From the IMG/VR virus record IMGVR_UViG_3300014839_000001, positions 1 through 61,917 of that record: DNA of 61,917 bases. One strand, written 5' to 3'. Of the stretch, positions 1 through 61,917 are shown one piece after another. Every line of letters begins with the position of its first letter. Positions within the stretch are counted from its first letter, which is position 1. The notes under the pieces are model-generated. The model was not told the origin of the DNA, searched no databases, and saw only the letters and a list, made by a program, of their open reading frames with translations. A program made the position numbers and the translations under genes. This DNA is from a virus. Lineage: Duplodnaviria; Caudoviricetes.

Positions 1-123
1 ACTGAATCTTCACCCGCTCAGGTTCATAAATTTCAATCGAGCAAGCCTCGTGCTCATCGACTGTAGAAAGAGGATCACGATCAAGGTTGGGTTGCCACAT
101 ACGAATGACGCATTTGGAATCAC
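1..123. repeat. Terminal direct repeat, copy 1 (circular-assembly overlap)
   Basis: 1-123 is identical to 61795-61917; the portal reading frame is continuous across the join. Confidence 0.95.
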
Positions 124-460
124 GCATCGCGTTTCTGTAAATTTCATTGATCTTCGGAGCCCACGACTTTTGAATCGCGGCATTCAACTCACCATCAACT
201 GTAACGTCGCCACTCGCCACATGCGGCAAGCCTATGAACTGAACCGACGTATCAATGATCGGTCGGCAGAAGAAGCCACCGAGGTTCGAATCGCCGCCAT
301 CGTTACGATAGAGCTGCCTTGCCATATCGTAATCGATGTGGGTTTTGTCATACGCCGGAGCGTTAGGAAAAAATGCGTCCCTCAACGTGCGATATGGCAC
401 CCGCATACCGCGTGATGCCACAACGAACATTTCTGAAATCCAGCGAAATGGGTTTTTCAT
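1..460 (-). CDS. Portal protein, N-terminal part (continues at 61794..60701; about 517 aa total)
   Basis: ATG at 460 overlaps the TGA of the 457..1050 ORF; open frame MKNPFRWISEMF...MRDSKCVIRMWQPN joins the 60701..61894 ORF; lies between terminase and head genes. Confidence 0.8.
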   Translation of the reverse strand, partial: MKNPFRWISEMFVVASRGMRVPYRTLRDAFFPNAPAYDKTHIDYDMARQLYRNDGGDSNLGGFFCRPIIDTSVQFIGLPHVASGDVTVDGELNAAIQKSWAPKINEIYRNAMRDSKCVIRMWQPNLDRDPLSTVDEHEACSIEIYEPERVKIQ

Positions 461-1050
461 CCTTGTCCTTTCGCAGCAACCATGACGGTTTCAACCTCTT
501 GCATAAGTTCAGCAATTTTCATTTGCGTTTCCAGCGGCAATGCTTCGATACGGCTGAAGAAATTGTCTGAAAGATCGACTTCTTCCCGCTTCGTGACTTG
601 ACTTTCAGTTTTACTGACCTTGGACATTCCAGCGCGGTCAAGAATGTCATTCAGGCACTTACGAGCTATCTCGTCATCGCCCGTATGCCGCGCGATCTCC
701 ATCAGCATTTCGATGGCTTCAATTACATAACTCTTCAGTAACTTGACACCGCCATCGATCATGTCAGCCTGAAGCTTCGCAACGCGTTCGGCCATATTCT
801 TGTCTTCGGCAAACCACTTCTTGATAACGCTGGTCTGAACCCGGAGATTGTCAGAAATGTAGCGGTAGGAATAATCCGCGGATTTCAAGAAAACGGCATG
901 AGCCTTTTTCCACTCAAGCGTCGAAGCATCCATTTCGCTCTCGTCAGTGATCTTGCGATGCTTCCGCTGAGAGCCCAACGCGTTGCCGTCTTTGTAGCGA
1001 CGCCTGATGGCGTTGCGCTCTTCTTCGAGAGACGTTGCGTTACGCGCCAC
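457..1050 (-). CDS. HTH protein, possible terminase small subunit
   Basis: HTH-like segment YSYRYISDNLRVQTSVIKKW and ILDRAG motif; sits between TerL and portal. Confidence 0.5.
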   Translation of the reverse strand: MARNATSLEEERNAIRRRYKDGNALGSQRKHRKITDESEMDASTLEWKKAHAVFLKSADYSYRYISDNLRVQTSVIKKWFAEDKNMAERVAKLQADMIDGGVKLLKSYVIEAIEMLMEIARHTGDDEIARKCLNDILDRAGMSKVSKTESQVTKREEVDLSDNFFSRIEALPLETQMKIAELMQEVETVMVAAKGQG

Positions 1051-2755
1051 TTGAAATCACGTTCCCTGTTCGTGCAAAGAGTTCACCAGCGGATTGTGAC
1101 AAAACCGTGTACGGCTTTTTCATCATAGCCGTCTCACAGAACATTTCAGCGTGATGCCAGTGATCGGGATTTTTGTTCTTTCGCCACCGAGCCACAAATC
1201 GCCCTCTCGTGTCCTCTTCCTCGACGCGTACTTGCTGCGTCATCTGATGATAGTAGCCGTTGAATTCCAAGTTCGGCATATTTTCACCTTGCAGGCGTGC
1301 ATCCACCGGCAAGACAAGACGACCGTGCATGATCCGATCTCGTGACGCGTCAAAGGCACACGTTCGGTCAATTGAAACCTTGCCGACAGCACCCGTACCA
1401 GGAACATTAAAAAGCGCCGTCTCAGCCTGGTCAGGACGGTCAAACTCAAAGCCGATCCAGACCCGCTTGTGATACTTCAATGCAAGCCTCTTTGCCTGAG
1501 TCTTTTCAGGATGGGCATCGATGACGCATGTAAAGCTGTTCAGGTTAGAAAGAAATTCATCAAGCTGCATCCACATATCTTTGCCCGGTTTGTCACTAAA
1601 AATGATGAACTTCCAAGCCATAGCCCGATCGTCCTTACTCAAGTAATTCACGCGGCAATGCAGAACCGAACCTACATCGACTCCGATATAGGCTGGCCCG
1701 ATCGCCATTCCGCCACCGTAGTAGCCCTTCCCAATGCAGGCGTCGAGCATTTCCGCAGTGATCTTGTCACCATGCGCCACATAAGGCTCGCCACGGTTGT
1801 TGTTGTACCAAGCCCGCATCTTTTTCACGTCGCGCAAACCATCGAAGTAATTCTTCATGAATCCTTCGATTGACTTGGTTGGAGAGTTAAGCTGGCTGAT
1901 GTGATAGCCGCGCTTTGTACCGTTAGGGTTGTCGGCTTCCCAAGAGCCAAAAGCGTTGGCCAGTGCGCGGTCAGCGTCAGAGATCGCTTTCTTGCAAAAG
2001 GCGCAGCGAAGGAAGCACTCCTCAGCCACTTCTCCGATGACAACATTCTCATCGACTGTAAAGTTCTGTCTGCGACCGCAATGAGGACAAGGTACAAACC
2101 ATCGATGCTGGTCGCTCATCTTCCAAGCGTCATCGGCATCTACACCTATGCCCGGAGCGGTCGGTGTGGACAGTTCTACGACACGATGTATGAGAGAACC
2201 GTCGAGCCTCGCTTCGGCTTCTGGAATGTTTTCTTCCACCATTTTGTCGCGCTCATCCATTACGAGAACGTCAGACGGAATCTCTCGCAATTCCGTCCAG
2301 ATATTCGTGCCTCTAATTCGGAAGGCAATATCGTCAATGGATTGCTTATGCAACCTGTTATCCACCGATTTAAAGATGTGCGCCAGCTCGTCGTTGGAAT
2401 TGATGATCGGATCGATGCGACCTTGCACGAATGGAATTGCACCGGTCTTGAGTGGCATCAGGTACAGGTGGTGCCATTTCCTTTTCACTACCCAGTTGAA
2501 ACTTCTTACCAAAAACGCTGTTGTCAACCCGACCTGCGCACCCTTCGGAATGACAATCCACTCCGATTCGTCACGCATAATTCCAATTTGGTACTCACGA
2601 CCCCTAATATCCCAGTTATGGCCATCTACTTTCAAGCTTAGCGCTTCGGCCCATTTGTCAGGATATACACCAGACTGTATGCGCGCCAAACTCATCGATG
2701 ACATTGATGATGGTACGTGAGGTTTCCGTATTGCGTCTTTGGTCTTGCGAGCCAT
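1040..2755 (-). CDS. Terminase large subunit, lambda gpA-like
   Basis: KGAQVGLT Walker A variant, VLVMDE Walker B, STPT motif, VPCPHCG...CAFC Zn motif, IGVDVG nuclease motif, C-terminal DHWHHA. Confidence 0.9.
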   Translation of the reverse strand: MARKTKDAIRKPHVPSSMSSMSLARIQSGVYPDKWAEALSLKVDGHNWDIRGREYQIGIMRDESEWIVIPKGAQVGLTTAFLVRSFNWVVKRKWHHLYLMPLKTGAIPFVQGRIDPIINSNDELAHIFKSVDNRLHKQSIDDIAFRIRGTNIWTELREIPSDVLVMDERDKMVEENIPEAEARLDGSLIHRVVELSTPTAPGIGVDADDAWKMSDQHRWFVPCPHCGRRQNFTVDENVVIGEVAEECFLRCAFCKKAISDADRALANAFGSWEADNPNGTKRGYHISQLNSPTKSIEGFMKNYFDGLRDVKKMRAWYNNNRGEPYVAHGDKITAEMLDACIGKGYYGGGMAIGPAYIGVDVGSVLHCRVNYLSKDDRAMAWKFIIFSDKPGKDMWMQLDEFLSNLNSFTCVIDAHPEKTQAKRLALKYHKRVWIGFEFDRPDQAETALFNVPGTGAVGKVSIDRTCAFDASRDRIMHGRLVLPVDARLQGENMPNLEFNGYYHQMTQQVRVEEEDTRGRFVARWRKNKNPDHWHHAEMFCETAMMKKPYTVLSQSAGELFARTGNVISSGA

Positions 2756-2805
2756 GTGCCACCTACTGAAATAGCGGGTTTTCGGACTATTTCAATGATA
2801 CCACC

Positions 2806-2838
2806 AAAAGAAAGGGGGGAGCTTTCGCTCCCCCCTTT
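2806..2838 (-). terminator. Intrinsic terminator upstream of terL
   Basis: AAAGGGGGAGC-GAAA-GCTCCCCCTTT followed by CTTTT on the minus strand. Confidence 0.8.
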
Positions 2839-2877
2839 AGCCCGAAACGCCACCCCTGGCTCGGCGGTGTCGTAACC

Positions 2878-2906
2878 AAAGTATCAACTGCTTGAAAAGT
2901 TGTCAA
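2878..2906 (-). promoter_or_regulatory. sigma70/sigmaA-type promoter
   Basis: TTGACA-N17-TACTTT with extended TG. Confidence 0.7.
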
Positions 2907-3091
2907 CCTGCGTCGGTCGGCAACCTATTCTTCTTGGCAAATATCTCGAAGCTGATGCTTCCTTCACGTATCTTTCCAACATGCCGCCGATCACGCGTTG
3001 GAATTGACGGAGAAGGCGACAGCCCATGCAATCGAACTGACGCGTCGTTGTAGATTACGTCCTTACTTTGATGCGGCTGTTTAACCTTCAT
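2903..3091 (-). CDS. Hypothetical protein
   Basis: Coupled ORF in a minus-strand run. Confidence 0.4.
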   Translation of the reverse strand: MKVKQPHQSKDVIYNDASVRLHGLSPSPSIPTRDRRHVGKIREGSISFEIFAKKNRLPTDAG

Positions 3092-3344
3092 CGTTCAACA
3101 AATCTCCGGGCTCGATTGTCACTGTGATTATCCTGGGCTTACCAAAGTCTTCCCATACCTGAAGTGGAATTTCAACTTTCGACCCAGGTATTTCGCCGTC
3201 CTGACGAGGCTCGTTGTAATCGGGATTGACAAACCATCGCATGAGCCCGTCTCTGACATCATGACAAGTTCCGTTGTCATGAAGAACGCATTGCTTACGC
3301 AGTAACTTGTTTTCAGTTGTCTTAACGTCCACTTCCGCTGCCAT
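3081..3344 (-). CDS. Hypothetical protein (start revised to MAAEVDVK)
   Basis: GAGGAGGGG RBS before ATG 3344. Confidence 0.55.
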   Translation of the reverse strand: MAAEVDVKTTENKLLRKQCVLHDNGTCHDVRDGLMRWFVNPDYNEPRQDGEIPGSKVEIPLQVWEDFGKPRIITVTIEPGDLLNDEG

Positions 3345-3696
3345 GCAACTTCCCCTCCTCTTTACGTTGAGCCAATTTGTCAAGGTTCTTCTGCATGATC
3401 TCTGATAAGCCATAACCCAACTCGTTAGCAAGGACGGCAACATACCACTGAACGTCGCCAAGCTCTTTCACTAATTTCAATCTGCGTTCAAAGGTAAGTT
3501 CGCCGTCGTCATCCCGCAGCGATTTGCCTACCTCCTCTGCAATCTCGCCTGCCTCACCATTTAATTTCAATGTCAAGTACGACAATCGAAGCAAGTTGGC
3601 AACTTCGTTGTCAGTAGCTTCTTCTACAAAATCGTCTACGCTGTCTCCGAAGACGGCAGTTGAAATTGCTTTGCGTTGATAATCACCTGTGTCCAT
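3322..3696 (-). CDS. mazG: MazG-like nucleotide pyrophosphohydrolase
   Basis: GEAGEIAE and KELGDVQWYVAVLA motifs, NLDKL..R; GGAGGAG RBS before ATG 3696. Confidence 0.88.
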   Translation of the reverse strand: MDTGDYQRKAISTAVFGDSVDDFVEEATDNEVANLLRLSYLTLKLNGEAGEIAEEVGKSLRDDDGELTFERRLKLVKELGDVQWYVAVLANELGYGLSEIMQKNLDKLAQRKEEGKLHGSGSGR

Positions 3697-3907
3697 GCTC
3701 CTCCAATTCGTCGATGTCAGCCAAGGTACGACTAAAAGCGCGAGCCTCGATAGCTTCGCGCTCCTCATCGGTAAGCAGAAGACTTGAAAACAAAGATTCG
3801 AGCCCGAGATCACGAACTAGCCTATCGTTACCTAAATCGAGATCGTCAATGAACTGTTCGGTCGCCCGCTGTAGTTCATCAAGCACTTTTTTTGTCAAGT
3901 CGTCCAA
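3683..3907 (-). CDS. Hypothetical acidic protein
   Basis: AGGAG RBS; overlaps the mazG start. Confidence 0.55.
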   Translation of the reverse strand: MDDLTKKVLDELQRATEQFIDDLDLGNDRLVRDLGLESLFSSLLLTDEEREAIEARAFSRTLADIDELEEHGHR

Positions 3908-4134
3908 CTTACTGATCTCCTGAAAGCGTTGTCAATTCCAGGCAGATAAAGGCAAAAAAGGTCAGCCTGCTTCCTGACAAGAGATATGTCCCGATCTGTT
4001 ATCACGCGGCTCATGCCCTGTGCCTTCTCCTCTCTATTGAAATATAAGCGGGGCGGCATCCTCCACCAGTCATGATAGAAACACCGCCCCGCTATGCGCC
4101 TCCCAGCGCATCGACAGTGCTATCTGCCTCGGCC

Positions 4135-4164
4135 ATTATATCGCGCAAGGGCAAGAGAAGGCAA
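4135..4164 (-). promoter_or_regulatory. sigma70-type promoter
   Basis: TTGCCT-N18-TATAAT. Confidence 0.6.
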
Positions 4165-4443
4165 GCTCGCGTTACCGTCGAGCCCACTCCTCCCGAGTTT
4201 TCCCATAGAGGAGTACCCAGCGCAACTCTGCCCCTGCGTTTGACTTGGCTGATTCCCGTTCCTTCCGCCTCTGGCACCAAGTCATACGGACGGGCAGGCT
4301 CATTGTAGCCCCTCACAGCTTCGCTGGCAAGAGGAATGAGCCAAACCCTGGTGATCTCTGCAAGAGAGTGTATCCCGCCGCTGCGAGCTTCCTGCGCGTT
4401 CCTGTCCGTTAGTTCAAGTTAGCCCCGTAAGTTGAACTAACGG
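4159..4443. ncRNA. Candidate multi-stem structured RNA, class unknown
   Basis: Nested inverted repeats: AAGCTCGC/GCGAGCTT, ACTCCTC/GAGGAGT, CTGCCC/GGGCAG, TGACTTGG/CCAAGTCA, GGCTCATT/AATGAGCC, 12-bp CCGTTAGTTCAA/TTGAACTAACGG. Confidence 0.4.
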
Positions 4444-4596
4444 CGTTCCTTGTTTCGACTTGTTTCAAGTTGCGTCTTCGGCTGATTTCTAGTCTTTGTC
4501 TCGGCTGATTCACAGTATGTAGTTCCCAATCCTGTTTTTTCCCCAAAAAGAAATTTCACGATGGCCATCATCGTGTTCTACTCGTTTCTGTCTTTG

Positions 4597-4763
4597 TTGA
4601 CATAAATTTGTCACTTTCGAAAGTAGACCAGCGATGTATTTGTTAGTGACAATTAATTGTCAACTTCAAGATGCGACTGGCGATATACGGGTTAGCCCCA
4701 CCCCGCCATCACTCCACCTATCGAATTTCACAATGTTTCCGGTACTTGACAATTCTTTGTCAC
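4597..4763. repeat. Three palindromic KTGACA-N6-TGTCAM sites in AT-rich non-coding DNA
   Basis: 4597-4614, 4646-4663, 4746-4763, plus further half sites to about 5090. Confidence 0.75.
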
Positions 4764-5385
4764 TTAGGCGAATGTCAATTGAAATTGAATAGGTGACAAT
4801 TATCAGGGTATTATTGACAAATTCTTTCTGACATTGCGAGGTGTGTGACTGCCCAGGGTAAGACGACATCGACAACAATGACAAAGAAAACTCTGTACCT
4901 ATATATCTATGTATGCTTAGCAGCATTCTTATCCGCTGAATTAGGGTAATTTCAACGTATCGCGGCGCGGTAGGTTATCCCTCTAATGTCACTACACAGA
5001 ACAGGCTTTGTTAGTGCAATGTCAACATAGCGCGCATGCGGCACGAATACAGGGCTACAGGGTAGCGTTGATAACGCGCGCAATGTCAACGCTACGCGCG
5101 CGCGCATACGCGCGCGAGCAGGCTACGCCATAGCAGGCATTCTCCCTAGCATGCGTACTGTTTAGCGTTTCCCTGTTTCCCGCTGATCTGGAGCCCGCAC
5201 AATGGCGCTAGCGGGCATGCGGGAACTATCCCCCGGATAGCGTCGCATTTCCCCCGCATGGGGGATCGGGCGAGCCCTTGCGTTGCCGATTCTGAGGGTA
5301 TGCGAAAACACCTTTTTAGCTACTGGCAACGCTACGCGTACCCGCTCGCACTGGTTGCGATTTACTACGCGCCGCGTTTCGTGTT

Positions 5386-5414
5386 TTGACATTCTCGCCG
5401 ATTCTTGATAGCTT
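5386..5414 (+). promoter_or_regulatory. Promoter of the plus-strand island
   Basis: TTGACA-N17-TAGCTT with extended TG. Confidence 0.7.
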
Positions 5415-5451
5415 CCCCTTGTATTCATTCACGCGAGGGAAGGAAAGAGAA

Positions 5452-5679
5452 ATGCCCGCCACAAAACGATCCTACGTCATACCGGGCGACACCCTGCCGA
5501 ACGGTGCGCTAGTCGTGGCCGCGAAAAAATGGCTAAACGAGCCAACCGGGCGCATAGTTCTATGTCTCTGGAACAGCGAATACGTGACGTGGAAAACGGA
5601 CGAGAACGGAAACGCGTTTTGGGGTAGTTACTTCGGGGACAATTTCATCGGAGCTGTTAGAGACTTCGAAGACCGCTAG
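5452..5679 (+). CDS. Hypothetical protein
   Basis: GAGGGAAGGAAAG RBS, ATG 5452; EYVTW...WGSYF motif. Confidence 0.7.
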   Translation: MPATKRSYVIPGDTLPNGALVVAAKKWLNEPTGRIVLCLWNSEYVTWKTDENGNAFWGSYFGDNFIGAVRDFEDR

Positions 5680-5731
5680 CTCGTTTGACGCGGGGAGGGT
5701 CACTCCCTCCCGCGCGTGAAATGTCAGCTAG
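5676..5731 (+). repeat. Intergenic long hairpin element, copy 1
   Basis: CTAGCT..TTTGACGCG-GGGAGGG/CCCTCCC-G-CGCGTGAAATG..AGCTAG. Confidence 0.75.
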
Positions 5732-5753
5732 TCAAACAGGGAGGGTTTTGAAA

Positions 5754-5948
5754 ATGTATCGCGTTCATCTATTCACGGAAGCGCCAGAAGAAACGACCGC
5801 CGCGCGTATCGAACGGGACACGGCATACTCGGACGGTTGGAATGATTACCAGCACGGGTACGATCCCCGCGCAGAGCCCGCCAACTATCCCGCGCCATAC
5901 ATCACGGAATATCTAAAAGGTTTCGACGACGCGCACGCCGCTAGTTGA
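5754..5948 (+). CDS. Hypothetical protein
   Basis: AGGGAGGG RBS; AYSDGW..Y and EYLKGF.D repeats. Confidence 0.65.
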   Translation: MYRVHLFTEAPEETTAARIERDTAYSDGWNDYQHGYDPRAEPANYPAPYITEYLKGFDDAHAAS

Positions 5949-5999
5949 AATTTGACGCGGCGAGCCATTACGGGCTCGCACGCGTGAAATGTCAACTAG
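5941..5999 (+). repeat. Intergenic long hairpin element, copy 2
   Basis: CTAGTTGA..TTTGACGCG-GCGAGCC/GGCTCGC-A-CGCGTGAAATG-TCAACTAG. Confidence 0.75.
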
Positions 6000-6019
6000 T
6001 CAACAGGGAGGATTTCAAA

Positions 6020-6145
6020 ATGACGGACAAGCAAGCAAAACAGCTAAGCGACTTGCTGAAAATCTATCTTCATGACTACAACGAAGACAGGTTTATGACA
6101 ATCGACGCGCTAATAAAAGACTTGCGCGAATCGCTCAACGCTTGA
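6020..6145 (+). CDS. Small hypothetical protein (41 aa)
   Basis: AGGGAGG RBS, ATG 6020. Confidence 0.55.
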   Translation: MTDKQAKQLSDLLKIYLHDYNEDRFMTIDALIKDLRESLNA

Positions 6146-6169
6146 CAAGAAAAGAAAGGTAGAGGGAAA

Positions 6170-6391
6170 ATGATCGATAACAAAACGCCAGATATGGAAC
6201 GAGCGATGCAGGGGGGTTATTCCGTCCGAGCTTATTTCATGCCTGCGCTATCAAAGCCGCAATACGTCAAGCTGGAATTAGCGCACGACGAGAACACCCT
6301 CGCGCTATTTGTCGCATCCCCTGAAAACGCGTCGGAAGCATTTCAACACCCTAGCGCGTACTCGGCCGACGTTTGCGCAATTCTCAAATAG
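6170..6391 (+). CDS. Hypothetical protein
   Basis: GAGGGA RBS. Confidence 0.55.
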   Translation: MIDNKTPDMERAMQGGYSVRAYFMPALSKPQYVKLELAHDENTLALFVASPENASEAFQHPSAYSADVCAILK

Positions 6392-6406
6392 GAAGGAACC
6401 GAACCG

Positions 6407-6601
6407 ATGTATAAAATCGTTCGAATGTATTTCAACCCGAACATTTCACGCCGCACCACAATCGAAACAGGGCTAACACTTCAGGAGGCTCAAGCGCACT
6501 GCAACAATCCCGAAACGAGTTCGAGCACTTGCACTAGTTCAACCGGGCGCGCTCGCACGCGCAGACTCGGCCCGTGGTTCGATGGATATGAGAAGACGTG
6601 A
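6407..6601 (+). CDS. Hypothetical protein
   Basis: RBS; GLTLQEAQAHC..PETSS...WFDGY phage-type motif. Confidence 0.65.
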   Translation: MYKIVRMYFNPNISRRTTIETGLTLQEAQAHCNNPETSSSTCTSSTGRARTRRLGPWFDGYEKT

Positions 6602-6712
6602 AAACGCCGAAAGAAACTAAGCGGGATGGAACAAATAGAAAACGTTCAGGAATAAAAAACCCTCGCGCTACTGGCCAACCGTTCAAACCGATTAAAGGGA
6701 GGTTTGTAAACT

Positions 6713-8779
6713 ATGCGAGCGACTGGGCACGACGCACGCACGATTGAAGACGCGATACGCGTTTTGTATTACGGTTCCCGCATGCGCGAGCATGCGCGCG
6801 ACGGATACCCTGAACCGGGAACAAATCAAACGCGGCACGTTCGAGAATATGCCGATGGACGCGTTGACGCACGATTGTCACGCGGCGAGGTTTTCAGCTA
6901 TGGCCCGCATTTCCCGCTGTTTCATTTCATACCCGCTAAAAAACGGCACCCTGCCGTTTTTGTTATCAATGGCGATATATGGCGTGGCCCGCAAAGCCGC
7001 ACAAGTGAACATCAAGCAGACACGCGGCGAATCATCGGACTAACCTTTGCCGCGTCCGTGATTATCCCGTTTTCAGCGCTAGACGGCGCAGGGATCGATT
7101 TAGATTCTATTCGACCGATCGATTCGCGCCCGGACAAGACATGGGCAGAAAAGCATTATGTCAACGCGCCCGATTTTGACGCGTTTGAAACCGCGCTCAA
7201 AATGAAAGAAACCGATGAGCGAAAATCGACCGATTATCGCGGCGAGCCCTGCGCAGAATACGGGACGTGGTCACGTACTTATACCTGGAAAATCGAAGGC
7301 CATACCTTTACTCGTGTTATCAACCGCGCGTGTTACGATTACTCGGACGGCGGTAGCTGGAAATGTTCGGACGATTGGAACAGTCCTGTTTCCGATCATC
7401 GCTATATCAACGGCGGAACAATTGAAAAAGATGCAGACGGCTACTATTTTGAAACGCGGCACCATCGGCTCGGAGATTCGATATTTTCAGCGGTGCGGCA
7501 CGAACGGCTAGCTAGCAGGTTTGCGCAACCGTTTGAATCGAACCGGGACAACGCGCGAGAAACCGTCACGCTGTTTTCATTCGAGGACAGTTATCGCTAC
7601 GATTCAGACGAGGGAAAACCTCATGAAGCAGGCGCGAACGGTTTTTGTATCAATTGCGAGTTACAACTATTTGCTGACGTGACAAAACATCGGCGGGCGC
7701 GATACATATCCTCGTTCGATTCAAACGAGCGGCAACCGCTGTATTTTTTGGCGCAATTACCGCGCGGAAAAATAGAAACCGTCGATGCAGCGATCGACGC
7801 ACTAGCACCGCGCGCCGTTCACGCTGCAATAGCTCGCGAGCGAGAAGTGTTACGGCAGGGTGATATTTTTTACATTCGCACCGATACGGATATGTCCGAG
7901 CTTACCGCGCGAGGATTTATATCCCGCGCACGGCTAACGCAATGGACGCGCGACGCTATCCCGAAACGCGGCGAGGTAGGTTTTCATAAACCGCTCACTG
8001 CAAAACAGCGCCGCGCGATGATGCGCTACGCTCGCAAGCTATACCGCGAACGCCGCGCCGAATTACATACTGCCACGGTTGCAGACTACAATGGTCAGCG
8101 GTTCCCGTTTCAACCGCGCACCGATGCAAACTCCCGCAAACACTGGCGAGACATTCGAAACAGCTACGCGGCCGAATTGACACGCGCGCAAGCCGAATTG
8201 AAAACCGCGCTATGGCGTTTGCCCGCTGCACCATACGGTTACGGCGCTTATCAATCCGGCGCTTATGCGCAAACCGATCATGAAACATTCGAACGCAAAC
8301 AAGCGGCACGCGTGCGGAAATGGAAACGACATATCTACTATGCGCGCCAATCACTAGCACGAGTACAAAAGGACGGTGCGCACGATTCGCTCGGTTTTAG
8401 AAACGCGCGACACGCACGGGACATATATCGAAAACGTGAGGGATTCGCACTAGCGCAATGGCGAGACGCGTTATTGTCCGCACGTTTGAAATTCGAGCCG
8501 TTCGCACTAGCGCATAGCGAATTCAGACAAAACGAGCGCGAGCGAGTGCGCAATGCGTTAGCTATCTACGGCACCGCGCATAGCGCGACTGAAATAGTCC
8601 GCGTGCGCGGCGGTGCTACATACGCGCGCGGGATAGCCCGGCATGTTCCCGATCTTGAGCGCGGGCGCAATGGCGGGCGCGATCATTCTCCGCTAACGTT
8701 AGGGGATGGAGAAACGTTTTATCTAGCGGTGCGCAACACGGTACCGCGTCAGAATCGGCCGCACGTCCGAAACGCGTAA
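6713..8779 (+). CDS. Large hypothetical protein with RQGD motif and C-terminal His cluster
   Basis: 688-aa ORF, AGGGAGGT RBS, LRQGDIF, H..TE, RH, DH..L.L. Confidence 0.8.
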   Translation: MRATGHDARTIEDAIRVLYYGSRMREHARDGYPEPGTNQTRHVREYADGRVDARLSRGEVFSYGPHFPLFHFIPAKKRHPAVFVINGDIWRGPQSRTSEHQADTRRIIGLTFAASVIIPFSALDGAGIDLDSIRPIDSRPDKTWAEKHYVNAPDFDAFETALKMKETDERKSTDYRGEPCAEYGTWSRTYTWKIEGHTFTRVINRACYDYSDGGSWKCSDDWNSPVSDHRYINGGTIEKDADGYYFETRHHRLGDSIFSAVRHERLASRFAQPFESNRDNARETVTLFSFEDSYRYDSDEGKPHEAGANGFCINCELQLFADVTKHRRARYISSFDSNERQPLYFLAQLPRGKIETVDAAIDALAPRAVHAAIAREREVLRQGDIFYIRTDTDMSELTARGFISRARLTQWTRDAIPKRGEVGFHKPLTAKQRRAMMRYARKLYRERRAELHTATVADYNGQRFPFQPRTDANSRKHWRDIRNSYAAELTRAQAELKTALWRLPAAPYGYGAYQSGAYAQTDHETFERKQAARVRKWKRHIYYARQSLARVQKDGAHDSLGFRNARHARDIYRKREGFALAQWRDALLSARLKFEPFALAHSEFRQNERERVRNALAIYGTAHSATEIVRVRGGATYARGIARHVPDLERGRNGGRDHSPLTLGDGETFYLAVRNTVPRQNRPHVRNA

Positions 8780-8802
8780 CAAACACGAGGGAGAAACAAA
8801 AC

Positions 8803-9012
8803 ATGAAAACCGAAACACTGAAACAAACAGCCAACACGCAAACAGCCGCTCCCGCATGCGCTACGTGCGGCGATACGCTCGCACCGTCTGGCGCATGCCT
8901 CAACGCGGGCGCATGCCTGAACGCGGACACGGACGCGGCACGACGCGGACGAGGGGATAGCCAAAAATTCGCTATCCCGTCTGCATGGAATGCGCGGGGT
9001 ATGGTCGATTGA
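8803..9012 (+). CDS. Small Cys-containing (Zn-ribbon-like) protein
   Basis: GAGGGAG RBS; CATC...C...C. Confidence 0.55.
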   Translation: MKTETLKQTANTQTAAPACATCGDTLAPSGACLNAGACLNADTDAARRGRGDSQKFAIPSAWNARGMVD

Positions 9013-9153
9013 CAAACCGCGCCAGATAGTCAGTACCACTGCGAGCCCGCCATTGTGCGGGCTCGTGGTATGCCTGCGAGCTATCGAGCGGTGCGCGCTC
9101 GGATCGATCGGGCGCGTATCGCTGGAATGCTAGCAACCGGAAACGAGGGAGCT

Positions 9154-9375
9154 ATGAAACGAGCCGATGAGCCCGTGCCGAACATGTTCGCTAGCGGCGC
9201 TGAGCGCTCTCCTAACGTGCCCGCGCTCGAATCGCGGCCAACCGTACCGGCCGAGCGTATCTCCGAGCTACAAGCCGCGATGATGCGCGCGCAGCTCACG
9301 CAGGCACGCGCCCGAGCAGGCTACCGATCGCATTCTCAGCGGTATAAGCCGGAAGGGGATTCTAAGCGATTCTAA
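9154..9375 (+). CDS. Hypothetical protein
   Basis: GAGGGAG RBS before ATG 9154. Confidence 0.45.
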   Translation: MKRADEPVPNMFASGAERSPNVPALESRPTVPAERISELQAAMMRAQLTQARARAGYRSHSQRYKPEGDSKRF

Positions 9376-9756
9376 ACAATTGAAATTCGAGCCGTGCTAG
9401 TACCTTCGGCCGCGTTCGCTACGCGTTAGCGTCGTTTTCAGTGGCGTTTGCGTTGATTCTGGCGGGATTGTCAAACGAGGGAGGGAGAACTAACGAGCGG
9501 AAACAGTGAAAACCTAGCGTTTGACCGTCGTTGGTAGCAGTTTCGCCGCTGCATGCGTTCGCGCGCATTCTTGAAATCGCTCGAAAACGGCCGCGGTGTT
9601 GCCTGCGCTGGCAACTATGCCGACGACGACCGAAAATCGTGTTACCACGCTAACAGAATTTCAATACAGTTACCGAATGCCCTTTACGTTGTCATTGTTG
9701 ACAACTTTCCAAAGTGAAATACCACAACACTAAATTGAAATGAAAACTGCCCATCC

Positions 9757-9788
9757 CTGACACTGGCAAAATCGGTGAAAATTTTGGG
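9757..9788. repeat. 32-bp direct repeat, copy 1
   Basis: CTGACACTGGCAAAATCGGTGAAAATTTTGGG is identical to 10870-10901. Confidence 0.9.
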
Positions 9789-9816
9789 CCGATGGAAAAC
9801 GAAAGGAAACAAAACA

Positions 9817-10014
9817 ATGGAGTCACACACTCAAAGAAACAAGCAGGCCACGAGGGAAGCGCTTTACGACGATCCGTTTGTCAGTGACGCTGACTACGGC
9901 ACGCTAGTCGAACAAGCGATCGAGGACGACGAGACGGAAGCGCTACGGCTTGAGCGCGAAGAGTATCGCCATGATGAAGAGCTGGAAGCTGAAGGGCTCG
10001 ATTATTTGTCATAA
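9817..10014 (+). CDS. Small acidic protein
   Basis: AAAGGA RBS; strongly D/E-rich. Confidence 0.6.
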   Translation: MESHTQRNKQATREALYDDPFVSDADYGTLVEQAIEDDETEALRLEREEYRHDEELEAEGLDYLS

Positions 10015-10048
10015 CGCGCTGAGAGCATTTTCACAAACATAGCCAGTC

Positions 10049-10081
10049 AAGAGAGCGCCCGCATTGTCGGGCGTTTTCTTT
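10049..10081. terminator. Bidirectional terminator at the strand convergence
   Basis: AAGAGAGCGCCCG-CATTGT-CGGGCGTTTTCTTT. Confidence 0.7.
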
Positions 10082-10124
10082 CGGCGTTCAAAATGCTCGG
10101 CGTTGAAATTGCCCTACCTGCCGT

Positions 10125-10451
10125 TCAAAACAGATGCCCACAAAAAGGGCATTTCCTTTTGCGGCCAGTAGCCCGCTGCCCTGCCGGGTGCGGCTTATCC
10201 CAAACTTCCAAGTTCTTTTGTCGATTATCGTCCCGCTGCCCATTGACGTGATGCACATTTTCATTTTCACGTAGCGCCCGACCAAGCTTAGCGGTCATTA
10301 CTAACCGATGCTCTACTTCCCAAACTCCCGGTTCGACTTGACAATTCACATAACCGAGTCGCGTAACCGTTCGCGGCATCGCCGCGATCTCCTCCATTGT
10401 CCAGCTACGAGAATACGCAGGCTTGAACTGTCTAGCACTGCTCTGTCCCAT
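10125..10451 (-). CDS. HNH endonuclease
   Basis: EHRLVM...LGR.L...ENVHHVNG.RDDNR..NLEVW; C-terminal CPFC. Confidence 0.88.
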   Translation of the reverse strand: MGQSSARQFKPAYSRSWTMEEIAAMPRTVTRLGYVNCQVEPGVWEVEHRLVMTAKLGRALRENENVHHVNGQRDDNRQKNLEVWDKPHPAGQRATGRKRKCPFCGHLF

Positions 10452-10494
10452 GCCGTTAGAATAGCACACAGGCGTTCTAAGCGGTACTCTAACG

Positions 10495-10521
10495 AAAAGG
10501 CCGGGGAATGTCCCGGCCTTT
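10495..10521 (-). terminator. Intrinsic terminator
   Basis: AAAGGCCGGG-ACATTC-CCCGGCCTTTT. Confidence 0.75.
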
Positions 10522-10627
10522 CTGTTTCTGCGCGTCAGCGTGGCGTTCAGTTAGCTCAGCGTTCGTTTTACCCCTCCTACCGTTACCCCCGGTACCTATT
10601 TCCTCCCTCGTTGAAATCTACCGGCCT

Positions 10628-10656
10628 AGCGTATCACACAAATAAGTGAATTTCAA
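10628..10656 (-). promoter_or_regulatory. Promoter of a ~125-nt ORF-less transcript
   Basis: TTGAAA-N17-TACGCT with extended TG. Confidence 0.55.
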
Positions 10657-10687
10657 CTCTTTTTTTGTGGTATGATCCTGGGGTTTG

Positions 10688-10827
10688 AAATAGAACAGCC
10701 CCCTCTTGCGAAGGGGCTGCTCGTTGCCTGTGCTCACATCGTCGCCACGACGGAGCCGACAGGCGTGCCCGCGCGAGGGAATTGCGCGAGCTACGGCGCG
10801 TCCCGCCGCATGGGACGCATTCCGTAC
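10688..10827 (-). ncRNA. Candidate small RNA (three hairpins plus terminator)
   Basis: Promoter upstream; stems GCGTCCC/GGGACGC, GCTCGCGC/GCGCGGGC, GCCTGT/ACAGGC; terminator GAGCAGCCCCT/GGGGGCTGTTC-TATTT. Confidence 0.65.
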
Positions 10828-10833
10828 CGAGCC

Positions 10834-10862
10834 AGTGTAGCACCGGGCCAAGAAGCTGTCCA
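10834..10862 (-). promoter_or_regulatory. Promoter of the candidate sRNA
   Basis: TGGACA-N17-TACACT with extended TG. Confidence 0.65.
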
Positions 10863-10869
10863 GTTCTCT

Positions 10870-10901
10870 CTGACACTGGCAAAATCGGTGAAAATTTTGG
10901 G
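10870..10901. repeat. 32-bp direct repeat, copy 2
   Basis: Identical to 9757-9788. Confidence 0.9.
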
Positions 10902-10993
10902 GCTCGGTCATCGAAGGTGGTGCCCATCCCAAAAAAACCGTATCATCGTGATCCATAGCCCAAGACCGATTGCCGCAAAAATGTATTGCCACA

Positions 10994-11182
10994 TCAGAGT
11001 TTCCTCGCTTCGGCTGCTCGCACTTGCCGCTTGCTCACTGAAACGACATAGCCCCAAGCGTCACGGATTGTCACTACCCGCGCACCGATAGCGAGAACCA
11101 CGCTCGGGCGAAACGTTGCGTCGTAGGCAACTCGATCGCCCACCTTGATGACTCGGCCGTTTTTCAATTTCATCTGTTTCAT
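10994..11182 (-). CDS. Small basic beta-rich (SH3/KOW-like) protein
   Basis: GGAGGGA RBS; IKVGDRV motif; follows the tmRNA. Confidence 0.55.
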   Translation of the reverse strand: MKQMKLKNGRVIKVGDRVAYDATFRPSVVLAIGARVVTIRDAWGYVVSVSKRQVRAAEARKL

Positions 11183-11207
11183 CGTTCCCTCCTTCGGCGT
11201 TTGAAAT

Positions 11208-11556
11208 TGGAGTAGGGGGGAATCGAACCCCCGTCCGCGAACGCTATTGCCAATCACTTTCCTAACAGCTTTTTTGGGGGCGTGTGTGCCCTCCACCATC
11301 TTGTCTTTCCAAGATGCCAGTTCAGTCTTTCCCGAACCCGCCAGCTCTGTCCGAGCAGGATCAGCGATTGGTGCTGGTTACGCTGAAACCAGGGCCGACT
11401 CGGAGAGGAACGCTTCAATTTCAACGATCCCCCGAGCTGCCTCGTTTGCTACTTCGTCTTTCGCATTCACATTGTCCAATTCAGGACTTGATGCGGTAGG
11501 CCGCAACCCGCTGTAAGTAACTGCCACATTACGCCACGTCGAAACCGATCTACCCC
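11208..11556 (-). ncRNA. ssrA: tmRNA
   Basis: 5' GGGGTAGATCGGTTTCGAC; 3' GACGGGGGTTCGATTCCCCCCTACTCCA; G3.U70 pair; helix 2 pairings (ACAGC/GCTGT, CAGTTACTT/AAGTGATTG); tag frame 11464-11378; CCA not encoded. Confidence 0.93.
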
Positions 11557-11564
11557 GAGTGACA

Positions 11565-11686
11565 ATTGAGAGACGAACCGAGAGGAGTCGAACCTCTCGC
11601 CCGGCGTCAGCCTCGAACCCTCTGAATGGGCGTCCATGGACTCGGCCTTAGCATCCGGCGTCTCAGCCTTGTGCTCGTCTCTCAAT
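11565..11686 (-). ncRNA. tRNA-like RNA of unknown class
   Basis: 14-bp terminal stem stacked on T-arm CGAGAGG-TTCGACT-CCTCTCG; not a canonical cloverleaf. Confidence 0.65.
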
Positions 11687-11701
11687 CTTGCTGCCATCGT
11701 A

Positions 11702-12475
11702 CTACTTGCTCTTCTTCTTGGCAACTGCTTTCTTCGGCTTCGCGGTGCCACGCTTAGCGGCCTTCTTAGCCGCTACGGGCTCGGCCTTGCTCTTGCTGCC
11801 CTTCGGCCGTCCACGCTTCGCAGCGGGCTTGCTGGCCGCTTTCTTCGCCTTGCTGACTGTGTTCTTCCTGTTGGTGCTCGCCTCGTGCTGGCCGGTGCCA
11901 GTAACGAAGTCGAATTTCACGCGGGAGATGTTCCAGCGCAAGAGAGCCTCGGCCTCAGCCTTCGTGTACTTCTTGCCGGTTGTAGGGCTCGTCTTGAAAA
12001 GCTGCTGCGCGTCGGGCTTCAGTAGCTCGAAGCACTTGTCAACGTTGCCCCTGAACTTGCGGACAGCCTTGAGAATGGTCTGCCGGTTGCCCCGCTGTCC
12101 ACCACTCCACTCGGCCTTCCAGTCGATCGATTTGTCATCGATCAGATTACGACCGCTCGGGCCGTCTGCCTTCGGCTTTGTCACCTTGACAGCTTTCTTG
12201 ACGTTCTTGCTTCCAGCCGGTCGTCCGCGCTTCTTGGCAACCTTCTCCGCCTTCGCGGGAGCGCTCTTCTTCGCAGTCTTCTTCGCGGACGACTTCTTGC
12301 TAACTGACTTCGCAGGCGCGGCTGACTTCTTCGCGGCACCCTTCTTCTTGGCAGGAGCCGCCTTCTCGCTCTTGCCGTGGTTCTTGATTGCGTCCTGAAG
12401 CTCGGACGCGCTCATTGCCTTGTAGCCCTCGATGCCAAGCTGCTTCGCCTTGGCCCGGATTTCAAGTGTTCCCAT
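11702..12475 (-). CDS. Histone H1-like Lys/Ala-rich DNA-binding protein
   Basis: Many PAKK/AKK repeats, AT-hook-like KRGRP motifs, N-terminal Rho-N-like segment; GGAGGT RBS. Confidence 0.8.
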   Translation of the reverse strand: MGTLEIRAKAKQLGIEGYKAMSASELQDAIKNHGKSEKAAPAKKKGAAKKSAAPAKSVSKKSSAKKTAKKSAPAKAEKVAKKRGRPAGSKNVKKAVKVTKPKADGPSGRNLIDDKSIDWKAEWSGGQRGNRQTILKAVRKFRGNVDKCFELLKPDAQQLFKTSPTTGKKYTKAEAEALLRWNISRVKFDFVTGTGQHEASTNRKNTVSKAKKAASKPAAKRGRPKGSKSKAEPVAAKKAAKRGTAKPKKAVAKKKSK

Positions 12476-12527
12476 CTTTCAAACCTCCGTCTCGCTTGTC
12501 ATTGTCGAAAACTCACTGTGCCCCGGA

Positions 12528-12556
12528 ATGATACCGCCTTTTCATTCCATTGTCAA
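12528..12556 (-). promoter_or_regulatory. Near-consensus promoter for the H1-like/tRNA-like/tmRNA unit
   Basis: TTGACA-N17-TATCAT. Confidence 0.8.
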
Positions 12557-12921
12557 ACACGAAACTGAAAATGGCATTCGATCGCGGCCGTTGCTGCCTT
12601 CTTGTCGATCTCGGTCACTACGAGCTTGATCTGTTCGACCCGACCGCTATCCAACTCAGGCGCAAGCAGCTCTGCCGAAGCCCTGCGAATGTAACCCATG
12701 TGAATACCTTTGAGCGATGCTGCTTTGTCATCGGCGACCACAACCATGACCGCATTCGGATCAAATTTATTGTCCGGCTCTCGTTCGAGCCTTACGTGAA
12801 ACGGGCATACTCGCATGAGCTTGTCTCTGCCGGTAGCCGTAACGTGATGCTCTAGCCCCACGGCAGTCAATTCGATGTCCCATTTCTTTCCTACCTTCTT
12901 CTGTGCTGTCTTGCGCGCCAT
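12553..12921 (-). CDS. HIRAN-domain protein
   Basis: LEREPDNKFDPNAV.V...HMGYI motif. Confidence 0.85.
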   Translation of the reverse strand: MARKTAQKKVGKKWDIELTAVGLEHHVTATGRDKLMRVCPFHVRLEREPDNKFDPNAVMVVVADDKAASLKGIHMGYIRRASAELLAPELDSGRVEQIKLVVTEIDKKAATAAIECHFQFRV

Positions 12922-13048
12922 TACCGCTTCCCTTCCCGGCACCACGCAATTGTCAAGCAACGCTCGCGCCCGCCGAAGAACGAATAATAAACCATGCGGC
13001 AACCGCAACATAGATGACGATACCGCGCCCTAATTGGAATGAACTTTT

Positions 13049-13330
13049 TCATTGCGCCCTCCTCGGTCTGCCTACTTTCATTGTCTTGAAAATTCCCTCG
13101 ATCTCCTTGACTTGCGCGGGGGAGTATAGCCGAAAACTCAGCTCTCCCAATTGTACTCGTTTCGCTTGTGGAATTCGACCCGCTCTTTCCAACCGCTTGA
13201 TCCACGAAATGTCTTTGCGCACAACACGCGCAAGTTCCCCGATTGTCAAGTAGTCGCTGAACCGCTCGGGCTTGATGTGGCTGGTGCGCGGAGTACGCGA
13301 AGGAAAGTGCGGGCCGATTCGCTTTTTCAC
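13049..13330 (-). CDS. MerR-like HTH DNA-binding protein
   Basis: YLTIGELARVV...IKRLERAGRIP...RLYS. Confidence 0.75.
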   Translation of the reverse strand: MKKRIGPHFPSRTPRTSHIKPERFSDYLTIGELARVVRKDISWIKRLERAGRIPQAKRVQLGELSFRLYSPAQVKEIEGIFKTMKVGRPRRAQ

Positions 13331-13515
13331 GATTCTTCCAACCTCTTCAGAATCATGTTCGTGTACGGGTCTTCTGGGTCGATGTATGCCAGCATGCACA
13401 AGTCAGCCATACCGGGATTACCGATCTCGGCAAACGCTACCGCTCGGGCTCGTTTGAGCCCTTCGGGGTCAATGCGCGCGTCGGGTGACGGCTCAGCGTT
13501 GTAGATTCTGTCCAT
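13327..13515 (-). CDS. Hypothetical protein
   Basis: Tightly packed ORF. Confidence 0.5.
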   Translation of the reverse strand: MDRIYNAEPSPDARIDPEGLKRARAVAFAEIGNPGMADLCMLAYIDPEDPYTNMILKRLEES

Positions 13516-13516
13516 G

Positions 13517-14014
13517 CTAGCCCGCCAACCTTTTCTTCAAGTTGGCAACCTCATCCGTATCTTCCCTGCCCTTCGGCGTGAATTTCAAGTACGGCGCATT
13601 CGGGGTCACGATAAACGCAGACTCAATCTTTTTCAAGTCAAGTTTGCCTTCCTTGACCAGCTCATCGATCTTGGCCGGGTCAACTGTAATCTTGGCAATT
13701 TTCAAGAAACCGGCTTTGCCAAGAATCTTCTTCAGCTTGCCGTCATCCCAACGCGATCGAGACGCACAAACAAGTGAAATTGTATAGTCCGGGCGAGCAA
13801 CTGAGGGCAAGTTGTGAACGGTCATGAACTCTTTGACCGCTTGCTGAAGCGTTGTCACGTCGTCTTTTGTCGCAGAGTAGTCATACTCCTCTTCCATCTT
13901 TGCTTCAATTTCAGCAATCAGCTCCTTGTTCTCTTCGATCAACTCAATGGCCTGAAGCAGCTCTTTCTCGGAGGCGATTTGCCAACTCCCGTCTTTGCTC
14001 TGCTTTGGTGACAT
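13517..14014 (-). CDS. Gam/gp157-like coiled-coil protein
   Basis: N-terminal coiled coil, VD.AKI.EL motif. Confidence 0.45.
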   Translation of the reverse strand: MSPKQSKDGSWQIASEKELLQAIELIEENKELIAEIEAKMEEEYDYSATKDDVTTLQQAVKEFMTVHNLPSVARPDYTISLVCASRSRWDDGKLKKILGKAGFLKIAKITVDPAKIDELVKEGKLDLKKIESAFIVTPNAPYLKFTPKGREDTDEVANLKKRLAG

Positions 14015-15368
14015 ATTGTGTTTCCTTTCCCTTGCGATGTTTGACTTTGATTTTCATTTCCTTGTACGCTTTGCGTCGCAAATTCCATTGACGATGCAAG
14101 ACGGCAATATTTTTGTCAACTAGGTCGAAGATAACAGCATCCGTTTTGTCAGGGTATTCACGCAGGGCTCGCCCTGCTTGCTGAATGATCCGGCCGTCAT
14201 GCTTGCCAGGGAATGACAAAATCACGCGTGACAAAATCGGCACGTCAAGTGCTTCATCTGCAAGCTGCGTGGCAAGAAGGCATTTAACCTTCCCGGCCCT
14301 GAAGTCATCCAACCTTTGCGTGCGCAATTTCTTCGGCACCTTGGCCGTCAGAATTTCAACCGAGCAGTCAGGCTCTTGCGAGCGCATAGCCGCGAGTAGC
14401 AAGTCAAGGTGCTCGATCCGGCGGCTCAGCACGAGTACGCTATGCCCCTTGCTGATCTGACGCAGCGCGGTGCTAGCGATGAGCTTGTTGCGCCCCTCGT
14501 CTTCCACGAGCGCTTCGAGCAACGGCATCCAATCCCACCGACCGCGATAAGCAAACTTGAAATATGTGTAAAGCGGAATTGCACGCGTCGGTATCTTGGG
14601 TTTCATTTGCCGCTTGTAAATAACCGGGCCAATAACGAATTTCATAAGCGGCTCCATCCCGTCGGCCCGCTTCTGCGTAGCCGTGAAACCAAAACGGTTA
14701 TACGCAAGCGAATTGTTCATGACGACTTCCCACGTTCTTGCACTAGAATGATGACATTCATCGATGACAATTGTGCCAAACTTCTTATTGTCGGCAATGA
14801 ACTCATCGAGGTTTTTATTTACGGTCTGAATCATCGCAACTGTAATGTCACCTATCGTCCACTCAACGTCGTTGATCTTGCCAATTCGCGCATTAGGAAT
14901 GTCACTCTCAATCCGCTCGACCCATTGTTGAAAAATATCCTTAGTGTGAACGATCACGATCGCGGGTGTTTGCTTCTCTGCGATATACGCAAGGGCAATT
15001 TCACTTTTTCCGCTACCCGGTTGAGCTACAACAATTCCGCAGTCAGTGGCGAGCATTGCGTCTAGCGCGTCCTGCTGCCCCTCGAAGCTCTTCGCTTCAG
15101 ATTGATAATCAAGCGTCTTGTTGAATTTCAGTTTACGCTTGCGTTTGATCGGCGGCTGAACACGCGTATCCTCAGCATGCTCAAGTAGCCGGTCAGGAAG
15201 AAGAGCGAGCGCGCCGCGTGAGACTTGAAGCTTCCCGTCGCGGCAATGGCGAACGCAGTCAACCTCGTTGCGTTCGCCATTTAGGAAAGTGAGCTGCTTG
15301 AAAAAACGCTTGCGTTCGAAGAACGTCAGCTCGCTCTCGTTCAGTTCCAGATAAGTGCCGATCTTCAT
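13944..15368 (-). CDS. Superfamily 2 (DExH) helicase
   Basis: PGSGKS, IDECHH, TAT, Q.AGR.LR motifs. Confidence 0.92.
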   Translation of the reverse strand: MKIGTYLELNESELTFFERKRFFKQLTFLNGERNEVDCVRHCRDGKLQVSRGALALLPDRLLEHAEDTRVQPPIKRKRKLKFNKTLDYQSEAKSFEGQQDALDAMLATDCGIVVAQPGSGKSEIALAYIAEKQTPAIVIVHTKDIFQQWVERIESDIPNARIGKINDVEWTIGDITVAMIQTVNKNLDEFIADNKKFGTIVIDECHHSSARTWEVVMNNSLAYNRFGFTATQKRADGMEPLMKFVIGPVIYKRQMKPKIPTRAIPLYTYFKFAYRGRWDWMPLLEALVEDEGRNKLIASTALRQISKGHSVLVLSRRIEHLDLLLAAMRSQEPDCSVEILTAKVPKKLRTQRLDDFRAGKVKCLLATQLADEALDVPILSRVILSFPGKHDGRIIQQAGRALREYPDKTDAVIFDLVDKNIAVLHRQWNLRRKAYKEMKIKVKHRKGKETQYVTKAEQRRELANRLRERAASGH

Positions 15369-15596
15369 TCAAAAATGCCTTCCCCCAAGGGTGCCCTTTC
15401 TTATCGGAATCGGAATTTCATCGACACTGACAATCTCGGGATCGTAGTGCTCGTCAAGAATCTGCTTGACGGGCAGTGAAATAGGAGTATCTCGCAACTC
15501 AACTATCTGGCGAGCATCCTCTTCGGTGTCACAGTCAACTGCATATTGCACGCGCGCTTCCTCTCGGCATGACACGATAAACCTTTTCATTTTCAA
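15369..15596 (-). CDS. Hypothetical protein
   Basis: GAGGAG RBS. Confidence 0.55.
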   Translation of the reverse strand: MKMKRFIVSCREEARVQYAVDCDTEEDARQIVELRDTPISLPVKQILDEHYDPEIVSVDEIPIPIRKGTLGGRHF

Positions 15597-15623
15597 TCTC
15601 CTCTCAGTTGTCCCATGCGCGGC

Positions 15624-15652
15624 ATTGTATCAAACCCAGAGTCAATTAACAA
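15624..15652 (-). promoter_or_regulatory. Promoter upstream of the helicase operon
   Basis: TTGTTA-N17-TACAAT with extended TG. Confidence 0.5.
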
Positions 15653-15939
15653 GCGGCTGCTTTGGCAGCATGCCCGCGCTTGATGTTTTCAGCGTGAGTA
15701 ACGGCTTCAAGGTGAACGGGGTTGACGCAACCACGGTTTCGACACAAATGGTCAATTTCAAGACCGTCAGGAATTGGCTCAACAAAATGTTCGTAAGATA
15801 GACGGTGAGCATATTCCTGCCCATAATCAACTGAAAGACGTGCGTACCCAGCAGGCGTGCGCGCTCCCTGCCATATCCAACAGCCATTTTTATCCATTTT
15901 TACAAAGTTGATAAAACGCTTCAACGTTCTTTTGGTCAT
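15646..15939 (-). CDS. HNH endonuclease
   Basis: CWIWQG...GY...AHRLSY...[16 protein letters not shown]. Confidence 0.9.
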
Positions 15940-15940
15940 T

Positions 15941-16609
15941 TTAACTTTCCCCGATTTCGTTAAGCATCCAATTCATGCAGCCGCAAGCGTCGTACACGTC
16001 TTCCGGCTGCGCTGGCTTAGCTCGACTTGTCACTGGCTTCGGCTTGAGTCCGTCCTTTGACTGGATCAAGTCAGGTAACTCAGGCAAGCCCCAATCGTGA
16101 ATTGCCCATTCCTTGACATTCCACTTGAATTCTTTTGTCCTACGTCCCTTGAAACCAATGTCAGCGGCGACTAATTTTTTCCAACTCTCTGAGTTAATTT
16201 CATAGATATTGGTATAGCCATATCTAAGCAAGCCGCCGACGAACGCTCCTTGTAATTGAGCCTGTTGCTTCAGCCATGCAGAATTTCCTTGCTTTGCATA
16301 TCCCATTGGCCACGGCTCTTCGATGGCGATGAAGATTTGGTCGCATTCGGCCACCGCGCCGCGAAGCCCTGACACCAGCGATCTTAGGAAAATTTCTGGC
16401 TTCGACGCATATTTCATCCGGTCGAAGTAATGGGTGCCGCGCTCCCAACGATTTGAGTAGATCGCTGGCCCGCGCATTTTGTCAAGTATGCCGTCGCTCA
16501 TGAACGCGCAGCCAGCGATGCTTGACAATGACATATCAATGCCGACGCATACCCACGTCGGCTTTGCTTTGTAAAGTTTCTTCTTCTTGGCTGCTGATTT
16601 TCTGGCCAT
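15941..16609 (-). CDS. RuvC-like Holliday junction resolvase
   Basis: VGIDMS, IAIEEP, WKK, EDVYDA acidic motifs. Confidence 0.75.
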
Positions 16610-16695
16610 GATCCCCTCGGGCGGTTGAAGCAGAGCCCCGTCTGCTAGCGCTTGTTCGATTTCCATCTTGCACCTACCGATCTTTCGTTCGGCGT

Positions 16696-16986
16696 TCAAA
16701 TCCCGGTTCGGCGTTTTACCCCTCCCTGCCCTTCTTCACGCAATCTCACAACCTTGGCGGCAAGTACGGGAATGGCAGCCGCCCGCTCTTCAGCAAACTC
16801 CAACTGCTTTTCTGCGCAGCACAATTCACAACAATTAAGTTGCCCGCCATGAGTAAGTGAAAGCAAATCCCCAAAATGTAGCGTTGCGGGGCGTTCCTTG
16901 CAAAAAAGGCACTTCCCTTTAAGGGGGCATCCTTCGACAGAATGCGCGCATTGACAATTAACGCACCAAACAGCATAGTCGTTCAT
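16696..16986 (-). CDS. Cys-rich hypothetical protein
   Basis: CxxC motifs; coupled starts and stops. Confidence 0.5.
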   Translation of the reverse strand: MNDYAVWCVNCQCAHSVEGCPLKGKCLFCKERPATLHFGDLLSLTHGGQLNCCELCCAEKQLEFAEERAAAIPVLAAKVVRLREEGQGGVKRRTGI

Positions 16987-17699
16987 AGCTCCTCCCTACA
17001 ATCAATGCAAAGCGGGGGGTTGCCGAATTCCACTTCGCGGATCAGCACTTTAGATTCAACCAGCTCGCTCAGGACGCCTTGAGCGGCGTTCTCTAGCAGC
17101 CGGTAGCGTTCGAGCCCCTTTACCTCACTCGCACCTGGGTACGCGTCTGCGGCCTCGTTGAGCGCGTCGTTGATGATCTGATGAAGCTCCTCTTTGTCCA
17201 CAAAAATTCTGCGCTTCGATGTCGCGCTCCAACTGTCATACGCTTGAAGTTGTTTTTTCAATTTAGCCGCTGTTTTCTCAAGTGCCCGCGTGAAACGCTT
17301 CAACCGCTTTGGCGTCTCACCTTTTGTCTCAAGAATTTGAAATTCGGCAGATTCCTCTGCTTCTGCTTCCAGCACCTCCGCCCCAAGAGTTTGGTACCTT
17401 GCATAGATTCTTTCCAGCGGCATATTTTCAACGTCGCTGTTGCAGACCGGGCAACCGCCATTCCCGAGAAATAAACCATGCTTCGCGCAGTTGTAGGGAT
17501 CGTCCGGACTCGCCTGATCCGCGTGTTCGCAGAAATCACATTTCACTCCGGTACAACCAGGTTCGTGAAGCGTCCTCACTTCTTGCCCTGGCCCATGTTC
17601 GACATCACAATCGCATGCGTCGTCGCCCATGAAACCTTTCCCATTCGAGCAGATAGCAAAAAGCGGGATCAACGCTTTCTTGTGCTTCGCGCAAGTCAT
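16983..17699 (-). CDS. Cys-rich hypothetical protein
   Basis: Multiple Cys/His clusters. Confidence 0.55.
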   Translation of the reverse strand: MTCAKHKKALIPLFAICSNGKGFMGDDACDCDVEHGPGQEVRTLHEPGCTGVKCDFCEHADQASPDDPYNCAKHGLFLGNGGCPVCNSDVENMPLERIYARYQTLGAEVLEAEAEESAEFQILETKGETPKRLKRFTRALEKTAAKLKKQLQAYDSWSATSKRRIFVDKEELHQIINDALNEAADAYPGASEVKGLERYRLLENAAQGVLSELVESKVLIREVEFGNPPLCIDCREEL

Positions 17700-18088
17700 T
17701 TCCTGCCCCGCTTCTTCTTGACAACTTCCAATTCCAATGTTGCTCCGCACTTCGCGCACAGCGACGGCGGAAACTTGAAATTGGCTATTTGAATGTCAAA
17801 AAGTCTTAGGTCTTTAAGAATTTCAATGGCAATAAACATCAGGTTGTAGTCGATATACTCCTGCGGCATCCTAACCGGAACGTAAGACCGACCAACCTTG
17901 ACGGCGGTATCTCCATTCGTACCAAGGCGCAGCCGATTCAGAATCCTGTTCAGCACCTTCTGCGTTTCTTCGTCTTGGTAGTCCCAAGCTTCTTTAGCCA
18001 TTTCCCCGCGAATTTCAGTAACGGCCTTCCAATTATCAACCGCTTCGTCCAAAACTTTTTTGTTTGGTAAAATTGATTTACGGCTCAC
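17696..18088 (-). CDS. Hypothetical protein with C-terminal CxxC and basic tail
   Basis: GAGGA RBS; CAKC; VVKKKRGRK. Confidence 0.6.
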   Translation of the reverse strand: MSRKSILPNKKVLDEAVDNWKAVTEIRGEMAKEAWDYQDEETQKVLNRILNRLRLGTNGDTAVKVGRSYVPVRMPQEYIDYNLMFIAIEILKDLRLFDIQIANFKFPPSLCAKCGATLELEVVKKKRGRK

Positions 18089-18257
18089 GCTTCCCCGTCC
18101 TCCTCTATCTCTCTAACCGCTACGACATGAATCGTTTCGCTATTACCACCTGTACCCGTCAGTCGTTCAAACGTTCCCAACAACCTCACGATCTCATAGC
18201 CAAGGGGAGCGGGTTCGCCAGCGGCGAGACGTAGGATCTTCTCTAAACCCTGGATTG

Positions 18258-18509
18258 TCATCCCTTCTCCTTCCCGGCTAGGGCTTGGCGGGCGACTGCG
18301 ACTGACCAGTGATCGCTTGTTACTTCGCCAATCGTTGTCAGCGCCTCTCGCAGGTATTCGTTCCCCTCTTGGAGGGCCATAATTTCCGAGAGGACGTTTT
18401 CAACATCGTCCATACCGAATGGGGCCATGCTTACAGCCGGGCCTGGGCCTTGCTTTGTCGCAGCGATACCGACAGCTAGACGCTTAAAAGATTCCGATTG
18501 CGCTCTCAT
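18258..18509 (-). CDS. Hypothetical protein
   Basis: ATGA coupling; LREAL..I...ARQAL motif. Confidence 0.55.
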   Translation of the reverse strand: MRAQSESFKRLAVGIAATKQGPGPAVSMAPFGMDDVENVLSEIMALQEGNEYLREALTTIGEVTSDHWSVAVARQALAGKEKG

Positions 18510-18868
18510 GGCCCGTCTTCCCTCATGGCAGCATCGAGCGCTTTTTCGGCGTCGGCTTCGTCCCCGGTCATATCTGCGACCATCCGCAGCGCCGCCGCTT
18601 CCCCGCTAGGTAGTTCACGCGGCGTGGCAATCTTCTGGCCAAGGAGGGCCTGACGCGCAAGTGCTCCGGGAATGCCACGTTTATCGTCAGCCGCGATATC
18701 CCGCAGTGCGTCTCTCAACTCCTCCCGTGCAGCCTCGGAGGTGGCTAGATCGGATTCGAGGGCGGCGATGTGGTCTAATAATTTGATCCGGTCGTCATCC
18801 CAATCAGCCCATTTCTCGACGTGTTGCTGAATGTCAGCCAGCTCCTCCGCGCTCATCTTGTCAGTCAT
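18506..18868 (-). CDS. Hypothetical protein
   Basis: GGAGG RBS; LRDAL..I...ARQAL motif. Confidence 0.6.
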   Translation of the reverse strand: MTDKMSAEELADIQQHVEKWADWDDDRIKLLDHIAALESDLATSEAAREELRDALRDIAADDKRGIPGALARQALLGQKIATPRELPSGEAAALRMVADMTGDEADAEKALDAAMREDGP

Positions 18869-19119
18869 TCGTTGCCTCCGTACTTGGCGAAGTGCCCATC
18901 AACGATTTCGTTAGCTTCCCTCCACGTCCACGTATCCAGTGAGCCAATCTCGCATAGCGCTTCCTCTGCCGCTGTTAGTCGCGCGGCTATGCCGCGAAGA
19001 AACTCCGCGAGCCGTTCCCTGGCGCACACGAACTCGTCCGCAACGTCTCGATGTACTTCGTAGTTCAGGTCGGACAGAATCTCTGCGATCTTCTCTTCGC
19101 TCAGCACGTCATCAGGCAT
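18865..19119 (-). CDS. Hypothetical protein
   Basis: GAGGAG RBS before MPDDVLSEE. Confidence 0.55.
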   Translation of the reverse strand: MPDDVLSEEKIAEILSDLNYEVHRDVADEFVCARERLAEFLRGIAARLTAAEEALCEIGSLDTWTWREANEIVDGHFAKYGGNE

Positions 19120-19287
19120 GGGGAGTCTCCTCGGGTATGCGGACGTGGGCCGAAAAGGCGGGAGAACGCTCAGTGTGAACCGTGTCCACCATAAACAGAC
19201 GTGCAACAACATGGGTATCGGGTAGACAACCATCATCGGAGATTTCAACCCACGCCCTCACGCCGCGATAAACGATCTCTGTGGATT

Positions 19288-19830
19288 TCATCCTTCTCGC
19301 CTCTCTGGCTTTGGCTCCTCGGGCCTGGCTGCCCTTTCTACGAGTTCTGCGAGCGCGTTCCGAGAGATGTGATCTTCTTTCCCGAGTCCTACTCTGACAA
19401 TCCCGGCAAGCTTCTCGGCACTCGGCCCGCCGGGTGAAGACTTTCCCGCGATCCCCAACTCCCGAAGGAAACACGGGCCGCAGATAATCGGTGACTCTCC
19501 TAGTTGCGGAACATGAAACTCACCCTCTACATCTCCGCAGTAAAGGCACATTCCCTCTGCCCCGTCACTGACCGGGGTGATTCCTAGTTGGCTCCAAAGT
19601 TTCTCAGTCATCGCGCCCTCCTCTGAGACGAAAAGACAACACCAACACTTAGCAACTCCACACTCGCGTCTACTCCACTTGTGATCCGAGCAAACGTATG
19701 AGTGCCCGCGTTCTTTATGCCCGCACTTGCATACGTCGTCGCTCATGGCTTGTTCCTCTCGAACCATGTAACACCGACGACCAGACCGAGCAAGAACGCG
19801 ATAACCCCTACCCAAATCATCAGTTCCCAT
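19288..19830 (-). CDS. Cys-rich hypothetical protein (possibly several fused small ORFs)
   Basis: Internal GAGGA RBS + Met at MSDDVC and MTEKLW. Confidence 0.45.
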   Translation of the reverse strand: MGTDDLGRGYRVLARSGRRCYMVREEQAMSDDVCKCGHKERGHSYVCSDHKWSRRECGVAKCWCCLFVSEEGAMTEKLWSQLGITPVSDGAEGMCLYCGDVEGEFHVPQLGESPIICGPCFLRELGIAGKSSPGGPSAEKLAGIVRVGLGKEDHISRNALAELVERAARPEEPKPERREG

Positions 19831-19965
19831 TTGCTCATCTCGTCTCCTCTCGGGCTAGTAGGTGAGCCTTCTTGAGCGCCCATTCAACGAACTTGTCTTG
19901 CCGCGATGCCGAGCGCCCGAAGATGAAAAGCAGGCTGCCGAGCTTCTTGATTTGACTCTCGCGGC

Positions 19966-20337
19966 TCACTTCTCTCCTTGGTTGGGGACTAGCTCGAACT
20001 CGATGCGCCAGACTTGTTGATAATGATCGAATCCATCACCGTAAATGGTGGCCCACCGGCTCCAGAACGCGGCCGGGGTCTTGAACCCCTCCCAAGTGCA
20101 TTCGTACGGTTTCCAGACATCCATAAGATTCTCCCGGCGCACCGAGACTATTCGTACTCGCCCAATCGACTTCTTGCCTCGACCCGGCTGGACGGCGTAA
20201 TCAATGCCGGGTAGGTAGCGGCACGGGATAGCGTCCCGATTCTTGCTGCGAATATCCGGCACGTACTTCACTGGCCGCCGCGTAACCGTCTTCCTGCCAG
20301 ATAGGATCAATTCGCAGAGATCAGGAGAGAAGATCAT
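19966..20337 (-). CDS. ASCH-domain protein
   Basis: ILSGRKTVTRR (GxKxxxxR), EGF, VWRIEF. Confidence 0.85.
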   Translation of the reverse strand: MIFSPDLCELILSGRKTVTRRPVKYVPDIRSKNRDAIPCRYLPGIDYAVQPGRGKKSIGRVRIVSVRRENLMDVWKPYECTWEGFKTPAAFWSRWATIYGDGFDHYQQVWRIEFELVPNQGEK

Positions 20338-21047
20338 TCGCTCTCCTTCGTCACTGGGTTAGAAGTCTTTTGAAATTCTCCCGCTTCCAACGCGGTGATT
20401 GCTTCTTCAACCATATCTGGCCACAAGCTTTCGTCGGGCGTGTAATTGCGCCACCAGTCGATGACATACATACCCTCGGGTTTCAAATCCATAAAGCGAG
20501 CCTCCAACGACGGCTCACGCGGCTTCGCCATCACAGGATAGAACGCTTTTGAGTGGCGCGGCTTTTGCTGCTTCGTTTTGTCCTGCGGCTTGATTGAAAA
20601 AGTACGCACCTTTGAAGTTTTCTTTCCTGACTTCAAGCAAGCCTCAGCGCTTCTCTGTCGAACGGCTAGCTTGCGTTCCCTAGCTGTCTGCATTGCGGCT
20701 CCTTTCCCTGTCGCCACTACGACCACGCCTATCTTATCATCCCTGGGCGGTTTACGCAAGCTATTCTTAGGAGGCTTGCCTAAGCTCCAAGGCTTCAGGA
20801 TTTTCAAGTCGTCCAGCAGCTCGGGTGCGCCGAGCGCAGTAAACCACCGATCAGCGGTACGCGGGTTGACCCACTGCCGGTCGCCATGCACGAGTTTACG
20901 CACAGCAGCTTCGCTGACGCCTATGCGTCGGGCCAATGCTGAAATCGACCCTTCCCTCTCAAGAAAAGGTTGAAGAAGACTGACGACATCGGCAATAGGG
21001 TAAGCCGTCTGATGATAACGCTTAATCTCCACGGCTTGTTCGCTCAT
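20334..21047 (-). CDS. HTH (XRE-like) DNA-binding protein
   Basis: SISALARRIGVSEAAVRKL. Confidence 0.65.
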   Translation of the reverse strand: MSEQAVEIKRYHQTAYPIADVVSLLQPFLEREGSISALARRIGVSEAAVRKLVHGDRQWVNPRTADRWFTALGAPELLDDLKILKPWSLGKPPKNSLRKPPRDDKIGVVVVATGKGAAMQTARERKLAVRQRSAEACLKSGKKTSKVRTFSIKPQDKTKQQKPRHSKAFYPVMAKPREPSLEARFMDLKPEGMYVIDWWRNYTPDESLWPDMVEEAITALEAGEFQKTSNPVTKESE

Positions 21048-21594
21048 TTTCCCTCCTGCTAATTTCTCGGCTACTGCCCTCCTGCAATTTCAAGTACGCA
21101 CCGATAACGCCTTCGATCAACGCCTTCTTCCTTTCCAATACGGCAATACCGTCCTCTAGCTTTTTAATCTCGGGCTCAAGAGCAGCCTGCGCGTCAACTT
21201 CAAACTTCTTGCCCTGGTTTTTGTCAATGAACCTTGCTTTGGCTAGTTTCAGTTCGCGCCGCTTCTCGATGAGATCGGCTTCTGCAATCGAAGCATGATA
21301 GATCGCATACCCAACGCGTACTGCGAACTCACTATGTATCCGGCCTATCTCCTTCGAGCTAACCGAAGTGAAATCAAGACGCAATTCCCTTTCGTCTGCT
21401 GTTATTGCGCCTGGAACGACCAGTGACAATTGTGCCAGGAACCTTTCGTTCTCGATCGACGGCAGTTCGATTTTCAGTTTCCCTTCCTCGCTGAATACGT
21501 GTGACCTCTTCCTTGCAATTTTTCGAGAAGGGGCAGTTTTCAAACTGGATACTGCGGGTGCTCGTGCAGGCTGGCTTCGGGATTTCTTCCGCAT
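21022..21594 (-). CDS. Coiled-coil protein, UvsY-like recombination mediator candidate
   Basis: AGGAGGT RBS; helical, ends SREISRR; next to exonuclease and RecA. Confidence 0.45.
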   Translation of the reverse strand: MRKKSRSQPARAPAVSSLKTAPSRKIARKRSHVFSEEGKLKIELPSIENERFLAQLSLVVPGAITADERELRLDFTSVSSKEIGRIHSEFAVRVGYAIYHASIAEADLIEKRRELKLAKARFIDKNQGKKFEVDAQAALEPEIKKLEDGIAVLERKKALIEGVIGAYLKLQEGSSREISRRENERTSRGD

Positions 21595-22336
21595 CGACTG
21601 ACCTCCTAAGCTCGTTCAATTTCCGTTTGACTTCACTTCTATACCGCGATACTTCAAAGACATCTTCGTGCAGCGCAGTCGGTGAACCGTTCTGCGTCGG
21701 CCCGCCTTTGTTCTCTCCGACTAAGATACACTTGTCAACTTTGAGAGATTTCAATTCCTGCCCGCTGAAGGGCTCGACCACGCGACCGATGTTGTTGTTG
21801 ACCGCGTAGCACACGAGTTGAATTCGATGCGTCGGCGTCGCGCCTTCGCGTTGAAATTTCATGAACGCCTGAACGTTCATCCCCTTGAAATCGATGATGT
21901 ATGGAACATCGTCAATTACAACCAAGCCGTCAAGCGTTCCAACCAAATCCCCGTTAGGATGATACGTGCGCAGCTCGACACCAATCAGCTTGAGCTTGCC
22001 GAGCTGATCGAGCCGGTATAGACAATACTGCCACTTGAAGTGCCTGAAGTTCCCATCAATGAAGAACGAATTCATTCGCGGGTCTGGAACAAGCACCTTC
22101 TCGTATCCCATTCGCGCAAAATACGCTCGACGCACGCACTGTCCCAGCATCGACGGCGAGAAGACTTTTTCAATGCGCGGCATCTTGCGAGCATTGAGTA
22201 GCGCAGTCATAAATTCCACATCGCCGGGTTTGTCCATATCTTGCGGCTTCTCAAGAAGTTCCTCGATCAGCGGTACGAGGACGCCACCTTTTGAGCGGCG
22301 CGCGTCACGAATTCGGCGTTCAGTCTGCGTTGTCAT
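21374..22336 (-). CDS. Cas4/AddB-like PD-(D/E)XK exonuclease
   Basis: SPS.LG.C.RR, GN..H, GTLDG, IIDFK, QL..Y, C-terminal C..CPF...C. Confidence 0.85.
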   Translation of the reverse strand: MTTQTERRIRDARRSKGGVLVPLIEELLEKPQDMDKPGDVEFMTALLNARKMPRIEKVFSPSMLGQCVRRAYFARMGYEKVLVPDPRMNSFFIDGNFRHFKWQYCLYRLDQLGKLKLIGVELRTYHPNGDLVGTLDGLVVIDDVPYIIDFKGMNVQAFMKFQREGATPTHRIQLVCYAVNNNIGRVVEPFSGQELKSLKVDKCILVGENKGGPTQNGSPTALHEDVFEVSRYRSEVKRKLNELRRSVDAEEIPKPACTSTRSIQFENCPFSKNCKEEVTRIQRGRETENRTAVDRERKVPGTIVTGRSRRNNSRRKGIAS

Positions 22337-23063
22337 TGCAATCAGGGCCGCACGATATATTTTCAGTTATTTCTTCATCTATTTCGTCATACGGAATTTC
22401 ATCAATGAAAATTCGTTCTCCATGCAAGCGCGTAAGACGAACTCCTAATTTCCGAGATTGAAAAGAGCGGCGTTCAAACGTTTCTGGAAAAAGCTTTCGT
22501 ACTTTTTTCCAATACGCAATGCTAGTCGCCTTCACGCACCCAATACAGTTGTTATTCCGAAACCCAAAACCGTACATAGCCGGAAGTTCAATCCCGACGT
22601 TTGCCACCAAATCCAAACACATTTGTTTTGTGTAACCCTCATCGCGCAATACCCAGTCCAAACGAAGTTCAGGGTTATTGGCGTCAAGGCGGTCAATGCG
22701 TTTTATCTCATCTGCGGTCATTCCAAACACATGAATGTCGCTAGGGAGTTGATATTGAAATCTAGGAATTTTTTTCATTTCAGTAGTGCATCTTGCGCCA
22801 GATATACCAGCCATATATCGCGTTCGTTCAAAAACGTCATCGATTGAAACGTATTTTGACGAGCTTATTATTTCAACGTCTTTGTGAAGCCACTTTTCAA
22901 CCGACTTCAAAAAAGTTTTATTCGATGGATGCTCGCTAGAAAGTACGTTGCAATAAACGAGACGTACACGGTCAACGTCATATTTTTTTAGTGCCAAGTA
23001 CGAAGCAGTCGCAGAAGCGGCACCGCACGAAAACCAAACAACAACCCGGCGTTGCTTGCGCAA
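22320..23063 (-). CDS. PAPS-reductase-like (PP-loop) protein
   Basis: VVWFSCGAASA, RCT..KK.P, NNNCIGCVK, SCG..C. Confidence 0.75.
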   Translation of the reverse strand: MRKQRRVVVWFSCGAASATASYLALKKYDVDRVRLVYCNVLSSEHPSNKTFLKSVEKWLHKDVEIISSSKYVSIDDVFERTRYMAGISGARCTTEMKKIPRFQYQLPSDIHVFGMTADEIKRIDRLDANNPELRLDWVLRDEGYTKQMCLDLVANVGIELPAMYGFGFRNNNCIGCVKATSIAYWKKVRKLFPETFERRSFQSRKLGVRLTRLHGERIFIDEIPYDEIDEEITENISCGPDCNDNAD

Positions 23064-23064
23064 G

Positions 23065-23406
23065 TTATTTCCCTTCCTCGATCATTGCCTGTATCGCCAG
23101 AAAGTCTTCCTGCCGAATTGCGATCAGTTTCAATCCCTGAATGTTGACCATCATCGCAGGTAGCATCCCTGGCGGTGTTGAAAACGCTTCACGCGTGATC
23201 TTCTCGAATTCGTCCTTGTTGATCGAGTACGACCCGCTGTTTGTGATCCGCGTTTCCACCAGAAACCCGCAAAGCGTGTTGTCACGCCTGTTGAACCAGT
23301 GACGGCCCGAGTTTACTTGTTTCGATCCACCAGGAAGCTTGCCAACCCGCTCCTCTTCGCGGCGAGCCTTCCGCTGTTTGTTAGCTTGTTTCCAAGGGGT
23401 GTCCAT
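23065..23406 (-). CDS. PD-(D/E)XK nuclease, Hjc-like
   Basis: EERV..L.GG...VNSG...D....FLVETR. Confidence 0.6.
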   Translation of the reverse strand: MDTPWKQANKQRKARREEERVGKLPGGSKQVNSGRHWFNRRDNTLCGFLVETRITNSGSYSINKDEFEKITREAFSTPPGMLPAMMVNIQGLKLIAIRQEDFLAIQAMIEEGK

Positions 23407-23680
23407 TGTCTACCTCCACCACTGAAATTTCTTTGATCGCCATCGCAAAATTCTCAGCTATTTCAACTTGATTAAACCCCGAAAGAGATGCCCCGAACTC
23501 AGCGTCAAGGATTTCCTCTATCAGCGAACCAAAGTCTTCTTCAGCGCATTCTTTCATCATTTCAATAAGCGCTTCCCAATCGTTTTTTCCTTCAGCTTTC
23601 AATTCCAAAAAGTATTCTTCGTCAAACCACATTGAAGACAAAACCTTTTCTTTTTCAATTTTTATCTTAATTGTCAACAT
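23381..23680 (-). CDS. Acidic hypothetical protein
   Basis: Coupled ORF. Confidence 0.5.
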   Translation of the reverse strand: MLTIKIKIEKEKVLSSMWFDEEYFLELKAEGKNDWEALIEMMKECAEEDFGSLIEEILDAEFGASLSGFNQVEIAENFAMAIKEISVVEVDNGHPLETS

Positions 23681-23870
23681 TCTTTTTTCTCCGTTTCGTC
23701 CATGCGGCGAACCGATTCACTGACTCAACACAACATCTACCAATGTCAGCGCGGACTGAGTAGTTGCAGGCGTCCGTCATCTTTCCGTTCCTGACCGGCG
23801 AAAGGTAAATCTTGGCAACGATTTCAGCAGGCTTCCCGCATACATCGCACGTTCTAAGTCGTGCCATCAT
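23667..23870 (-). CDS. Small Zn-finger protein
   Basis: GAGGAGG RBS; TCDVCG. Confidence 0.55.
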   Translation of the reverse strand: MMARLRTCDVCGKPAEIVAKIYLSPVRNGKMTDACNYSVRADIGRCCVESVNRFAAWTKRRKKNVDN

Positions 23871-25681
23871 GCCTCCTCGATTGAAATTGTCAGTTCTTTG
23901 GTTTTCTCGCCAATGAGCCATTCCAACTCTTCGCGCATGTCGTCATTGTCAATGAGAAGTTTCTTGAACCTTGATTCGGTTCCCGACCACGGCTGCTTCT
24001 CTGAGTCAATGTAAGTGAAGGTGTTTCCGCTGCGCGTGATTGCACCGTCTTGGAGCCCCAAGTTGATGATTTCAACTTCATGATCGATACAGCCGTTCTC
24101 GGTATCAAAGAGAAACATGCCAGCCATTTCCGGTCGAGCTGTCTTTTGCTTTTCAGCTCGCACCATAACCCACTGGCCTACTGGTACGTCCGTAGCGACG
24201 AGCTTTCCCTTCTTGGCAACCTGCTTTGACCGCTTCTCCTTCTTCTCGCGCTTCAGTTCCAACCGAATAGATGCGTAGAATTTCAACGCTCGACCACCAG
24301 GAGTCGTAATGCCGCCATAACCACTGATTTTGTCAATGACTTGATTCGTCCAGATGAAAAGCGTCTCATCATTAACCGTGGTGACTCGACGCAATGCGCG
24401 GCTCATCATCCGGGCTCGACCCGCTGTGCGATCCTCACCTTCCTCCGGGTCTTTGTTCAGTTCTTCGTTCGGCAGAAGCGACGCCACCGAATCAATTGTC
24501 ACAATATCGGCACCTTCCGGGCCAGCGAGAAGCATCAGAAGTTTGATCGTCTCTTCCGCCGTGCTCGGCCGGTGAATCAGCAACTCGTCTATGTCGCCGC
24601 CAAGCTTCTTGAACCACTTGGAATCAAAGATGCCCTCGCTATCGATGAGCGCGCATAGCTCGCCCCGCTGCTGAGCCAACACCATTGTCATGTACGCAAG
24701 AAACGATTTGCCGCTTGAATTGTGAGAGCAAAGGCCATCGGCAAAAAAGGTTTTGGTGCTTGTACCAAAAACGCAAACTTCTTGTTCCCCAACATACCGC
24801 ACTTTTTTCACTGTTGCATAAACGTCTCGACCGTCAGTATACCCGTTCTGCCCATGTGTGGTGAATGCCTTACCAACCCAAAACTTGTTGTCAAACCTTT
24901 TTGGTTTCACTTGACCCAAAAAACGCATGACTTCAGGAACACCACCGCAAACATAAACGCCATGACAGCCAGTACCATTTCCGTTTGCTGACCTGTGATG
25001 AACTTGAAAACCAAGTTTTTTCATTAATTCAAGTGCGTAATCCAACACAACGCCCTCGTTTTGAGAAAAGCCAAACCGGCCGCCACTAAGCCAACCTTCA
25101 CCATCAACTAACCCCGCCAAGTATGTTGCCGCTTCCGCATTTTCAGGCTTGTCCCAGCGATCCCCCAACCAAAGTATTTTGTCACCAACTGAAAGATTGC
25201 GCGACGTTATCCACATCGGCGATTTATATGTTTTGTTCAAGGTCAACCACCCGTGACTTGCGCTAGCCACAGTTTTTGTTCCCTTGTCCGTTGTAATTTC
25301 AAAACACGGCAATACCCGCCGATTGTTGCGCCCCATTGTTGACAATTGAAGTTTACGCTTTTTTCCTCGTCCACCTGGCCCAAATTCGTCAAACCCGACC
25401 AACTCATTACCGCATTTCAGTTCTTCTGCTGGCAACCATTCCAGGTCAGACGTAAGGATCGCCGTATCAGGCGAAACACAGTAATCGCCAAAGATTTCAA
25501 CATGACGACCGCGAGGAAACCCGCCGCCCGTAATTCGTTCTACTGTGAGACTTCCGCACGGCACGCGCTTGACCTCGTATTTGTCATCGCTGGCGAACCC
25601 GAGCACTGGGGCTTTCATTGCCGTGTTGATAGCGCTGGCTAAAGCGGCGGCAGGTGAAGCAGTCCTTCCTTTGCGCGCCAT
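23867..25681 (-). CDS. recA: RecA-like recombinase containing an intein
   Basis: GGFPRGRHVEIFG..|SSGKS, LIDSE, IDSVASL, TPGGRALKFYASIRL. Confidence 0.93.
   Translation of the reverse strand: MARKGRTASPAAALASAINTAMKAPVLGFASDDKYEVKRVPCGSLTVERITGGGFPRGRHVEIFGDYCVSPDTAILTSDLEWLPAEELKCGNELVGFDEFGPGGRGKKRKLQLSTMGRNNRRVLPCFEITTDKGTKTVASASHGWLTLNKTYKSPMWITSRNLSVGDKILWLGDRWDKPENAEAATYLAGLVDGEGWLSGGRFGFSQNEGVVLDYALELMKKLGFQVHHRSANGNGTGCHGVYVCGGVPEVMRFLGQVKPKRFDNKFWVGKAFTTHGQNGYTDGRDVYATVKKVRYVGEQEVCVFGTSTKTFFADGLCSHNSSGKSFLAYMTMVLAQQRGELCALIDSEGIFDSKWFKKLGGDIDELLIHRPSTAEETIKLLMLLAGPEGADIVTIDSVASLLPNEELNKDPEEGEDRTAGRARMMSRALRRVTTVNDETLFIWTNQVIDKISGYGGITTPGGRALKFYASIRLELKREKKEKRSKQVAKKGKLVATDVPVGQWVMVRAEKQKTARPEMAGMFLFDTENGCIDHEVEIINLGLQDGAITRSGNTFTYIDSEKQPWSGTESRFKKLLIDNDDMREELEWLIGEKTKELTISIEEA
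24719..25480 (-). mobile_element. Intein (254 aa) with LAGLIDADG motif in the RecA Walker A loop
   Basis: Y|CVSPDT ... ASASHGW ... YLAGLVDGEG ... FFADGLCSHN|S. Confidence 0.92.
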
Positions 25682-25893
25682 TAAGGGTACGCTACTTTCA
25701 TGAGCACTTCGAACCGAATCGCCTTTCCAACATGCGGGCACCCAACGTGCGTTTCAAAACTCACGCACCCTGCGCCGTCACGCCTTATAAGTGGTTGTTC
25801 ATCTGATTCGATCAAAAGTTGGTCATGAACAGCCTTTGACGCAGCAGAAACCAACCGCTTTGTCAACTGACCCTCTGGTGAATTAGCGTCCAC
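25681..25893 (-). CDS. Hypothetical protein
   Basis: AGGAGGG RBS; TAATG coupling to recA. Confidence 0.5.
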   Translation of the reverse strand: MDANSPEGQLTKRLVSAASKAVHDQLLIESDEQPLIRRDGAGCVSFETHVGCPHVGKAIRFEVLMKVAYP

Positions 25894-26170
25894 GGTTAAC
25901 CCTCCTTGACATTTTTGCTACCTTGTTCTTGGCCCGACGTTTCTTCTTCATTTTCAACGCATGAACCCGCGCACCCGGCTTCTCTTTCGTGACAACCAAC
26001 ATTCCGCTCTTACGCTTTTTGCTGATCTTCGTAACAAGTTCGGACTCACGTATTTTGTGAAGCTGATCCTTGAGTGACAACTTCTCCGCGATCTGGCCAG
26101 GAATTAAAAGGCCCGATGCGCGTTTAGCCCACTTTGGTTTGTCTTTGTTTTCAAGCGGCATTGTCGTCAT
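25883..26170 (-). CDS. Basic hypothetical protein
   Basis: K/R-rich C-terminus KKRRAKNKVAKMSRRVNR. Confidence 0.5.
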   Translation of the reverse strand: MTTMPLENKDKPKWAKRASGLLIPGQIAEKLSLKDQLHKIRESELVTKISKKRKSGMLVVTKEKPGARVHALKMKKKRRAKNKVAKMSRRVNRGR

Positions 26171-26591
26171 CCCACAATTTCTTCGGCGGGTCGTTCCTCG
26201 GTTTCCACTCCGGACTTTCCGCCGCACGTTCAACAGACGGGTCGGGCGGTATCTCGGTCACTGAGTCATCGCTATACGCAACGGCATACTTGCCACTCGT
26301 ATAAACAGGATCGCAAACCAAAAGCCGACCATGCGGGCAAGTAATTATTTCGCGGTGCCCATCCTTCTTTGGCAATCTGAATGTCAACTCAGCTTCATCT
26401 TGGCTAACAGTGATATGTTCAAGAACCAACCCCGGCAGCCCTTCTGCTACAGCAAATTGCAAATCCGCTCCCACATACAATTCGCCATCACCCTCAAAAA
26501 AGATCGTGAAGCCATCTTTTTTGCCGTTCTTCCTTTTCACTTTTGTCGCAACAACATGCCGACCGATGAAATACTCAGGCTTTGCTTGCAT
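26151..26591 (-). CDS. Hypothetical protein
   Basis: Overlaps the dnaE end. Confidence 0.55.
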   Translation of the reverse strand: MQAKPEYFIGRHVVATKVKRKNGKKDGFTIFFEGDGELYVGADLQFAVAEGLPGLVLEHITVSQDEAELTFRLPKKDGHREIITCPHGRLLVCDPVYTSGKYAVAYSDDSVTEIPPDPSVERAAESPEWKPRNDPPKKLWDDDNAA

Positions 26592-29500
26592 TTTGACTTC
26601 TTGCCCTCCGCTTTCTTTTGTGGAGAAGATTAAAAGCCTTCACATAATTTTCATCTTCAATTCCCCAACACTGAGGTTCCTCTTGCATCGTTCCAGTGAC
26701 ATCGAAGAACCGGAAACCTAGCGGCCCATCGAGGTTGAATGGATTGCGTATTGAACCATCAAAGCAAAAGACAGCGCCACGGCACTTCTCTGCCATGAAT
26801 TTCAAGTATGCGTATTCCTCCGTTTTGGCTTCGTCTACGATCAACTCGAATGGAAGACCGTTTTCATCTACCACCAGGAGAAGCCAACTCTTACCTCTTC
26901 CCATTGCCGATGCTTTCTTCTTTAGAATGTCACCGGCAGGAAGATTCGGAACCCAAAACAATTTTGAGACACTGGCTCCTCGTGGCGTCAATGGCACTTT
27001 ACGTTCGAGCCCCAAATGCTTCCATCCCCTTGAACTCTCCCGCCGACCGGCATGCTTCGGTTTCATCGTTTTCAAGTCCATTGCCTTCGGATGATTGAGG
27101 AGGAAGCCAAGAACATGCAACGTCTCTTCATCACTATCCGTAGGCTTGATGCCAAAGCTCCTGAATGCCCCTACAGCAGCCAAAGCTTCCACTGAGGGTT
27201 GTTTTACCGCCGCCTTCGGCAAACGCTCTCTGAAGTCTTCCAGTGAGCTATACGGCTGCTTTGCTAGAATCGCACGCAACGCAACCGGGCCGATTCCCCT
27301 GACACGCGCCAAACCGACGAAAATTTCAGTGGATTTCGGGCCTCGTGTGAATCCTGCGGCAGAAAGGTTGACATCGGGAGGAAGCAGTTTGAATCCCTCG
27401 TCCTTCGCCGCTGCAATGTAACGATGCTTTTCTGGATAGACATCAAGTAACGAAACGAAGAACTCTTGCGGGTGATGACATTTCAAGTAAGCTGACTTGA
27501 CAGCGAGCCGACCATACGACGTTGCGTGAGCCCTTGCGAAGCCGTAGCCTTGAAACGAATTCATCAATTCCCAAACCTCGTCAGCCTCTCCCTGAGAAAC
27601 CTTTTTCAACGCCTTCTTCATGAAGATCGGTTTGAATTTGCCAAAGGCTTCTTTCGCTCCCCTACCGACTCCCTTAGCAAGCTTGATCGCGTCAAGCAAC
27701 TGCTGAGCTTCGTCGTGGTCGAGCCCGACTTCGTACCCAAGTTCAAGAATCTGTTCTTGAAAAATCGGGATACCGTAAGTCTCTTCCAGCACGTCTTTGA
27801 CAACCTTCGACGTGTAATCAACCTCTTCGATCCCTTTGCGCCGCCGATTGTAGATGGTGTGATAACCAGGACGAGTCAACGACGGGCGGTAAATCGCAAC
27901 CGACGCAATCACGTCTGACTCTTTTTCAACCTCTACTTCGATGCAACCCTGCCGGTTCGTGCTCCCCTGCAAAGTGAAAACGCCTTCGGTTCGTCCGCTG
28001 CGAAGCATCTTGAACGTCTCAGGGTCGTCAGTCGGTATCTGCCGAAGGTCAAGCGGGTTTTTGCCGAGTGAACTCAGGCATCGTGAAATTACGCTCAGAT
28101 TCTTGAGCCGCAGGAAATCGCCCTTGTTGAACCCGAACTTCTCGATGTTCTTGTAATCGAACTGGGTGACAAGTTTTCCCGACGACGCAATGAGATACAT
28201 CGGTACCCAATCCTTCAACGGACGTTCAGCGGTTCCGAAGACCCAGCCGCATGCGTGCTGGCCCACGCTCTTCAGATTGTCAAAGACTTCAGAAGCCAGC
28301 TCGTAAATTTCAGGATAAGTGTCTTTGAGCGCTGTGTAAACGTCTTCCTCTTCATCGACCATGCCCGAGTCGATCATCTGCGGAAGCAAGTTGGCGATCT
28401 CATCCTGAATCTCTTTTGAAATTCCGAGGCTTTCTGCAACCAGACGGAACGAAGAGCGGTTGGCCAGCGTTTGATAGTTGCCTATCATCGCAACCTGCCC
28501 CTCGCCTTCCAGCTCGACCATTCTCTCCAAGACGATTTTCATGAAGTCGTCATAGCGGTCGTGCTCAATGTCAATATCAATGTCCGGCAGCTTCTTTCGC
28601 TGCGGGTTATAGAATCGCTCGAATGTCAGTTTGTCGGCAATCGGATCAACATCGTGAATGCTAAGACAGTAACAAACAAGGGAGCTGGATGCCGACCCTC
28701 TTGTGTTTGTCAAGATGCCTTGCTTCGCAGCCGTCCTGATGAAATAAGACATGAGCAGCAGGTAGTGGGCAAAGTCGCCCATCGCGCTCAGCTCGTGCTC
28801 AAACCGTTCCTTGGCGATCTTGCCATGCTTCCGACTAATCCCCTTGAGCCGCGAACTACTGAGATTGCGAATTTTTTCAATCGGGTTATCGTAGCCCGAG
28901 AACGGAATTGAATATGAAAATGAGTCCAAAGCACTCAGCCGAACGTTTGACTCCTTGACAATTTCCATGATATTGTCACAAGCCCCGCTAAGCCCGTCAG
29001 TCCGTTCTTCCAGTTCTTCCATTGACTGTAAATGCGCAGTCCAGTAGCAATAATCTCTGACAAACCCCGATATTTGGTGCTCGTCTGACTGAACGCGGTG
29101 CGTATCTTCCTTCGCCCAATTTTTCATCTTTGAACTGAGCATTGAAATATGGGCTTTGCGTTGCGAGACAGTCTGATAGTGCGAATCGTTTGTCAACACA
29201 ACCGGCGTCCTAGTGATTGCGGCCAACCTCAGCAAACGTTCGCGTACTCGATCCTCAGCCTCGCACATACCCTCGTAGGCCACGAACCCTTTGTCCATAA
29301 ACGAAGGATGACCGTGGTTCTGAATTTCAATGTAGAAATTCGGGAAAATCGTTTTCATGCTATCGATGTAGCAAGAGGCGGCATAAAGATCGGGCTTCAT
29401 GCCGATCAAGAGCTGCGCCAATTCGCCACCAAGGCAACCAGTCATGAAGACATTGTGATGAAGAGGTTGCGGCGCTCGCTCGATCATCGCATTTAATGAA

Positions 29501-29883
29501 ATTCGCGGCCGGTAGTAGAAATTCTCCGGCTGCATTGAAAACGTTGACCAAGCAACAAGATTCTTGTAACCCTCGGCGCTCAGCGCAAGAACGGTCAGGT
29601 GCCGAGCCGACTTGCGTACTTCCTTATCTCTGACGCCTAAAATTTCATCAGAAACAGTATAGAACTCTTCCCCCAAAATCGGTTTAATGCGCGCTTCCCG
29701 ACATGCTCTGTAAAAAGGAGGAACGCTACCCATGTGGCCGTGCTCTGTAAGCGCAGCCGCGCCCCATCCCAATTCGACGGCGCGTGCAACCACATTCTTT
29801 GGCGACCCAAACCCGTCAAGGAGGCTAAAGGTACTGTGGACATGCAAGTCGCACGCTTTTTTTACACGCGCCGTCTTTCGCAT
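26575..29883 (-). CDS. dnaE: DNA polymerase III alpha subunit
   Basis: PHP DLHVHS.FSLLDG, TNDSHY, RGSA.SSLV.Y.L, PDIDID, YGF.RAHATSY, PPDVN.S. Confidence 0.96.
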   Translation of the reverse strand: MRKTARVKKACDLHVHSTFSLLDGFGSPKNVVARAVELGWGAAALTEHGHMGSVPPFYRACREARIKPILGEEFYTVSDEILGVRDKEVRKSARHLTVLALSAEGYKNLVAWSTFSMQPENFYYRPRISLNAMIERAPQPLHHNVFMTGCLGGELAQLLIGMKPDLYAASCYIDSMKTIFPNFYIEIQNHGHPSFMDKGFVAYEGMCEAEDRVRERLLRLAAITRTPVVLTNDSHYQTVSQRKAHISMLSSKMKNWAKEDTHRVQSDEHQISGFVRDYCYWTAHLQSMEELEERTDGLSGACDNIMEIVKESNVRLSALDSFSYSIPFSGYDNPIEKIRNLSSSRLKGISRKHGKIAKERFEHELSAMGDFAHYLLLMSYFIRTAAKQGILTNTRGSASSSLVCYCLSIHDVDPIADKLTFERFYNPQRKKLPDIDIDIEHDRYDDFMKIVLERMVELEGEGQVAMIGNYQTLANRSSFRLVAESLGISKEIQDEIANLLPQMIDSGMVDEEEDVYTALKDTYPEIYELASEVFDNLKSVGQHACGWVFGTAERPLKDWVPMYLIASSGKLVTQFDYKNIEKFGFNKGDFLRLKNLSVISRCLSSLGKNPLDLRQIPTDDPETFKMLRSGRTEGVFTLQGSTNRQGCIEVEVEKESDVIASVAIYRPSLTRPGYHTIYNRRRKGIEEVDYTSKVVKDVLEETYGIPIFQEQILELGYEVGLDHDEAQQLLDAIKLAKGVGRGAKEAFGKFKPIFMKKALKKVSQGEADEVWELMNSFQGYGFARAHATSYGRLAVKSAYLKCHHPQEFFVSLLDVYPEKHRYIAAAKDEGFKLLPPDVNLSAAGFTRGPKSTEIFVGLARVRGIGPVALRAILAKQPYSSLEDFRERLPKAAVKQPSVEALAAVGAFRSFGIKPTDSDEETLHVLGFLLNHPKAMDLKTMKPKHAGRRESSRGWKHLGLERKVPLTPRGASVSKLFWVPNLPAGDILKKKASAMGRGKSWLLLVVDENGLPFELIVDEAKTEEYAYLKFMAEKCRGAVFCFDGSIRNPFNLDGPLGFRFFDVTGTMQEEPQCWGIEDENYVKAFNLLHKRKRRARSQNASKA

Positions 29884-29885
29884 TG

Positions 29886-30323
29886 TTACTTCGCGCTCTT
29901 CTTCGCGGCTCTCTCTGCCTTAGCCGCTGCTTTCTCAGCAGCCTCGCGACGGGCTACGGCCTTGTCAGCCTTCTCCTGCGCTACGTCACGCAGTACCTTG
30001 CCGTTCTTGCTCGTCGTAGAAGGCAGAGCGTCCTTGAGCTTTTTCAACGGGTTAGCCTTCAGCGCAATCTTCGCCGGTCGTGCAGCGAAGGTCGTCTCTT
30101 CACCCGTTCGAGGATCAGTGCCCTTCCTCTTCGGCTTTGCCAGCCTGAAAACAGGCGTGATCTTGACAAGCCCGAATAGGTTGATCGTCTCGCCTGCTTC
30201 AAGAAGCTCCTCGATCACGTAACCAAGAGACTCGTAATAATCCTTCTCTTGAGTCTTGTTTGCGAATGGAATATCCATCGCTTCCGATACACGCTTTTTC
30301 AACTGCGCAGGTGTTACCGCCAT
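29886..30323 (-). CDS. HU/IHF-family DNA-binding protein with Ala/Lys tail
   Basis: GETINLFGL.K...RKGTDPRTGEE...A.P. Confidence 0.85.
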   Translation of the reverse strand: MAVTPAQLKKRVSEAMDIPFANKTQEKDYYESLGYVIEELLEAGETINLFGLVKITPVFRLAKPKRKGTDPRTGEETTFAARPAKIALKANPLKKLKDALPSTTSKNGKVLRDVAQEKADKAVARREAAEKAAAKAERAAKKSAK

Positions 30324-30353
30324 CTTGTACCGCCTTTCAGTCCAGGGGTGAAA

Positions 30354-31667
30354 TTACTTCTTGGTCTTCTTCTTGGCAACCACCGGGAACGCATCAGCGA
30401 GCATGTCGCCATCCTCGTCCTTCGCGGCAGAAATGGTGATCTGCTGCCCTGCCTTGAAATCGTCAAGGTCGAGATCGGCCCAACTGTTGCCGTTATCGTC
30501 TTCGCCGTCATCGAGGAAGTATAGATCGAAGATAACGCCGTCTTCCGTCTCGACATTCAACGTCTGCTCTTCAGAATTGACTTCTACGATCTTGGCTTTT
30601 CCTTCGTAGTTGTCAGGAAGTTCAGAATCGGATTTCTCTTCCTCTTCTGCGGGCTCCTCCTCTTCCTCTTCCTCGGGCTCGCTGTCAGAGCTAGACATTT
30701 CGGTAGCAACAAAATCGCCATCGTCGTCCTTCTCAGCAACGATCGTTACGATTTCGCTCTTACCAAAATCGCCCAAGTCAACATCGTCCGAAGCGAAGAC
30801 AACAAATTCCACGCCTTCGACGCTAACCTTTGCCTTGAGCTTGTCAGAGAAGATTTTGACAATCGTAGCGTCGCCCTCGAACTCAGTATCCTCTTCAGGG
30901 TCAAAACCGCTGGTTGTCTCGTCCTCTTCCTCTTCTTCAACCTCTTCCTCGGGCTCGGCCTTCTTGGTGGTCTTCTTGTCAGCCTTGGTCTTAGCCGCCG
31001 TCTTCTTCTCTTCCTTTTCCTCGACTTCATTTTCATCGGCCTCAAGAGCGCTAGACACTTCCTGCTCTTCGAGGACGCGATTGAGCGTACTGACCAACTG
31101 CTGTTCGTAATCAGGAGAGTTTTTCAACGACGCTTTGATTGCGGTTGGTTTCAAGCTTGCGCTCTTCGGCCGAATTGTGTACCTGCCCCGGTCGTCTTGC
31201 CTCTTGATACGGAACATCTTGCCGAAGACTGTTTCGCCCTCTTTCACGTAGTCAACGAATTCCATGATCGTTGAATAATTGAGGTTAAACGTTTTCAGTT
31301 CGCCCTCTGAAGGGTCATCGTCTTCGTCAGACACAACGAGCCACAACGCTTTTGCACGAGTGTTCGGGTTGTCACCCTCTTCGCAGAGGAAGCAGCCCTC
31401 GCCAGTGCAAGGAACGTAACCCGTTGCTGGTGTGTAGTGCTCCCAGTATTCGTAATAGCCGGGGTTTTCACTTGCTCCCGCCTTCGCCAATGCCTCAGCG
31501 ATACCGGCGTTCTCTTTCTTTTTCAAGTCGTCAGGAGGAAGCGGAATGAACAACGCATAACCGACAAAGCTTTCTCCGGTCTTTTTCAACGTGATGTATC
31601 CGCCTCGGCCAGCGTTTCGGTCGTCAGAACTTTTGACGCCACGAATGGTGGTGGTTTTCTTTGCCAT
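30354..31667 (-). CDS. gp32-like single-stranded DNA-binding protein with acidic duplicated C-terminal domains
   Basis: YWEHY..PC...C.LC Zn motif, IKR..Y; located between primase and HU/DnaE. Confidence 0.6.
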   Translation of the reverse strand: MAKKTTTIRGVKSSDDRNAGRGGYITLKKTGESFVGYALFIPLPPDDLKKKENAGIAEALAKAGASENPGYYEYWEHYTPATGYVPCTGEGCFLCEEGDNPNTRAKALWLVVSDEDDDPSEGELKTFNLNYSTIMEFVDYVKEGETVFGKMFRIKRQDDRGRYTIRPKSASLKPTAIKASLKNSPDYEQQLVSTLNRVLEEQEVSSALEADENEVEEKEEKKTAAKTKADKKTTKKAEPEEEVEEEEEDETTSGFDPEEDTEFEGDATIVKIFSDKLKAKVSVEGVEFVVFASDDVDLGDFGKSEIVTIVAEKDDDGDFVATEMSSSDSEPEEEEEEEPAEEEEKSDSELPDNYEGKAKIVEVNSEEQTLNVETEDGVIFDLYFLDDGEDDNGNSWADLDLDDFKAGQQITISAAKDEDGDMLADAFPVVAKKKTKK

Positions 31668-33670
31668 TATCTGAACTCCTTTTGTAGTGTTCCGGGCAAA
31701 CGGTGTTTGAACATTGTCAACGGCACCGCCTTTTCTATCATGCGCTGAGCCTCTGCCTTTGTCAGTTCCGCCGGGTCTTGACGACCGCTAGGGTAGAGAC
31801 AAATGAAAATGGGATACTTCTTTAGGAGTCTGTCAGCAGAAACGATCGCGTGAAAGCCCGACGCGTCTTTGTCAAACATCAAGTAGACGCGGCGAGGCTT
31901 AAGACGTGAAATTATGCGTGATTGTTTTACTGACAATTTTGAGCCCAGGATTGCTACTGCGTTTCGGACACCGTTTTGGTGAAGGGTCATGCAATCAAGG
32001 CTCCCTTCGCACAGAACAATGCCCTGGCATAGTAGCAAATCCCGGTCGATGTTGCAAGCTCCAAATAGCAGGGAAGACTTCTCACAGCCATCAGGCGCAT
32101 ACAGGTACTTCGGCCAATCCTTCGGCTTCACGGCCCGCTTGATGAGGAAACGCAGTATTCCTTTCTCGTCAAAAGCAGGAATTACAATTCGCCGTTCTTC
32201 TGCATCCCAGCCGATTTGGAATCCTGCAACGCTTTCATTGCCAATGCCTCTCGAACTAAGGTAGTCCATTCCGAACGACGGAAGGAAACGTTGGTACTTG
32301 ATTTCATCTGTAATTGCGCTACCAGAATGTGCGCCTTCGACCAGGGTATTCCGTAAGTTGCGTTTAGACACCGAGCCAGATCGATTGCTAGCGAATCGAA
32401 GGATGAGTTTTCTTGCGTGCCGTTCATCAATACCTTCGATCATTGAAATTGCATGTTCGTATGTACCTGAAATTCCGCAGTTCGCAAAACAGTTTCCTGA
32501 CAAATACCCCGGCCCTGCGACCCAAGTATGCGTAATTGGTTCTTCGCAGCAATACACAACCTCCTTGCGATCAGTTATTTCAACGCTTTCAACGCACACC
32601 GATGAGTGATACCGGGCCAAAGGCATTTCTTTTACGTTTCGGCGATGCGCTTGATGCACAACCAGCTTTTCGTCAATCTTGCCATTGTTGAACAACGACG
32701 CTTTTTGAAATGTCAATTTCCAATTCGGTGCGTATTCGCCAGTCCACGGGTTATCTCTTCGTCCAAGACCAATCGAAGTGCTGTTTAACCCAACATGCGC
32801 CGCTATTAACCTGATTTCAACCAAATTTTCAAAGTTGCTTTGATGAATCATCCAATGTCCTGTTCGCGTCACATGCCCATCAGCAGCAAGAAGACCCGCC
32901 ACAAACCCTCGCAAATAAGAAAGACTGTGTTCATATCTGCTAGGTAGCTTTTTCCAATGCGCAGGCAAATGCGAAACCGAAGTATATTCCAGATTTCCTT
33001 GACCACGCAAGACCCCTTCTGAAATATACTCCCTTTTGAAATACCGCTGAACTAGCTCGCGACTTTCTCCATATTGTCTCATCTTTGTCCACTTGCCATC
33101 CATATACACATGGCCGTCGCCAAAGACCAACCCGTGCCTGACACCCTCCAAATAATCAGCGTCATTTTCATAATCAAATGACAATGCTGTTTGAAATTGC
33201 AGTTGGCGACCTTCAAGAACTTGTGTAGTTACCTTTTCACGCTTTTTGGGTTTCCAATATGGCACGCCAACGAACCGAGATACTTGAGTAGGGGAAACAA
33301 CCCATTCATGCTTGTCAGTCGCATACAGTTCATCACCATTCGACAACGATATGCGCCAAAGTTGTTGAACGCCATATTCTTTCCAAACCGCAGGGTGGTA
33401 CAACCCGTCGGCCGTCAAAACATCTACTTTTTCACCAACTAAACAGTCCGCAGGAAAGAGTCCTCTGCTCGTGCGAACCATAGTTTCGCCGCTAACGCAA
33501 TGGACGAGTGGTTGGTCTAAGTTGACCTGGAAGTGCCGCTTGCCTGTCTCGTGGTTTGGATTCGGGCACTTAACGAGTGGTGAAAAACCCAAACTCGGCG
33601 TATTCGGTGGAAAGTCCACCCAGCGTGACCATAGCTGAACCGGATCGATTTCGCGGCCTTCAAACCGCAT
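31667..33670 (-). CDS. dnaG: DNA primase (CHC2 Zn finger + TOPRIM) containing an intein
   Basis: CPNPNH...H|CFANCG, YL..RGI, KYLY, LCEGSLD, FDKD.SG. Confidence 0.9.
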   Translation of the reverse strand: MRFEGREIDPVQLWSRWVDFPPNTPSLGFSPLVKCPNPNHETGKRHFQVNLDQPLVHCVSGETMVRTSRGLFPADCLVGEKVDVLTADGLYHPAVWKEYGVQQLWRISLSNGDELYATDKHEWVVSPTQVSRFVGVPYWKPKKREKVTTQVLEGRQLQFQTALSFDYENDADYLEGVRHGLVFGDGHVYMDGKWTKMRQYGESRELVQRYFKREYISEGVLRGQGNLEYTSVSHLPAHWKKLPSRYEHSLSYLRGFVAGLLAADGHVTRTGHWMIHQSNFENLVEIRLIAAHVGLNSTSIGLGRRDNPWTGEYAPNWKLTFQKASLFNNGKIDEKLVVHQAHRRNVKEMPLARYHSSVCVESVEITDRKEVVYCCEEPITHTWVAGPGYLSGNCFANCGISGTYEHAISMIEGIDERHARKLILRFASNRSGSVSKRNLRNTLVEGAHSGSAITDEIKYQRFLPSFGMDYLSSRGIGNESVAGFQIGWDAEERRIVIPAFDEKGILRFLIKRAVKPKDWPKYLYAPDGCEKSSLLFGACNIDRDLLLCQGIVLCEGSLDCMTLHQNGVRNAVAILGSKLSVKQSRIISRLKPRRVYLMFDKDASGFHAIVSADRLLKKYPIFICLYPSGRQDPAELTKAEAQRMIEKAVPLTMFKHRLPGTLQKEFR
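32492..33499 (-). mobile_element. Intein (336 aa) with two LAGLIDADG motifs in the primase Zn finger
   Basis: H|CVSGET ... ATDKHEW ... GLVFGDG ... GLLAADG ... VYC...GYLSGN|C. Confidence 0.92.
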
Positions 33671-33857
33671 TATGCGTTCCTACAGGCGCCATCCGACCGG
33701 CGGCGTCTGCTTTCAGTGGGCCAGTCCGCCAGCCGTACTCACGAACTCCATGTTCCGGGCAGACCGGGTACCCTTGCGTGTCTCTTCTTTTTTCATTGCT
33801 GTAATTGAGCTTCTCGTTTACGCCACAGCCGCACAAGTAGTAGCCTCGACCAGTCAT
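33660..33857 (-). CDS. Small Zn-binding protein
   Basis: CGC...CPEHG. Confidence 0.5.
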   Translation of the reverse strand: MTGRGYYLCGCGVNEKLNYSNEKRRDTQGYPVCPEHGVREYGWRTGPLKADAAGRMAPVGTHNAV

Positions 33858-34087
33858 CAGTTTTTCCTTTCAATTCCAACTTCTACTTTTGGCTGCGGGT
33901 TAGACTTGCTGCGCCGATCAAGAATTTTCGTACCTTGCTTTTGCTTCCCGACGATTTTCACAGAAGACTTGGCAGGTGTCATATTCTTGCAGAAGGGGCA
34001 ACCTTTGTCACCCACAAACGTTCCGTGCGTATCACAGTGTCGGTCATTCATCATTTTCACCACCTTTCGTTCCAACGGCCGAATCAA
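33857..34087 (-). CDS. Small Zn-binding protein
   Basis: CDTHG...CPFC; start probably at MMNDRH. Confidence 0.5.
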   Translation of the reverse strand: MIRPLERKVVKMMNDRHCDTHGTFVGDKGCPFCKNMTPAKSSVKIVGKQKQGTKILDRRSKSNPQPKVEVGIERKN

Positions 34088-35402
34088 CTATCTCGCGCAA
34101 TTCTTCGTCTTCTACAGAACTTTCTTTTCCGTTATAATAGTTTCCAGCAGGTTCATCAATTTCACGAATCATTCCGATATTTGGGTAAAACTCTGCTTCA
34201 AACCTGAAATCTTGACCGAACCGAGATTTGCTGCAACGAAAGATCAGACGATTCTCATCCTCGACGTGCTTCAAGCCAATAACAGCGTCCGCAACTTGAA
34301 CCGGCACATCGCTGTTGAAGCTCGAATCCTGGTGCGGTGCGTCACCTTTGTGATCGCCCTGCCGGTTTGCCTGATTAGTGGCAACGACGGGAATGTTGTA
34401 ACTCCGTGATAGCTCATTGAGCGAATCCGCAATGTCAGCAATTTCAGCAACACGCGAATCCCGATTGCGCGGAGCCTTCAATTTATAGATCGGGTCAATG
34501 ATGACAAGATCAGGATTCAGATCGGCAACCTGCGCTTCAATGAAACTCGGCGTCATGAGCTGGTGGTTGTTTGTTTTGTTGATGAGGACGACTTCGCCGC
34601 CAAGCGATTCGATGTACTCCAAAAACCGTCGATACGATTTCAAGTTGTAGCCAACGCCGTTCATCAGAGCCCTGTTTCTGAAGGCATGCTTAAGCCCCAA
34701 CACTTTTTTCACATTTGGATCGGCAGAGAGAATCGTGTTCAAGCGACACTCGTGCTCTCGCCGATTCATTTCAGGGCTAAAAAGAAGGACGCGGTATTTG
34801 TTCAACGCTGCTGTTGCAGCAAATTTAGTAGTAACCAGGCTCTTTGAATTTCCGGGTCTTCCCAATACAACAATCATGCGGCCGAAGCCAAGACCGTCCC
34901 AGTGATGATCGAGCCACTTGAAGCCCGACGGGATGCCTGGTGGCGTCCCTGCGTCTCTCAGAGAACGCAAAGCACGTTGGTCGGCAAGATGATCTCTCCA
35001 CCCCGAGATCAGCGCGACGTTCTGAACTGGAACATGGAGCCGAGCTATCTGCGACAGAATTTCCTTCGACTCAGCAATTTTTTCAATTGCGTTGTCTTGC
35101 TCTAGCTCAGAGGAAAGTGTGTCGTTGAACGCTCGCAGCTCGTAGTACGCTCGTTCTTGCTTCAGTTCTTGCAAAAGGTCTTGAAGCCGCTCGCTCGACA
35201 CCATCCACTCGAAGTCAGGAAACTTATTGCGGAACGTCCTAACGTTCATTGGTTGTTTAGCAGCGAGCTTTTCTGCTACCCACTGAAATTCGTCCTCAAA
35301 AGACACAAAGTCTTCAGCGCTCACACCAGCTTGGTACAACTTTCGCAAAGCCGGTGCTCCGTCGTCAACTATCGCAGCTACCACCAGGGCTTCAACGCTC
35401 AT
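34044..35402 (-). CDS. dnaB: DnaB-like replicative helicase
   Basis: GIPSGF.WLD, LGRPGNSKS, FSPEM, LVIIDP, NQANR, Q.AD, KSR.G. Confidence 0.9.
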   Translation of the reverse strand: MSVEALVVAAIVDDGAPALRKLYQAGVSAEDFVSFEDEFQWVAEKLAAKQPMNVRTFRNKFPDFEWMVSSERLQDLLQELKQERAYYELRAFNDTLSSELEQDNAIEKIAESKEILSQIARLHVPVQNVALISGWRDHLADQRALRSLRDAGTPPGIPSGFKWLDHHWDGLGFGRMIVVLGRPGNSKSLVTTKFAATAALNKYRVLLFSPEMNRREHECRLNTILSADPNVKKVLGLKHAFRNRALMNGVGYNLKSYRRFLEYIESLGGEVVLINKTNNHQLMTPSFIEAQVADLNPDLVIIDPIYKLKAPRNRDSRVAEIADIADSLNELSRSYNIPVVATNQANRQGDHKGDAPHQDSSFNSDVPVQVADAVIGLKHVEDENRLIFRCSKSRFGQDFRFEAEFYPNIGMIREIDEPAGNYYNGKESSVEDEELREIVDSAVGTKGGENDE

Positions 35403-35827
35403 GACCCGGCCCCTTGCCATTGCGGCCTTTTCAAAAAGCGTATTCGCTGCGCAATTTTTTTTCTTTGTTTGACAACAGGGGCAAGAAGAGGACGCCCCCG
35501 CCCTTTAACTGTAGCCCTACCTTCCAAAAAAAGAGTTAGCTGTTCTTTTTTCAAAATCGAATACGGCAACATTGCTTTTGCCGCTTTAGTTGCCGAATCT
35601 CCACTTATGTTCCAAATGCCAATAGGATGCCGCCGCGTTCCTACTAGTTTCGCAGCAACACGAAAATGACCGCCAAACAAGTCAACCAAAAATTCCAACG
35701 CCAGCCGATCGCAATTGGACAATGTCAATTCCGTTTGCCATTGACCGCTTGTGCGTTGAAAAAACATCACGCAACCTTCGCCATCAAACAATCCTGCGGC
35801 ATAAGCATGCTTCAGTTTCACGGACAC
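35399..35827 (-). CDS. Free-standing single-motif LAGLIDADG homing endonuclease
   Basis: YAAGLFDGEGC, FGG, LPY..LKKEQ. Confidence 0.88.
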   Translation of the reverse strand: MSVKLKHAYAAGLFDGEGCVMFFQRTSGQWQTELTLSNCDRLALEFLVDLFGGHFRVAAKLVGTRRHPIGIWNISGDSATKAAKAMLPYSILKKEQLTLFLEGRATVKGRGRPLLAPVVKQRKKIAQRIRFLKRPQWQGAGS

Positions 35828-35859
35828 GGGTTCTCCTTACGTTCGGGCTTGAAATTTCT

Positions 35860-35980
35860 TACGCGCGTGCGCGCGCTACTTCGATTTCAGTTAATAAAGA
35901 GTAAAAGAAGAAAAGAACAAAGATAAAGAAAGAAAGAAACACTACTAAGGACGGTTTGCGCGCACACGCGCGCGAGGGGT
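35860..35980. other. Candidate replication origin
   Basis: A-rich purine tract flanked by alternating CG runs, directly upstream of the replication operon. Confidence 0.45.
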
Positions 35981-35990
35981 TTTTGTTGTT

Positions 35991-36347
35991 TCATTTTTCA
36001 CTTCTAAGAACTTCGGTGGAAACAATATGCCTCTTGCCAACCCAAGGGGTGTAAACCGCGTCATCACTGACAACAGAAACGTAAATAAAGTCCTCTTCCA
36101 CGTACTTTATTTCAACTACGCACATTCCGTCGTTGTCGGTAAACGCAGTCACAGTGTCAAGGTGCATTGTCACCTTTGACCTACTCTTCTTAGCTTCAAT
36201 CAAGCAGAATTCCCACGAACTATATTGCCTTTTCAAAGTCCCTATTTGCATTGGCGGTACAACAGTGCTTGCTGCGTCAGAAGGTTTCGGCGGGGCTTCA
36301 GTCGGAGCTGCTGCTTCTTCAGGGATTCTTTCTTTTTCAGGCGTCAT
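35991..36347 (-). CDS. Hypothetical protein
   Basis: GAGGAG RBS. Confidence 0.6.
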   Translation of the reverse strand: MTPEKERIPEEAAAPTEAPPKPSDAASTVVPPMQIGTLKRQYSSWEFCLIEAKKSRSKVTMHLDTVTAFTDNDGMCVVEIKYVEEDFIYVSVVSDDAVYTPWVGKRHIVSTEVLRSEK

Positions 36348-36509
36348 TGAAAACTCCTCTTTTCTGTGGGTAACTATCTACTTGGAGAAGCGGCGAAGAG
36401 TGCTGATTCTATCACCGTTTCTTGCATTCTGTCTAGCGGGTGAGAGCTTTGCTCAGTGACGGGCCTGAACGCCACTCTCACCCGCGCATCTGCCCGCGAG
36501 GGCAGAAAC

Positions 36510-36800
36510 CTACGCCTTCGTGTCCGTGAGCTTGCTGACCAGTCCTGTAGCGCCTGTGGGCTTCCACAAGTTACGGTACAGAACTTGCGCTGCAAGATAG
36601 ACGGCAATCAACGAAGTTGCCCAGTTGTGGAGATCAAAATTTCCGCTCACCCAAGTTGTCAAAGCGGAAGCTACAATCGCAATTGCAAATGCGATAACAG
36701 CTTTGACATTCGCGCTCCACTTGACCTGTGTTAGAACGCTAATCAGGAATGGAAGCAGGGCTCCCACAAGAACTGATAGCTGTGCAAGGTTACTTGTCAT
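36510..36800 (-). CDS. Holin-like membrane protein
   Basis: Three hydrophobic segments, LWKPTG motif; lysis region. Confidence 0.7.
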   Translation of the reverse strand: MTSNLAQLSVLVGALLPFLISVLTQVKWSANVKAVIAFAIAIVASALTTWVSGNFDLHNWATSLIAVYLAAQVLYRNLWKPTGATGLVSKLTDTKA

Positions 36801-36837
36801 TTCGCTTCTCCTTCGTCTGTATTGTTACCAAATAAAC

Positions 36838-37422
36838 TCACCAAGGTTTGCATTCCCAAGGCGACCAATCACGACCCGACGCGACGAAGTAGCGATACGC
36901 CGCCACTGCCTGACCTAGCGCTGTGTGTGAATGCCCGTATCGTGAACGCTCACCGCTGCCCATTTGAAATTCGCCCAAATATTGCCCGTTTTGGGCATAA
37001 ACGAAGGGAACGGGACTGCCTCCTTCGCATTTTGCTACTTCCCAAGCGTCATCTCCGTACCTACCAAAAACGTAATGAATGGCAGTGTAAGGGTCTTTGT
37101 ACTTCTTAGCGATTTTCCACTCTTCTGCCGCAAGAGATTTCCAGTGTTTTTTTACATAGCGGAGATACGGGATTGAATCTGATTTCAGGTATTTTTTGGA
37201 ACCCCTAGTACGAATGCTTGGGTACTCCCAAGAAACAGGTGAACGCGCGTCTTGCCACGCCCATACCTTGTTTCGTGTTTGCAGAATGTCGTTCTTGATT
37301 CTTTGCTGCTCCGACCGTACTGCTGTTGTGGTCGGTTGTGTTCTTGCTTGAGCTACCTCGGTTTGGCTGCCAACCAAAGTGAAAACAAAGATGGCAGCCA
37401 TTAGTACGGTGAGCCTGCGCAT
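36838..37422 (-). CDS. Secreted lysozyme-like / Rpf-like lytic transglycosylase
   Basis: Signal peptide ending AQA; VAKCEGG, NGQYLG.FQM, WSPW.C. Confidence 0.7.
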   Translation of the reverse strand: MRRLTVLMAAIFVFTLVGSQTEVAQARTQPTTTAVRSEQQRIKNDILQTRNKVWAWQDARSPVSWEYPSIRTRGSKKYLKSDSIPYLRYVKKHWKSLAAEEWKIAKKYKDPYTAIHYVFGRYGDDAWEVAKCEGGSPVPFVYAQNGQYLGEFQMGSGERSRYGHSHTALGQAVAAYRYFVASGRDWSPWECKPW

Positions 37423-37517
37423 GAAAAACCTCCAATTGTCGCTTACAAGTCGCCGCTAACCGTCAGCGGTGTAGCTTGTTTTGTATTTGGTGCCTCCTTT
37501 TTTGATTTCAATGAAAT

Positions 37518-37670
37518 TCAGACCCATTGAGCGGCTGAAAGAAATGCAACACCAAGCGCCATAAGTTCGAACCCTCCTAACGACTCGATTGTGACGCCAA
37601 GAACAACAAGAATGAAAATTACAGTAGAAACAAATGCCAAGATACGTGGCAAGCTCAAGTTCAAGCTCAT
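37518..37670 (-). CDS. 50-aa two-TM membrane protein (not in ORF track)
   Basis: MSLNLSLPRILAFVSTVIFILVVLGVTIESLGGFELMALGVAFLSAAQWV; GGAGGG RBS. Confidence 0.6.
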   Translation of the reverse strand: MSLNLSLPRILAFVSTVIFILVVLGVTIESLGGFELMALGVAFLSAAQWV

Positions 37671-37672
37671 AG

Positions 37673-38341
37673 TTACCCTCCTGACGGAACGGTTACAGTT
37701 ACGGCCGGTGTCTGGTCAGGCGTGACCGACACAGCGGGTGTACGACTGAGCGACCAGGCCATGACAACAAAAGCGAGGAGCGCCAGAACAAACCCACCTA
37801 CCCCGATCCACACGTTGACATTCTGACGACTCTCCGTGCGAGTGTCCGTAGCGCCTCTTGAGTGGCTTTCTGCCCCATTGATACGCTCTTTCAGGTCATC
37901 GACCTTTTCAGACAGAGAGCGGTTTCTGGACTCGAACATATCAGTAAGCTTGGTGAGCGTTTCCGCCGTCGCTTTCTCTGATTTGTCGATCGCCAACATG
38001 TTCGATTTGTTCTGTTCCGCTGCCGCTTCCTTCTGCGCGGCTAGAGCGGCGTCGAGTGCGATCTTGCTGTCTCTCGATTCACGCTCGGCGCGGGAGTCCC
38101 GCTCCTTGAACTGCAAGGCGATGGAGGCGAAGTGCTCCTCGGTCAGCTCGCGTAGATGGGTAACTTCCTTGGTGACCTCCGTAGGCACCCGGTTGACTGT
38201 CTCATCAAGGAGAGCTGTAGCCCGATCCATCCCGGCCAGTCGCTCTGCAAACACCTTGACCGATGCTTCGGTTAGAGCGCGTTCGGCCTCAAACCGCCGG
38301 TCAAGAGAATCAGTTTGTTTGACCATTTCTTCAGGACTCAT
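37673..38341 (-). CDS. Coiled-coil membrane protein (lysis region)
   Basis: Coiled coil plus C-terminal TM. Confidence 0.65.
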   Translation of the reverse strand: MSPEEMVKQTDSLDRRFEAERALTEASVKVFAERLAGMDRATALLDETVNRVPTEVTKEVTHLRELTEEHFASIALQFKERDSRAERESRDSKIALDAALAAQKEAAAEQNKSNMLAIDKSEKATAETLTKLTDMFESRNRSLSEKVDDLKERINGAESHSRGATDTRTESRQNVNVWIGVGGFVLALLAFVVMAWSLSRTPAVSVTPDQTPAVTVTVPSGG

Positions 38342-38354
38342 TTACCACTCCTTT

Positions 38355-38942
38355 TCAACTTGCTGCCGGGACTTCAGCGGTTGACAAGTAAGGGCAATGC
38401 CCTTCAAGGTTGTCCACAACCTTTGTCAACGTATCTGTGGCTTTGACTAATGCTGATGATTGCGAAATTGCAGTAGTTTCACGCGCCAACAACCGTTCCA
38501 ACGCTTCGGTAGCAGCTTGCACTGCTTTTGCGGTAGCAAGGTCGCGTTTTTTTGCTCCGCTATCATGCGCCTTGAGTATTTTCAAAAGACCCGTCATGTT
38601 GGGCAGTTTTTCTGCGGTCGCAAGCCGTTCTCGAAGTTCGACCAACAGGGCATCGCGCTCATCGAGCTTTTGCCTGTACTCTGCTGAAACTACCTGAGAT
38701 ACACCAAGACGGGCCTCTTGCGCACTGGCCAAATGCTTTACCGCAATATACGCATCATGTTCTGCGTCTGCTGCTGTTTTCCATTTCACTCCATAGAAAA
38801 CGCCAACGAGTGAACCAATTGACAAAAATAGTCCTATAACTAACCCGAGTATGCCCAGTTTGTCACGCAAAGTCAACGCCGCTACAAAGCCAGGAAAAGC
38901 TGAAGCTGCAACTGCTGGAACGAATAACGGTGCGGGAATCAC
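38355..38942 (-). CDS. Membrane/coiled-coil protein (lysis region)
   Basis: N-terminal TMs. Confidence 0.6.
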   Translation of the reverse strand: MIPAPLFVPAVAASAFPGFVAALTLRDKLGILGLVIGLFLSIGSLVGVFYGVKWKTAADAEHDAYIAVKHLASAQEARLGVSQVVSAEYRQKLDERDALLVELRERLATAEKLPNMTGLLKILKAHDSGAKKRDLATAKAVQAATEALERLLARETTAISQSSALVKATDTLTKVVDNLEGHCPYLSTAEVPAAS

Positions 38943-38954
38943 ATTCTCTCCTTG

Positions 38955-39668
38955 TTATTTCGTGCAACGCACAAATTCAGTGACATCTGAAAGTTTGCGT
39001 TCCCGTTGTTGTACTTCGCCGCCGTTTGAGTCGTTTCCTGCCGATGTGTTCCCTTCGCGTGCAAAGAAAGTCACGCCGGGCTCGATCCATTTTTCAAACA
39101 TTCCGATGTGCTTCCCGCCCCAGTAAATGACAAAATCGCCGGGTCGAACTTCGCTTCTCGAAACGGTAATCAGATTGTTGCGCCTTGATCGTGCATCGTT
39201 GAGCACATACGGAACATAGGCGTAGTGAAAATGAAACCCAACCTTGCTTGCGCACCAACTGAGGAACATAGCGCACCACGGGCCAATCAGTTTGTACCAA
39301 ATAGAGAATTTCACAATGTTCGAGTTAGCTGGGGACTCCTTGATTCCAGTCTGACTTATTGCGACCTGAAGCATTTTCATGTGCTTGCTAATCGCCTTCG
39401 TCGCCTTCTTGACCCGAGACTTTGCCCGAGCCCGCATTGCTAGGTTGGGCTTCTTCTTGCCGGACAGGTAAGCAAGAATGAGATCGCCAGCCTGATTGTT
39501 GACAGTGCGATAGCCAAGAGCATATTTGGCGTCTTTGACGGCGCGAGCTGTCTCAGGGCCATAAACGCCGTCAACCGCGCCCTTCAGGTACTTCTTGGTT
39601 TTCAACCAGTTTTGAAGAACCTTGACATTGTGGCCTTCCATGTACGGGGTTGTCAGTCTAAGATCCAT
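38955..39668 (-). CDS. Endolysin: peptidoglycan-binding domain + CHAP peptidase
   Basis: V..LQ..L...DGVYGPET..AV; PWCAMFLSWC, PGD, HIG, EGNT. Confidence 0.88.
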   Translation of the reverse strand: MDLRLTTPYMEGHNVKVLQNWLKTKKYLKGAVDGVYGPETARAVKDAKYALGYRTVNNQAGDLILAYLSGKKKPNLAMRARAKSRVKKATKAISKHMKMLQVAISQTGIKESPANSNIVKFSIWYKLIGPWCAMFLSWCASKVGFHFHYAYVPYVLNDARSRRNNLITVSRSEVRPGDFVIYWGGKHIGMFEKWIEPGVTFFAREGNTSAGNDSNGGEVQQRERKLSDVTEFVRCTK

Positions 39669-39828
39669 TTTCCGCCTCCTTTTCAAGCCGATCATTTTCA
39701 ATGTCGGCAATTATCCGTCTTGCTTGTTGCAGTTCTTCTTTGGTTTTTGCCAGCTCGTTTTCAAGAAGTCTATTTTTCACAGTTTGTTCACCGATGATGA
39801 GAATCAAATCCTGTTTTTCCAATTCCAT
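39658..39828 (-). CDS. 56-aa coiled-coil protein (not in ORF track)
   Basis: AAGGAG RBS; MELEKQDLILIIGEQ... Confidence 0.55.
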   Translation of the reverse strand: MELEKQDLILIIGEQTVKNRLLENELAKTKEELQQARRIIADIENDRLEKEAENGS

Positions 39829-39846
39829 TTCCGTCTCCTTTGTCAG

Positions 39847-40602
39847 CTAGGCGAGTTCGTAGATGATCTGGCCCCAAGCGCTCTTGGCCCCAGGGTTAGT
39901 CCATACAGGTGTCACGGTGGTATAGGCTGGGTCGCAAGTAATACTGGCGCTAGAGGCGGCAACGTAGACACTGGTTGGGATGTAGTGAGTATCGTTATCC
40001 AGACCCGCTCCAGCAGCGAAGGCATTACGAGCGCTAGAGTTACCAAGCGCGGGGGTAGAGAACGATACGGTCGTAGCGTTACTTGTCCCGCTGATTTGGT
40101 AATTCACTATTACCGTCTTCGTTCCAACCCGCAAGTAAGAACACGCGACCGTCCGCCCCGACGTAGCCCATCCCGTAATCGTCGCCGGGGTATAGGGCGT
40201 CCAGGCCATCGTGTTGTTCATGATTCCGACCCAAACTCGCGCTCCATCTGTACCAACATTCCATTCGTATTGATTGGTCGTAGTGTTGAGAATTACAAGA
40301 CCGTAAGGGGCTTTTCCAGCCGCAATTGCGTCACGCGCTGTTGTAGTGAAAGTTCCACCGATAACCCCGCCCAACCCGCGAATAATTTCATCGACTCGCA
40401 GCATGCCGGTAAGGCGTGCCTCGCCCGCGCCGTAACGAAGAAGCTGAAGCCCAGTCTCGCCCAACCGCAATGTTCCTACATCGACGGTCTGTGCGAAGTT
40501 TGACAAGTCAGCCCACGCGTCTTGCATCGCAAGCAAGTCGCCCGCATACAGACGGCCAAGGGGCGCAATCCCTGTGCTGTCAAACTCTTTAATTCTGGAC
40601 AT
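39847..40602 (-). CDS. Tail fibre-like protein
   Basis: Follows baseplate genes; TT..RDAI...GL..NTTT..YEW and WT.YTP...Y.RVG motifs. Confidence 0.65.
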   Translation of the reverse strand: MSRIKEFDSTGIAPLGRLYAGDLLAMQDAWADLSNFAQTVDVGTLRLGETGLQLLRYGAGEARLTGMLRVDEIIRGLGGVIGGTFTTTARDAIAAGKAPYGLVILNTTTNQYEWNVGTDGARVWVGIMNNTMAWTPYTPATITGWATSGRTVACSYLRVGTKTVIVNYQISGTSNATTVSFSTPALGNSSARNAFAAGAGLDNDTHYIPTSVYVAASSASITCDPAYTTVTPVWTNPGAKSAWGQIIYELA

Positions 40603-40618
40603 TTTTCACACCCCTTTT

Positions 40619-41236
40619 TTAGTATAACGTTGCTTGCGTGTTGTCAACAGTGAATGACAAACCCGCCGGAAGAATCATATTCATTTCACGCGTCATGGCA
40701 TCGATCGACGGCGTGATACTACTGACAATGTAAATGACAAAACTAAAATCTTCTATATCTTCATCTACTCGATAAGCAAGTGAAATGTCAGAAAGCTCGC
40801 CCCACAATTGAATGCCGTCTGCTACAAGTGGCAGACCCGCAGGAGTCAGACGCGCAGACTCACCACCAAGAGTGGCTTGAATGAACTTTTCAATGATAGC
40901 GTTTCTTCGAGGACGAGTGAATGCGCCCCACTGCATTTTTGTGGCCAGAATTGCGCGACGACTTTCGATTGACATTCCGGCTGGTTCGATTGAAGCGCCC
41001 AACTCTTCTTCCCACAATGACAAATACGTGGACGCGGTACAGATGAACATTTCAAAGTACAACTCAGTCAGTTCATCTGCGCCGTCTTCCTGAAGAACGT
41101 CACAAAAAACCTTTCGCACTTGCCCGATGTTTGAGTCTTGGTTTTCAGGCCACAGACCAGTGGGTGAGCTTTCGACAAAGCTCAGCTCGATGTCGGTCGG
41201 AACCTCTTCTGCCGGAAGTGTTGGGAAGGTAGACAT
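40619..41236 (-). CDS. Baseplate wedge protein (gpI/DUF2313-like)
   Basis: LSLWEEELG...RRA.L; PAGL. Confidence 0.7.
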   Translation of the reverse strand: MSTFPTLPAEEVPTDIELSFVESSPTGLWPENQDSNIGQVRKVFCDVLQEDGADELTELYFEMFICTASTYLSLWEEELGASIEPAGMSIESRRAILATKMQWGAFTRPRRNAIIEKFIQATLGGESARLTPAGLPLVADGIQLWGELSDISLAYRVDEDIEDFSFVIYIVSSITPSIDAMTREMNMILPAGLSFTVDNTQATLY

Positions 41237-41244
41237 TGTTCTCC

Positions 41245-42660
41245 TTACGACGTAACGGTAATAGTTCCGATGACGGGTTTTTCGGTAGCTGCTGAGGTTT
41301 GGTTAGAACCAGGAGTAGTTACCACCAATGTCAAAACGCCAGGAACATCGCCAAACACCGCGTCTGTAATTCCAGCAACATAGACCGTTTCGTGTACGGC
41401 AACTCCGTTGACATAAGCAGTAACCGCCGCTTCTACCCCTGCTGTAACATCTGCCAACGCATATCCAGTGTCGAGCGTAACCGTAACAGCAACATTGATT
41501 GTCTTGGGTGTAAACGTAGCCACATGAATTGTCATGTTCGCAATGTCAAGAGCCTCAAGTGCTGCAAGCACTTCTGCCTGCTTTGGAGCGTCTGGAACGG
41601 TTCCGCCAGGGCCGACAATGTAAACAGTTACATGCCCGTTTGTCGGCGTTACCCCGTTCATGTTTGAAAATGCCGTAGCCTGATCGACACCGTAAATTTC
41701 TTCAGCCCATGCTTCGAGATCGCTGATCGAACCTGATTTTGGGCTCCTAATGTGATCGAGAAGCCGAAGCCGGTACACTTCCATGTCTTCAGGATCGCCG
41801 CCACCTGTAAACGCCGCGATGTTCGTTACATCTGTCACGCCATCCGGCACATCAGCAATTTCAATGACCGCACCAATGGCGACGTTGTAAGCAAGCCCCA
41901 CATCGTCTGACTGAGCGGTAACTGTAATACGTTCTGCCGTCGAGACAGCAGGGACGGCACCAACCGGCGTTGCAGTGTTGTCCAGATACCCCGTAGTCGC
42001 ATTGTCAATGATCGTCGTAAGAAACGCAAAAGCACCGCCGTTCACCGCTCGGTATATTTTGCGGTGCAATGTTCCCGCACCACCTGTCGGGATATTTGAC
42101 AAAGTGATCTTGTGCGCCAGTGCGGTTGTCACAGGAGTAGAGACGAGCCCAGGAAGTGTTTCACCCTCGGTCGTTGTAAATGTCACGGCGTATTCATAGG
42201 TTCCTGCAACTGGATTGCCGCCAACCGCCGAATCAACGGCGGTGAGTGCATCAGGAATACCAGGATCAGGAATTGTCGCTTCTTCAGTTGTAACAAAGTA
42301 AAGTATGTCGTCATCAGTGACCGTCACGCAAGCCGACGAACCTTCAGGAATGACCGTTCCGCCACTTCCTGAAAACAGTAGATTGCCAGCAGACGGTGTA
42401 CCATCTTTGAGAGGCAGGCCGTATTCGTCGCCTTTCAATTCGAGGGTTGAAATTCCTGCGCGTTGAATGAACATATCATCGCGCAGAAGTTGGTTAGCAA
42501 GATACACGCCTTCAAGTTCAGCCGCAAAGACTTCACAGAAGATGCGGAAGACGCCATCCTCTTCTGTCCAAATGTCAGGAATGCGGGCTTGAAATCGCTG
42601 GATCAATGAAGCAACGATTTCGTCCTTGGTCTTGTAGATCAACAATGCTTCTAGTCCCAT
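41245..42660 (-). CDS. Baseplate J-like protein
   Basis: GT.IP.G, FTGGGDPE....R.R, G...D..WA. Confidence 0.88.
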   Translation of the reverse strand: MGLEALLIYKTKDEIVASLIQRFQARIPDIWTEEDGVFRIFCEVFAAELEGVYLANQLLRDDMFIQRAGISTLELKGDEYGLPLKDGTPSAGNLLFSGSGGTVIPEGSSACVTVTDDDILYFVTTEEATIPDPGIPDALTAVDSAVGGNPVAGTYEYAVTFTTTEGETLPGLVSTPVTTALAHKITLSNIPTGGAGTLHRKIYRAVNGGAFAFLTTIIDNATTGYLDNTATPVGAVPAVSTAERITVTAQSDDVGLAYNVAIGAVIEIADVPDGVTDVTNIAAFTGGGDPEDMEVYRLRLLDHIRSPKSGSISDLEAWAEEIYGVDQATAFSNMNGVTPTNGHVTVYIVGPGGTVPDAPKQAEVLAALEALDIANMTIHVATFTPKTINVAVTVTLDTGYALADVTAGVEAAVTAYVNGVAVHETVYVAGITDAVFGDVPGVLTLVVTTPGSNQTSAATEKPVIGTITVTS

Positions 42661-42669
42661 GAAATCCTC

Positions 42670-43071
42670 CTAAAGTGGAAGGTCAAAATCGATGATTTGC
42701 GTTTCACCAACGACATCAGAATCGTCTGACGTAGAAGGTTGAATTTCAAGCGAAACTTTCAGGGCGTTCGGGTCGGTATCACTTTCGTTTACCATCACGC
42801 TCACAATCTCAATGTCATCCATCGGCGCAAGAGCTTCCTCGATGAACGCGCTCGTCTCTAACAGGAGCCGCGATCTTGGAAGATGCAAAGCCGCTCGGAG
42901 CCTGCTGCCGAGTAAACCGTCAGAAGGGTCATTGACCCACCCTTGCTCTATACGAAGCCGTACACGAGCGCGCTGTGCTGTCACGGCGTCTTCTGTGACC
43001 GTCTGGAAGTCCAAGTTAGGCCCAAACAGCAAATCGCCGGTAGCTGGGTCAATAGCGAGATCAACTGCCAT
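42670..43071 (-). CDS. Baseplate wedge / sheath initiator (gp25-like)
   Basis: GDL..., Q..R.RL..., GSRL; position. Confidence 0.7.
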   Translation of the reverse strand: MAVDLAIDPATGDLLFGPNLDFQTVTEDAVTAQRARVRLRIEQGWVNDPSDGLLGSRLRAALHLPRSRLLLETSAFIEEALAPMDDIEIVSVMVNESDTDPNALKVSLEIQPSTSDDSDVVGETQIIDFDLPL

Positions 43072-43077
43072 TCTTTT

Positions 43078-43422
43078 TCACTCTCCTACATATCCTGTTG
43101 ACAAGATGACTCCAACGCATTTAGATAAGCGATTTTCACCGGATTGTTTAAGTACCGCGACCGTATCTCCTACACTTGGAACGTCATAATCAATTTCAAT
43201 TCTTTTTGATTGAGCTGCGCCATTTGCGTCTTTTTCAAGATACCGAAGATAACCCCGAAAGCCAACGAGCGGAATTGGCTGATCCCCAAGTTCCTCAAGC
43301 CAAACCAACTTCCTCTTTGCGTCGCTTTTGATTACACGTCCGCAAACAATTTCGCTGGGCGCTTGCGATGAACTTACTACTTCAAAGATTAACCGCAATG
43401 TTTCGTCTCTGTTCATTGTCAA
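43078..43422 (-). CDS. Baseplate spike-like protein
   Basis: P.VGDTV.VL motif; position. Confidence 0.55.
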   Translation of the reverse strand: MTMNRDETLRLIFEVVSSSQAPSEIVCGRVIKSDAKRKLVWLEELGDQPIPLVGFRGYLRYLEKDANGAAQSKRIEIDYDVPSVGDTVAVLKQSGENRLSKCVGVILSTGYVGE

Positions 43423-45605
43423 TCACCCGCCGAGGAGTCTTTCCATTGCACAACACGTCGGGCACCATCATAATGTTCTCGATAATAGCCGCTGTTCAGA
43501 GCTGAAATTTTGACTACATCACCAGCGTGCGGTGCTTGAAGAAAATGTCCGTTACCGAGATAAATGCCCATGTGCGATTGGTTGTTGAAAAACACCAAGT
43601 CGCCTATAAGCAATTGATCCTTTGTTATATGCTTGAAATTGGAATTGTTCCAGTCCGTATACGTGTTCCCCAATGATACCGGAAAACCAGCGTCCGCGTA
43701 CATCGCATGCGCAAGTCCAGAACAGTCAAATGAACTTGGCCCTCTGGCTCCCCACTCATACGGCTTGCCAAGTTGTCTGAGCCCGTAGTGAATTGCCTTT
43801 TTTACATAGTTAGGAGCCTTCTTCGGAACTTGCACTGTAACCATATTTCCTGATTCGTCAGCCACGTTGTACTCACTTGACATTGTGAGTTTACCCGTTT
43901 TGGTAACATCTTTTGTTACTGCGGCATATTTGCTTTTCCAGACAGTGAAAACTTTCTTGCGATACGCTTGAGCACGAGGGCCAGAACCGTTATACCGCTC
44001 GACGCCGATCCAGATATTCGCATCCACTTGCGGGTCGAGTCCAGTCAATTTTCCGGCGAAGGCTTTAGCCCCAGCTCGAATGTTGCACGAAGGCATCCAT
44101 CGACCACCACTGTACTCGTCATGGCTCTTTCCGTATTTGTCAGCTTGCTCCTTGTAGCTCGCCGTAGTGAGTTGCATTGGGCCAACGCCAGCTTCGCGGC
44201 TGAATGGGTTAAGCTTGTTTCCGGCTTTGTTGGCAAAGAGACTTTTCCACTCATTGATTTTTTCGCTAGACGGTACTGGGTAGTCGCCGTATGGCCCTTT
44301 TTTAAGAACAGTGTCACTTGGCTTTTTGTACCACTCAGTATCCCCGCCTTCTCTGACATTTTTGAAATTTCCTTCGCAATTACAAATAGCAAGCAGCACA
44401 CCAAGGAACAAGGTGTAGTCCCAGCCTCCGTGAAATTCTTGAGCGGCAGAAGCAAAAGCGTCGCCCCAGCGAATACCGGAAGACGAAAGAGCCCCGCCCG
44501 CGTCAGAAGGGGTAATTGTATCGCCAGGGTCTTTGACTATTTCAGGATCGTCAGGAACGCGTTTTGTAATTGCGAACTGCTTTTCTCTGAGTCTGATCGT
44601 TTGCGTATAACCATCAGTGCCACCTTCTAACTTTGTTCCAACGACAAAGTACATTCCGACGATACCGATCTCGGGAAAATTCACCATCGCCATTCGGTTC
44701 TGTTTTATCAGCGTACCAAGGATGCTATGCGGAATAGTGATTTCAATTTCAAATGCGCCTACTTTGCCTTCGAAGATTTCCTCCCACGCTTCTTTCACGG
44801 CTTCAGTTTTGTTCTTTGACTTGGTAGACGTGATTATTTTCAACGGCTGTTTAGTCCACGAGTTGATCGTTCGATCAATGGCTCGGCCACGAAAACCAAT
44901 CAGGTTGCTCGAACCTGTGCCGCCACCTGACCGTGTGCCAAACACCCAAACTTCTCCGAGCCTGCCTTGCGCTGACTTCGTGATTTTCAAAGTCTCGATC
45001 GGAATCCAACGTTTGTCAGTTTTACCGACTTTGGGCCAACCAAAGTAATACGACGGCGACCCACTGTAGTTCAGCTTGTCGGCAATGAGCCTGCCGGTGG
45101 AATCAACCCACAACCACATCTTGCGGTGGCTGTATAGCCGGTACCACGATTCCCAATACGATTCTGAACCCGTTCGATAGAACTTTGAGATTGCTTTCAC
45201 AGGCGTCAATTTCAATCGACTGATGCCAAGCAGTTTTGCTTCGTTGGCGACAAGTACGTGCGGTCGTACTTTCTTTTTCATGCCAGGAGGAGCTTGCGAA
45301 TCAGTAGCAACGCAGCTAATATCACGCCCCGCAATCGAAAGCATCCCGTTTTCATAAACTACCATGTCGGAAATTCCGCTGTGAAGCTGTTCAGCCTTGT
45401 CGGTGAAAATGTTTGCGCGTACTTCGTTGTCTCGAACCAAAAACTCTCTGACATTCAGAAGCGTCGGCGGTCGAACGTCAATGCTGAAAACATCGGCGTC
45501 AGTATCCATTGCTGACTCGATCGAGAACGCTTCCACGCGGCAAGCGGCGTACTGCTTGAAGCCCTGTTTACCCATCGCTATCGATATGATGGTGTTCAAG
45601 TTCAT
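43419..45605 (-). CDS. Baseplate hub fused to lysozyme-like and NlpC/P60 domains
   Basis: N-terminal AD.F..GRD hub; CEGNF, GVGPMQL, NI.AG, YNG; GKPYEWG...FDCSGL, HMGIY. Confidence 0.85.
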   Translation of the reverse strand: MNLNTIISIAMGKQGFKQYAACRVEAFSIESAMDTDADVFSIDVRPPTLLNVREFLVRDNEVRANIFTDKAEQLHSGISDMVVYENGMLSIAGRDISCVATDSQAPPGMKKKVRPHVLVANEAKLLGISRLKLTPVKAISKFYRTGSESYWESWYRLYSHRKMWLWVDSTGRLIADKLNYSGSPSYYFGWPKVGKTDKRWIPIETLKITKSAQGRLGEVWVFGTRSGGGTGSSNLIGFRGRAIDRTINSWTKQPLKIITSTKSKNKTEAVKEAWEEIFEGKVGAFEIEITIPHSILGTLIKQNRMAMVNFPEIGIVGMYFVVGTKLEGGTDGYTQTIRLREKQFAITKRVPDDPEIVKDPGDTITPSDAGGALSSSGIRWGDAFASAAQEFHGGWDYTLFLGVLLAICNCEGNFKNVREGGDTEWYKKPSDTVLKKGPYGDYPVPSSEKINEWKSLFANKAGNKLNPFSREAGVGPMQLTTASYKEQADKYGKSHDEYSGGRWMPSCNIRAGAKAFAGKLTGLDPQVDANIWIGVERYNGSGPRAQAYRKKVFTVWKSKYAAVTKDVTKTGKLTMSSEYNVADESGNMVTVQVPKKAPNYVKKAIHYGLRQLGKPYEWGARGPSSFDCSGLAHAMYADAGFPVSLGNTYTDWNNSNFKHITKDQLLIGDLVFFNNQSHMGIYLGNGHFLQAPHAGDVVKISALNSGYYREHYDGARRVVQWKDSSAGD

Positions 45606-45757
45606 CTTCCGCGAACCTCATCGCAAATTTCATCGAACTTCTGGATTTTCAAACTTTTCGGGGCTCGGGGATTGCTTCGCAACCAACGCTTGAATTGAAT
45701 AGCGGTGCGTTGCTCCATTGTCGTGATCTTGCTTTTTGTGGCAAAGGAGGTTGCCAT
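45602..45757 (-). CDS. 51-aa protein (not in ORF track)
   Basis: Translationally coupled at both ends. Confidence 0.45.
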   Translation of the reverse strand: MATSFATKSKITTMEQRTAIQFKRWLRSNPRAPKSLKIQKFDEICDEVRGR

Positions 45758-46467
45758 TAGTAATACACCGTTTTCCCTGCCGGAATTTTGTGGTCAGGAA
45801 CCTTGTGTGTCGGCACGTTCTTGAAGTATTTCAAGTTCTTTGAAATTGAATACAAAACCGTCCACTTGCCTGAGTTCTTGTAAACCTTTTTGGCGATCTT
45901 GCGCAGTGTATTGATTTTTGAAGTGGTCTTGAACTTTCGTGTTCCTACCTTCGTGCTCTTGGTCGCACCGATAGGTTCGTAGCTGCCCTTTATTTTCACG
46001 CCAGGATTGACGCAAACAAAAACTGCGGTATATGCAATGTCCATTGTTCGTTCGTCGTCAGCATGCGCACTTGTCAATGACTCGCAAACAACAAACTGTG
46101 ACTTTGCTAAAATCCCCGGCAAGTACAAAAGCTTTCCTTGACTTGGCGTGTCTTTGTAAAAAACGTCTCGAAGCGCTTGCATGTTTTCACTACTTGTCCA
46201 CCCAGGAAACGTTCCGGTCAATGTAATTCGTGTTTCACCTTTATGAACGACATCAACGGTGAGGTTTGCACCGCTACTGATATATTTGTGTACGCCTAAC
46301 TCTGCTTCGTCTGCAATTTCAAAACCTTCGACGGCCATTGGCCATGTAAAAACAGCGTCACCGGGAATGGCAAGATACGGGCGTGAAAACTGTCGGTCTG
46401 GAACAAGCAGATAGTGCGCGGTATCTCGTGAGTCGTCAGGTACAGTAGGAGGCCGTGGAGTCATCAA
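45757..46467 (-). CDS. Tail tube initiator / LysM-like protein
   Basis: TLRKIAKKVY....W..LY motif after the tape measure. Confidence 0.7.
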   Translation of the reverse strand: MMTPRPPTVPDDSRDTAHYLLVPDRQFSRPYLAIPGDAVFTWPMAVEGFEIADEAELGVHKYISSGANLTVDVVHKGETRITLTGTFPGWTSSENMQALRDVFYKDTPSQGKLLYLPGILAKSQFVVCESLTSAHADDERTMDIAYTAVFVCVNPGVKIKGSYEPIGATKSTKVGTRKFKTTSKINTLRKIAKKVYKNSGKWTVLYSISKNLKYFKNVPTHKVPDHKIPAGKTVYY

Positions 46468-48605
46468 TTGCCGCCCTTCTTGTTTGTGGCACCCGAGGTT
46501 TTTTTCTTACCGCGATAAGTTCCTGCCGGGGCTCCTGACCACGGCCATAGTGTAACAGGAACCGTGACCTGTTGATCGGCATTTTTCACTGCTTTGCCAA
46601 GTATGCTATCGGCCTTCAGGTTTATTGTCACTACTGCTTCGCCGATCATTTTTTGTGCCGCTGTCTGCTGTCGAGCTTCTCGCCTCTGTATCTTAAGCCA
46701 ATTTTCAACGTTCTTTGCTGGCGTTTTTCCTTCAATGTAACTTTCAAGAGCCTTTACTTCCAACTGCTGTTGCATACTCAGATTTCCAGCAAACTTGCCA
46801 GCGCCCAGTTTACCCAACTCCTTATTGAGCAGTGGGAACCGTTGCGCTGCCGCAAGCCGCCTAGCTGCTCCATGCCGACCAGTTTGCTCTTCTGACCCCG
46901 GCGTTGATAACAAAATCGCCGCATCAAGAACACCAATGGCAGCAGTGCTGCCACCAACTCTTCCTAACTTCTTGCCCCACCCTGATTTCCAAAAACCACC
47001 AACCGGAGGAATAGTTTTACCACCTGGGTTTGGCCCGCTACCGCCCGATGGAGCGCCTGACATATACCAAGAAATCGGATCAATGATGACCCAAAAAGGA
47101 GCAGCACGAGCACCTGTACCAGCCGATTGAAATGCGCCTGAAATTCCGCCTCCAATAAGCTCGGCTTGAGCAAGTCCAACCCCCCTGCTTGCGCCTTTTC
47201 CAAGTTTGCCCGCTCTTTTCAAAAGCATTGCGGTTATTCCACCGCCAGCAAGAAGAGCTTCAATACCAGTTAGTTCATGAGGGCTCAAGTTCTTCAGCGC
47301 GGATTGCACAACGCTAGTGCCAGCCTTAGCGGCAGGTTTCAAAATGAAATTTAACCCACGCATAGACTGAACGCTAACCGCTTTTGTGGCACTGGCAAAC
47401 TGCAACAGATACCGTTGGTCGTTTGCTCTTCTGGCCGCGAGCCCCAGCGTGTTCTTTTTTTCAGCTTCAACCAGCAATTTTGCAGCTTTCTCCAGCCCTT
47501 CTGCTCCACCCGTTGCAATTAAGTTGAGGAACGCGCGGGCGGACTGAAGACGAGGAAACAACTTGTAGATCGCTGTAAGGTTAGCGCCGCCGCTTACCCC
47601 TGCTGCGTTCATCATTGCAGGAACATCTTGATCCGTTGTGAAATCCGCGCTATTGAGAGCCTTTGGATTGCGAACCTTGACATTTCCTCCAAGCACCCTT
47701 AGCAACGTTTTCAGAACCTTGTCTTCGCCTATCTTGTATAGCTGGTTAGGGTCAGAAGTTCCAATGTACTGCTGCATCATTGCTTTTGAAGCAGCCGACT
47801 TGGGTGCGACAAGAGACTGCGTGAGTAGCTGTCTGACATTCTGCGTAATCATTCCTGGCGAGCCACCGGCTTTCGACGCCTGAAGCAGTACCGCGAATAT
47901 CTGTTCCGGTGTCATTCGTCCGGCTATTTTTGCCGGGGCGAGCTGGCCTACTGACGTAGCAACGTCTTGACCCCAAAGGGTAGGCGACTCTTGGAGCATT
48001 GCGTACAGCATCGACCCCATTTGTTGTCCGCGCTTTGGCTTGTATTTACCGCCCATCAACGCAGAGATACCCGCAATCATCTGCTTAGGATCACCCATTT
48101 CGTCTGCCCCTGCCGCCACAGTAAATTGCGACATCATATCTGCCAAGCCTGAAGCCTGTTTTACGCCAGCTTTTCCACTTGGCGCATCAAAGGCGGAATA
48201 AAATGATCGCATATATTCTTGCACGTCAGTCACAGCTAATCCAAACTTGACTGACATTTTCAATGCGTCAGTTCCAAGATTCTCAAGCTCGTTGCCGACG
48301 CCCTTGAGTTTTCCACTAGACGTAACCTGTGTCGCAATTGCGTCAATTTCACCAAGCTTTACCTGAAACTGACTGAGACTTGAAATTGCTGTAATCACGC
48401 CGTAGACAACACTACCAGCAAGAGCGTACCGGATCGTTGTACCAAGGGCTCTCATTTGCTGTCCCCAGTAACCGAGCTGCTTACCGCTTTGCCCGGTTGC
48501 TTGGTTGACCTGACTGAACCCGCTTTTGATCTGATTCAGATCGGCTCTGAGCTGCTGTCCATGACTGACCCAGTTGATACCAATCTCTTCTGACCAAACT
48601 GGCAC
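46464..48605 (-). CDS. Tape measure protein
   Basis: 713 aa, Ala/Gly-rich helical; follows the chaperones. Confidence 0.8.
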   Translation of the reverse strand: MPVWSEEIGINWVSHGQQLRADLNQIKSGFSQVNQATGQSGKQLGYWGQQMRALGTTIRYALAGSVVYGVITAISSLSQFQVKLGEIDAIATQVTSSGKLKGVGNELENLGTDALKMSVKFGLAVTDVQEYMRSFYSAFDAPSGKAGVKQASGLADMMSQFTVAAGADEMGDPKQMIAGISALMGGKYKPKRGQQMGSMLYAMLQESPTLWGQDVATSVGQLAPAKIAGRMTPEQIFAVLLQASKAGGSPGMITQNVRQLLTQSLVAPKSAASKAMMQQYIGTSDPNQLYKIGEDKVLKTLLRVLGGNVKVRNPKALNSADFTTDQDVPAMMNAAGVSGGANLTAIYKLFPRLQSARAFLNLIATGGAEGLEKAAKLLVEAEKKNTLGLAARRANDQRYLLQFASATKAVSVQSMRGLNFILKPAAKAGTSVVQSALKNLSPHELTGIEALLAGGGITAMLLKRAGKLGKGASRGVGLAQAELIGGGISGAFQSAGTGARAAPFWVIIDPISWYMSGAPSGGSGPNPGGKTIPPVGGFWKSGWGKKLGRVGGSTAAIGVLDAAILLSTPGSEEQTGRHGAARRLAAAQRFPLLNKELGKLGAGKFAGNLSMQQQLEVKALESYIEGKTPAKNVENWLKIQRREARQQTAAQKMIGEAVVTINLKADSILGKAVKNADQQVTVPVTLWPWSGAPAGTYRGKKKTSGATNKKGGN

Positions 48606-48611
48606 TGCTGC

Positions 48612-48974
48612 CTACTTTCGTTTAGGTGAAATTAGTTCTTCGATCTCTTTACGTCGTTCGCTTTTTTCAAACCCTGTTAATTCCACTTCGTCACCTGGCT
48701 TGAAAATTTCCTCTTCGTACTCTTCTCTTACCAGTTCTTCTACGTCTGGGTCGTATGGCTCCATGCACACTTCGCAGACTGTCTGCGTCAGCTTTGGTCG
48801 GCAGTGGGGGTGGGCTCTTCTGATTCGCTCGTCCCAGTCAAGCTCTTGATTAAGGAAAGTCCAAATGAGCTGTCCTGAAGTTGCGTGCGCGTGAGACTCG
48901 AAAGGAAGTTTCTTAGATACCACCAAGGTCTGCCAGACAATACGTTCCAGTCGATCATTTCCAAGACTTTTTTT
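48612..48974 (-). CDS. Tail assembly chaperone, -1 frameshift extension
   Basis: The -1 frame is open from slippery A AAA AAA (48974-48968) to the stop at 48612. Confidence 0.7.
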   Translation of the reverse strand, partial: KKSLGNDRLERIVWQTLVVSKKLPFESHAHATSGQLIWTFLNQELDWDERIRRAHPHCRPKLTQTVCEVCMEPYDPDVEELVREEYEEEIFKPGDEVELTGFEKSERRKEIEELISPKRK

Positions 48975-49378
48975 AGTTCCACCAACTCTTCTTCAGAAAC
49001 CCCATCGAGCTTCGGTGAAGAGAATTCCATCATCATCTGATATTCCTCAGCGAGTCCGTTAATTTCGTCACTGTTGAGTGTTTCAAGTAGTTCCTCTAAC
49101 GAATCAAAGACGCGCTCTTTCAAGTTGTCAGGATTCCGCATTGCGTAAAAAAGCGTAGAAGAGCGAAACCGTTTATCCATCCCTTGCTGGCCGTATGTGT
49201 TGTCTTCCGCCCCAAGGTGGCTCGCTTCGACCCACGCCATTTCCTCTTCTGCTTCAATGAGAGGAACCAACGCGATTCTGTTTTCACCACGAAGGTTGAC
49301 AAAGGTTGGAGCCTCTTGCCCCAACCGCATCTTTTTCAGTCTGTTTGATTTTTTGATTGCCTCACTAATGGCTCCCAT
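48788..49378 (-). CDS. Tail assembly chaperone
   Basis: Between tube and TMP; ELKK slippery site. Confidence 0.75.
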   Translation of the reverse strand: MGAISEAIKKSNRLKKMRLGQEAPTFVNLRGENRIALVPLIEAEEEMAWVEASHLGAEDNTYGQQGMDKRFRSSTLFYAMRNPDNLKERVFDSLEELLETLNSDEINGLAEEYQMMMEFSSPKLDGVSEEELVELKKVLEMIDWNVLSGRPWWYLRNFLSSLTRTQLQDSSFGLSLIKSLTGTSESEEPTPTADQS

Positions 49379-49709
49379 TTCCTGCCGCCTTTCTTTCTGA
49401 AATTAACATTTTCGCCGCCTCGACAGAATGAACCAATATCATTCCCGATGGAATTCCGTACACGGTTCTGTCGCAACAATGAACGCGCCCGATGAAAAAG
49501 TAATCAGACGCGTTCCCTTTTGTTTCGCCGGTTTCCTCGGGAGTTACAATTGGGTCATTCTTCCCGCAGTAAGGGCAGGTTGGAAGAGCCTCAGCAAACT
49601 CGATCTGTTCCGTCTGCTCTTTGGCAAGCCGAAGAAGCTCTTCGCTAGCCTCAGCACTTCTTACGAGCGCGTTAGCTCCTCTTTCAATTAGCTCTTCTGT
49701 TCTTGACAT
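49365..49709 (-). CDS. Zn-finger protein
   Basis: CPYCG...HCC. Confidence 0.55.
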   Translation of the reverse strand: MSRTEELIERGANALVRSAEASEELLRLAKEQTEQIEFAEALPTCPYCGKNDPIVTPEETGETKGNASDYFFIGRVHCCDRTVYGIPSGMILVHSVEAAKMLISERKAAGNGSH

Positions 49710-49728
49710 TTACCCGTCTCCTTATCTA

Positions 49729-50130
49729 TCAACTCCGAGAGTAACCTGGAACGCTCACAGTGCAGTTCAATGTCACGCTGTCTTGCGTTGAACTGATGCT
49801 GATGCTCGTCCAGTTGCAGTTAGTGTAAACCTGCCTTCCGTCACCCCTGCGAGTGATGATTTCAAAGTCTCGCAGTGTTTTCAACGTACTTTCGTCGTTC
49901 AACCCTCTCGCTACACCTTGCTTGAGAAGCAAAGCCGAGAATGACACTTCATCAGCGTCAGCCTTGCGCACAGTACGAAGGATCGGGCCGTCAACGCCAA
50001 AGCCGCCGTGATAGGTGACTTCTTGGTTCAATGTCTCAGTCATATCTTGTGTAGCAGCAAAATCTTCGCCTGCGACGAACAGACCAAGATCAACTGCATT
50101 AAGACCCTCTAGGAACGGTATGATAATCAC
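49729..50130 (-). CDS. Tail tube protein
   Basis: 133 aa, beta-rich, immediately after the sheath. Confidence 0.7.
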   Translation of the reverse strand: MIIIPFLEGLNAVDLGLFVAGEDFAATQDMTETLNQEVTYHGGFGVDGPILRTVRKADADEVSFSALLLKQGVARGLNDESTLKTLRDFEIITRRGDGRQVYTNCNWTSISISSTQDSVTLNCTVSVPGYSRS

Positions 50131-50138
50131 ATCCTCTC

Positions 50139-51269
50139 TTAAACGGGAATTTCAAGATGGCCATCGACCAGGATGGTCGAAATGCCACGAACGACTTGCC
50201 CGGTGTAGCTAACTGTAAGCTGCCGGTTGTCAGGCGAACTTGTAATTGCTACGCCATAGCCCATCTTTCCGTCTGGCTGCAAAACCATGAGCAGCCAATT
50301 GGAACGATCAGCAAGGAGCGCTGCGACACCCGCCTGAAGGTCAGCCCTTGTAGCTGCCGTATTGCCCCGACGCAGATACTTGCTGTCAATGCAATACTTT
50401 TTTACATCGAGGAAGAGCTGATCCACAATGAGCCGAGTCATCAACGCGTCGAACGTTTCATCCGTGGTGTAAGTGGTCCGCAGATGCGTCACTTCAACCC
50501 CGCCGTACTGATTCTGCTTCAGCGGAGAAACACCACCCTGAAGAAGAGTCTCGAACTCATTGTCAGGAGTACCAGCATTTGCCTTCACACGAAACAGCGG
50601 AAGACCGAAGGCGTCTTTTTCAATTCCTGTCAGCCCTGCGAGAGTGTAGGTATCAAGATCGTCTGAAATGTCAAGGTTCTTGCTAACAGACGCCGCCACA
50701 GCAGCCGCCGCAAAGCTTCCGTTTTGCAAAACGCCAACGTCATCATAGACACCAGGCCCGACCAAGACGAAACGCTTCGACGCAATAGCTGTCGCCGCTG
50801 AAATCAATTCGCCCTTGGTCTTGCCAGAAGCAAGACCGCCAAAAGCAATCTGCTTGTTGTAGATTCCTTCCGCCGACAAGCACGACTCAGCCAAACCAAC
50901 CAAATCAGCTTGCACGTTGCTGTCCGTGAGCCGAATTCGGATTGTGCTGTCGTCTTCGAGCTGAGCCCACACTGCTTGCCGATCTTCAAGCGCAGGAGTT
51001 TCTGCCTCCGCTGACGCAACAGCTATCACCGAAGCAACTCCTCGCTTAAGCAAGAAGAGAATGAGCGCTGTCAAACTAGACGTAGCACTAGCACCGAACG
51101 CAGTTACCGCTTCAAACGGGGACGTGATGGTTTCAGCAGTACCGACTGTCGCATCGCCATCAGCACCCATTTTACCTTCGACCGCGATCGGTAGGTAAAG
51201 AGACTCTGAAAAAATTGGCCCGAGAGTGCTCGCATCAATAATGTCAGGATAAAGTTGAGAACTTGACAT
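50139..51269 (-). CDS. Tail sheath protein
   Basis: L..GGVSPL, .TTY, R..D sheath C-terminal pattern. Confidence 0.8.
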   Translation of the reverse strand: MSSSQLYPDIIDASTLGPIFSESLYLPIAVEGKMGADGDATVGTAETITSPFEAVTAFGASATSSLTALILFLLKRGVASVIAVASAEAETPALEDRQAVWAQLEDDSTIRIRLTDSNVQADLVGLAESCLSAEGIYNKQIAFGGLASGKTKGELISAATAIASKRFVLVGPGVYDDVGVLQNGSFAAAAVAASVSKNLDISDDLDTYTLAGLTGIEKDAFGLPLFRVKANAGTPDNEFETLLQGGVSPLKQNQYGGVEVTHLRTTYTTDETFDALMTRLIVDQLFLDVKKYCIDSKYLRRGNTAATRADLQAGVAALLADRSNWLLMVLQPDGKMGYGVAITSSPDNRQLTVSYTGQVVRGISTILVDGHLEIPV

Positions 51270-51296
51270 TTAACCTCCTCCTATCTGTTTGTGAAA

Positions 51297-51860
51297 CTAT
51301 GGTTGTTGGACGATTTCATCAACGTATGGCCCTGGCGCTTGCGTCTTGCGCGTGTAGACGCGTACACGCAACGTGGTATTGACGCTTCTGAAAACTGTCA
51401 CATCATTTATCGTGTCGTTCATGAATCTTCCTCCCCCAAACGCTATTATTTCAATACCGTCTGTAAAGGCCATACACGCTACGAAGGCTGAAGGGCCGTG
51501 GAACAGGGTATCGAGGTCTTCGCGTGCTGCGAGGCGAGCTGTAGGCCCGCCAGCTTCGATGCTAGCCCACGTTTCTACGTTGAACGTCACCAAACGGCTT
51601 CCTGCCTCATGTTCGATGATCTCGCCGGTGCCTGTGTTGTAGTCGGCGTCAACAACATTGTCACCAAAACCAAAGTTTGGTGCGTCAACGTCATCTATTT
51701 CAAAGCTGATTAGCGTTTTTGGTATCGGCACCTTCTTTATGTCGCTAGGGCTCGGGTGCGAAAAGATGATTTCATACAAGTCCAAGTCAAGCACGCTTTC
51801 AACGTACTCTCTCAGAGCGTCGTTAAGAGACGTTGCCCACTTGTCAGGGTTGAAGGTCAT
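51297..51860 (-). CDS. Tail terminator / completion protein
   Basis: Position and size. Confidence 0.55.
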   Translation of the reverse strand: MTFNPDKWATSLNDALREYVESVLDLDLYEIIFSHPSPSDIKKVPIPKTLISFEIDDVDAPNFGFGDNVVDADYNTGTGEIIEHEAGSRLVTFNVETWASIEAGGPTARLAAREDLDTLFHGPSAFVACMAFTDGIEIIAFGGGRFMNDTINDVTVFRSVNTTLRVRVYTRKTQAPGPYVDEIVQQP

Positions 51861-51864
51861 GCGC

Positions 51865-52416
51865 CTATCCACCGCCCTTGGCTCGTGACACATAGCCCAT
51901 TGCGCCGGGGATCATTGAAAAGATCGCGGCAGATGATTTGAAATGTCCGTGGTTGTCGCGCAGATTTCCGAAGGTTCCTTTCAATACTCTTTTTCCGAGT
52001 GCTGTGGTTGACGAAAACGCAAGCGTCTCAATGACAGAGGTTTTCATGATCGGTCGGCGTCTTGCGTGACCGCCTCTGAAAATTCCAAATTCTACGGCAA
52101 TGGCACCGCGAGTCGGGTTAGCAGTACGCCAAATACCTAGTCCAACTTTTTTCACATACCAACCCTGATAGGTTTCACTTGTCAACCGCGCAACAGGGTC
52201 AAGCCAAGGGCGACCGCCAACTGGCCCACGATAATGCCATTGACAACGAGCCTGCATGAACTTAGCGTGCAGCTCAGCAACAACGTCCATGACAAAGACG
52301 TACTCCCTTGATGCCGTATCAAAGTCTTTTGCCACGCGCTCAAGTTCCTCAAACGTTTGGCGCGATAAACCCATCGCGCCCGGAATGGCAGCAGTTCGAT
52401 TTCCCCAAGTGGCCAT
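51865..52416 (-). CDS. Neck / tail completion protein (HK97 gp10-like)
   Basis: A.AVEFG...RRPIM motif. Confidence 0.6.
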   Translation of the reverse strand: MATWGNRTAAIPGAMGLSRQTFEELERVAKDFDTASREYVFVMDVVAELHAKFMQARCQWHYRGPVGGRPWLDPVARLTSETYQGWYVKKVGLGIWRTANPTRGAIAVEFGIFRGGHARRRPIMKTSVIETLAFSSTTALGKRVLKGTFGNLRDNHGHFKSSAAIFSMIPGAMGYVSRAKGGG

Positions 52417-52919
52417 TAGGTGACATTCCTATCGGTAGCGATTAAGCGTAGCCCTACCTCGAAGTGGTGGGGGTTGCCGTCTGCTGGGTCAGGTACCAGG
52501 TTTACGCATACTACCAGGAAACGACGACCCCTGAACAGAACGTATTCCTCACCGCTCTGGCTCCAATCCATGAAGTCAATTTCAATCCCGCCAAAAGTCA
52601 ACGGAAAAATTCCGATGTGGTCGTTTATTTTAATTTCACCAGGAAACATTCCAGAGATGTACTCTGATTGCATTCTTCTTACCGCGCCAGCTTGGACAAG
52701 TTGAACAAACGCTTTTCCTTCAATTTCAACAACCGCTGGGTCGAGCATTCCGCGCTCGTTGCACATAACCGCGCCAGAATTTTCTTTGTGCCAGCGCAAG
52801 TCCCTGAATCCTGCCGATGAAAGGCAAGGACAAGCGGTGCCGCCAGTCTCGCGGTGATACGTCACGATCGACCCGCTAATTGCTGCGCGTTTTTCAAATG
52901 CTATTTTGTTTGCGCTCAT
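52416..52919 (-). CDS. Head closure protein
   Basis: CPC...C..RG, HHFEVGL; start revised to MSANK. Confidence 0.55.
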   Translation of the reverse strand: MSANKIAFEKRAAISGSIVTYHRETGGTACPCLSSAGFRDLRWHKENSGAVMCNERGMLDPAVVEIEGKAFVQLVQAGAVRRMQSEYISGMFPGEIKINDHIGIFPLTFGGIEIDFMDWSQSGEEYVLFRGRRFLVVCVNLVPDPADGNPHHFEVGLRLIATDRNVT

Positions 52920-52941
52920 TGATTTTTTTTCAAACTGTGAA

Positions 52942-54288
52942 TTAGAACCATGTTGTAACCCGCACTTCCCCTCGTCCGCCTGCGCCGCCTGCGCCGCCAG
53001 TTCTGGCCGCCCCGCCGCCGCCGCCACCTCCGCCGGGTGCGCCGCCTGCGCCGCCTGCGCCGCCGTCATGAACTTGATCTGAGCGCCAGCCGGAGCCACC
53101 GCCACCGCCTGCGCCACTCTTGATAGAGGTTCCCGCATTACCAGCGCCACCCGGAGCCGTGCCGCCTCCTCCGTTACCCCACACACTCGTAGCGCCGCCA
53201 GCTCCTGCCGTGCTGGCGCTCGTTACCATTACCTCGGCTCCGCCGCCGCCGCCGCCGCCACCACGCAGAGAGCAGCCACCATTCATCCCAACGTATGAAC
53301 CGCCGACACCACCACGACCGCCAGCCCCTCCACCCGCTTCTGCCGCAGCGCCGTGGGCATAGGCGTAAGTCCCGCCAGCACCGCCTTCTCCTAGTCCGGC
53401 TGCAGCCACGGCCGTATCTGATGCCCGAGGAGAACCGCCGACCGAGCCCACGTTGATAACTCCAGCCCCGCCTGCAGAACCAGATCCTCCGCCACCGCCG
53501 CCGGATGCGGGACCAGAGGCAAGGAGTCCCTTTGAACCACCACCACCGCCGTAGGCAGTCAGATACCCTCCGAAGGACGAGGGGTTGCCTGCGTTACCAT
53601 TCGCGTCGTGTACCCCGCCAGCCACCTGCGCGCCGACTGTAACTGCGATGGTATCCGTGAGATCGGTAGCCTCGAACATTCTCTCGGGACATGCTCCGCC
53701 GCCACCGCCGCCACCGCCATCGCCGTTTGCAGATGAAACAGACTGCCCGCCGCCGCCCGAGCCGCCGCCGCCGACGCAACGCACCTTGACGGTCTTGGCA
53801 CCCGATGGTTTCGACCAAGTGCCGTTGCCGGTGAAAGTCTGAATGTCACACAGAAGCGCCCTCGTGCTAAGAGTGGCCCCGCCGTCTTTGATGGTCTTGC
53901 CAGTAACCCCATCAAAAACGGCTACGCGGTTGTCTACTGCCGAGGCTGGGCCTGCGACCTTTGTACCAACGATGGTCTTTGTGGCGTGCTGCGTTGCAAT
54001 CTTGGTAGCCGAGTCTGCGGCAAGAGTTACGTCCGCATCAAGATCGGCAGCCTTGAGTTGTACGTCGTTGGTGACTGACCCAAGGCCGACATCAGCGGAC
54101 GTTAGCGCTGTCCAAGCGAGCGCCCCACCAACTGTCTTGAGCCACTTGCCGTTGTTAGCCGCAGCGCCAAACGCCAACGCGTGAGGGACAAGCGCACCGA
54201 GAACACTGTCATAAACAAAGCCCTGACCATCAACCGGCGTTTGTACGTCGTCAAGATCACGAAATCTTGTGATTATGCGAGGAGTCAT
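52942..54288 (-). CDS. Glycine-rich fibre-like virion protein
   Basis: TFTG.GTW.KP.GAK.V.V..VGGGG.GG ... G..GEVRV. Confidence 0.75.
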   Translation of the reverse strand: MTPRIITRFRDLDDVQTPVDGQGFVYDSVLGALVPHALAFGAAANNGKWLKTVGGALAWTALTSADVGLGSVTNDVQLKAADLDADVTLAADSATKIATQHATKTIVGTKVAGPASAVDNRVAVFDGVTGKTIKDGGATLSTRALLCDIQTFTGNGTWSKPSGAKTVKVRCVGGGGSGGGGQSVSSANGDGGGGGGGGACPERMFEATDLTDTIAVTVGAQVAGGVHDANGNAGNPSSFGGYLTAYGGGGGSKGLLASGPASGGGGGGSGSAGGAGVINVGSVGGSPRASDTAVAAAGLGEGGAGGTYAYAHGAAAEAGGGAGGRGGVGGSYVGMNGGCSLRGGGGGGGGAEVMVTSASTAGAGGATSVWGNGGGGTAPGGAGNAGTSIKSGAGGGGGSGWRSDQVHDGGAGGAGGAPGGGGGGGGAARTGGAGGAGGRGEVRVTTWF

Positions 54289-54974
54289 CCGATGTCAATC
54301 AGTAGCCGGGATATGTCAACGTTGATCGAACTTGCGTTGTTAGTTCCAGTCGGGTCGATATCTTCAAGAAGCAAAACTATGCTGCAATTGATTCCAAGCA
54401 ACGCGTTGGCTTCACTCACCAACGTACTTATGAGCACCTTTTTGCTTGCAAGCGAGCCGACGCCTGACTTCTGACTCACGAGCCCAGCGGTGTAACTCTC
54501 GTCTGTCTGCGTCTGCGCGAGACTATGAAGCTGCGCACGCGCGAGAGACAGAAGAGTGAGCCCTTCAAGCTGCGCATAAGTGGCAACTATCGCTGCGTCG
54601 TATGGCGTTTCAGTGACAAAGAATCTTGAGACTACCCATTCGCAAACCTGCGCTACCAAGTTTTCATCCAAAGTCGCATCACGTAGCATAACTCGATCGA
54701 TCAGTTTTGAAACAAGCAAAAAAGTACCACCTTGGACGGCACCTGAAAAGTCGGTAGCCGCTCCCTTATTGTCAACCCACTGAATCCTAAACCAATCAGC
54801 CGTGCTAATAGCTTGGTCGGTTGTGTAACGTGTCAAATAACCAGGGTACTCACCAATTTCAGTTACCGTTTCAATCAGCGTGAACTCACCGTCTTTGGAC
54901 GTTCCTTCAAAGATTGACAACGATACTATATCGGGGTTAGTCGGTGGTAAAAAGTCGAGTGCTACTGATGCCAT
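54285..54974 (-). CDS. Head-tail adaptor-like protein
   Basis: Position; N-terminal Ig-like and C-terminal helical parts. Confidence 0.5.
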   Translation of the reverse strand: MASVALDFLPPTNPDIVSLSIFEGTSKDGEFTLIETVTEIGEYPGYLTRYTTDQAISTADWFRIQWVDNKGAATDFSGAVQGGTFLLVSKLIDRVMLRDATLDENLVAQVCEWVVSRFFVTETPYDAAIVATYAQLEGLTLLSLARAQLHSLAQTQTDESYTAGLVSQKSGVGSLASKKVLISTLVSEANALLGINCSIVLLLEDIDPTGTNNASSINVDISRLLIDIG

Positions 54975-55855
54975 TACAATCCCACCTTTGTCAGTGTTGC
55001 GTCAGGGTTTGAAATTATGCCGCCGCCCTCTTGTTCAAGTCTCGCGCTAGTCAGAACAGGTGCGTCTTCTTTTGCGCTTGTCAAAACAGCTTCAGAAGTA
55101 CCAAGCGTGTCAACCTTTCTTTGGAACCGCGTTCTAGTTGCAAGATCGTTTTCAACGACCCTTGCGACATGCGCCGATTTACGAACAATCATTGTCCATA
55201 CAGCGTCTTGAGTCGTTGCTGTCTTAACCGAGAACCCACGATCCGCAGATACCTTTGTAACAATTTCACTTTCATGCAAGGCAGTCAAAGCTTTCGCCTT
55301 GATTATTCGCGCTGGAAGAATGGTGCTGGTTTCAGTCGCGGTACTTACTGCAACTCGGACGGTGCGGCGTGGAACGATCGTTTCAGCTATGTCAGTCTCA
55401 GTTGCGCTCGACAAACGCCGCGAATGCTGTTTGACAAAGGCAAACACTGAATCATGTTCGATAGCCCCTCTGCGAGTGATGCGGTAACTCTTCCGTGGTC
55501 TGACGCTATCCGCTGAATCAATTTCACTTGACGACGTGAAACTCTTGGCTTTTTGAACCACAAACGCGCGTCCGGCATCAGTTTCAACTTTGCAAGCGAG
55601 CGCCCTGCTTTTTTTCTTCTTTGCGCGCAGAGAGATACCAATTTCAGTTATTTGCGCAAGATGTACTCGCTTGCAACGCGCAATTGAAAAAGCGGTATCC
55701 ATCTCTGCGAATTGCGACAACGCAATCGATCTGGAACAACGAATAGCGCCCGCACGCTCAGTCTCAGAAGTGCAGTTTAGCCTGCGAGCTTTGACGCGTG
55801 CAATTTCAAGCGCGGTGTCTGCCTCAGCCACAAAGTTCATATATGCGTCAGCCAC
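54974..55855 (-). CDS. Tandem ~20-aa repeat structural protein
   Basis: About 12 repeats of E-x-D/E-x-A...K/R...L. Confidence 0.65.
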   Translation of the reverse strand: MADAYMNFVAEADTALEIARVKARRLNCTSETERAGAIRCSRSIALSQFAEMDTAFSIARCKRVHLAQITEIGISLRAKKKKSRALACKVETDAGRAFVVQKAKSFTSSSEIDSADSVRPRKSYRITRRGAIEHDSVFAFVKQHSRRLSSATETDIAETIVPRRTVRVAVSTATETSTILPARIIKAKALTALHESEIVTKVSADRGFSVKTATTQDAVWTMIVRKSAHVARVVENDLATRTRFQRKVDTLGTSEAVLTSAKEDAPVLTSARLEQEGGGIISNPDATLTKVGL

Positions 55856-55875
55856 GGTTGTTCCTTTTCCTAAAA

Positions 55876-56346
55876 TTATGCCGCTTTGTAAAAACCAGCC
55901 GCGTTAATCACGGCTGTAATGTCAGAACCGTCAGGCGTGACTGCAAAATCGTGTTGCGTCAGTGGGATACACGCTGAGTCAGGCGAAGCTGTCGCAGGGC
56001 GATAAGCAAGAATTAGGTCAGTCCATCCCGTACCTGCCGCTACCGCTGTCCATGTGGGATCGACTGGAATATCAAGTGCCATCCAGTCGTCAGTGTCATC
56101 AGGTGACAACGCGTTAAGATTAGCAGCCGAAAGAACTTTTCTTACATAGCCGCTATTTGTCACTTCTGTAGCGCCACCTGAAATTACAGCGGCGAGTGTA
56201 TCAAGGTCTTTCAATGTAGCGTCTGAGGTTGCACCTACATTGACAGCAACGACGACAAGTGCCGCTGTCGATGGGTCGGCTATTTTCACGCGATTATAAA
56301 GTTCCGCCACCCGACCCTTTGAAATGTTAAAGACGAAGTCCGACAT
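55876..56346 (-). CDS. Virion structural protein
   Basis: E.T..GY.RK.L and TPDGSDIT motifs; GAGGT RBS. Confidence 0.65.
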   Translation of the reverse strand: MSDFVFNISKGRVAELYNRVKIADPSTAALVVVAVNVGATSDATLKDLDTLAAVISGGATEVTNSGYVRKVLSAANLNALSPDDTDDWMALDIPVDPTWTAVAAGTGWTDLILAYRPATASPDSACIPLTQHDFAVTPDGSDITAVINAAGFYKAA

Positions 56347-56376
56347 TTTTGTTACCTCTTTCTGTTGAAAATCATT

Positions 56377-56400
56377 GGGGTTGATCCGTCAGTCAACCCC
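56377..56400 (-). terminator. Hairpin downstream of the major capsid gene
   Basis: GGGGTTGA-N8-TCAACCCC. Confidence 0.5.
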
Positions 56401-56447
56401 GCCGATTATCCACGCTTGATAGAAGTGGTTCCTCCTTATTTCACTGG

Positions 56448-57500
56448 TCAGGGCAGGGTTATCTTCTGGACTGAATTCTGAAGATCGGCATACAAACCAC
56501 GCCGAGCCCGTCCAACCTGTTGCCCTTCAACCAACCGTGAAATATCAGCAGGGCCGATGTCGATCCGAAGATCGTGGTGAACCAGTTCCTTCAACTTCCT
56601 CTTGGGATACACGAGGTAGCACGTACCCGGAGTAACGCCAGGATATGTCACTGACGTTGCCTTGTTGTCAATCGTCTCACCGTCGTAATAGATGATGGTG
56701 TCGATTGGCACGGTCGGCAACGGGTTGCCCAGCGCGTCACGAACCGGAGTGAGAAGTGCGTCCTCGATCTGGAACCTGTCCTGCTCAGACGCGAGCACGG
56801 CAGTACCACGACGCTGAGGAAGGGTACTGATCGAGTCAACGTATGCCTGCCGGAATGTCAGGTTCGTATTCTCCTGGTCAGTTGCTCCCGTTGCGTTCGC
56901 CGCAGTTGCATTCGCACCTACATAGGTACCGGCGATGATGGCACCAAGATGCAGATGGTTCAGCAACGCGTTGTAGGCACGACCGAACGCTCGGTTGTTC
57001 AGAGTAATGTTCCACGTCTGGTCGAACTCGACCATATCCTCTGTCCACTCGAACGCAGCCGCGTAAGTCGTGATCTTGCCGAACGAGGGCGAACCCGCCG
57101 CCAGCGTGCCGAATTGAACCTCGCCACCCTCGAACTTTTCGAGGAAGATGACATTTGCCTGCAACGTGTACTCATCGATCTGGAACACGCCACCGGGGAA
57201 CGGGCCTGGAATAGTGTCGTACAACGGGCCGTAGAGAAGCGGAATATCCGCAAGACCATCGGCTACGTCAATACGAACCTTTTCAAGCAGTTCCATCTGC
57301 CCCTGAGAAGTCGTGAGCATTTCTGAAATGTCAATATCTTCCTGCCAATCGACGTGGCGCATTCCGCCGCCATCGACCATCGCTGCTTGGATCATTTCGT
57401 TGATATAGAGATCGTTCAGCTCTTTATTTCCGCCGTTGATCGCCTCATGCAGCTTTGCGAGCTGCCGATCTTTGTCAATTACCTTCCAATACGATTCCAT
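56448..57500 (-). CDS. Major capsid protein
   Basis: 350 aa after scaffold/decoration genes; EGGEV.FG, Y...FEWTE.M. Confidence 0.8.
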   Translation of the reverse strand: MESYWKVIDKDRQLAKLHEAINGGNKELNDLYINEMIQAAMVDGGGMRHVDWQEDIDISEMLTTSQGQMELLEKVRIDVADGLADIPLLYGPLYDTIPGPFPGGVFQIDEYTLQANVIFLEKFEGGEVQFGTLAAGSPSFGKITTYAAAFEWTEDMVEFDQTWNITLNNRAFGRAYNALLNHLHLGAIIAGTYVGANATAANATGATDQENTNLTFRQAYVDSISTLPQRRGTAVLASEQDRFQIEDALLTPVRDALGNPLPTVPIDTIIYYDGETIDNKATSVTYPGVTPGTCYLVYPKRKLKELVHHDLRIDIGPADISRLVEGQQVGRARRGLYADLQNSVQKITLP

Positions 57501-57522
57501 TTGGTTTTTTCACCCCTTTCTG

Positions 57523-58272
57523 TTACGCGCCGAAGGTCAGAACGGTGCTGGCTACCAGCGTGCCGTTCGGGAGGACAACGATGAGGTAACACGACTTAAC
57601 TCCGGTATGCGTAACGTTGATGTCAGCAAGACCATTGGCCTCTGAAATCAACTGCCCCGCCTTATTTGCAATAAGCGGAATCAGCACGCCGTTCGTGTCG
57701 ATTGCCCAACCACCGCTAGGTGCCGTAGCAATGATCGAGTCACCGTTTGCATCGTCTGACAAATACACAGTTACCGCACCGCGTACTGCCAAGTTGACGC
57801 CATCCTGATTTTTGAGCTGCGCAGTAACCTTGATGACATGCGATACCAAAGAGCCGACTGTCAAGGTCGCCTGCGTTAGCCCACCCGGCCAACCTACGCC
57901 GCCACCACCGTCGTTGAGAACACGAACGGGGCAGTAGCCGGTAACAGCATTCTTCGCGGTAAGCACCTTGCACGCCGGGGCATCGCCCGCCGTGGCCGGT
58001 GACGTTTGAAGATGGGTGTCGCCCTTCTGATAACTACCCGGAGTCGCCCAATACAGCAGGGTTCCCGCAGCCGGTGCGATTGCTGGAATTTTAATCCACC
58101 AAATACGCTCCGCTGAAGTTTCCAATGCAAGTTTGCGATCTACGTCCGCAGTAACGACATCTTTCATGGCAATACCGTTCCAACCACCAATCCGGTAAAG
58201 ATCGCCCATGTTAATGTCACCCGCAGGCCCAACTACGTCAATCGCCTTTCCGTCGCTATAAAGCTGACCCAT
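57523..58272 (-). CDS. Capsid decoration/cement protein with C-terminal Ig-like extension
   Basis: SDGKAIDV...GD...G..GIA (DUF2190-like) pattern. Confidence 0.6.
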   Translation of the reverse strand: MGQLYSDGKAIDVVGPAGDINMGDLYRIGGWNGIAMKDVVTADVDRKLALETSAERIWWIKIPAIAPAAGTLLYWATPGSYQKGDTHLQTSPATAGDAPACKVLTAKNAVTGYCPVRVLNDGGGGVGWPGGLTQATLTVGSLVSHVIKVTAQLKNQDGVNLAVRGAVTVYLSDDANGDSIIATAPSGGWAIDTNGVLIPLIANKAGQLISEANGLADINVTHTGVKSCYLIVVLPNGTLVASTVLTFGA

Positions 58273-58289
58273 TAGTTTTCACCTACTTC

Positions 58290-58754
58290 CTATGGAGTGT
58301 TGATTTTTGAATTGACAATTGCCGCTTTAAGCGCGTCTTGATCCTCAAAGTCTTCCGGGTCAAGATCGTAGTCAGCAGCAATTTCATCCAACTCGTCAGC
58401 AGCAGCATCGTTCAGCTCAGCAAGCCAAGCCTCGTGATCCTCTACTGCCTTTTGAATCTCTGCGCTTTTGGCCTTCTTGGGAATGACAAGCCCAAGATCG
58501 TCCGCCGCCTTTTTCCACATCGGCTTAGTCCATGCTCCTCGATCGGCAGGCACTTCAATTTCAGCCTTTACAGGAGCCGCCTTTGTGTCATCGACAATCG
58601 GCGCGATCTGCACGCCTCCGCCATAATCCGGTGAAATACTGTCCTTCAGAGGATGAACGTCAATCGGAACTAACGCACCAGCCTGAGTCGCTGGATCAGG
58701 CGAAGAATAGGCACCAGGCCCAATTACACGTCGTAGTTGTTCAGGCATCTTCAT
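58290..58754 (-). CDS. Hypothetical head-region protein
   Basis: AGGAGG RBS; short helical repeats. Confidence 0.55.
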   Translation of the reverse strand: MKMPEQLRRVIGPGAYSSPDPATQAGALVPIDVHPLKDSISPDYGGGVQIAPIVDDTKAAPVKAEIEVPADRGAWTKPMWKKAADDLGLVIPKKAKSAEIQKAVEDHEAWLAELNDAAADELDEIAADYDLDPEDFEDQDALKAAIVNSKINTP

Positions 58755-58758
58755 CCTC

Positions 58759-59856
58759 CTAGAACTTCTTGACTGAGGCTTTGGTGTGCTTGAGCTTGTC
58801 ATCGTCTGTCCGCGCAACCTCGCGCCTATGAAGCGGGGCAGGCCCAGTCATTTCAGAGACGATCGACTTGATCTCGTCGTCCTTCTCCAAGCACTCCCCA
58901 ATCTTCTTTTCCAAGTCCTCATCGCTGAGGTCTTCCATTTCACTGACAGGCAGAAGACGTGCAACAGCGGCCTTCGCTTTGTCATTCTTAATGTTCTTTG
59001 TCAAGAATGCGTTGATGCGATCCTTGAGAGCAGTCTTGTTGGCTTCGTCCACCTTGCCGCTGATCTCGGTAACTGCCTCAACGATGTCTTTGTCATCGCC
59101 AATACCAAGAACCTCGCGGAGCTTCGCAAAGACCGATTTATCAGCTTTCGCCTCATCGATCTTCGTTTGCATTTCACCAACAGTCTTGCTCACTTCGGCC
59201 GCACCCTCCTGCTTAATCAGCTCGTAGAGGCTTGGATTGCCCTCTCGTAGCTCAGGAGAAGTGAGCTTACTCAATTCCATGTCTTCGTCAACTCCTTCCA
59301 TTTCAGTAGCAATTGCAACCACCTTGGCGCTCATACCAGCTTTGCCTTTACGTGACCAGTCAACACTTTCAAGTGCAAACTTCGTGATGTGTTGAATTCC
59401 ACCAATCACCTTCGCCGCTGCCCTACCTCGCCAAGATGCTTCTTTTGTCACACCTGTTTTCAGGTACCCCCTGATTTCTGCGTCAGGGAAGTTATAGCCC
59501 TTGACATAGAGGACTTTCTTGCCTGCCTCCATACGGGCTATTGCCTTGAGCCAAATCGTCTGAGGCTTCGGGAACGCATAACCGGCGTCCTCTGGCTTGA
59601 TGTGCCCGAGATACCCAACAGGCTCTTCCCTGTTGATCTGCTCGCAAATGTCATCGAGGACTTCAGGAGTCCAATTGCGCTTGTTCCGGCTTACGCCTGA
59701 TTCAATACGCAGGATCGGAAACTCCGGGCTTGTATCCCCCGTTGCGTCGAGCAGTAATTTTACACGCGCGGGATCAAGCTGAACAACAGCTCCTATATCC
59801 GCTGCCATTTCAGATACGACGGCATCCAGCTCGATTGTCTCAAGGTTCGTTGACAT
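58759..59856 (-). CDS. Prohead protease / scaffold
   Basis: G.SRN.R.W, GYLGH, S.D N-terminal part; coiled-coil C-terminus. Confidence 0.7.
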   Translation of the reverse strand: MSTNLETIELDAVVSEMAADIGAVVQLDPARVKLLLDATGDTSPEFPILRIESGVSRNKRNWTPEVLDDICEQINREEPVGYLGHIKPEDAGYAFPKPQTIWLKAIARMEAGKKVLYVKGYNFPDAEIRGYLKTGVTKEASWRGRAAAKVIGGIQHITKFALESVDWSRKGKAGMSAKVVAIATEMEGVDEDMELSKLTSPELREGNPSLYELIKQEGAAEVSKTVGEMQTKIDEAKADKSVFAKLREVLGIGDDKDIVEAVTEISGKVDEANKTALKDRINAFLTKNIKNDKAKAAVARLLPVSEMEDLSDEDLEKKIGECLEKDDEIKSIVSEMTGPAPLHRREVARTDDDKLKHTKASVKKF

Positions 59857-59858
59857 AA

Positions 59859-60152
59859 TTACCTCTTCTTGATGGTTTTGTCAACGCTCCGGTCAGGAAC
59901 GAGTTCGACGTTGCCGCCGAATCCAGTCTGCTTGCTCTCAGTCTTGCCAACCTCAGTTGCAGGCGACACGCCAGAAAGCCCAGTAACGCCATCGGTGACT
60001 GTGAAGTCGTCTGCAAAGGGCAAAGAGAGCCCGTCTGCCGGATCACGCGCGATAAGGCGGTTGACTCCACGCTTGGCGTTTGTGCTGACTTGCTTAAGGC
60101 CAGTCCAATTCATTCCACGCCGCGCGGGGTTGCTTGACAAAATTCGTACCAT
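59859..60152 (-). CDS. Small protein with basic N-terminus
   Basis: GGAAGGAG RBS. Confidence 0.6.
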   Translation of the reverse strand: MVRILSSNPARRGMNWTGLKQVSTNAKRGVNRLIARDPADGLSLPFADDFTVTDGVTGLSGVSPATEVGKTESKQTGFGGNVELVPDRSVDKTIKKR

Positions 60153-60156
60153 GTAG

Positions 60157-60297
60157 CTATCTCCTTCCTCTGCGAACTTTTACTGCAATTGACTGCCCCA
60201 GCGGTTTCAATCCTCGGATCGGGCCACTGAGCCCAGTTGCAGTTTTGCTGATGGTCTGACGCCCATAACCGTTGGTCTTGTTGAAAATTATTTTCAT
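60157..60297 (-). CDS. 46-aa basic microprotein
   Basis: ATGA-coupled; MKIIFNKTNGYGR...VRRGRR. Confidence 0.55.
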   Translation of the reverse strand: MKIIFNKTNGYGRQTISKTATGLSGPIRGLKPLGQSIAVKVRRGRR

Positions 60298-60464
60298 GGC
60301 TTCACCATTCGGACATGAATTTCTTCGCCAGTTGGCACAACGTCACGGTGCCTAGCGATTCGCTGAGTGCTCTCGTTCTGAAGTATCCTGCCGCTCGGCG
60401 CTTGAGTGCGCCACGGTCTGACGCGTCTCGCGCGACCGATGTTGCTTGTAATTCGTCGGATCAT
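60294..60464 (-). CDS. 56-aa Arg-rich microprotein
   Basis: TGATATG coupling; MIRRITSNIGRARR. Confidence 0.55.
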   Translation of the reverse strand: MIRRITSNIGRARRVRPWRTQAPSGRILQNESTQRIARHRDVVPTGEEIHVRMVKP

Positions 60465-60465
60465 A

Positions 60466-60561
60466 TCAGCCCTTCTTTGTTGTCTTCTTGCTGGCAACAA
60501 ACTTTCCTTTGGCTCCTCGCTTGCGGCCTACTCTTTTTCGCTTTGCCGGAAGAACTCCCAT
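60466..60561 (-). CDS. 31-aa Lys/Arg-rich microprotein
   Basis: AAAGGA RBS; MGVLPAKRKRVGRKRGAKGKFVASKKTTKKG. Confidence 0.55.
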   Translation of the reverse strand: MGVLPAKRKRVGRKRGAKGKFVASKKTTKKG

Positions 60562-60563
60562 TG

Positions 60564-60698
60564 TCATCCTTTCTTGCGTCGTACTCGGGCTCGCGCCGCC
60601 TGCGCCACAACCTGATTTGCTTTCCTGCCGCGTCCGCCATACCGCTTGCGCCTCAGTGACTTTTTCATTCTGAGCTTACGCGGTCTTCCAGCTCGCAC
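60564..60698 (-). CDS. 44-aa Arg/Lys-rich microprotein
   Basis: GTG 2 nt after the portal stop; 20 of 44 residues R/K, no acidic residues. Confidence 0.5.
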   Translation of the reverse strand: MRAGRPRKLRMKKSLRRKRYGGRGRKANQVVAQAARARVRRKKG

Positions 60699-60700
60699 AC

Positions 60701-61917
60701 TCAACCCCCGTTCTTGTTGAGCGCGCTTACAGGAGGAAGCTGATCGGCTTTTCCTTTGCCGTTCGTAGTCGCGCTCTGACCAATAACGGGAGATGCAGTA
60801 GCGCTACCTGTAATTTCATAGTTGTCTTTTGCGTTTGTAGCTTCCGTCGCGGAATCCTTCATTACGCGAAAAGTCGGGAACTGCCGAATTATGTCACGCG
60901 CTGTGTCGTCGCTAATCAGATGCCGCTCAAGAGCAAGATCAAGCGCCGTCATGAGCTGCGCGATAGCCTGTGCCATCGTCGCAAGCGTCTCTGTACGGAC
61001 TTCTGGCCAGATCAGATCGACCAGCACAGGTGTTTGACCAACGATCGCTTGCCGAGCCTTACAGAGCCACTGAATGAATGGCTGCGCCATGTGCGCTCGC
61101 TTGCGCGCAATCTTCTTTTCAAGCGGAACTGTCTGTGCGTTAACCGAACCCTCAGATGAACCGTTTTCGACTCGCATGAACGCCCATTCCGGCGTCTCCG
61201 ATGCGATTGAAATACAGCCGATCAAAAACTCAAGCAAAACCTTCGAATCAGGAAGCACTGACTTGGCCTCGATGAAACCAACATCGTCATCCGGGCCAAG
61301 AACGAGAACTTCACGACCTTTCCAACTTATCTCTGCCCCAGGTATGACAGCCCCAGTATCAGAATCAATGACGTTCGGAAAGTTGTTTTGCAAGAAAGAG
61401 CCAACGTCGGCGGCTTTGAATTTCAGTTTTGGCGTCGAGTGATAAGTATGCGCCTGCAACGCCTGCCGAACCACTTCATGAAAAGCCTTTATCAACGGAT
61501 AAACAGCTTCGAAGTCGCTCTGTCCGCCCGAAAGCGATGAATCGTATTCGTTGTAAACCTCGTAGAGCGGCACGAAGCCAAATGGATTTGTCACTCCCCA
61601 ACTTGTTAACGGCTCTTCCTTTGTTTTGTCAAAGTAGGTGGTCTGCGTCGGTGTGAGAGTTTCCCACACCTCATGATCCTCCACAGTTGGCGTAGTTCCG
61701 CGCTCTGCGTCTGCTACTTCGTTTGGGTCAGTTTGAAATTCAACCGACGTTACAATCGTGGCTTGCGTAATCCGCCCTGGGTATCGTGGGTCATACTGAA
61801 TCTTCACCCGCTCAGGTTCATAAATTTCAATCGAGCAAGCCTCGTGCTCATCGACTGTAGAAAGAGGATCACGATCAAGGTTGGGTTGCCACATACGAAT
61901 GACGCATTTGGAATCAC
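60701..61917 (-). CDS. Portal protein, C-terminal part
   Basis: NPFGFVP, G.SD, S.TPE; continues from 460..1. Confidence 0.8.
   Translation of the reverse strand, partial: DSKCVIRMWQPNLDRDPLSTVDEHEACSIEIYEPERVKIQYDPRYPGRITQATIVTSVEFQTDPNEVADAERGTTPTVEDHEVWETLTPTQTTYFDKTKEEPLTSWGVTNPFGFVPLYEVYNEYDSSLSGGQSDFEAVYPLIKAFHEVVRQALQAHTYHSTPKLKFKAADVGSFLQNNFPNVIDSDTGAVIPGAEISWKGREVLVLGPDDDVGFIEAKSVLPDSKVLLEFLIGCISIASETPEWAFMRVENGSSEGSVNAQTVPLEKKIARKRAHMAQPFIQWLCKARQAIVGQTPVLVDLIWPEVRTETLATMAQAIAQLMTALDLALERHLISDDTARDIIRQFPTFRVMKDSATEATNAKDNYEITGSATASPVIGQSATTNGKGKADQLPPVSALNKNGG
61795..61917. repeat. Terminal direct repeat, copy 2
   Basis: Identical to 1-123. Confidence 0.95.

Follow-up and report, generated by a model that had tools for sequence, protein, structure and literature searches.

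SprX (RsaOR), a small RNA (sRNA) of Staphylococcus aureus converting phages, is reported to block ribosome loading at spoVG's ribosome-binding site (RBS) through a C-rich UCCC loop, a block for which the stability of the mRNA need not change (PMC4005690). The locus examined here, a hairpin-rich unit on the minus strand of a phage genome (hereafter the RNA unit), resembles SprX as described there in being phage-borne, in having several hairpins, and in carrying an accessible UCCC loop, but the Shine-Dalgarno pairing of SprX is given as proven, whereas that of the RNA unit is predicted. The proposed targets differ as well: SprX acts on the host operon yabJ-spoVG, for which that report presents experimental proof, whereas the targets proposed here are the phage's own genes. 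Moreover, no sequence or structure homology links the RNA unit to SprX, as no Rfam family was found on the unit's minus strand at E ≤ 10. The 6C sRNA of Actinobacteria is likewise reported to bind its targets via C-rich loops (PMC6486639). Judging from what that source describes, 6C and the RNA unit have in common that C-rich hairpin loops meet purine-rich sites on mRNAs in short G-C-rich contacts, which are predicted in the present case; such short loop contacts suit a rigid GC-rich scaffold. In contrast, 6C is described with several C-rich loops and as conserved across its phylum, whereas the RNA unit has one such loop and is an orphan. RsaE/RoxS are C-rich-loop sRNAs too, and it is plausible, while unproven, that the RNA unit is an orphan sRNA of this kind.

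Among phage RNAs, P22 sar, P1/P7 c4, and lambda OOP are small, hairpin-rich, and control genes of the phage by pairing with the RBS or close to it. They are antisense to, or processed beside, one target and pair through long complementarity, whereas the pairing proposed here would occur in trans, over 6-7 nt, with a set of related sites at distances of 0.7-5.4 kb. The T4 protein RegA dampens the translation of many early mRNAs at their initiation regions; the logic proposed here is the same, although the agent would be an RNA using a private Shine-Dalgarno flavour. Finally, the fourth hairpin of the RNA unit with its U-rich tail and the genes upstream on the same strand fit an ordinary intrinsic terminator or structured 3′ UTR, but the unit exceeds such elements by three more strong hairpins, at whose foot a promoter-like site lies.

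The phage, its relatives, and the gene neighbourhood

The window, meaning the whole stretch of DNA analysed, is an IMG/VR record of 61,917 bp that has direct terminal repeats, is rated 100% complete, and has a GC content of 51%. Its genes lie mostly on the minus strand. A plus-strand block (5452-10014) carries small ORFans and a 688-aa protein, with nine curated starts, and is preceded by 1.5 kb that are poor in ORFs and contain TTGACA/TGTCA palindromes. The block had been called the "early operon" in the preliminary description, which seems a reasonable label as judged from the sequence. The large terminase (1040-2755, minus strand) shares at most ~26% identity over most of its length with those of deposited phages, and only three viral contigs were found to share it, at 67%, 67%, and 46% identity; near-identical DNA is present in peat and permafrost metagenomes. 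A blastn comparison of positions 10400-11600 with cultured phages gave no match, and between positions 10600-11600 and the three terminase-sharing contigs just 12-15-nt chance matches were found. No relative of the 688-aa protein was found, including in the terminase-sharing phages, and a 257-aa protein, also from the neighbourhood of the RNA unit, had none in metagenome contigs.

The minus-strand gene string that contains the RNA unit is headed by a full-length tmRNA (11205-11556, minus strand; Rfam RF00023, 57.6 bits, E 1.4e-21), which ARAGORN missed and which was the only family recovered when the whole window was scanned with Rfam at gathering thresholds. This family is present in 0/3 relatives, and 0 genomes matched a 29-nt word taken from the 3′ end of the tmRNA. 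Next on the minus strand lies ORF62 (11182-10994), with AAGGAGGGAACG before its ATG (a strong AAGGAGGG site) and a codon score of +0.25, for which no homologue but itself was found among 5.8 billion proteins. It is overlapped (TGATG) by ORF28 (10994-10908, minus strand), which specifies a hydrophobic 28-aa peptide and has a codon score of +0.11. A 35-nt repeat follows at 10867-10901, directly upstream of the −35 hexamer described below and at about −40 to −74 from the putative start; it recurs with 97% identity at 9754-9788, and the repeat core had 0 matches in viral contigs. Downstream of the RNA unit, a 165-nt spacer separates it from a strong bidirectional terminator detected by the terminator scan at 10496-10521 (both strands), and an HNH endonuclease gene (10469-10125, minus strand) is located 220 nt beyond the unit, its protein having no close relative in viral contigs. 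As compared by sequence, the tmRNA/ORF62/ORF28/RNA/HNH neighbourhood is an accessory orphan module, absent from the relatives.

Structure, signals, and coding potential of the RNA unit

The RNA of the unit (10830->10688, minus strand) folds into four hairpins, three of them GC-rich and one terminator-like, so that the three GC-rich hairpins and terminator of about 140 nt noticed in the preliminary description are all present on the minus strand. Its minimum free energy (MFE) is −85.9 kcal/mol compared with −60.1 ± 4.1 in 200 dinucleotide shuffles, a z of −6.35, with 0/200 shuffles as good. When the genome was folded on both strands in 143-nt windows every 20 nt (6178 folds), the 143-nt segment holding the unit ranked 1 of 6178 by raw MFE and 2 after GC regression (−4.6 sd); the unit is a GC island, with a GC content of 66%, whereas the genome has 51% and the downstream spacer 49%. 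Hairpin 1 (H1; 10826-10792) has 13 pairs, a 2-nt internal loop, and the loop AUGCGGC (−19.3 kcal/mol), and is followed by hairpin 2 (H2; 10791-10767), in which an 8-bp GC-rich stem presents a 9-nt loop, AAUUCCCUC, at 10783-10775. Hairpin 3 (H3; 10764-10726) reaches −22.9 kcal/mol, and the terminator-like hairpin 4 (H4; 10722-10693, with its tail to 10689) reaches −24.8 kcal/mol and ends in the tail UUCUAUUU; all four are on the minus strand.

A promoter scan recovered the TGGACA-N17-TACACT arrangement that had been read from the DNA before, as a sigma-70-like promoter candidate at 10862-10834 on the minus strand: TGGACA (10862-10857), a 17-nt spacer, and TACACT (10839-10834), matching at 9/12 positions and supplemented by the TG of an extended −10. 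The site ends 6 nt upstream of hairpin 1, and the start expected from the spacing, at ~10828/10827, would coincide with the foot of that hairpin. Sites with 9 of 12 matches are common in this genome (22 per 20 kb versus 12.4 ± 3.4 in shuffles), and such a site is weak evidence alone; we estimate from 12.4 per 40,000 strand-positions that the chance of one falling within ±10 nt of the hairpin-1 foot would be ~0.6%.

Overlapping the RNA unit are five ORFs (44-139 aa), whose codon-usage log-odds range from −0.07 to −0.18 per codon. On this score, trained on 39 long genes, antisense or spurious frames average −0.12 ± 0.10 (n=203) and real genes +0.22 ± 0.10 (n=67). Since the overlapping ORFs score like antisense frames, and since a Pfam search of the three longest gave nothing below E = 0.2, the earlier statement that the locus holds no credible ORF stands. 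Taken as a whole, the minus strand of the locus probably holds a genuine structured RNA element, as modelled from its fold.

Homologues of this element were sought in several ways. A permissive Rfam scan (E ≤ 10, 10300-11800) gave no family match on the unit's minus strand, with 6C, RsaE, and the Spr families among the models covered; a trypanosomatid snoRNA model that scored 18.3 bits on the plus strand inside the unit, against a gathering score of 50, was set aside as a chance match. A covariance model of the unit (R1) matched itself only among 4 records, namely the window and the three relatives. Exact-word scans with hairpin 2 returned 0 matches in viral contigs for a 25-mer, 4 viral matches for a 17-mer, and 7 metagenome matches for a 20-mer. 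These 11 pattern-match loci were rejected as homologues, as the similarity stops at the typed word and the flanks are unrelated; several of them lie inside long ORFs, and one is beside a tRNA-like sequence. Two relatives have hairpin loops with UCCCU; the 7 such loops of G001 and the 2 of G002 all differ from the RNA unit in position or strand. The convergence point of G001 spans ~70 nt and lacks a structured unit, and Rfam at E ≤ 0.1 gave no match in the portions of both genomes that were analysed below the helicase gene. Three DNA runs (X4, X5, and X6) were identical over the locus and showed no variants, so they offer no population variation that could be used. No homologue with compensatory changes in its pairs was found, and the structure is accordingly a thermodynamic prediction. 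Contigs of a metatranscriptome (X8) cover parts of 9113-10607 and 11028-11202 and none covers 10608-11009, which is uninformative either way with regard to a transcript.

Two further identities were considered and rejected. A type I pair of an ORF28 toxin and an RNA antitoxin, which would call for antisense overlap or for 18 nt or more of complement in trans, does not agree with the unit, which has no overlap with ORF28, and positions 10908-11010 are absent from the lists of complements of 10 nt and longer. By eye, only a 6-nt GCGAGG complement was noticed between the RNA and the ORF28 region. A mimic of CRISPR-repeat, ToxI-type, or retron RNA was discarded because the four hairpins are mutually unlike and no reverse-transcriptase gene or repeat array was seen nearby.

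The hairpin-2 loop and RBSs in the plus-strand block

The nine genes of the plus-strand block share an RBS flavour, (G/C)AGGGA(G/A). Motifs were counted in the 22 nt before the start for the 9 curated plus-block starts and for 74 minus-strand starts from a crude caller. AGGGA preceded 7/9 plus-block but 8/74 minus-strand starts (Fisher p = 4.6e-5) and GAGGGA 4/9 versus 3/74 (Fisher p = 0.002), whereas AGGAG was found before 0/9 and 27/74, respectively (Fisher p = 0.028); the AGGGA comparison is post hoc, and the nine starts are not independent, since some of their leaders belong to cassettes that have been duplicated (repeat D6). Within the block, 7 of the 13 plus-strand AGGGA occurrences fall in start windows, which make up 4.3% of it (p = 3.7e-7). 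A similar bias was found in G001, where AGGGA precedes 4/9 starts of an opposite-strand small-gene block versus 3/84 others (p = 0.0013, from crude gene calls). Since G001 shows this bias without a detectable copy of the RNA, the flavour is a lineage trait independent of the RNA. The RNA could thus be a later add-on that exploits the flavour, or the loop match could be a coincidence. The split of RBSs into two flavours between gene blocks, in two related phages, is the more solid by-product of this analysis and can be tested independently.

The loop of hairpin 2 complements the AGGGA-type flavour of the plus block exactly, and as the proposed seed it is the complement of GAGGGAA(UU). Its bases have unpaired probabilities of 0.89-1.0 and the loop costs 0.07 kcal/mol to open, thus exposing its C-rich UCCC motif in the hairpin. 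The preliminary description had rested its case on a 10-mer complementary to CGCGAGGGAA at 5432-5441 (plus strand), before the ATG at 5452. This complementarity exists, and the sequence occurs elsewhere only at the RNA locus itself, but it fails as an argument. The RNA has 18 perfect 10-mer complements in the genome compared with 16.0 ± 5.4 for shuffled RNAs, which is chance level, so the 10-mer match carries no weight. In addition, three bases of the 10-mer are stem bases, and freeing them costs 9.99 kcal/mol versus 0.07 for the loop alone; the usable pairing is therefore 6-7 nt, with the 7-nt seed UUCCCUC. By contrast with the 10-mer argument, the statement that (C)GAGGGA precedes the ORFs at 6170, 8803, and 9154 held, as CGAGGGA or GAGGGAA was found before those ATGs and before 5452. 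The best predicted loop target is GAGGGAA at 5435-5441, within the RBS region that serves the first gene of the plus block (ATG 5452; −10.9 kcal/mol); GAGGGAA at 6162-6168 (ATG 6170; −10.8 kcal/mol), CGAGGGA at 8786-8792 (ATG 8803; −10.2 kcal/mol), and CGAGGGA at 9144-9150 (ATG 9154; −10.4 kcal/mol) are further predicted targets, all on the plus strand.

Affinity was then assessed from duplex energies between the 9-nt loop and 83 start regions (−25 to +6). The ten best targets have a mean of −10.0 kcal/mol and include 5452, 6170, 9154, 11182, 18509, and 21047. However, the overall affinity for start regions was equalled by 13% of 299 permutations of the loop and by 22% of 300 random 9-mers. 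For overall affinity, the targets thus rank no better than those of a shuffled loop, which the preliminary description had named as a refuting outcome. At −8 kcal/mol or below, the loop bound 15/83 start regions versus 43/83 for the canonical anti-Shine-Dalgarno 9-mer. Genome-wide, GAGGGAA occurs 12 times versus 7.6 expected and CGAGGGA 10 times versus 7.4, showing no enrichment, and complementarity to the loop over its full length was found at one site only (13091-13100, minus strand), which lies inside a gene rather than at a start. A preference between gene blocks was nevertheless observed. Plus-block starts have a mean duplex energy of −8.19 kcal/mol versus −5.85 for minus-strand starts (Mann-Whitney p = 0.008), and at least 6 nt of contiguous loop complement is found in 4/9 plus-block versus 7/74 minus-strand start regions. 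Only 2.3% of 399 loop permutations matched this plus-versus-minus discrimination, a figure that carries a selection effect, as the earlier reader chose hairpin 2 on account of its loop; hairpin loops holding UCCCU number three in the genome.

From these features we propose the following course of events. A minus-strand sRNA gene of ~139 nt (~10828 to ~10690) would be made from its own sigma-70-type promoter, with an additional supply of RNA probably coming by read-through from tmRNA-ORF62-ORF28. The RNA would end at its own terminator hairpin, and the three rigid GC-rich hairpins would confer stability, leaving AAUUCCCUC as the sole long unpaired stretch with regulatory potential. This loop may form 6-7-nt duplexes with the AGGGA-type Shine-Dalgarno sites of the block at 5452-10014, and such pairing in the cell would occlude 30S binding and dampen the translation of the small early-type genes, the late genes, with mostly AGGAG-type sites, being less affected. 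The trans-acting anti-Shine-Dalgarno sRNA of the preliminary description thus retains its structured non-coding unit, its free loop, and the plus-block preference, and loses the 10-mer argument and any distinction in overall affinity. On balance, we give a probability of roughly 0.28 to the reading that the locus encodes a small RNA occluding the AGGGA-type RBSs of the plus block through its UCCC-containing loop.

Competing readings and biological meaning

About equally likely, and hence possible at a similar level, is that the tmRNA-ORF62-ORF28 transcript has its structured 3′ end in the stack, which would also serve as a boundary element, stopping transcription and shielding that end from exonucleases, the loop being incidental and no action in trans being involved; the other three readings considered below are less likely. 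On the minus strand, the terminator scan detected a GC-rich stem-loop followed by a U-rich tract at 10716-10700, with the tail GCTGTTCTAT, which gives H4 the make-up of an intrinsic terminator, the U-tract after H4 being interrupted (UUCUAUUU). The bidirectional terminator at 10496-10521 is a second and stronger one. The same scan found no terminator-like site between the ORF28 stop (10908) and the unit, so that transcripts from upstream would enter the stack, and their read-through would also yield the hairpins as a 3′ end. The unit had been regarded as stand-alone before; it does have promoter-like and terminator-like bounds of its own, but with no terminator separating it from the upstream tmRNA-ORF62-ORF28, its independence is uncertain. 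It is also located near the convergence of the transcription directions, as the plus genes end at 10014, though the minus-strand HNH gene sits between that end and the unit. The chance-level overall affinity of the loop for start regions and the failure to find conservation in the searches above agree with a 3′-end function as well. Nevertheless, one terminator hairpin would be enough for such a function, and the three extra hairpins (−14 to −23 kcal/mol) exceed what is seen at the genome's other terminator-like sites. Nor would a 3′ end call for a promoter-like site with an extended −10 exactly at the hairpin-1 foot, or for a loop match to the plus-block flavour that only 2.3% of permutations better.

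It is unlikely that the locus has no RNA function at all and is instead the remnant of a GC-rich palindrome or an element that acts as DNA, for example in recombination or as a protein-binding site, or that the plus strand is the relevant one. Hairpins 1 and 2 are equally stable on both strands, no conservation was found, and a plus-strand extended −10, TGgTATGAT, noticed by eye at 10668-10676 could drive antisense transcription. However, the fold of the whole unit is better on the minus strand by 15 kcal/mol (−85.9 versus −70.7 kcal/mol), the plus-strand mirrors of H3 and H4 reaching −18.1 and −15.7 kcal/mol. All 5 wobble pairs among the 50 pairs are G-U on the minus strand, chiefly in H3 and H4, and the plus strand folded in a 183-nt context has a z of only −1.88. 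Moreover, it is the minus strand that carries both the promoter-like site and the U-tail, and the plus strand has no terminator following.

Somewhat less probable again is a real trans-acting sRNA whose targets are host mRNAs, a protein, or a GA-rich hairpin downstream. The fold, the promoter-like and terminator-like signals, and the non-coding nature of the unit would suit any such RNA gene, and an accessory module missing in the relatives is typical of host-directed moron genes. The GA-rich hairpin itself (10592-10627, minus strand) lies 150 nt downstream of the unit on the same strand and presents at its tip CGAGGGAG, the complement of the hairpin-2 loop, but an extra complementary site is within chance for this genome, given the CGAGGGA count of 10 versus 7.4 expected.

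Least probable, and very unlikely in our judgment, is a cis-acting leader or mobile-cassette part for the HNH gene, in which the promoter would read through two leaky terminators and the hairpins would set read-through or RNA stability: the gene lies on the same strand 220 nt beyond the unit, and the two 35-nt repeat copies flank an entirely orphan 1.08-kb segment comprising ORF65, the HNH gene, the spacer, and the RNA unit with its promoter-like site, but two terminator-like hairpins stand between promoter and gene, Rfam gave no riboswitch or leader family match, and a −10-like TATTCT was seen by eye shortly before the HNH start.

Returning to RBS occlusion by the hairpin-2 loop, a broader form of it, in which a private Shine-Dalgarno flavour marks the early-type block and one accessory sRNA with the exact complement silences the whole block, is doubtful. 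If it were true, the RNA would be the counterpart of the T4 RegA protein, and the same split in G001 would mean that a two-class translation code is conserved in the lineage, into which different regulators could plug. Were the sRNA real, a lytic-type environmental phage would join the short list of those with a proven trans-acting sRNA. Such an sRNA would time the phage's own genes at translation initiation via a class-specific RBS flavour instead of gene-by-gene antisense pairing, which would be a simple and portable route to an early-to-late switch.

Repeats and candidate signals around the RNA unit

A 35-nt direct repeat, whose two copies differ by one mismatch, was found at 9754-9788 and 10867-10901. 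The 1.08-kb segment between the copies carries ORF65, an HNH endonuclease gene, a spacer and the RNA unit, the predicted non-coding RNA read from the minus strand, and a repeat copy occupies about -40 to -74 relative to the candidate promoter of this unit. The repeat could be a duplicated regulatory site, or its two copies could delimit an inserted cassette. No match to the repeat core was obtained in the viral contigs.

At 10592-10627 (minus strand) and 9471-9487 (plus strand), CGAGGGAGG stretches resemble Shine-Dalgarno sequences but are not followed by a start codon. The former is located in the tip of a hairpin on the same strand as the RNA unit, 150 nt downstream of it, and is complementary to the unit's loop. 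This stretch could be a decoy or a partner site for the loop, or the complementarity could have arisen by chance.

Just below the RNA unit lies an inverted pair of the 8-mer GTTGAAAT, at 10610-10617 (plus) and 10650-10657 (minus). Across the whole window, this 8-mer has 23 sites on both strands, often intergenic, versus 3.1 expected, a count reached in none of 100 shuffles. It may represent a variant of the promoter -35 element or a protein-binding site.

On the plus strand, reading by eye located a good extended -10 element, TGgTATGAT, at 10668-10676, which was not among the sites of the promoter scan. As judged from this motif, it is a candidate start for a transcript that would be antisense to the entire RNA unit; no plus-strand terminator was found after it. 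In metatranscriptome X8, a short contig with adapter sequence on its flanks spans 10410-10532 and ends just beyond the bidirectional terminator (10496-10521). The contig end could correspond to that of a native RNA, on either strand, as assembled contigs do not reveal strand.

A phage-borne tmRNA gene and ORF28

A tmRNA gene was detected on the minus strand at 11205-11556 as a full-length match to RF00023 (57.6 bits); ARAGORN made no call for it. The CCA is not encoded at its 3′ end. Translation of the tag frame past the usual resume position, with the resume point picked by eye, gave 28 aa ending in ALVSA. The tmRNA was absent from all three related viral contigs, and a 29-nt word of its 3′ end had no match among 185,579 species genomes. 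Also on the minus strand, ORF28 (10908-10994) encodes a hydrophobic 28-aa peptide, MWQYIFAAIGLGLWITMIRFFWDGHHLR, with a codon score of +0.11; the ORF62 stop and the ORF28 start share bases in the sequence TGATG. The predicted product of ORF28 may be a small membrane protein.

Other folded regions and a chance match

The genome-wide folding scan, with deviations expressed in sd, yielded further strong outliers at 4021-4163 (minus, -4.8 sd), within the ORF-poor 3.8-5.4-kb control region; at 8981-9143 (plus, -4.0 sd), between a gene ending at 9012 and one starting at 9154; and at 7901-8063 (minus, -3.9 sd). None of these three contained a C-rich loop. In an unrelated viral contig (L011, 7350-7530), one chance match to the 17-mer of hairpin 2 lies directly behind two tRNA-like sequences.

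Two classes of ribosome-binding sites

In the window and its relative G001, ribosome-binding sites fall into two classes, AGGGA-type versus AGGAG-type. Main-strand genes are preceded by AGGAG-type sites, whereas AGGGA-type sites precede starts in the opposite-strand small-gene block: seven of nine in the window (5452-10014, plus) and four of nine in G001 (36300-40600). This two-class split may be a more robust finding than the RNA unit itself.

Follow-up and report, generated by a model that had tools for sequence, protein, structure and literature searches.

We analysed a stretch of 61,917 bp (hereafter, the window), which is a complete virus record, IMGVR_UViG_3300014839_000001, with repeated ends (terminal repeats) and a G+C content of 51%. 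Genes for terminase, capsid, baseplate and tape-measure proteins identify it as a tailed phage, and it carries a replication set of its own, consisting of a DnaE-type polymerase, DnaB, a primase, a helicase and a RecA-like protein. The ORF for the latter (23867-25741, minus strand) encodes 624 aa, with the RecA domain confined to residues 340-511 and a weak Intein_splicing match at residues 145-341; its front part may be an intein or an N-terminal extension. Close to its end, the long leftward block of replication genes includes a tmRNA gene, preceded on the 5′ side by a 257-aa ORF and a HIRAN-domain ORF and followed on the 3′ side by two small ORFs and then an HNH endonuclease gene. The HNH_3 endonuclease ORF (10125-10469, minus strand) closes the operon that holds the tmRNA; in the mycobacteriophage Bxz1, an HNH gene likewise lies within the tRNA/tmRNA array. 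The features of the locus, in the direction of transcription, are as follows.

11696-11724, minus strand: weak promoter-like site (TTGCCA, 17 nt, TACGAT; 9/12) about 140 nt 5′ of the tmRNA, from a consensus scan
11572-11665, minus strand: leader with a T-arm-like hairpin, from a weak ARAGORN '?' call at -ps80
11208-11556, minus strand: mature tmRNA, 349 nt, from G1 to the discriminator A (Rfam, acceptor/T-arm complementarity and fold)
11550-11556, minus strand: 5′ strand of the acceptor, G3 at 11554, pairing with 11209-11215
11538-11546, minus strand: GGUUUCGAC element of the tRNA-like domain, D-loop analogue, invariant in 13/13 family members, an ascertained invariance given that these nine bases anchored the search pattern by which the members were collected
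11492-11505, minus strand: first hairpin, at the pseudoknot 1 site, 5 bp, loop CCUA (minimum free energy, MFE, and two-sequence consensus folds)
11474-11487, minus strand: second hairpin, 4 bp, ending 9 nt 5′ of the resume codon (MFE and two-sequence consensus folds)
11378-11464, minus strand: tag frame, with resume codon GCG at 11464-11462, 28 codons and stop TAA at 11380-11378 (translation, Rfam alignment and family context)
11408-11422, minus strand: codons of the EIEAF core, common to at least 16 distinct tag sequences and Bxz1
11374-11392, minus strand: helix 5 hairpin containing the stop codon (two-sequence consensus fold)
11275-11359, minus strand: compact 3′ domain of four simple hairpins at the usual site of pseudoknots 2-4 (MFE and centroid folds)
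11209-11232, minus strand: T arm (11216-11232) and 3′ strand of the acceptor (11209-11215, U70 at 11211)
10994-11182, minus strand: 62-codon ORF that begins 26 nt past the tmRNA and has a GGAGG-type ribosome site

No terminator-like site was recognized between the tmRNA and the 62-codon ORF. The promoter scan covered 2.6 kb and returned three sites, versus 0.7 expected. The leader hairpin has a stem of 5-6 bp and a 7-nt UUCGACU loop, lies 25-45 nt 5′ of the tmRNA and has no acceptor stem. As a tRNA it was rejected, with no Rfam tRNA match at E ≤ 5, and its likeness to the tRNAs that neighbour the tmRNAs of other carriers was not significant; it could represent the decayed tRNA of a former array or serve as a processing signal.

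Positions 11208-11556 are confirmed to encode a real, complete one-piece phage tmRNA, the ends given in the original prediction coinciding exactly with the first acceptor base and the discriminator A. The Rfam model RF00023 matches 11205-11556 on the minus strand over model positions 1-374 (57.6 bits, E = 6e-20; gathering threshold 47) and is the sole gathering-level Rfam match in the window; its score exceeds the cut-off by only 10 bits, and the posterior probability is low in the central part of the alignment, including the 3′ domain. The predicted alanyl tRNA-like domain with G3.U70 proved to be complete, with acceptor, T arm and discriminator A all present: the acceptor stem comprises 7 bp (nt 1-7 with nt 342-348), with G3 opposite a U, and the T arm consists of a 5-bp stem closed by a 7-nt loop. 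The CCA end is not encoded in the window tmRNA, nor is it in any of the 13 tmRNA genes of the family described below (0/13), all of which (13/13) keep G3.U70. Across these 13 tmRNAs, compensatory changes occur at three of the seven acceptor pairs and four of the five T-arm pairs, and helix 2 covaries, too.

The predicted fold of the molecule is unusually stable, with an MFE of -139.4 kcal/mol compared to -118.0 ± 5.2 kcal/mol for 100 shuffled sequences (z = -4.13), none of which was as stable. The MFE structure reproduces the ring layout of tmRNA, with the long helix 2 closed and the tag region in a loop. At the sites of pseudoknot 1 (H-type) and pseudoknots 2-4, only nested hairpins are drawn, by folding tools that are blind to pseudoknots and from the two sequences of the subtype. 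Hairpins where pseudoknots are expected would set the window RNA apart from Bxz1-type genes; such a replacement fits the low Rfam score and probably accounts for the behaviour of ARAGORN. Indeed, comparison with ARAGORN, which had been proposed as a check, did not recover the gene: the program called 0 tmRNA genes in the window and missed the locus at every threshold down to -ps50, with only spurious calls, built on the upstream hairpin, at -ps50/60. More generally, ARAGORN misses four of the 12 members of the family that were run through it.

Translation of the frame at 11464-11378 reproduces all 28 residues that had been read from it, and the tag does not end in LAA. The EIEAF core is followed by nine codons and the stop, the tag shares its last five residues, ALVSA, with a family member from a viral contig (L274), the net charge is -4 (counted by hand), and the N-terminal half departs from the family consensus. 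Neither the tag nor the longer in-frame ORF matched any Pfam family at E ≤ 10. In trans-translation the charged alanine precedes the encoded residues, so that 29 residues would be added to a stalled product. The three host tags that we read, described below, have 9-12 residues and end in ALAA, compared to the 28 codons in the window. The most frequent bacterial tag length is reported to be 10 aa (PMC11915505), and the window tag is nearly three times as long, in line with the original prediction that it exceeds the usual bacterial length.

The original prediction proposed that the Bxz1 tag is also long and contains EIEAF. This turned out to be accurate: ARAGORN run on NC_004687 returns a tag of 25 codons in which EIEAF is present. 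In the RefSeq record of Bxz1, no feature is annotated at this tmRNA (5060-5494), which falls in a 540-nt gap between tRNA-Arg and tRNA-Gln genes. To collect further members, we used a pattern consisting of GGTTTCGAC, a gap of 100-130 nt and the EIEAF codons, with exact matches to both anchor and motif. In IMG/VR, the pattern retrieved eight viral stretches, five of which are Rfam tmRNAs; the other three are long protein ORFs and were rejected as tmRNAs. In 185,579 prokaryote species genomes (one per species), it matched 59 stretches, only two of them with a tRNA-like domain as judged by a test of the gene ends. Both of these genomic copies were confirmed by Rfam and are located in tRNA arrays on MAG contigs of 9.7 and 14.9 kb. 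In metagenomes, 101 stretches were found, 13 with EIEAF tags, several of them on contigs that had already been found. With a wider anchor (TTCGAC only), applied to viral contigs, 113 matches in new loci were examined among the matches listed, and one new member, L274, was identified. A blastn search with the window locus gave no match among 50,697 phage records, and the same search with the tmRNA of L034, its nearest relative (see below), returned only 30-nt pieces of the T arm.

Altogether, at least 16 distinct EIEAF tag-coding sequences, including that of the window, were identified, all of them on phage or phage-like contigs. The named carriers comprise about 205 records of cluster C (Bxz1-type) Mycobacterium phages and, further, Bxz1, Phabba, Phrappuccino, Settecandela and nine Gordonia phage records; in the GenBank records of some of the Gordonia and Mycobacterium phages, the tag peptide is annotated. 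Of the other carriers scanned with ARAGORN, 8/11 have tRNA genes on the scanned stretch. Both MAGs that contain phage-type copies also encode other, separate tmRNAs, which score 153-158 bits and have 12-residue tags that end in ALAA; this argues that the EIEAF tag type is not that of the host. Within the limit of a scan by exact pattern matches, the EIEAF motif was found in no chromosomal tmRNA. One of the two MAGs (G006, which holds L034) is a 5.1-Mb bin in which five tmRNA genes, located on different contigs, exceed the Rfam cut-off; one of these has a 25-residue tag ending in ALAA, and the bin is probably a mixture of organisms.

The family tags are 25-32 codons long and acidic, with net charges of about -4 to -7 (hand count for five of the 16 tags), and the EIEAF core is located 7-11 codons before the stop. 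None of them ends in LAA; every one ends in A or V preceded by L, V, I or A. In the majority subfamily, the core is preceded by T-[DE]-A-D-F and followed by a segment starting with A-N. The Gordonia phages Sixama, Boopy, BlueNGold, Forza, Mareelih and GMA2 and the Mycobacterium phages Phabba, Phrappuccino and Settecandela share this tag type, with D-F before the core and A-N after it, whereas the window and L034 lack both elements, which are also missing from the cluster C tags. The presence of these residues is thus a subfamily marker rather than a family criterion, and the window tag does not carry it. Past the core, most tags resemble an ordinary short tag, consisting of A-N, 5-9 further residues and a hydrophobic end, and in the member L102 (1740-2182) ARAGORN picks a post-core start which gives an 11-residue tag. 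This resemblance suggests that the long tags arose through extension of a normal tag at its front.

The conservation of the tag reflects selection on the peptide and not on the RNA alone. This assessment is based on codon positions in 11 sequences of the majority subfamily, at the 11 codons outside the core fixed by the search. The numbers of variable sites at codon positions 1, 2 and 3 are 6, 4 and 11, respectively, the last figure representing all third positions. Pairwise comparison at the eight flanking codons that are best kept gave 173 synonymous differences as opposed to 94 non-synonymous ones, and many of the latter are D/E or T/S exchanges. Over the whole molecule, the tmRNA bodies are only about half identical (mean column identity 51%). 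The conserved coding pattern of change indicates that the frame is translated in the family.

The window RNA represents, as judged by alignment and predicted structure, a compact, divergent subtype with a single known relative. This relative, L034, is the copy on the 9.7-kb MAG contig, and its tmRNA is identical to that of the window at 197 of 371 alignment columns; the two share residues around the core as well as the RNA layout. The subtype-specific helices rest on these two sequences. Comparison by eye revealed changes that preserve pairing: in the first 5′ hairpin, two of the five pairs differ on both sides, and in helix 5, the closing U-A pair is replaced by C-G in L034, coupled with a change of the stop from TAA to TAG. 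A search for further members of the subtype with two conserved stretches separated by a gap matched 14 viral contigs, with 0/14 tmRNAs.

Taken together, these data lead us to propose the following mode of action. The tmRNA would be transcribed together with the leftward replication block and released from the transcript by host RNase P and host 3′ processing enzymes. The CCA end missing from the gene would have to be supplied by the host CCA-adding enzyme, after which host AlaRS would charge the RNA with alanine via G3.U70. Host SmpB and EF-Tu would then deliver it to stalled ribosomes; host SmpB would be needed since the phage has none. As originally predicted, no SmpB gene is present in the window (PF01668, 0 matches, with the same search positive in all 10 bacterial control genomes), and SmpB was likewise found in 0/5 other family or related records. 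Translation would resume at the GCG at 11464, add alanine and the 28 encoded residues and terminate at the TAA within helix 5. The benefit to the phage would be extra rescue capacity and clearance of truncated proteins while mRNAs are being cut during infection. That the window encodes a working tmRNA of the EIEAF family which relies on host factors seems highly probable to us; the explanation as a whole, with every one of these steps, the two-part tag discussed next and the benefit to the phage, we consider reasonably probable.

The E. coli tag is a two-part signal, with the front read by the adaptor SspB and the hydrophobic end by the protease ClpXP. By analogy, and given that the acidic core is so strongly kept, the EIEAF region may serve as a conserved element for a specific partner, comparable to SspB, while the hydrophobic C-terminal end would still lead to a host protease. 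In our estimation, the chances are about even that the tag directs degradation in this sense and carries a recognition element of its own, and it is probable, from the pattern of conservation, that the EIEAF tag is read by something specific. The main alternative, raised already in the original prediction, holds that the tag is not a degradation signal but spares the fragments from host proteases or redirects them, for example, to a sensor, into sequestration or into signalling. The lack of LAA in all family members, the length of 25-32 codons, the strong acidity and the internal rather than C-terminal location of the most conserved part are all compatible with such a role. Yet every tag ends in small or aliphatic residues typical of C-terminal degrons, whereas avoidance of ClpXP alone could have been achieved with a charged tag end. 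Moreover, there is no co-occurring phage partner, the one shared protein being present in one of five records, and no ClpP gene is found in the window. The family tag ends thus resemble degradation tags and the evidence leans against sparing, so that we regard sparing or redirection as unlikely. Somewhat less remote, and still doubtful, is the idea that a dedicated reader, distinct from ClpX and from the known adaptors, recognizes the EIEAF core as a short linear motif. If this were true, the phages would use their own tmRNA to relabel every product of stalled ribosomes and hand it to a pathway of their choice, such as a different protease, a translational-stress sensor that times lysis or a block of an abortive-infection trigger.

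The resume codon, which had been inferred from the upstream sequence context, remains the best choice on inspection. The GCG is aligned by Rfam with high posterior probability, the bases 5′ of it fit the upstream context of the family, and its position at nt 93 is close to the coding starts at nt 95-96 of six of the eight ARAGORN-called family tmRNAs (nt 96 in Bxz1). The original prediction had named a downstream resume codon, such as GCA AAC, that gives a host-like tag as the observation that would speak against it. A GCA AAC does occur in frame at 11449, 15 nt downstream of the GCG, and resumption there would produce a 23-residue tag in the same frame, shortened by five N-terminal residues and with the core and the tag end unaffected; such a tag would still not resemble that of a host. 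The bases upstream of this site presumably resemble the resume-codon context of E. coli, and the downstream start picked by ARAGORN for L102 provides a precedent; however, the site lies 24 nt from the last 5′ hairpin, instead of 9 nt, and we consider this start improbable.

A further alternative is that the tmRNA is a passenger, an unused and perhaps decaying gene acquired with part of the tRNA/tmRNA array of another phage. Two related phages do not carry the tmRNA, namely, a 68-kb record whose helicase shows 46% identity and a 70.8-kb contig whose terminase shows 66% identity, so that the tmRNA is an accessory gene, dispensable in this type of phage. The window has 0 tRNA genes over its 61.9 kb according to ARAGORN, versus the tRNA genes seen in most other carriers, a T-arm-like remnant lies just 5′ and an HNH endonuclease gene 3′ of the tmRNA, and the front half of the tag is divergent. 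Against the passenger scenario, the tRNA-like domain is perfect in all its elements, the frame, its stop and helix 5 are intact, and L034 keeps the same layout through compensatory changes. Furthermore, the identical sequence recurs in many peat and permafrost sequencing runs of different studies, peat and permafrost being the habitat of this phage; the sequence also recurs in wetland runs. Neither is the gene an integration remnant, given that it is full length and that no tyrosine integrase is encoded in the window. We therefore consider a non-functional passenger quite improbable. The locus is covered in part by contigs assembled in three metatranscriptome runs, which align at 11482-11707, 11254-11404 and 11078-11251 with 0-1 differences; one of them joins the leader to the 5′ part of the tmRNA and another joins the 3′ end to the next ORF. 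These matches are a weak hint of transcription, with carry-over of DNA into the libraries as a possible source.

The other phage proteins do not assign the phage to a host. The capsid protein is about 40% identical to those of Bacillus and Clostridium phages, the terminase about 23% identical to those of assorted phages, and DnaE about 30% identical to homologues from Gordonia and Streptomyces phages and gut phage fragments; no relatives of the capsid were found in bacterial genomes. The sole lead to a host is a terminase relative encoded by a contig that was binned with a MAG of Acidobacteria; the tmRNA of the MAG itself has a 9-residue tag ending in ALAA. On the strand opposite to the tmRNA, a 688-aa ORF (6713-8779, plus strand) contains two short domains that are 38-51% identical to ORFs of a 145-kb tmRNA-carrying phage record (G003), the matches falling in two separate ORFs of the latter. 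This protein was considered as a phage-encoded reader of the tag and rejected, being common to one of five records (G003) and missing from the other four.

The last alternative, and a very improbable one, is that the RNA is a decoy whose tRNA-like domain sequesters host SmpB or AlaRS and thereby blocks host trans-translation, with the frame left untranslated: phage RNAs consisting of the tRNA-like domain alone do exist and inhibit tmRNA (PMC4131195, PMC11915505), the tag-less RNA of mycobacteriophage DS6A being a known tmRNA derivative of this kind (PMC4131195), and the body of the window RNA is reduced, but the window keeps a full, open frame with a canonical start distance and a stop within helix 5, and the family codons show a coding pattern, whereas a decoy would not retain 28 codons.

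The functional tmRNA that we favour shares the architecture and the presumed cycle with canonical SsrA (RF00023, E. coli). It has most in common with the tmRNAs of Bxz1 and other cluster C phages (Bixzunavirus), which are likewise one-piece tmRNAs encoded by phages that lack SmpB, have G3.U70 in the tRNA-like domain and no encoded CCA, and specify a long, acidic tag that has an EIEAF core and a hydrophobic, non-LAA end. By contrast, Bxz1-type genes are about 434 nt long, reside in arrays of 20-35 tRNA genes and are detected by ARAGORN, whereas the window gene has 349 nt, stands alone and is missed by this program; the Bxz1-type genes are carried by myophages of 154-161 kb with about 63% G+C, as opposed to 61.9 kb and 51% G+C in the window. 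In the literature, phage tmRNAs are known from cluster C phages, Wildcat, phage G and huge phages (PMC4131195, PMC9004378, PMC1475703, PMC7162821), and ARAGORN finds a tmRNA in about 2% of isolate phage genomes (402/18,146; PMC9004378). In the article texts covered by our literature search, we found neither an account of the shared EIEAF motif or of its function nor the sequence of the cluster C tag.

The existence of phage tmRNAs has been known since Bxz1, and ideas on their purpose are still guesswork. What is new here is a compact tmRNA that is invisible to ARAGORN and unaccompanied by tRNA genes, and the extension of the EIEAF family from phages of Mycobacteriales to an uncultured peat phage. 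The standard finder evidently overlooks some phage tmRNAs. That a small phage without tRNA genes carries a tmRNA suggests that the tmRNA is valuable on its own. One tag motif, under selection at the level of the peptide, spans very different phages, from 160-kb mycobacteriophages to a 62-kb peat phage, and the question of what these tmRNAs are for thereby becomes concrete: which partner binds the EIEAF motif? As cluster C phages grow on Mycobacterium smegmatis mc2 155, the identity of the reader can be addressed in a laboratory strain.

What the first reader, a model, noticed from the sequence alone, without database searches (positions are those of the whole stretch)
11565..11686. Unclassified tRNA-like RNA 8 nt upstream of the phage tmRNA
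Seen: on the minus strand ATTGAGAGACGAGC pairs with GTTCGTCTCTCAAT (14 bp) and stacks on a T-arm (CGAGAGG-TTCGACT-CCTCTCG). A GG-containing unpaired D-loop analogue (ACAAGGCTGAGA) follows the 5' strand. The interior has a GCCC-ATTCAGA-GGGT hairpin (7-nt loop with central UCA), and GACGCC and GGTTCG each occur three times. It is not a canonical cloverleaf, and no CCA is encoded. Inference: a tRNA or tmRNA-TLD mimic co-transcribed with ssrA. It could be a decoy for anticodon nucleases or SmpB, or an RNase P/Z processing element that releases the tmRNA. This is my best candidate for an undescribed system here.
Basis: partly seen in the sequence, partly recalled or inferred. Interest (0 to 1): 0.82.

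Follow-up and report, generated by a model that had tools for sequence, protein, structure and literature searches.

The report
Odd tRNA-like RNA beside phage tmRNA
A 122-base stretch just upstream of a peat phage's tmRNA gene can fold into a long closing helix capped by a textbook tRNA T-arm. It is not a real tRNA; it probably stands in for the tRNA gene other phages carry at this spot, and no relatives were found to show that it works.

Summary
They are a 14-bp closing helix, a directly abutting 7-bp T-arm with loop UUCGACU, a weak hairpin with a UCA loop, three GACGCC and three GGTTCG words, and an 8-nt gap to a divergent one-piece tmRNA at 11205-11556 (-).

It is not a canonical tRNA, tRNA-Sec, tmRNA TLD or any Rfam family. 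The window is a complete phage genome with direct terminal repeats. Element plus tmRNA form a lineage-specific cassette: the two near-complete relatives found carry a terminator hairpin and a small ORF in that slot.

No homologue of the element was found, so covariation could not be tested. The metagenomic DNA contigs that were laid on it are identical to the window.

In other viral contigs, the non-permuted tmRNA genes that have a T-loop just upstream mostly (24 of 27 loci) have it in a canonical tRNA gene. Two contigs (L043, L028) carry other non-canonical tRNA-like elements there; L043 also has an extended closing helix.

Best reading (about 0.4): a tRNA-derived, non-decoding module on the tmRNA precursor that serves processing or stability. 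A decoy function or a decaying pseudo-tRNA remain open. Interest is moderate.

The parts
11673..11686 (-). 5' strand of the 14-bp closing helix (element positions 1-14)
   Evidence: Read. Twelve perfect pairs reported as I1. Pair probabilities 0.6-1.0.
11657..11668 (-). Small hairpin GGC-UGAGAC-GCC (positions 19-30).
   Evidence: Present in all low-energy folds. No covariation data.
11638..11656 (-). Irregular hairpin (positions 31-49): six pairs with a 3-nt bulge and a 4-nt loop
   Evidence: Prediction only.
11613..11636 (-). Weak 'anticodon-like' arm. Its core is GCCC-AUUCAGA-GGGU at 11631-11617, a 7-nt loop with UCA. Holds the second GACGCC and the first GGTTCG.
   Evidence: Sequence. Pair probability only about 0.14.
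11603..11612 (-). Mini hairpin GGC-UGAC-GCC (positions 75-84), in the place of a variable arm. Holds the third GACGCC.
   Evidence: constrained fold. GGCUGA..CGCCGG recurs at positions 19-32.
11579..11599 (-). T-arm: 7-bp stem and 7-nt loop UUCGACU, abutting the closing helix
   Evidence: One of only two such hairpins in the window. Ensemble probability 0.37 against 0.63 for a competing hairpin.
11565..11578 (-). 3' strand of the closing helix (positions 109-122). Holds the third GGTTCG.
11557..11564 (-). 8-nt spacer UGUCACUC between the element and tmRNA position 1. It can pair with GAUGGCA at 11698-11692 in a read-through precursor.
   Evidence: Fold of the 501-nt precursor; significance of the extra pairing not tested.
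11205..11556 (-). Divergent one-piece tmRNA. Acceptor stem has G3-U70, no CCA is encoded, and the predicted tag is 28 aa (AKDEVANEAARGIVEIEAFLSESALVSA).
   Evidence: Rfam RF00023, 57.6 bits against a 47-bit threshold. ARAGORN misses it. Tag read.
11696..11724 (-). Promoter-like site TTGCCA-17-TACGAT overlapping the stop codon of the upstream gene. It would start transcription about 2-3 nt before the element.
   Evidence: Consensus scan, 9 of 12 matches. Not evidence of function.
11702..12475 (-). Upstream gene: a 257-aa lysine-rich protein of unknown family, conserved in the relatives
   Evidence: ORF. No Pfam or PHROG match. Homologues at 45-51% identity in G001 and G002.
10994..11182 (-). 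Downstream small gene (62 aa). Its ribosome-binding site follows the tmRNA 3' end directly, with no terminator between.
   Evidence: A terminator scan found none between 11205 and 11182.

Best explanation
**What it is.** The element is a real, single-copy, tRNA-derived but non-decoding RNA module. It belongs to a two-part cassette, element plus tmRNA, that this phage lineage acquired.

**Structure.** A very stable 14-bp closing helix stacks end to end on a consensus T-arm. Together they would form a 21-bp acceptor/T-type coaxial arm. That arm encloses about 73 nt of weaker hairpins built from short repeated words.

**Position.** It sits where other phages carry an ordinary tRNA gene, a few nucleotides 5' of a one-piece tmRNA gene.

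**Proposed mechanism (inferred, not shown).**
- Element and tmRNA are made on one precursor. This precursor is either read through from the upstream gene or started at the promoter-like site that ends at 11696.
- Host RNase P cuts at tmRNA position 1.
- The compact tRNA-like module then acts as a structured 5' leader of pre-tmRNA. After cleavage it acts as a nuclease-resistant 3' cap for the upstream RNA.
- In the relatives, a terminator hairpin sits at this place and could supply such a 3' cap.

**What is shown and what is inferred.** The sequence anatomy, the uniqueness in the genome, the lineage-specific cassette and the positional analogy are shown. Transcription, cleavage and any effect on stability are inferred.
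For: **Anatomy and statistics**
- The helix and T-arm were read directly.
- A closing helix of at least 14 bp arose in 6 of 20,000 shuffles.
- There are only 2 T-arm-like hairpins in the window.
- The closing-helix pair probabilities are 0.6-1.0, and the fold has z = -2.9.
- The element stays an independent domain in the fold of the 501-nt precursor, which has z = -3.9.

**Not a decoding tRNA**
- ARAGORN finds 0 genes at default settings.
- The best Rfam match is tRNA-Sec at 14.0 bits against a threshold of 47.
- TGA ends 21 of 46 long ORFs.

**Cassette**
- The relatives G001 and G002 (terminase 67% identical) have neither a tmRNA nor the element.
- Between the two conserved flanking genes they carry a terminator-like hairpin and a small ORF instead.

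**Positional analogy**
- I classified 140 viral loci that have a T-loop 20-45 nt upstream of a tmRNA 5' motif (classified).
  - 116 are permuted tmRNA genes.
  - Of the other 24, 21 have a canonical tRNA there: 14 with a standard tmRNA called by ARAGORN and 7 without a call.
  - 2 (L028, L043) have a standard tmRNA preceded by a non-canonical tRNA-like element. 1 (L158) is unclear.
- With the corrected pattern, 3 of 31 loci have a canonical tRNA plus a standard tmRNA. The other 28 are of the permuted type.
- L043's element has a 12-bp closing helix plus four hairpins, with z = -3.9 and 0 of 200 shuffles as good.
- Closing helices after the T-stem are 3-9 bp in the 21 canonical loci, against 15 bp in L043 and 14 bp here.

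**Transcription**
- A promoter-like site ends 10 nt before the element.
- There is no terminator between the tmRNA and the next gene.

**Established knowledge**
- The tmRNA 5' end is made by RNase P (abstract of PMC3985003, seen in the listing).
- RNase P can separate the units of polycistronic tRNA transcripts (title and start of the abstract of PMC2190699, seen in the listing).
Against: - **No homologue was found**, so no covariation supports any of the helices. The laid DNA contigs that cover the element (runs X6 and X9) show no difference from the window over it.
- **The fold is ambiguous.** The T-arm has probability 0.37, against 0.63 for a competing hairpin that uses the same 3' strand.
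- **A plain hairpin or an ordinary tRNA would serve the proposed role.** The reading therefore does not explain the odd geometry or the repeated words.
- **The continuous helix may hinder cleavage.** In mascRNA, a continuous strong extension of the acceptor stem without a bulge hampers RNase P processing (passages of PMC8457004). A cut inside this uninterrupted 14-bp helix is therefore unlikely. If the spacer is paired as, the cut at tmRNA position 1 might be hindered too.
- **The promoter match is weak** (9 of 12 positions).
- **No RNA ends are known.**
Confidence: 0.4

Rival explanations
1. **Trans-acting tRNA mimic.** After release from the precursor the module is a stable small RNA. It would bind and titrate a host or defence factor that recognises the tRNA elbow or acceptor/T arm. 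Candidates are SmpB, EF-Tu, RNase P or Z, the CCA-adding enzyme, tRNA-cleaving defence nucleases, or a synthetase. It would work alongside the phage tmRNA.
For: - The T-loop matches the consensus and stacks on a long helix.
- Helices longer and more perfect than in real tRNAs argue for selection on stability rather than decay.
- Two other phage contigs carry different anticodon-remodelled tRNA-like elements at the same place (L043, L028).
- There is a published precedent. Mycobacteriophage DS6A carries a TLD-only tmRNA, and a similar molecule strongly inhibits tmRNA, perhaps by titrating SmpB (passages of PMC4131195, and of PMC11915505).
Against: - There are no TLD features. The third pair is U-A, and there is no tmRNA model match confined to the element.
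- The phage has no SmpB, Ro/TROVE or CCA-enzyme gene that would point to a partner.
- There is no conservation and no RNA evidence.
- The anticodon-like loop is poorly supported (probability 0.14). That weakens a role as a decoy for anticodon nucleases.
Confidence: 0.15
2. **Decaying or rearranged tRNA gene.** A type II, Sec-like or allo-like tRNA came in with the tmRNA. It has since been scrambled by small internal duplications and has no function of its own. The stems would be by-products of duplication.
For: - Short internal direct repeats are present: three GACGCC, three GGTTCG, and GGCUGA..CGCCGG twice.
- The best direct self-alignment scores 19, against 13.2 +/- 2.1 in shuffles; 8 of 300 shuffles reach it.
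- The word GAGACG recurs in the 5' strand and in the first repeat.
- Relaxed ARAGORN (-ps80) and the tRNA-Sec model both pick a poor inner cloverleaf at about 11571-11665.
- The cassette is young and has no relatives.
Against: - Decay makes mismatches, not a 14-bp helix with 12 perfect contiguous pairs plus a perfect 7-bp T-stem.
- The inner cloverleaf is 26 kcal/mol worse than the outer-helix fold. It is also 7.6 kcal/mol above the minimum free energy of the inner RNA alone.
- Tandem Repeats Finder reports no array.
- The element shows no difference from the window in the laid DNA contigs of runs X6 and X9.
Confidence: 0.2
3. **Working but unusual tRNA.** It would be an opal suppressor, tRNA-Sec-like or allo-tRNA-like species with a UCA anticodon, matured from inside the long helix.
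For: - A 7-nt loop AUUCAGA with U at position 33 and UCA at positions 34-36.
- A weak tRNA-Sec alignment with a 9/4-type acceptor/T branch.
- Published irregular tRNAs with 8/4 and 9/3 branches, some with UCA, occur in soil Acidobacteria and in phages (abstract and passages of PMC5389517).
Against: - The score is 14.0 bits against a threshold of 47, with E = 9.6.
- The acceptor stem of that fold needs a 2-nt bulge, and the fold is 26 kcal/mol worse than the outer-helix fold.
- The anticodon stem has only 4 pairs and probability 0.14.
- TGA is the commonest stop codon, ending 21 of 46 long ORFs.
- No CCA is encoded.
Confidence: 0.03
4. **DNA-level or regulatory element rather than a processed RNA.** The inverted repeat and direct repeats would be protein-binding sites that control the tmRNA promoter. 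Alternatively, the two competing RNA folds would form a riboswitch-like leader. A third possibility is that the features are a recombination scar.
For: - The features lie between a promoter-like site and the tmRNA gene.
- Two mutually exclusive hairpins have comparable probability.
- A riboswitch associated with a phage tmRNA gene has been reported in another phage (passages of PMC9004378).
Against: - No terminator or U-tract precedes the tmRNA that a switch could act on.
- The repeated words are 26-28 nt apart, which is not in helical phase.
- Neither the 14-mer nor the 12-mer word recurs elsewhere in the genome beyond chance.
- No integrase is present.
- The T-loop consensus is an RNA feature.
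Confidence: 0.07

Closest known systems
Canonical tRNA gene immediately upstream of a one-piece tmRNA gene in phage contigs (for example L008/L010 Trp, L017 Gln, L027 Ser, L169/L178 Ile, L186 Lys)
   Same: Same strand. The T-loop lies within 15-45 nt of tmRNA position 1, and a short spacer separates the two genes.
   Different: Those are called by ARAGORN and have a 5-bp T-stem and a 5-9-bp closing helix (3 bp at two loci where my simple helix search failed). The window's element has a 7-bp T-stem, a 14-bp helix and no convincing D or anticodon arm, and no detector calls it.
Non-canonical tRNA-like elements upstream of tmRNA in viral contigs L043 (6104-6184) and L028 (6458-6587), both found here
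   Same: A T-arm stacked on a closing helix, a small variable-arm hairpin, and a remodelled anticodon region, 9-12 nt before a standard tmRNA. L043 also has an extended closing helix of 12-15 bp.
   Different: No detectable sequence homology beyond the T-loop and the tmRNA tRNA-like domain. The flanking genes are unrelated, except for a distant helicase match in L028. L043 has a tetraloop instead of an anticodon loop. L028 has a normal 7-bp acceptor stem and a 57-nt insertion.
TLD-only tmRNA of mycobacteriophage DS6A, and artificial TLD-only molecules that inhibit tmRNA
   Same: A phage-encoded RNA related to the tRNA/tmRNA world that lacks a coding function. It is a published precedent for a decoy idea (passages of PMC4131195; passage of PMC11915505).
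   Different: The DS6A RNA is recognisably a tmRNA tRNA-like domain. The window's element has no G3-U70 pair, no TLD D-loop consensus and no tmRNA model match confined to it. It also sits beside a full tmRNA.
tRNA-Sec, allo-tRNAs and selC* tRNAs (irregular 8/5, 9/4, 8/4 and 9/3 tRNAs)
   Same: A longer-than-normal acceptor helix, a variable-arm hairpin and a UCA-containing loop. A soil or peat setting, and occurrence in phages, are reported for some of these tRNAs (PMC5389517 abstract and passages).
   Different: Those keep a 12- or 13-bp acceptor/T branch and function in translation. Here the branch is 21 bp, the model score is 14.0 bits against 47, and the inner 13-bp alternative is energetically poor.
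mascRNA and other tRNA-like processing signals with an acceptor stem extended by leader-trailer pairing
   Same: A tRNA-like fold embedded in a longer transcript, whose acceptor helix is lengthened by flanking sequence and which serves RNase P-dependent end formation (passages of PMC8457004). It is the second-best sub-threshold Rfam match (14.3 bits).
   Different: It is eukaryotic. A bulge at the cleavage site is needed there, whereas this helix is uninterrupted. The score is far below the threshold of 42.5 bits.
Bacterial Y RNA (YrlA), and the small stable RNAs of the phage T4 tRNA cluster
   Same: Non-coding RNAs with tRNA-like modules encoded by bacteria or phages. The T4 RNAs lie within a tRNA gene cluster and have no known function.
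   Different: There is no Ro/TROVE gene in this phage and no Y RNA model match. In YrlA the RNA ends sit at the anticodon-stem side, not the acceptor side (recalled). No comparison with the T4 RNAs was made.

Membership tests
Canonical tRNA | Detected as a cloverleaf by ARAGORN at default settings | tested here: not met
   0 genes in the window and in 11100-11900, with or without the intron option. Only at -ps80 does a 'tRNA-??' with mismatches appear at 11572-11665.
Canonical tRNA | Score at or above the gathering threshold for a model of the Rfam tRNA clan | tested here: not met
   The best clan match on the element is tRNA-Sec at 14.0 bits (threshold 47), E 9.6. Nothing appears at gathering thresholds.
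Canonical tRNA | 12-bp acceptor/T branch (7 + 5) | tested here: not met
   14 + 7 = 21 bp.
Canonical tRNA | T-loop consensus (G53, U54, U55, C56, R57, A58, C61) | tested here: met
   GG-UUCGACU-CC at 11599-11579.
Canonical tRNA | Anticodon arm: 5-bp stem and 7-nt loop | tested here: inconclusive
   The stem has 4 bp and the loop 7 nt (AUUCAGA). Ensemble probability is about 0.14.
tRNA-Sec / allo-tRNA / selC* | 13-bp (8/5, 9/4) or 12-bp (8/4, 9/3) acceptor/T branch with a long variable arm | tested here: not met
   An inner 7-9/4-5 alternative exists only with a UU bulge. It scores -26.3 kcal/mol against -52.5 for the outer-helix fold. The variable hairpin has only 3 bp.
tRNA-Sec / opal suppressor | A need for the phage to read TGA as a sense codon | tested here: not met
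   TGA ends 21 of 46 non-overlapping ORFs of at least 150 aa.
tmRNA tRNA-like domain (TLD-only form) | 7-bp acceptor stem with G3-U70, and an ACCA end | tested here: not met
   The third pair is U-A. The only G-U is pair 13. The 3' flank is UGUCACUC.
tmRNA tRNA-like domain (TLD-only form) | Match to a tmRNA covariance model | tested here: not met
   No tmRNA-family match is confined to 11565-11686 at E up to 10. A permuted-tmRNA match of 11.9 bits (E 4.2) spans 11378-11627.
Bacterial Y RNA / YrlA | Ro (TROVE) gene in the genome and a match to a Y RNA model | tested here: not met
   No TROVE match in the complete phage genome. No Y RNA match.
tRNA-tmRNA tandem unit of phages | tRNA-type T-loop 15-45 nt upstream of tmRNA position 1 on the same strand | tested here: met
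   The pattern matches once in the window, at 11538-11593 (-), and in 0 of 100 shuffles.
tRNA-tmRNA tandem unit of phages | One precursor, with both units separated by RNase P | not testable with these tools
   Only one RNA-library contig spans 11482-11707. No RNA ends are available.

The most novel reading that the evidence does not exclude
Some phages that carry their own one-piece tmRNA pair it with a dedicated, anticodon-less tRNA-like RNA. This RNA has an over-long acceptor-type helix stacked on a genuine T-arm. It was seen here and, in unrelated sequence, in L043; L028 carries a different non-canonical tRNA-like element with a normal 7-bp acceptor helix.

On this reading the RNA is a trans-acting partner or decoy. 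It might bind SmpB, EF-Tu, RNase P, a synthetase or a tRNA-targeting defence nuclease. That would let the phage redirect or protect trans-translation during infection. It would be a new class of phage tRNA mimic.
Probability: 0.12. Interest if true: 0.7.

Novelty: new variant of a known kind. Interest (0 to 1): 0.4.

Why it matters
Phage-encoded tmRNAs are rare and their role is unsettled. What travels with them is a clue to how they are expressed and used.

This case has three parts:
- A very divergent tmRNA.
- A cassette-like acquisition of that tmRNA together with the element.
- A tRNA-shaped but non-decoding neighbour.

Together with L043 and L028, it suggests that the tRNA slot in front of a phage tmRNA can be filled by remodelled tRNA scaffolds.

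If these are only processing or stability modules, they are a neat example of tRNA-like signals reused in phage operons. If they act in trans, they would join TLD-only tmRNA and defence-evading phage tRNAs as tools for manipulating the host translation and RNA-cleavage machinery.

For now it is a single orphan sequence without conservation evidence.

Tried and rejected
**Homologue searches that found nothing**
- blastn of the cassette, and megablast of the first 25 kb, against 50,697 phage records.
- An exact 26-mer of the T-arm region in viral contigs.
- A repeat-word pattern in viral contigs.
- The tmRNA 5' 20-mer in viral contigs. It gave one hit (L007), which is a chance match inside coding sequence: no tmRNA was found there by Rfam or ARAGORN.
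- The tmRNA 3' 25-mer in genome contigs: 0 hits.
- The 19-mer T-arm in genome contigs: 13 hits in diverse taxa. Some are tRNA-Arg or tRNA-Asp and some are unclassified. None continues with the element's 3' strand.
- Relatives of the flanking protein in metagenome contigs: 588 pattern hits, 0 confirmed.

**A flaw in my own patterns**
- The window's tmRNA has only 2 nt between GA and GG in its 5' tRNA-like domain.
- The two-anchor patterns (the metagenome scan) and 77 therefore could not match a tmRNA with this D-loop spacing.
- Their failure to find a homologue says nothing about close relatives of this cassette.
- The corrected pattern was verified on the window and run on viral contigs only (31 loci, none like the element).

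**Sequencing runs**
- One RNA-library contig (run X12, record 8) covers 11482-11707. This is not proof of transcription or of a single transcript.
- RNA contigs did not cover the middle of the tmRNA, which means nothing.
- The DNA contigs of runs X6 and X9 that cover the element are identical to the window over it, so they give no natural variation for covariation. Run X11 is identical too, but its contig lies only in the tmRNA.

**Readings considered and dropped**
- Two-piece tmRNA acceptor piece: the 3' strand is not complementary to the tmRNA 5' end.
- attP or a tRNA 3' fragment: there is no integrase and no matching host tRNA.
- Dispersed repeat or miniature mobile element: the element is single copy.
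- Tandem repeat array: Tandem Repeats Finder reports none.
- Protein-coding: only an unsupported 94-aa ORF overlaps it.

**Other**
- The alignment of the window, L043 and L028 cassettes shows no homology beyond the T-loop and the tRNA-like domain.
- Supplementary files of the papers were not consulted. Those of PMC5389517 (irregular tRNA polycistrons) and the online tmRNA database might hold similar elements.
Full report
**Setting**

The window is a complete viral record of 61,917 bp with direct terminal repeats. Its genes include:
- a gpA-type large terminase, a DnaE-type polymerase, an intein-bearing RecA, a Toprim primase and baseplate J;
- a helicase and an HNH endonuclease near the locus.

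Most genes lie on the minus strand, and GC content is about 50%. Near-identical DNA occurs in peat, permafrost and wetland metagenome runs (four runs were laid).

Rfam finds a single RNA gene, a one-piece tmRNA at 11205-11556 (-), scoring 57.6 bits against a threshold of 47. ARAGORN finds no tRNA and misses this tmRNA.

**The observation**

- A 14-bp closing helix of 13 Watson-Crick pairs and one G-U. Twelve contiguous perfect pairs were reported independently.
- A 7-bp stem with loop UUCGACU that abuts the 3' strand of that helix.
- A GCCC/AUUCAGA/GGGU hairpin.
- Three GACGCC and three GGTTCG words.
- An 8-nt spacer before tmRNA position 1.
- No CCA.

These features exceed chance:
- A closing helix of at least 14 bp starting right after the T-stem arose in 6 of 20,000 shuffles of the upstream 161 nt.
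- The window holds only two hairpins with a T-loop-type loop and a stem of at least 5 bp, this one and the tmRNA's.
- Each trio of hexamers is the only such cluster in the window.
- The element folds at -53.7 kcal/mol with z = -2.9.
- In a fold of the 501-nt putative precursor it remains an independent domain. There the 8-nt spacer pairs with GAUGGCA just upstream of the element (significance not tested).

The interior structure is uncertain:
- The minimum free energy fold replaces the T-arm by a hairpin that pairs 64-69 with 101-106.
- Ensemble probabilities are 0.37 for the T-arm, about 0.5-0.63 for that competitor and 0.14 for the UCA hairpin.
- The tRNA-like fold lies 1.2 kcal/mol above the minimum.
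- The competition arises because the words before the T-loop are repeated (AGAGGGUUCGA against AGAGGUUCGA).

**What it is not**

*A canonical tRNA.*
- ARAGORN calls nothing at default settings, with or without introns. Only relaxed thresholds give a mismatched 'tRNA-??' at 11572-11665.
- A permissive Rfam scan gives only tRNA-Sec at 14.0 bits (E 9.6), mascRNA at 14.3 bits (E 6.7), and a permuted-tmRNA match of 11.9 bits that straddles the element and the tmRNA.

*A tRNA-Sec-like species.*
- The inner Sec-like cloverleaf needs a UU bulge in its acceptor stem.
- It is 26 kcal/mol worse than the outer-helix fold. It is also 7.6 kcal/mol above the minimum free energy of the inner RNA taken alone.

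*An opal suppressor.*
- The phage does not need one. TGA ends 21 of 46 non-overlapping long ORFs.

*A tmRNA tRNA-like domain.*
- The third pair is U-A rather than G-U, and no tmRNA model hits it alone.

*A Y RNA or other partnered system.*
- The phage has no Ro/TROVE, SmpB or CCA-adding enzyme gene.

*An attP site.*
- The phage has no integrase.

*A dispersed repeat.*
- The element is single copy.

**Relatives and origin**

Three related viral contigs were found through the terminase, at 67%, 67% and 46% identity. None has a tmRNA or anything like the cassette.

In the two near-complete relatives, the 257-aa lysine-rich gene upstream and the small gene downstream are conserved. Between them lie a terminator-like hairpin and a small ORF with a hydrophobic stretch. 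I read this in the L003 translations and in the L049 DNA; the L049 ORF was not translated with a tool.

Element plus tmRNA are therefore a lineage-specific cassette that replaced that segment. No source was found:
- The tmRNA 3' end has no exact match in one genome per 185,579 species.
- The T-arm 19-mer hits only 13 scattered loci, and none continues like the element.

No homologue of the element was found in phage records, viral contigs or metagenome contigs.

One caveat matters here. My two-anchor patterns demanded one nucleotide more in the tmRNA D-loop than this tmRNA has. They could not have matched a tmRNA with this D-loop spacing, and that includes one of the two metagenome scans. The corrected pattern (checked) was run on viral contigs only.

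The DNA contigs laid from runs X6 and X9 cover the element and show no difference from the window over it; run X11's contig lies only in the tmRNA. Covariation could therefore not be tested.

**What stands at this place in other phages**

I classified 140 viral loci with a T-loop 20-45 nt upstream of a tmRNA 5' motif (classified):

| Class | Loci |
|---|---|
| Permuted two-piece tmRNA genes, where the T-loop belongs to the tmRNA itself | 116 |
| Canonical tRNA at that spot, standard tmRNA called by ARAGORN | 14 |
| Canonical tRNA at that spot, no tmRNA call | 7 |
| Standard tmRNA preceded by a non-canonical tRNA-like element (L028, L043) | 2 |
| Unclear (L158) | 1 |

Several loci are duplicates of one sequence. 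With the corrected pattern, 3 of 31 loci have a canonical tRNA plus a standard tmRNA. Another 18 are called permuted, and 10 look permuted by eye.

So a tRNA gene directly 5' of a phage one-piece tmRNA gene is the usual arrangement among the loci these patterns sample. The window's element occupies that place.

The two exceptions:
- **L043 (6104-6184).** It folds into a 12-bp closing helix (15 bp with flanks), a 6-bp hairpin with a GGA loop, a 5-bp stem with a tetraloop where the anticodon arm would be, a 3-bp mini hairpin and a 4-bp T-arm. The fold has z = -3.9, and 0 of 200 shuffles are as good.
- **L028 (6458-6587).** It is a type II-like cloverleaf with a 57-nt branched insertion in the anticodon arm. 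A second irregular tRNA-like sequence lies upstream of it.

In the 21 canonical loci the closing helix after the T-stem is 3-9 bp. The two values of 3 are failures of my simple search. The window (14 bp) and L043 (15 bp) stand out. The three elements share no sequence beyond the T-loop, so they are analogues, not shown homologues.

**How it probably works**

- The tmRNA lies inside a gene row. The next gene's ribosome-binding site follows its 3' end, and no terminator separates them.
- A promoter-like site (TTGCCA-17-TACGAT, 9 of 12 matches) ends 10 nt before the element.
- One contig from an RNA library covers 11482-11707 without a difference. This is compatible with a precursor that includes the upstream gene's end, the element and the tmRNA. 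It does not prove transcription or a single transcript.
- tmRNA 5' ends are made by RNase P (abstract of PMC3985003, seen in the listing). RNase P can separate the units of polycistronic tRNA transcripts (title and start of the abstract of PMC2190699, seen in the listing).

I therefore infer that the element is a tRNA-derived structural module of the tmRNA precursor. It would be a folded leader that RNase P releases at 11557/11556. After release it would cap the upstream RNA against 3' exonucleases. In the relatives a terminator hairpin sits at that place.

I put this at about 0.4. Points against it:
- A plain hairpin or a normal tRNA would do the same job.
- An uninterrupted extension of an acceptor helix is reported to hamper RNase P on a tRNA-like substrate (passages of PMC8457004).
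- Nothing here shows function.

**Rivals**

- **Trans-acting mimic or decoy (0.15).** The over-long, perfect helices and the recurrence of remodelled tRNA scaffolds next to phage tmRNAs favour it. So does the published TLD-only tmRNA of phage DS6A, together with the report that a similar molecule inhibits tmRNA, perhaps by titrating SmpB (passages of PMC4131195; PMC11915505). But the element has no tRNA-like-domain features and no partner gene.
- **Scrambled pseudo-tRNA (0.2).** The internal repeats fit it: 8 of 300 shuffles reach the observed self-similarity. So does the weak Sec-like alignment. The perfect helices fit it poorly.
- **Working UCA tRNA (0.03).** Disfavoured by the model score, the fold energies and the stop-codon usage.
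- **DNA-level or riboswitch-like element (0.07).** Lacks a terminator to act on and lacks recurrence of the motifs.

**Known relatives in concept, and novelty**

The closest known things are:
- the ordinary tRNA-tmRNA tandem in phages;
- irregular tRNAs of soil bacteria and phages, with 8/4 or 9/3 branches, some of them proposed to be regulatory non-coding RNAs (PMC5389517 abstract and passages);
- TLD-only tmRNA;
- tRNA-like processing signals such as mascRNA.

None fits as a family (see the membership rows). Four literature searches listed no paper that describes a tRNA-like element in front of a phage tmRNA. I saw listings and selected passages only, and no supplements.

I rate it a new variant of a known kind, of moderate interest. 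It is a real and odd structure next to an unusual tmRNA, but it is an orphan without conservation or expression evidence.

Noticed in passing
window 11205-11556 (-): The tmRNA itself is unusual. It is missed by ARAGORN and scores only 57.6 bits in Rfam. Its 5' D-loop is 1 nt shorter than the consensus, and no CCA is encoded. The predicted tag is long (28 aa) and ends in LVSA rather than the usual alanine-rich end.
   Followed up: partly
L043 6104-6184 (+); L028 6458-6587 (-) and 6600-6698 (-): Other viral contigs carry non-canonical tRNA-like elements directly upstream of standard tmRNA genes. L043 has a 12-15-bp closing helix and a tetraloop in place of the anticodon loop. L028 has type II-like scaffolds with large insertions in the anticodon arm.
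   Followed up: partly
window 23867-25741 (-) and 31667-33670 (-): The RecA homologue is 624 aa, with the RecA domain only in residues 340-511 and a weak intein-splicing match. The Toprim primase-like protein has a weak LAGLIDADG match. Both are probably inteins in replication or recombination genes.
   Followed up: no
window 7530-7548 / 7709-7727: A 19-nt inverted repeat (89% complementary, 160 nt apart) lies inside the 688-aa ORF on the plus strand. One arm contains a T-loop-like GTTCGATTC.
   Followed up: no
window 11702-12475 (-); L003 2947-3771; L049 about 1501-2400: The upstream gene encodes a lysine- and alanine-rich protein with a conserved N-terminal LGIEGYKAMS motif and a conserved core (WxISRVKFDFV). 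It has no Pfam or PHROG match and looks like a histone-like nucleic-acid-binding protein.
   Followed up: partly
window 12528-12556 (-): A near-consensus sigma-70-type promoter (TTGACA-17-TATCAT, 11 of 12 matches) lies upstream of the 257-aa gene. Promoter-like sites are enriched in 10500-13200: 4 found against 0.8 expected.
   Followed up: no
viral contigs L009-L047 and L063-L195: Most viral-contig hits with a T-loop just upstream of a tmRNA 5' motif are circularly permuted two-piece tmRNA genes: 116 of 140 loci, and at least 18 of 31 with the corrected pattern. L158 shows a permuted-type 3' piece followed by a further T-loop before the 5' piece.
   Followed up: partly
window 10125-10469 (-): An HNH endonuclease gene lies about 0.7 kb downstream of the cassette. 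It could be linked to local gene turnover.
   Followed up: no
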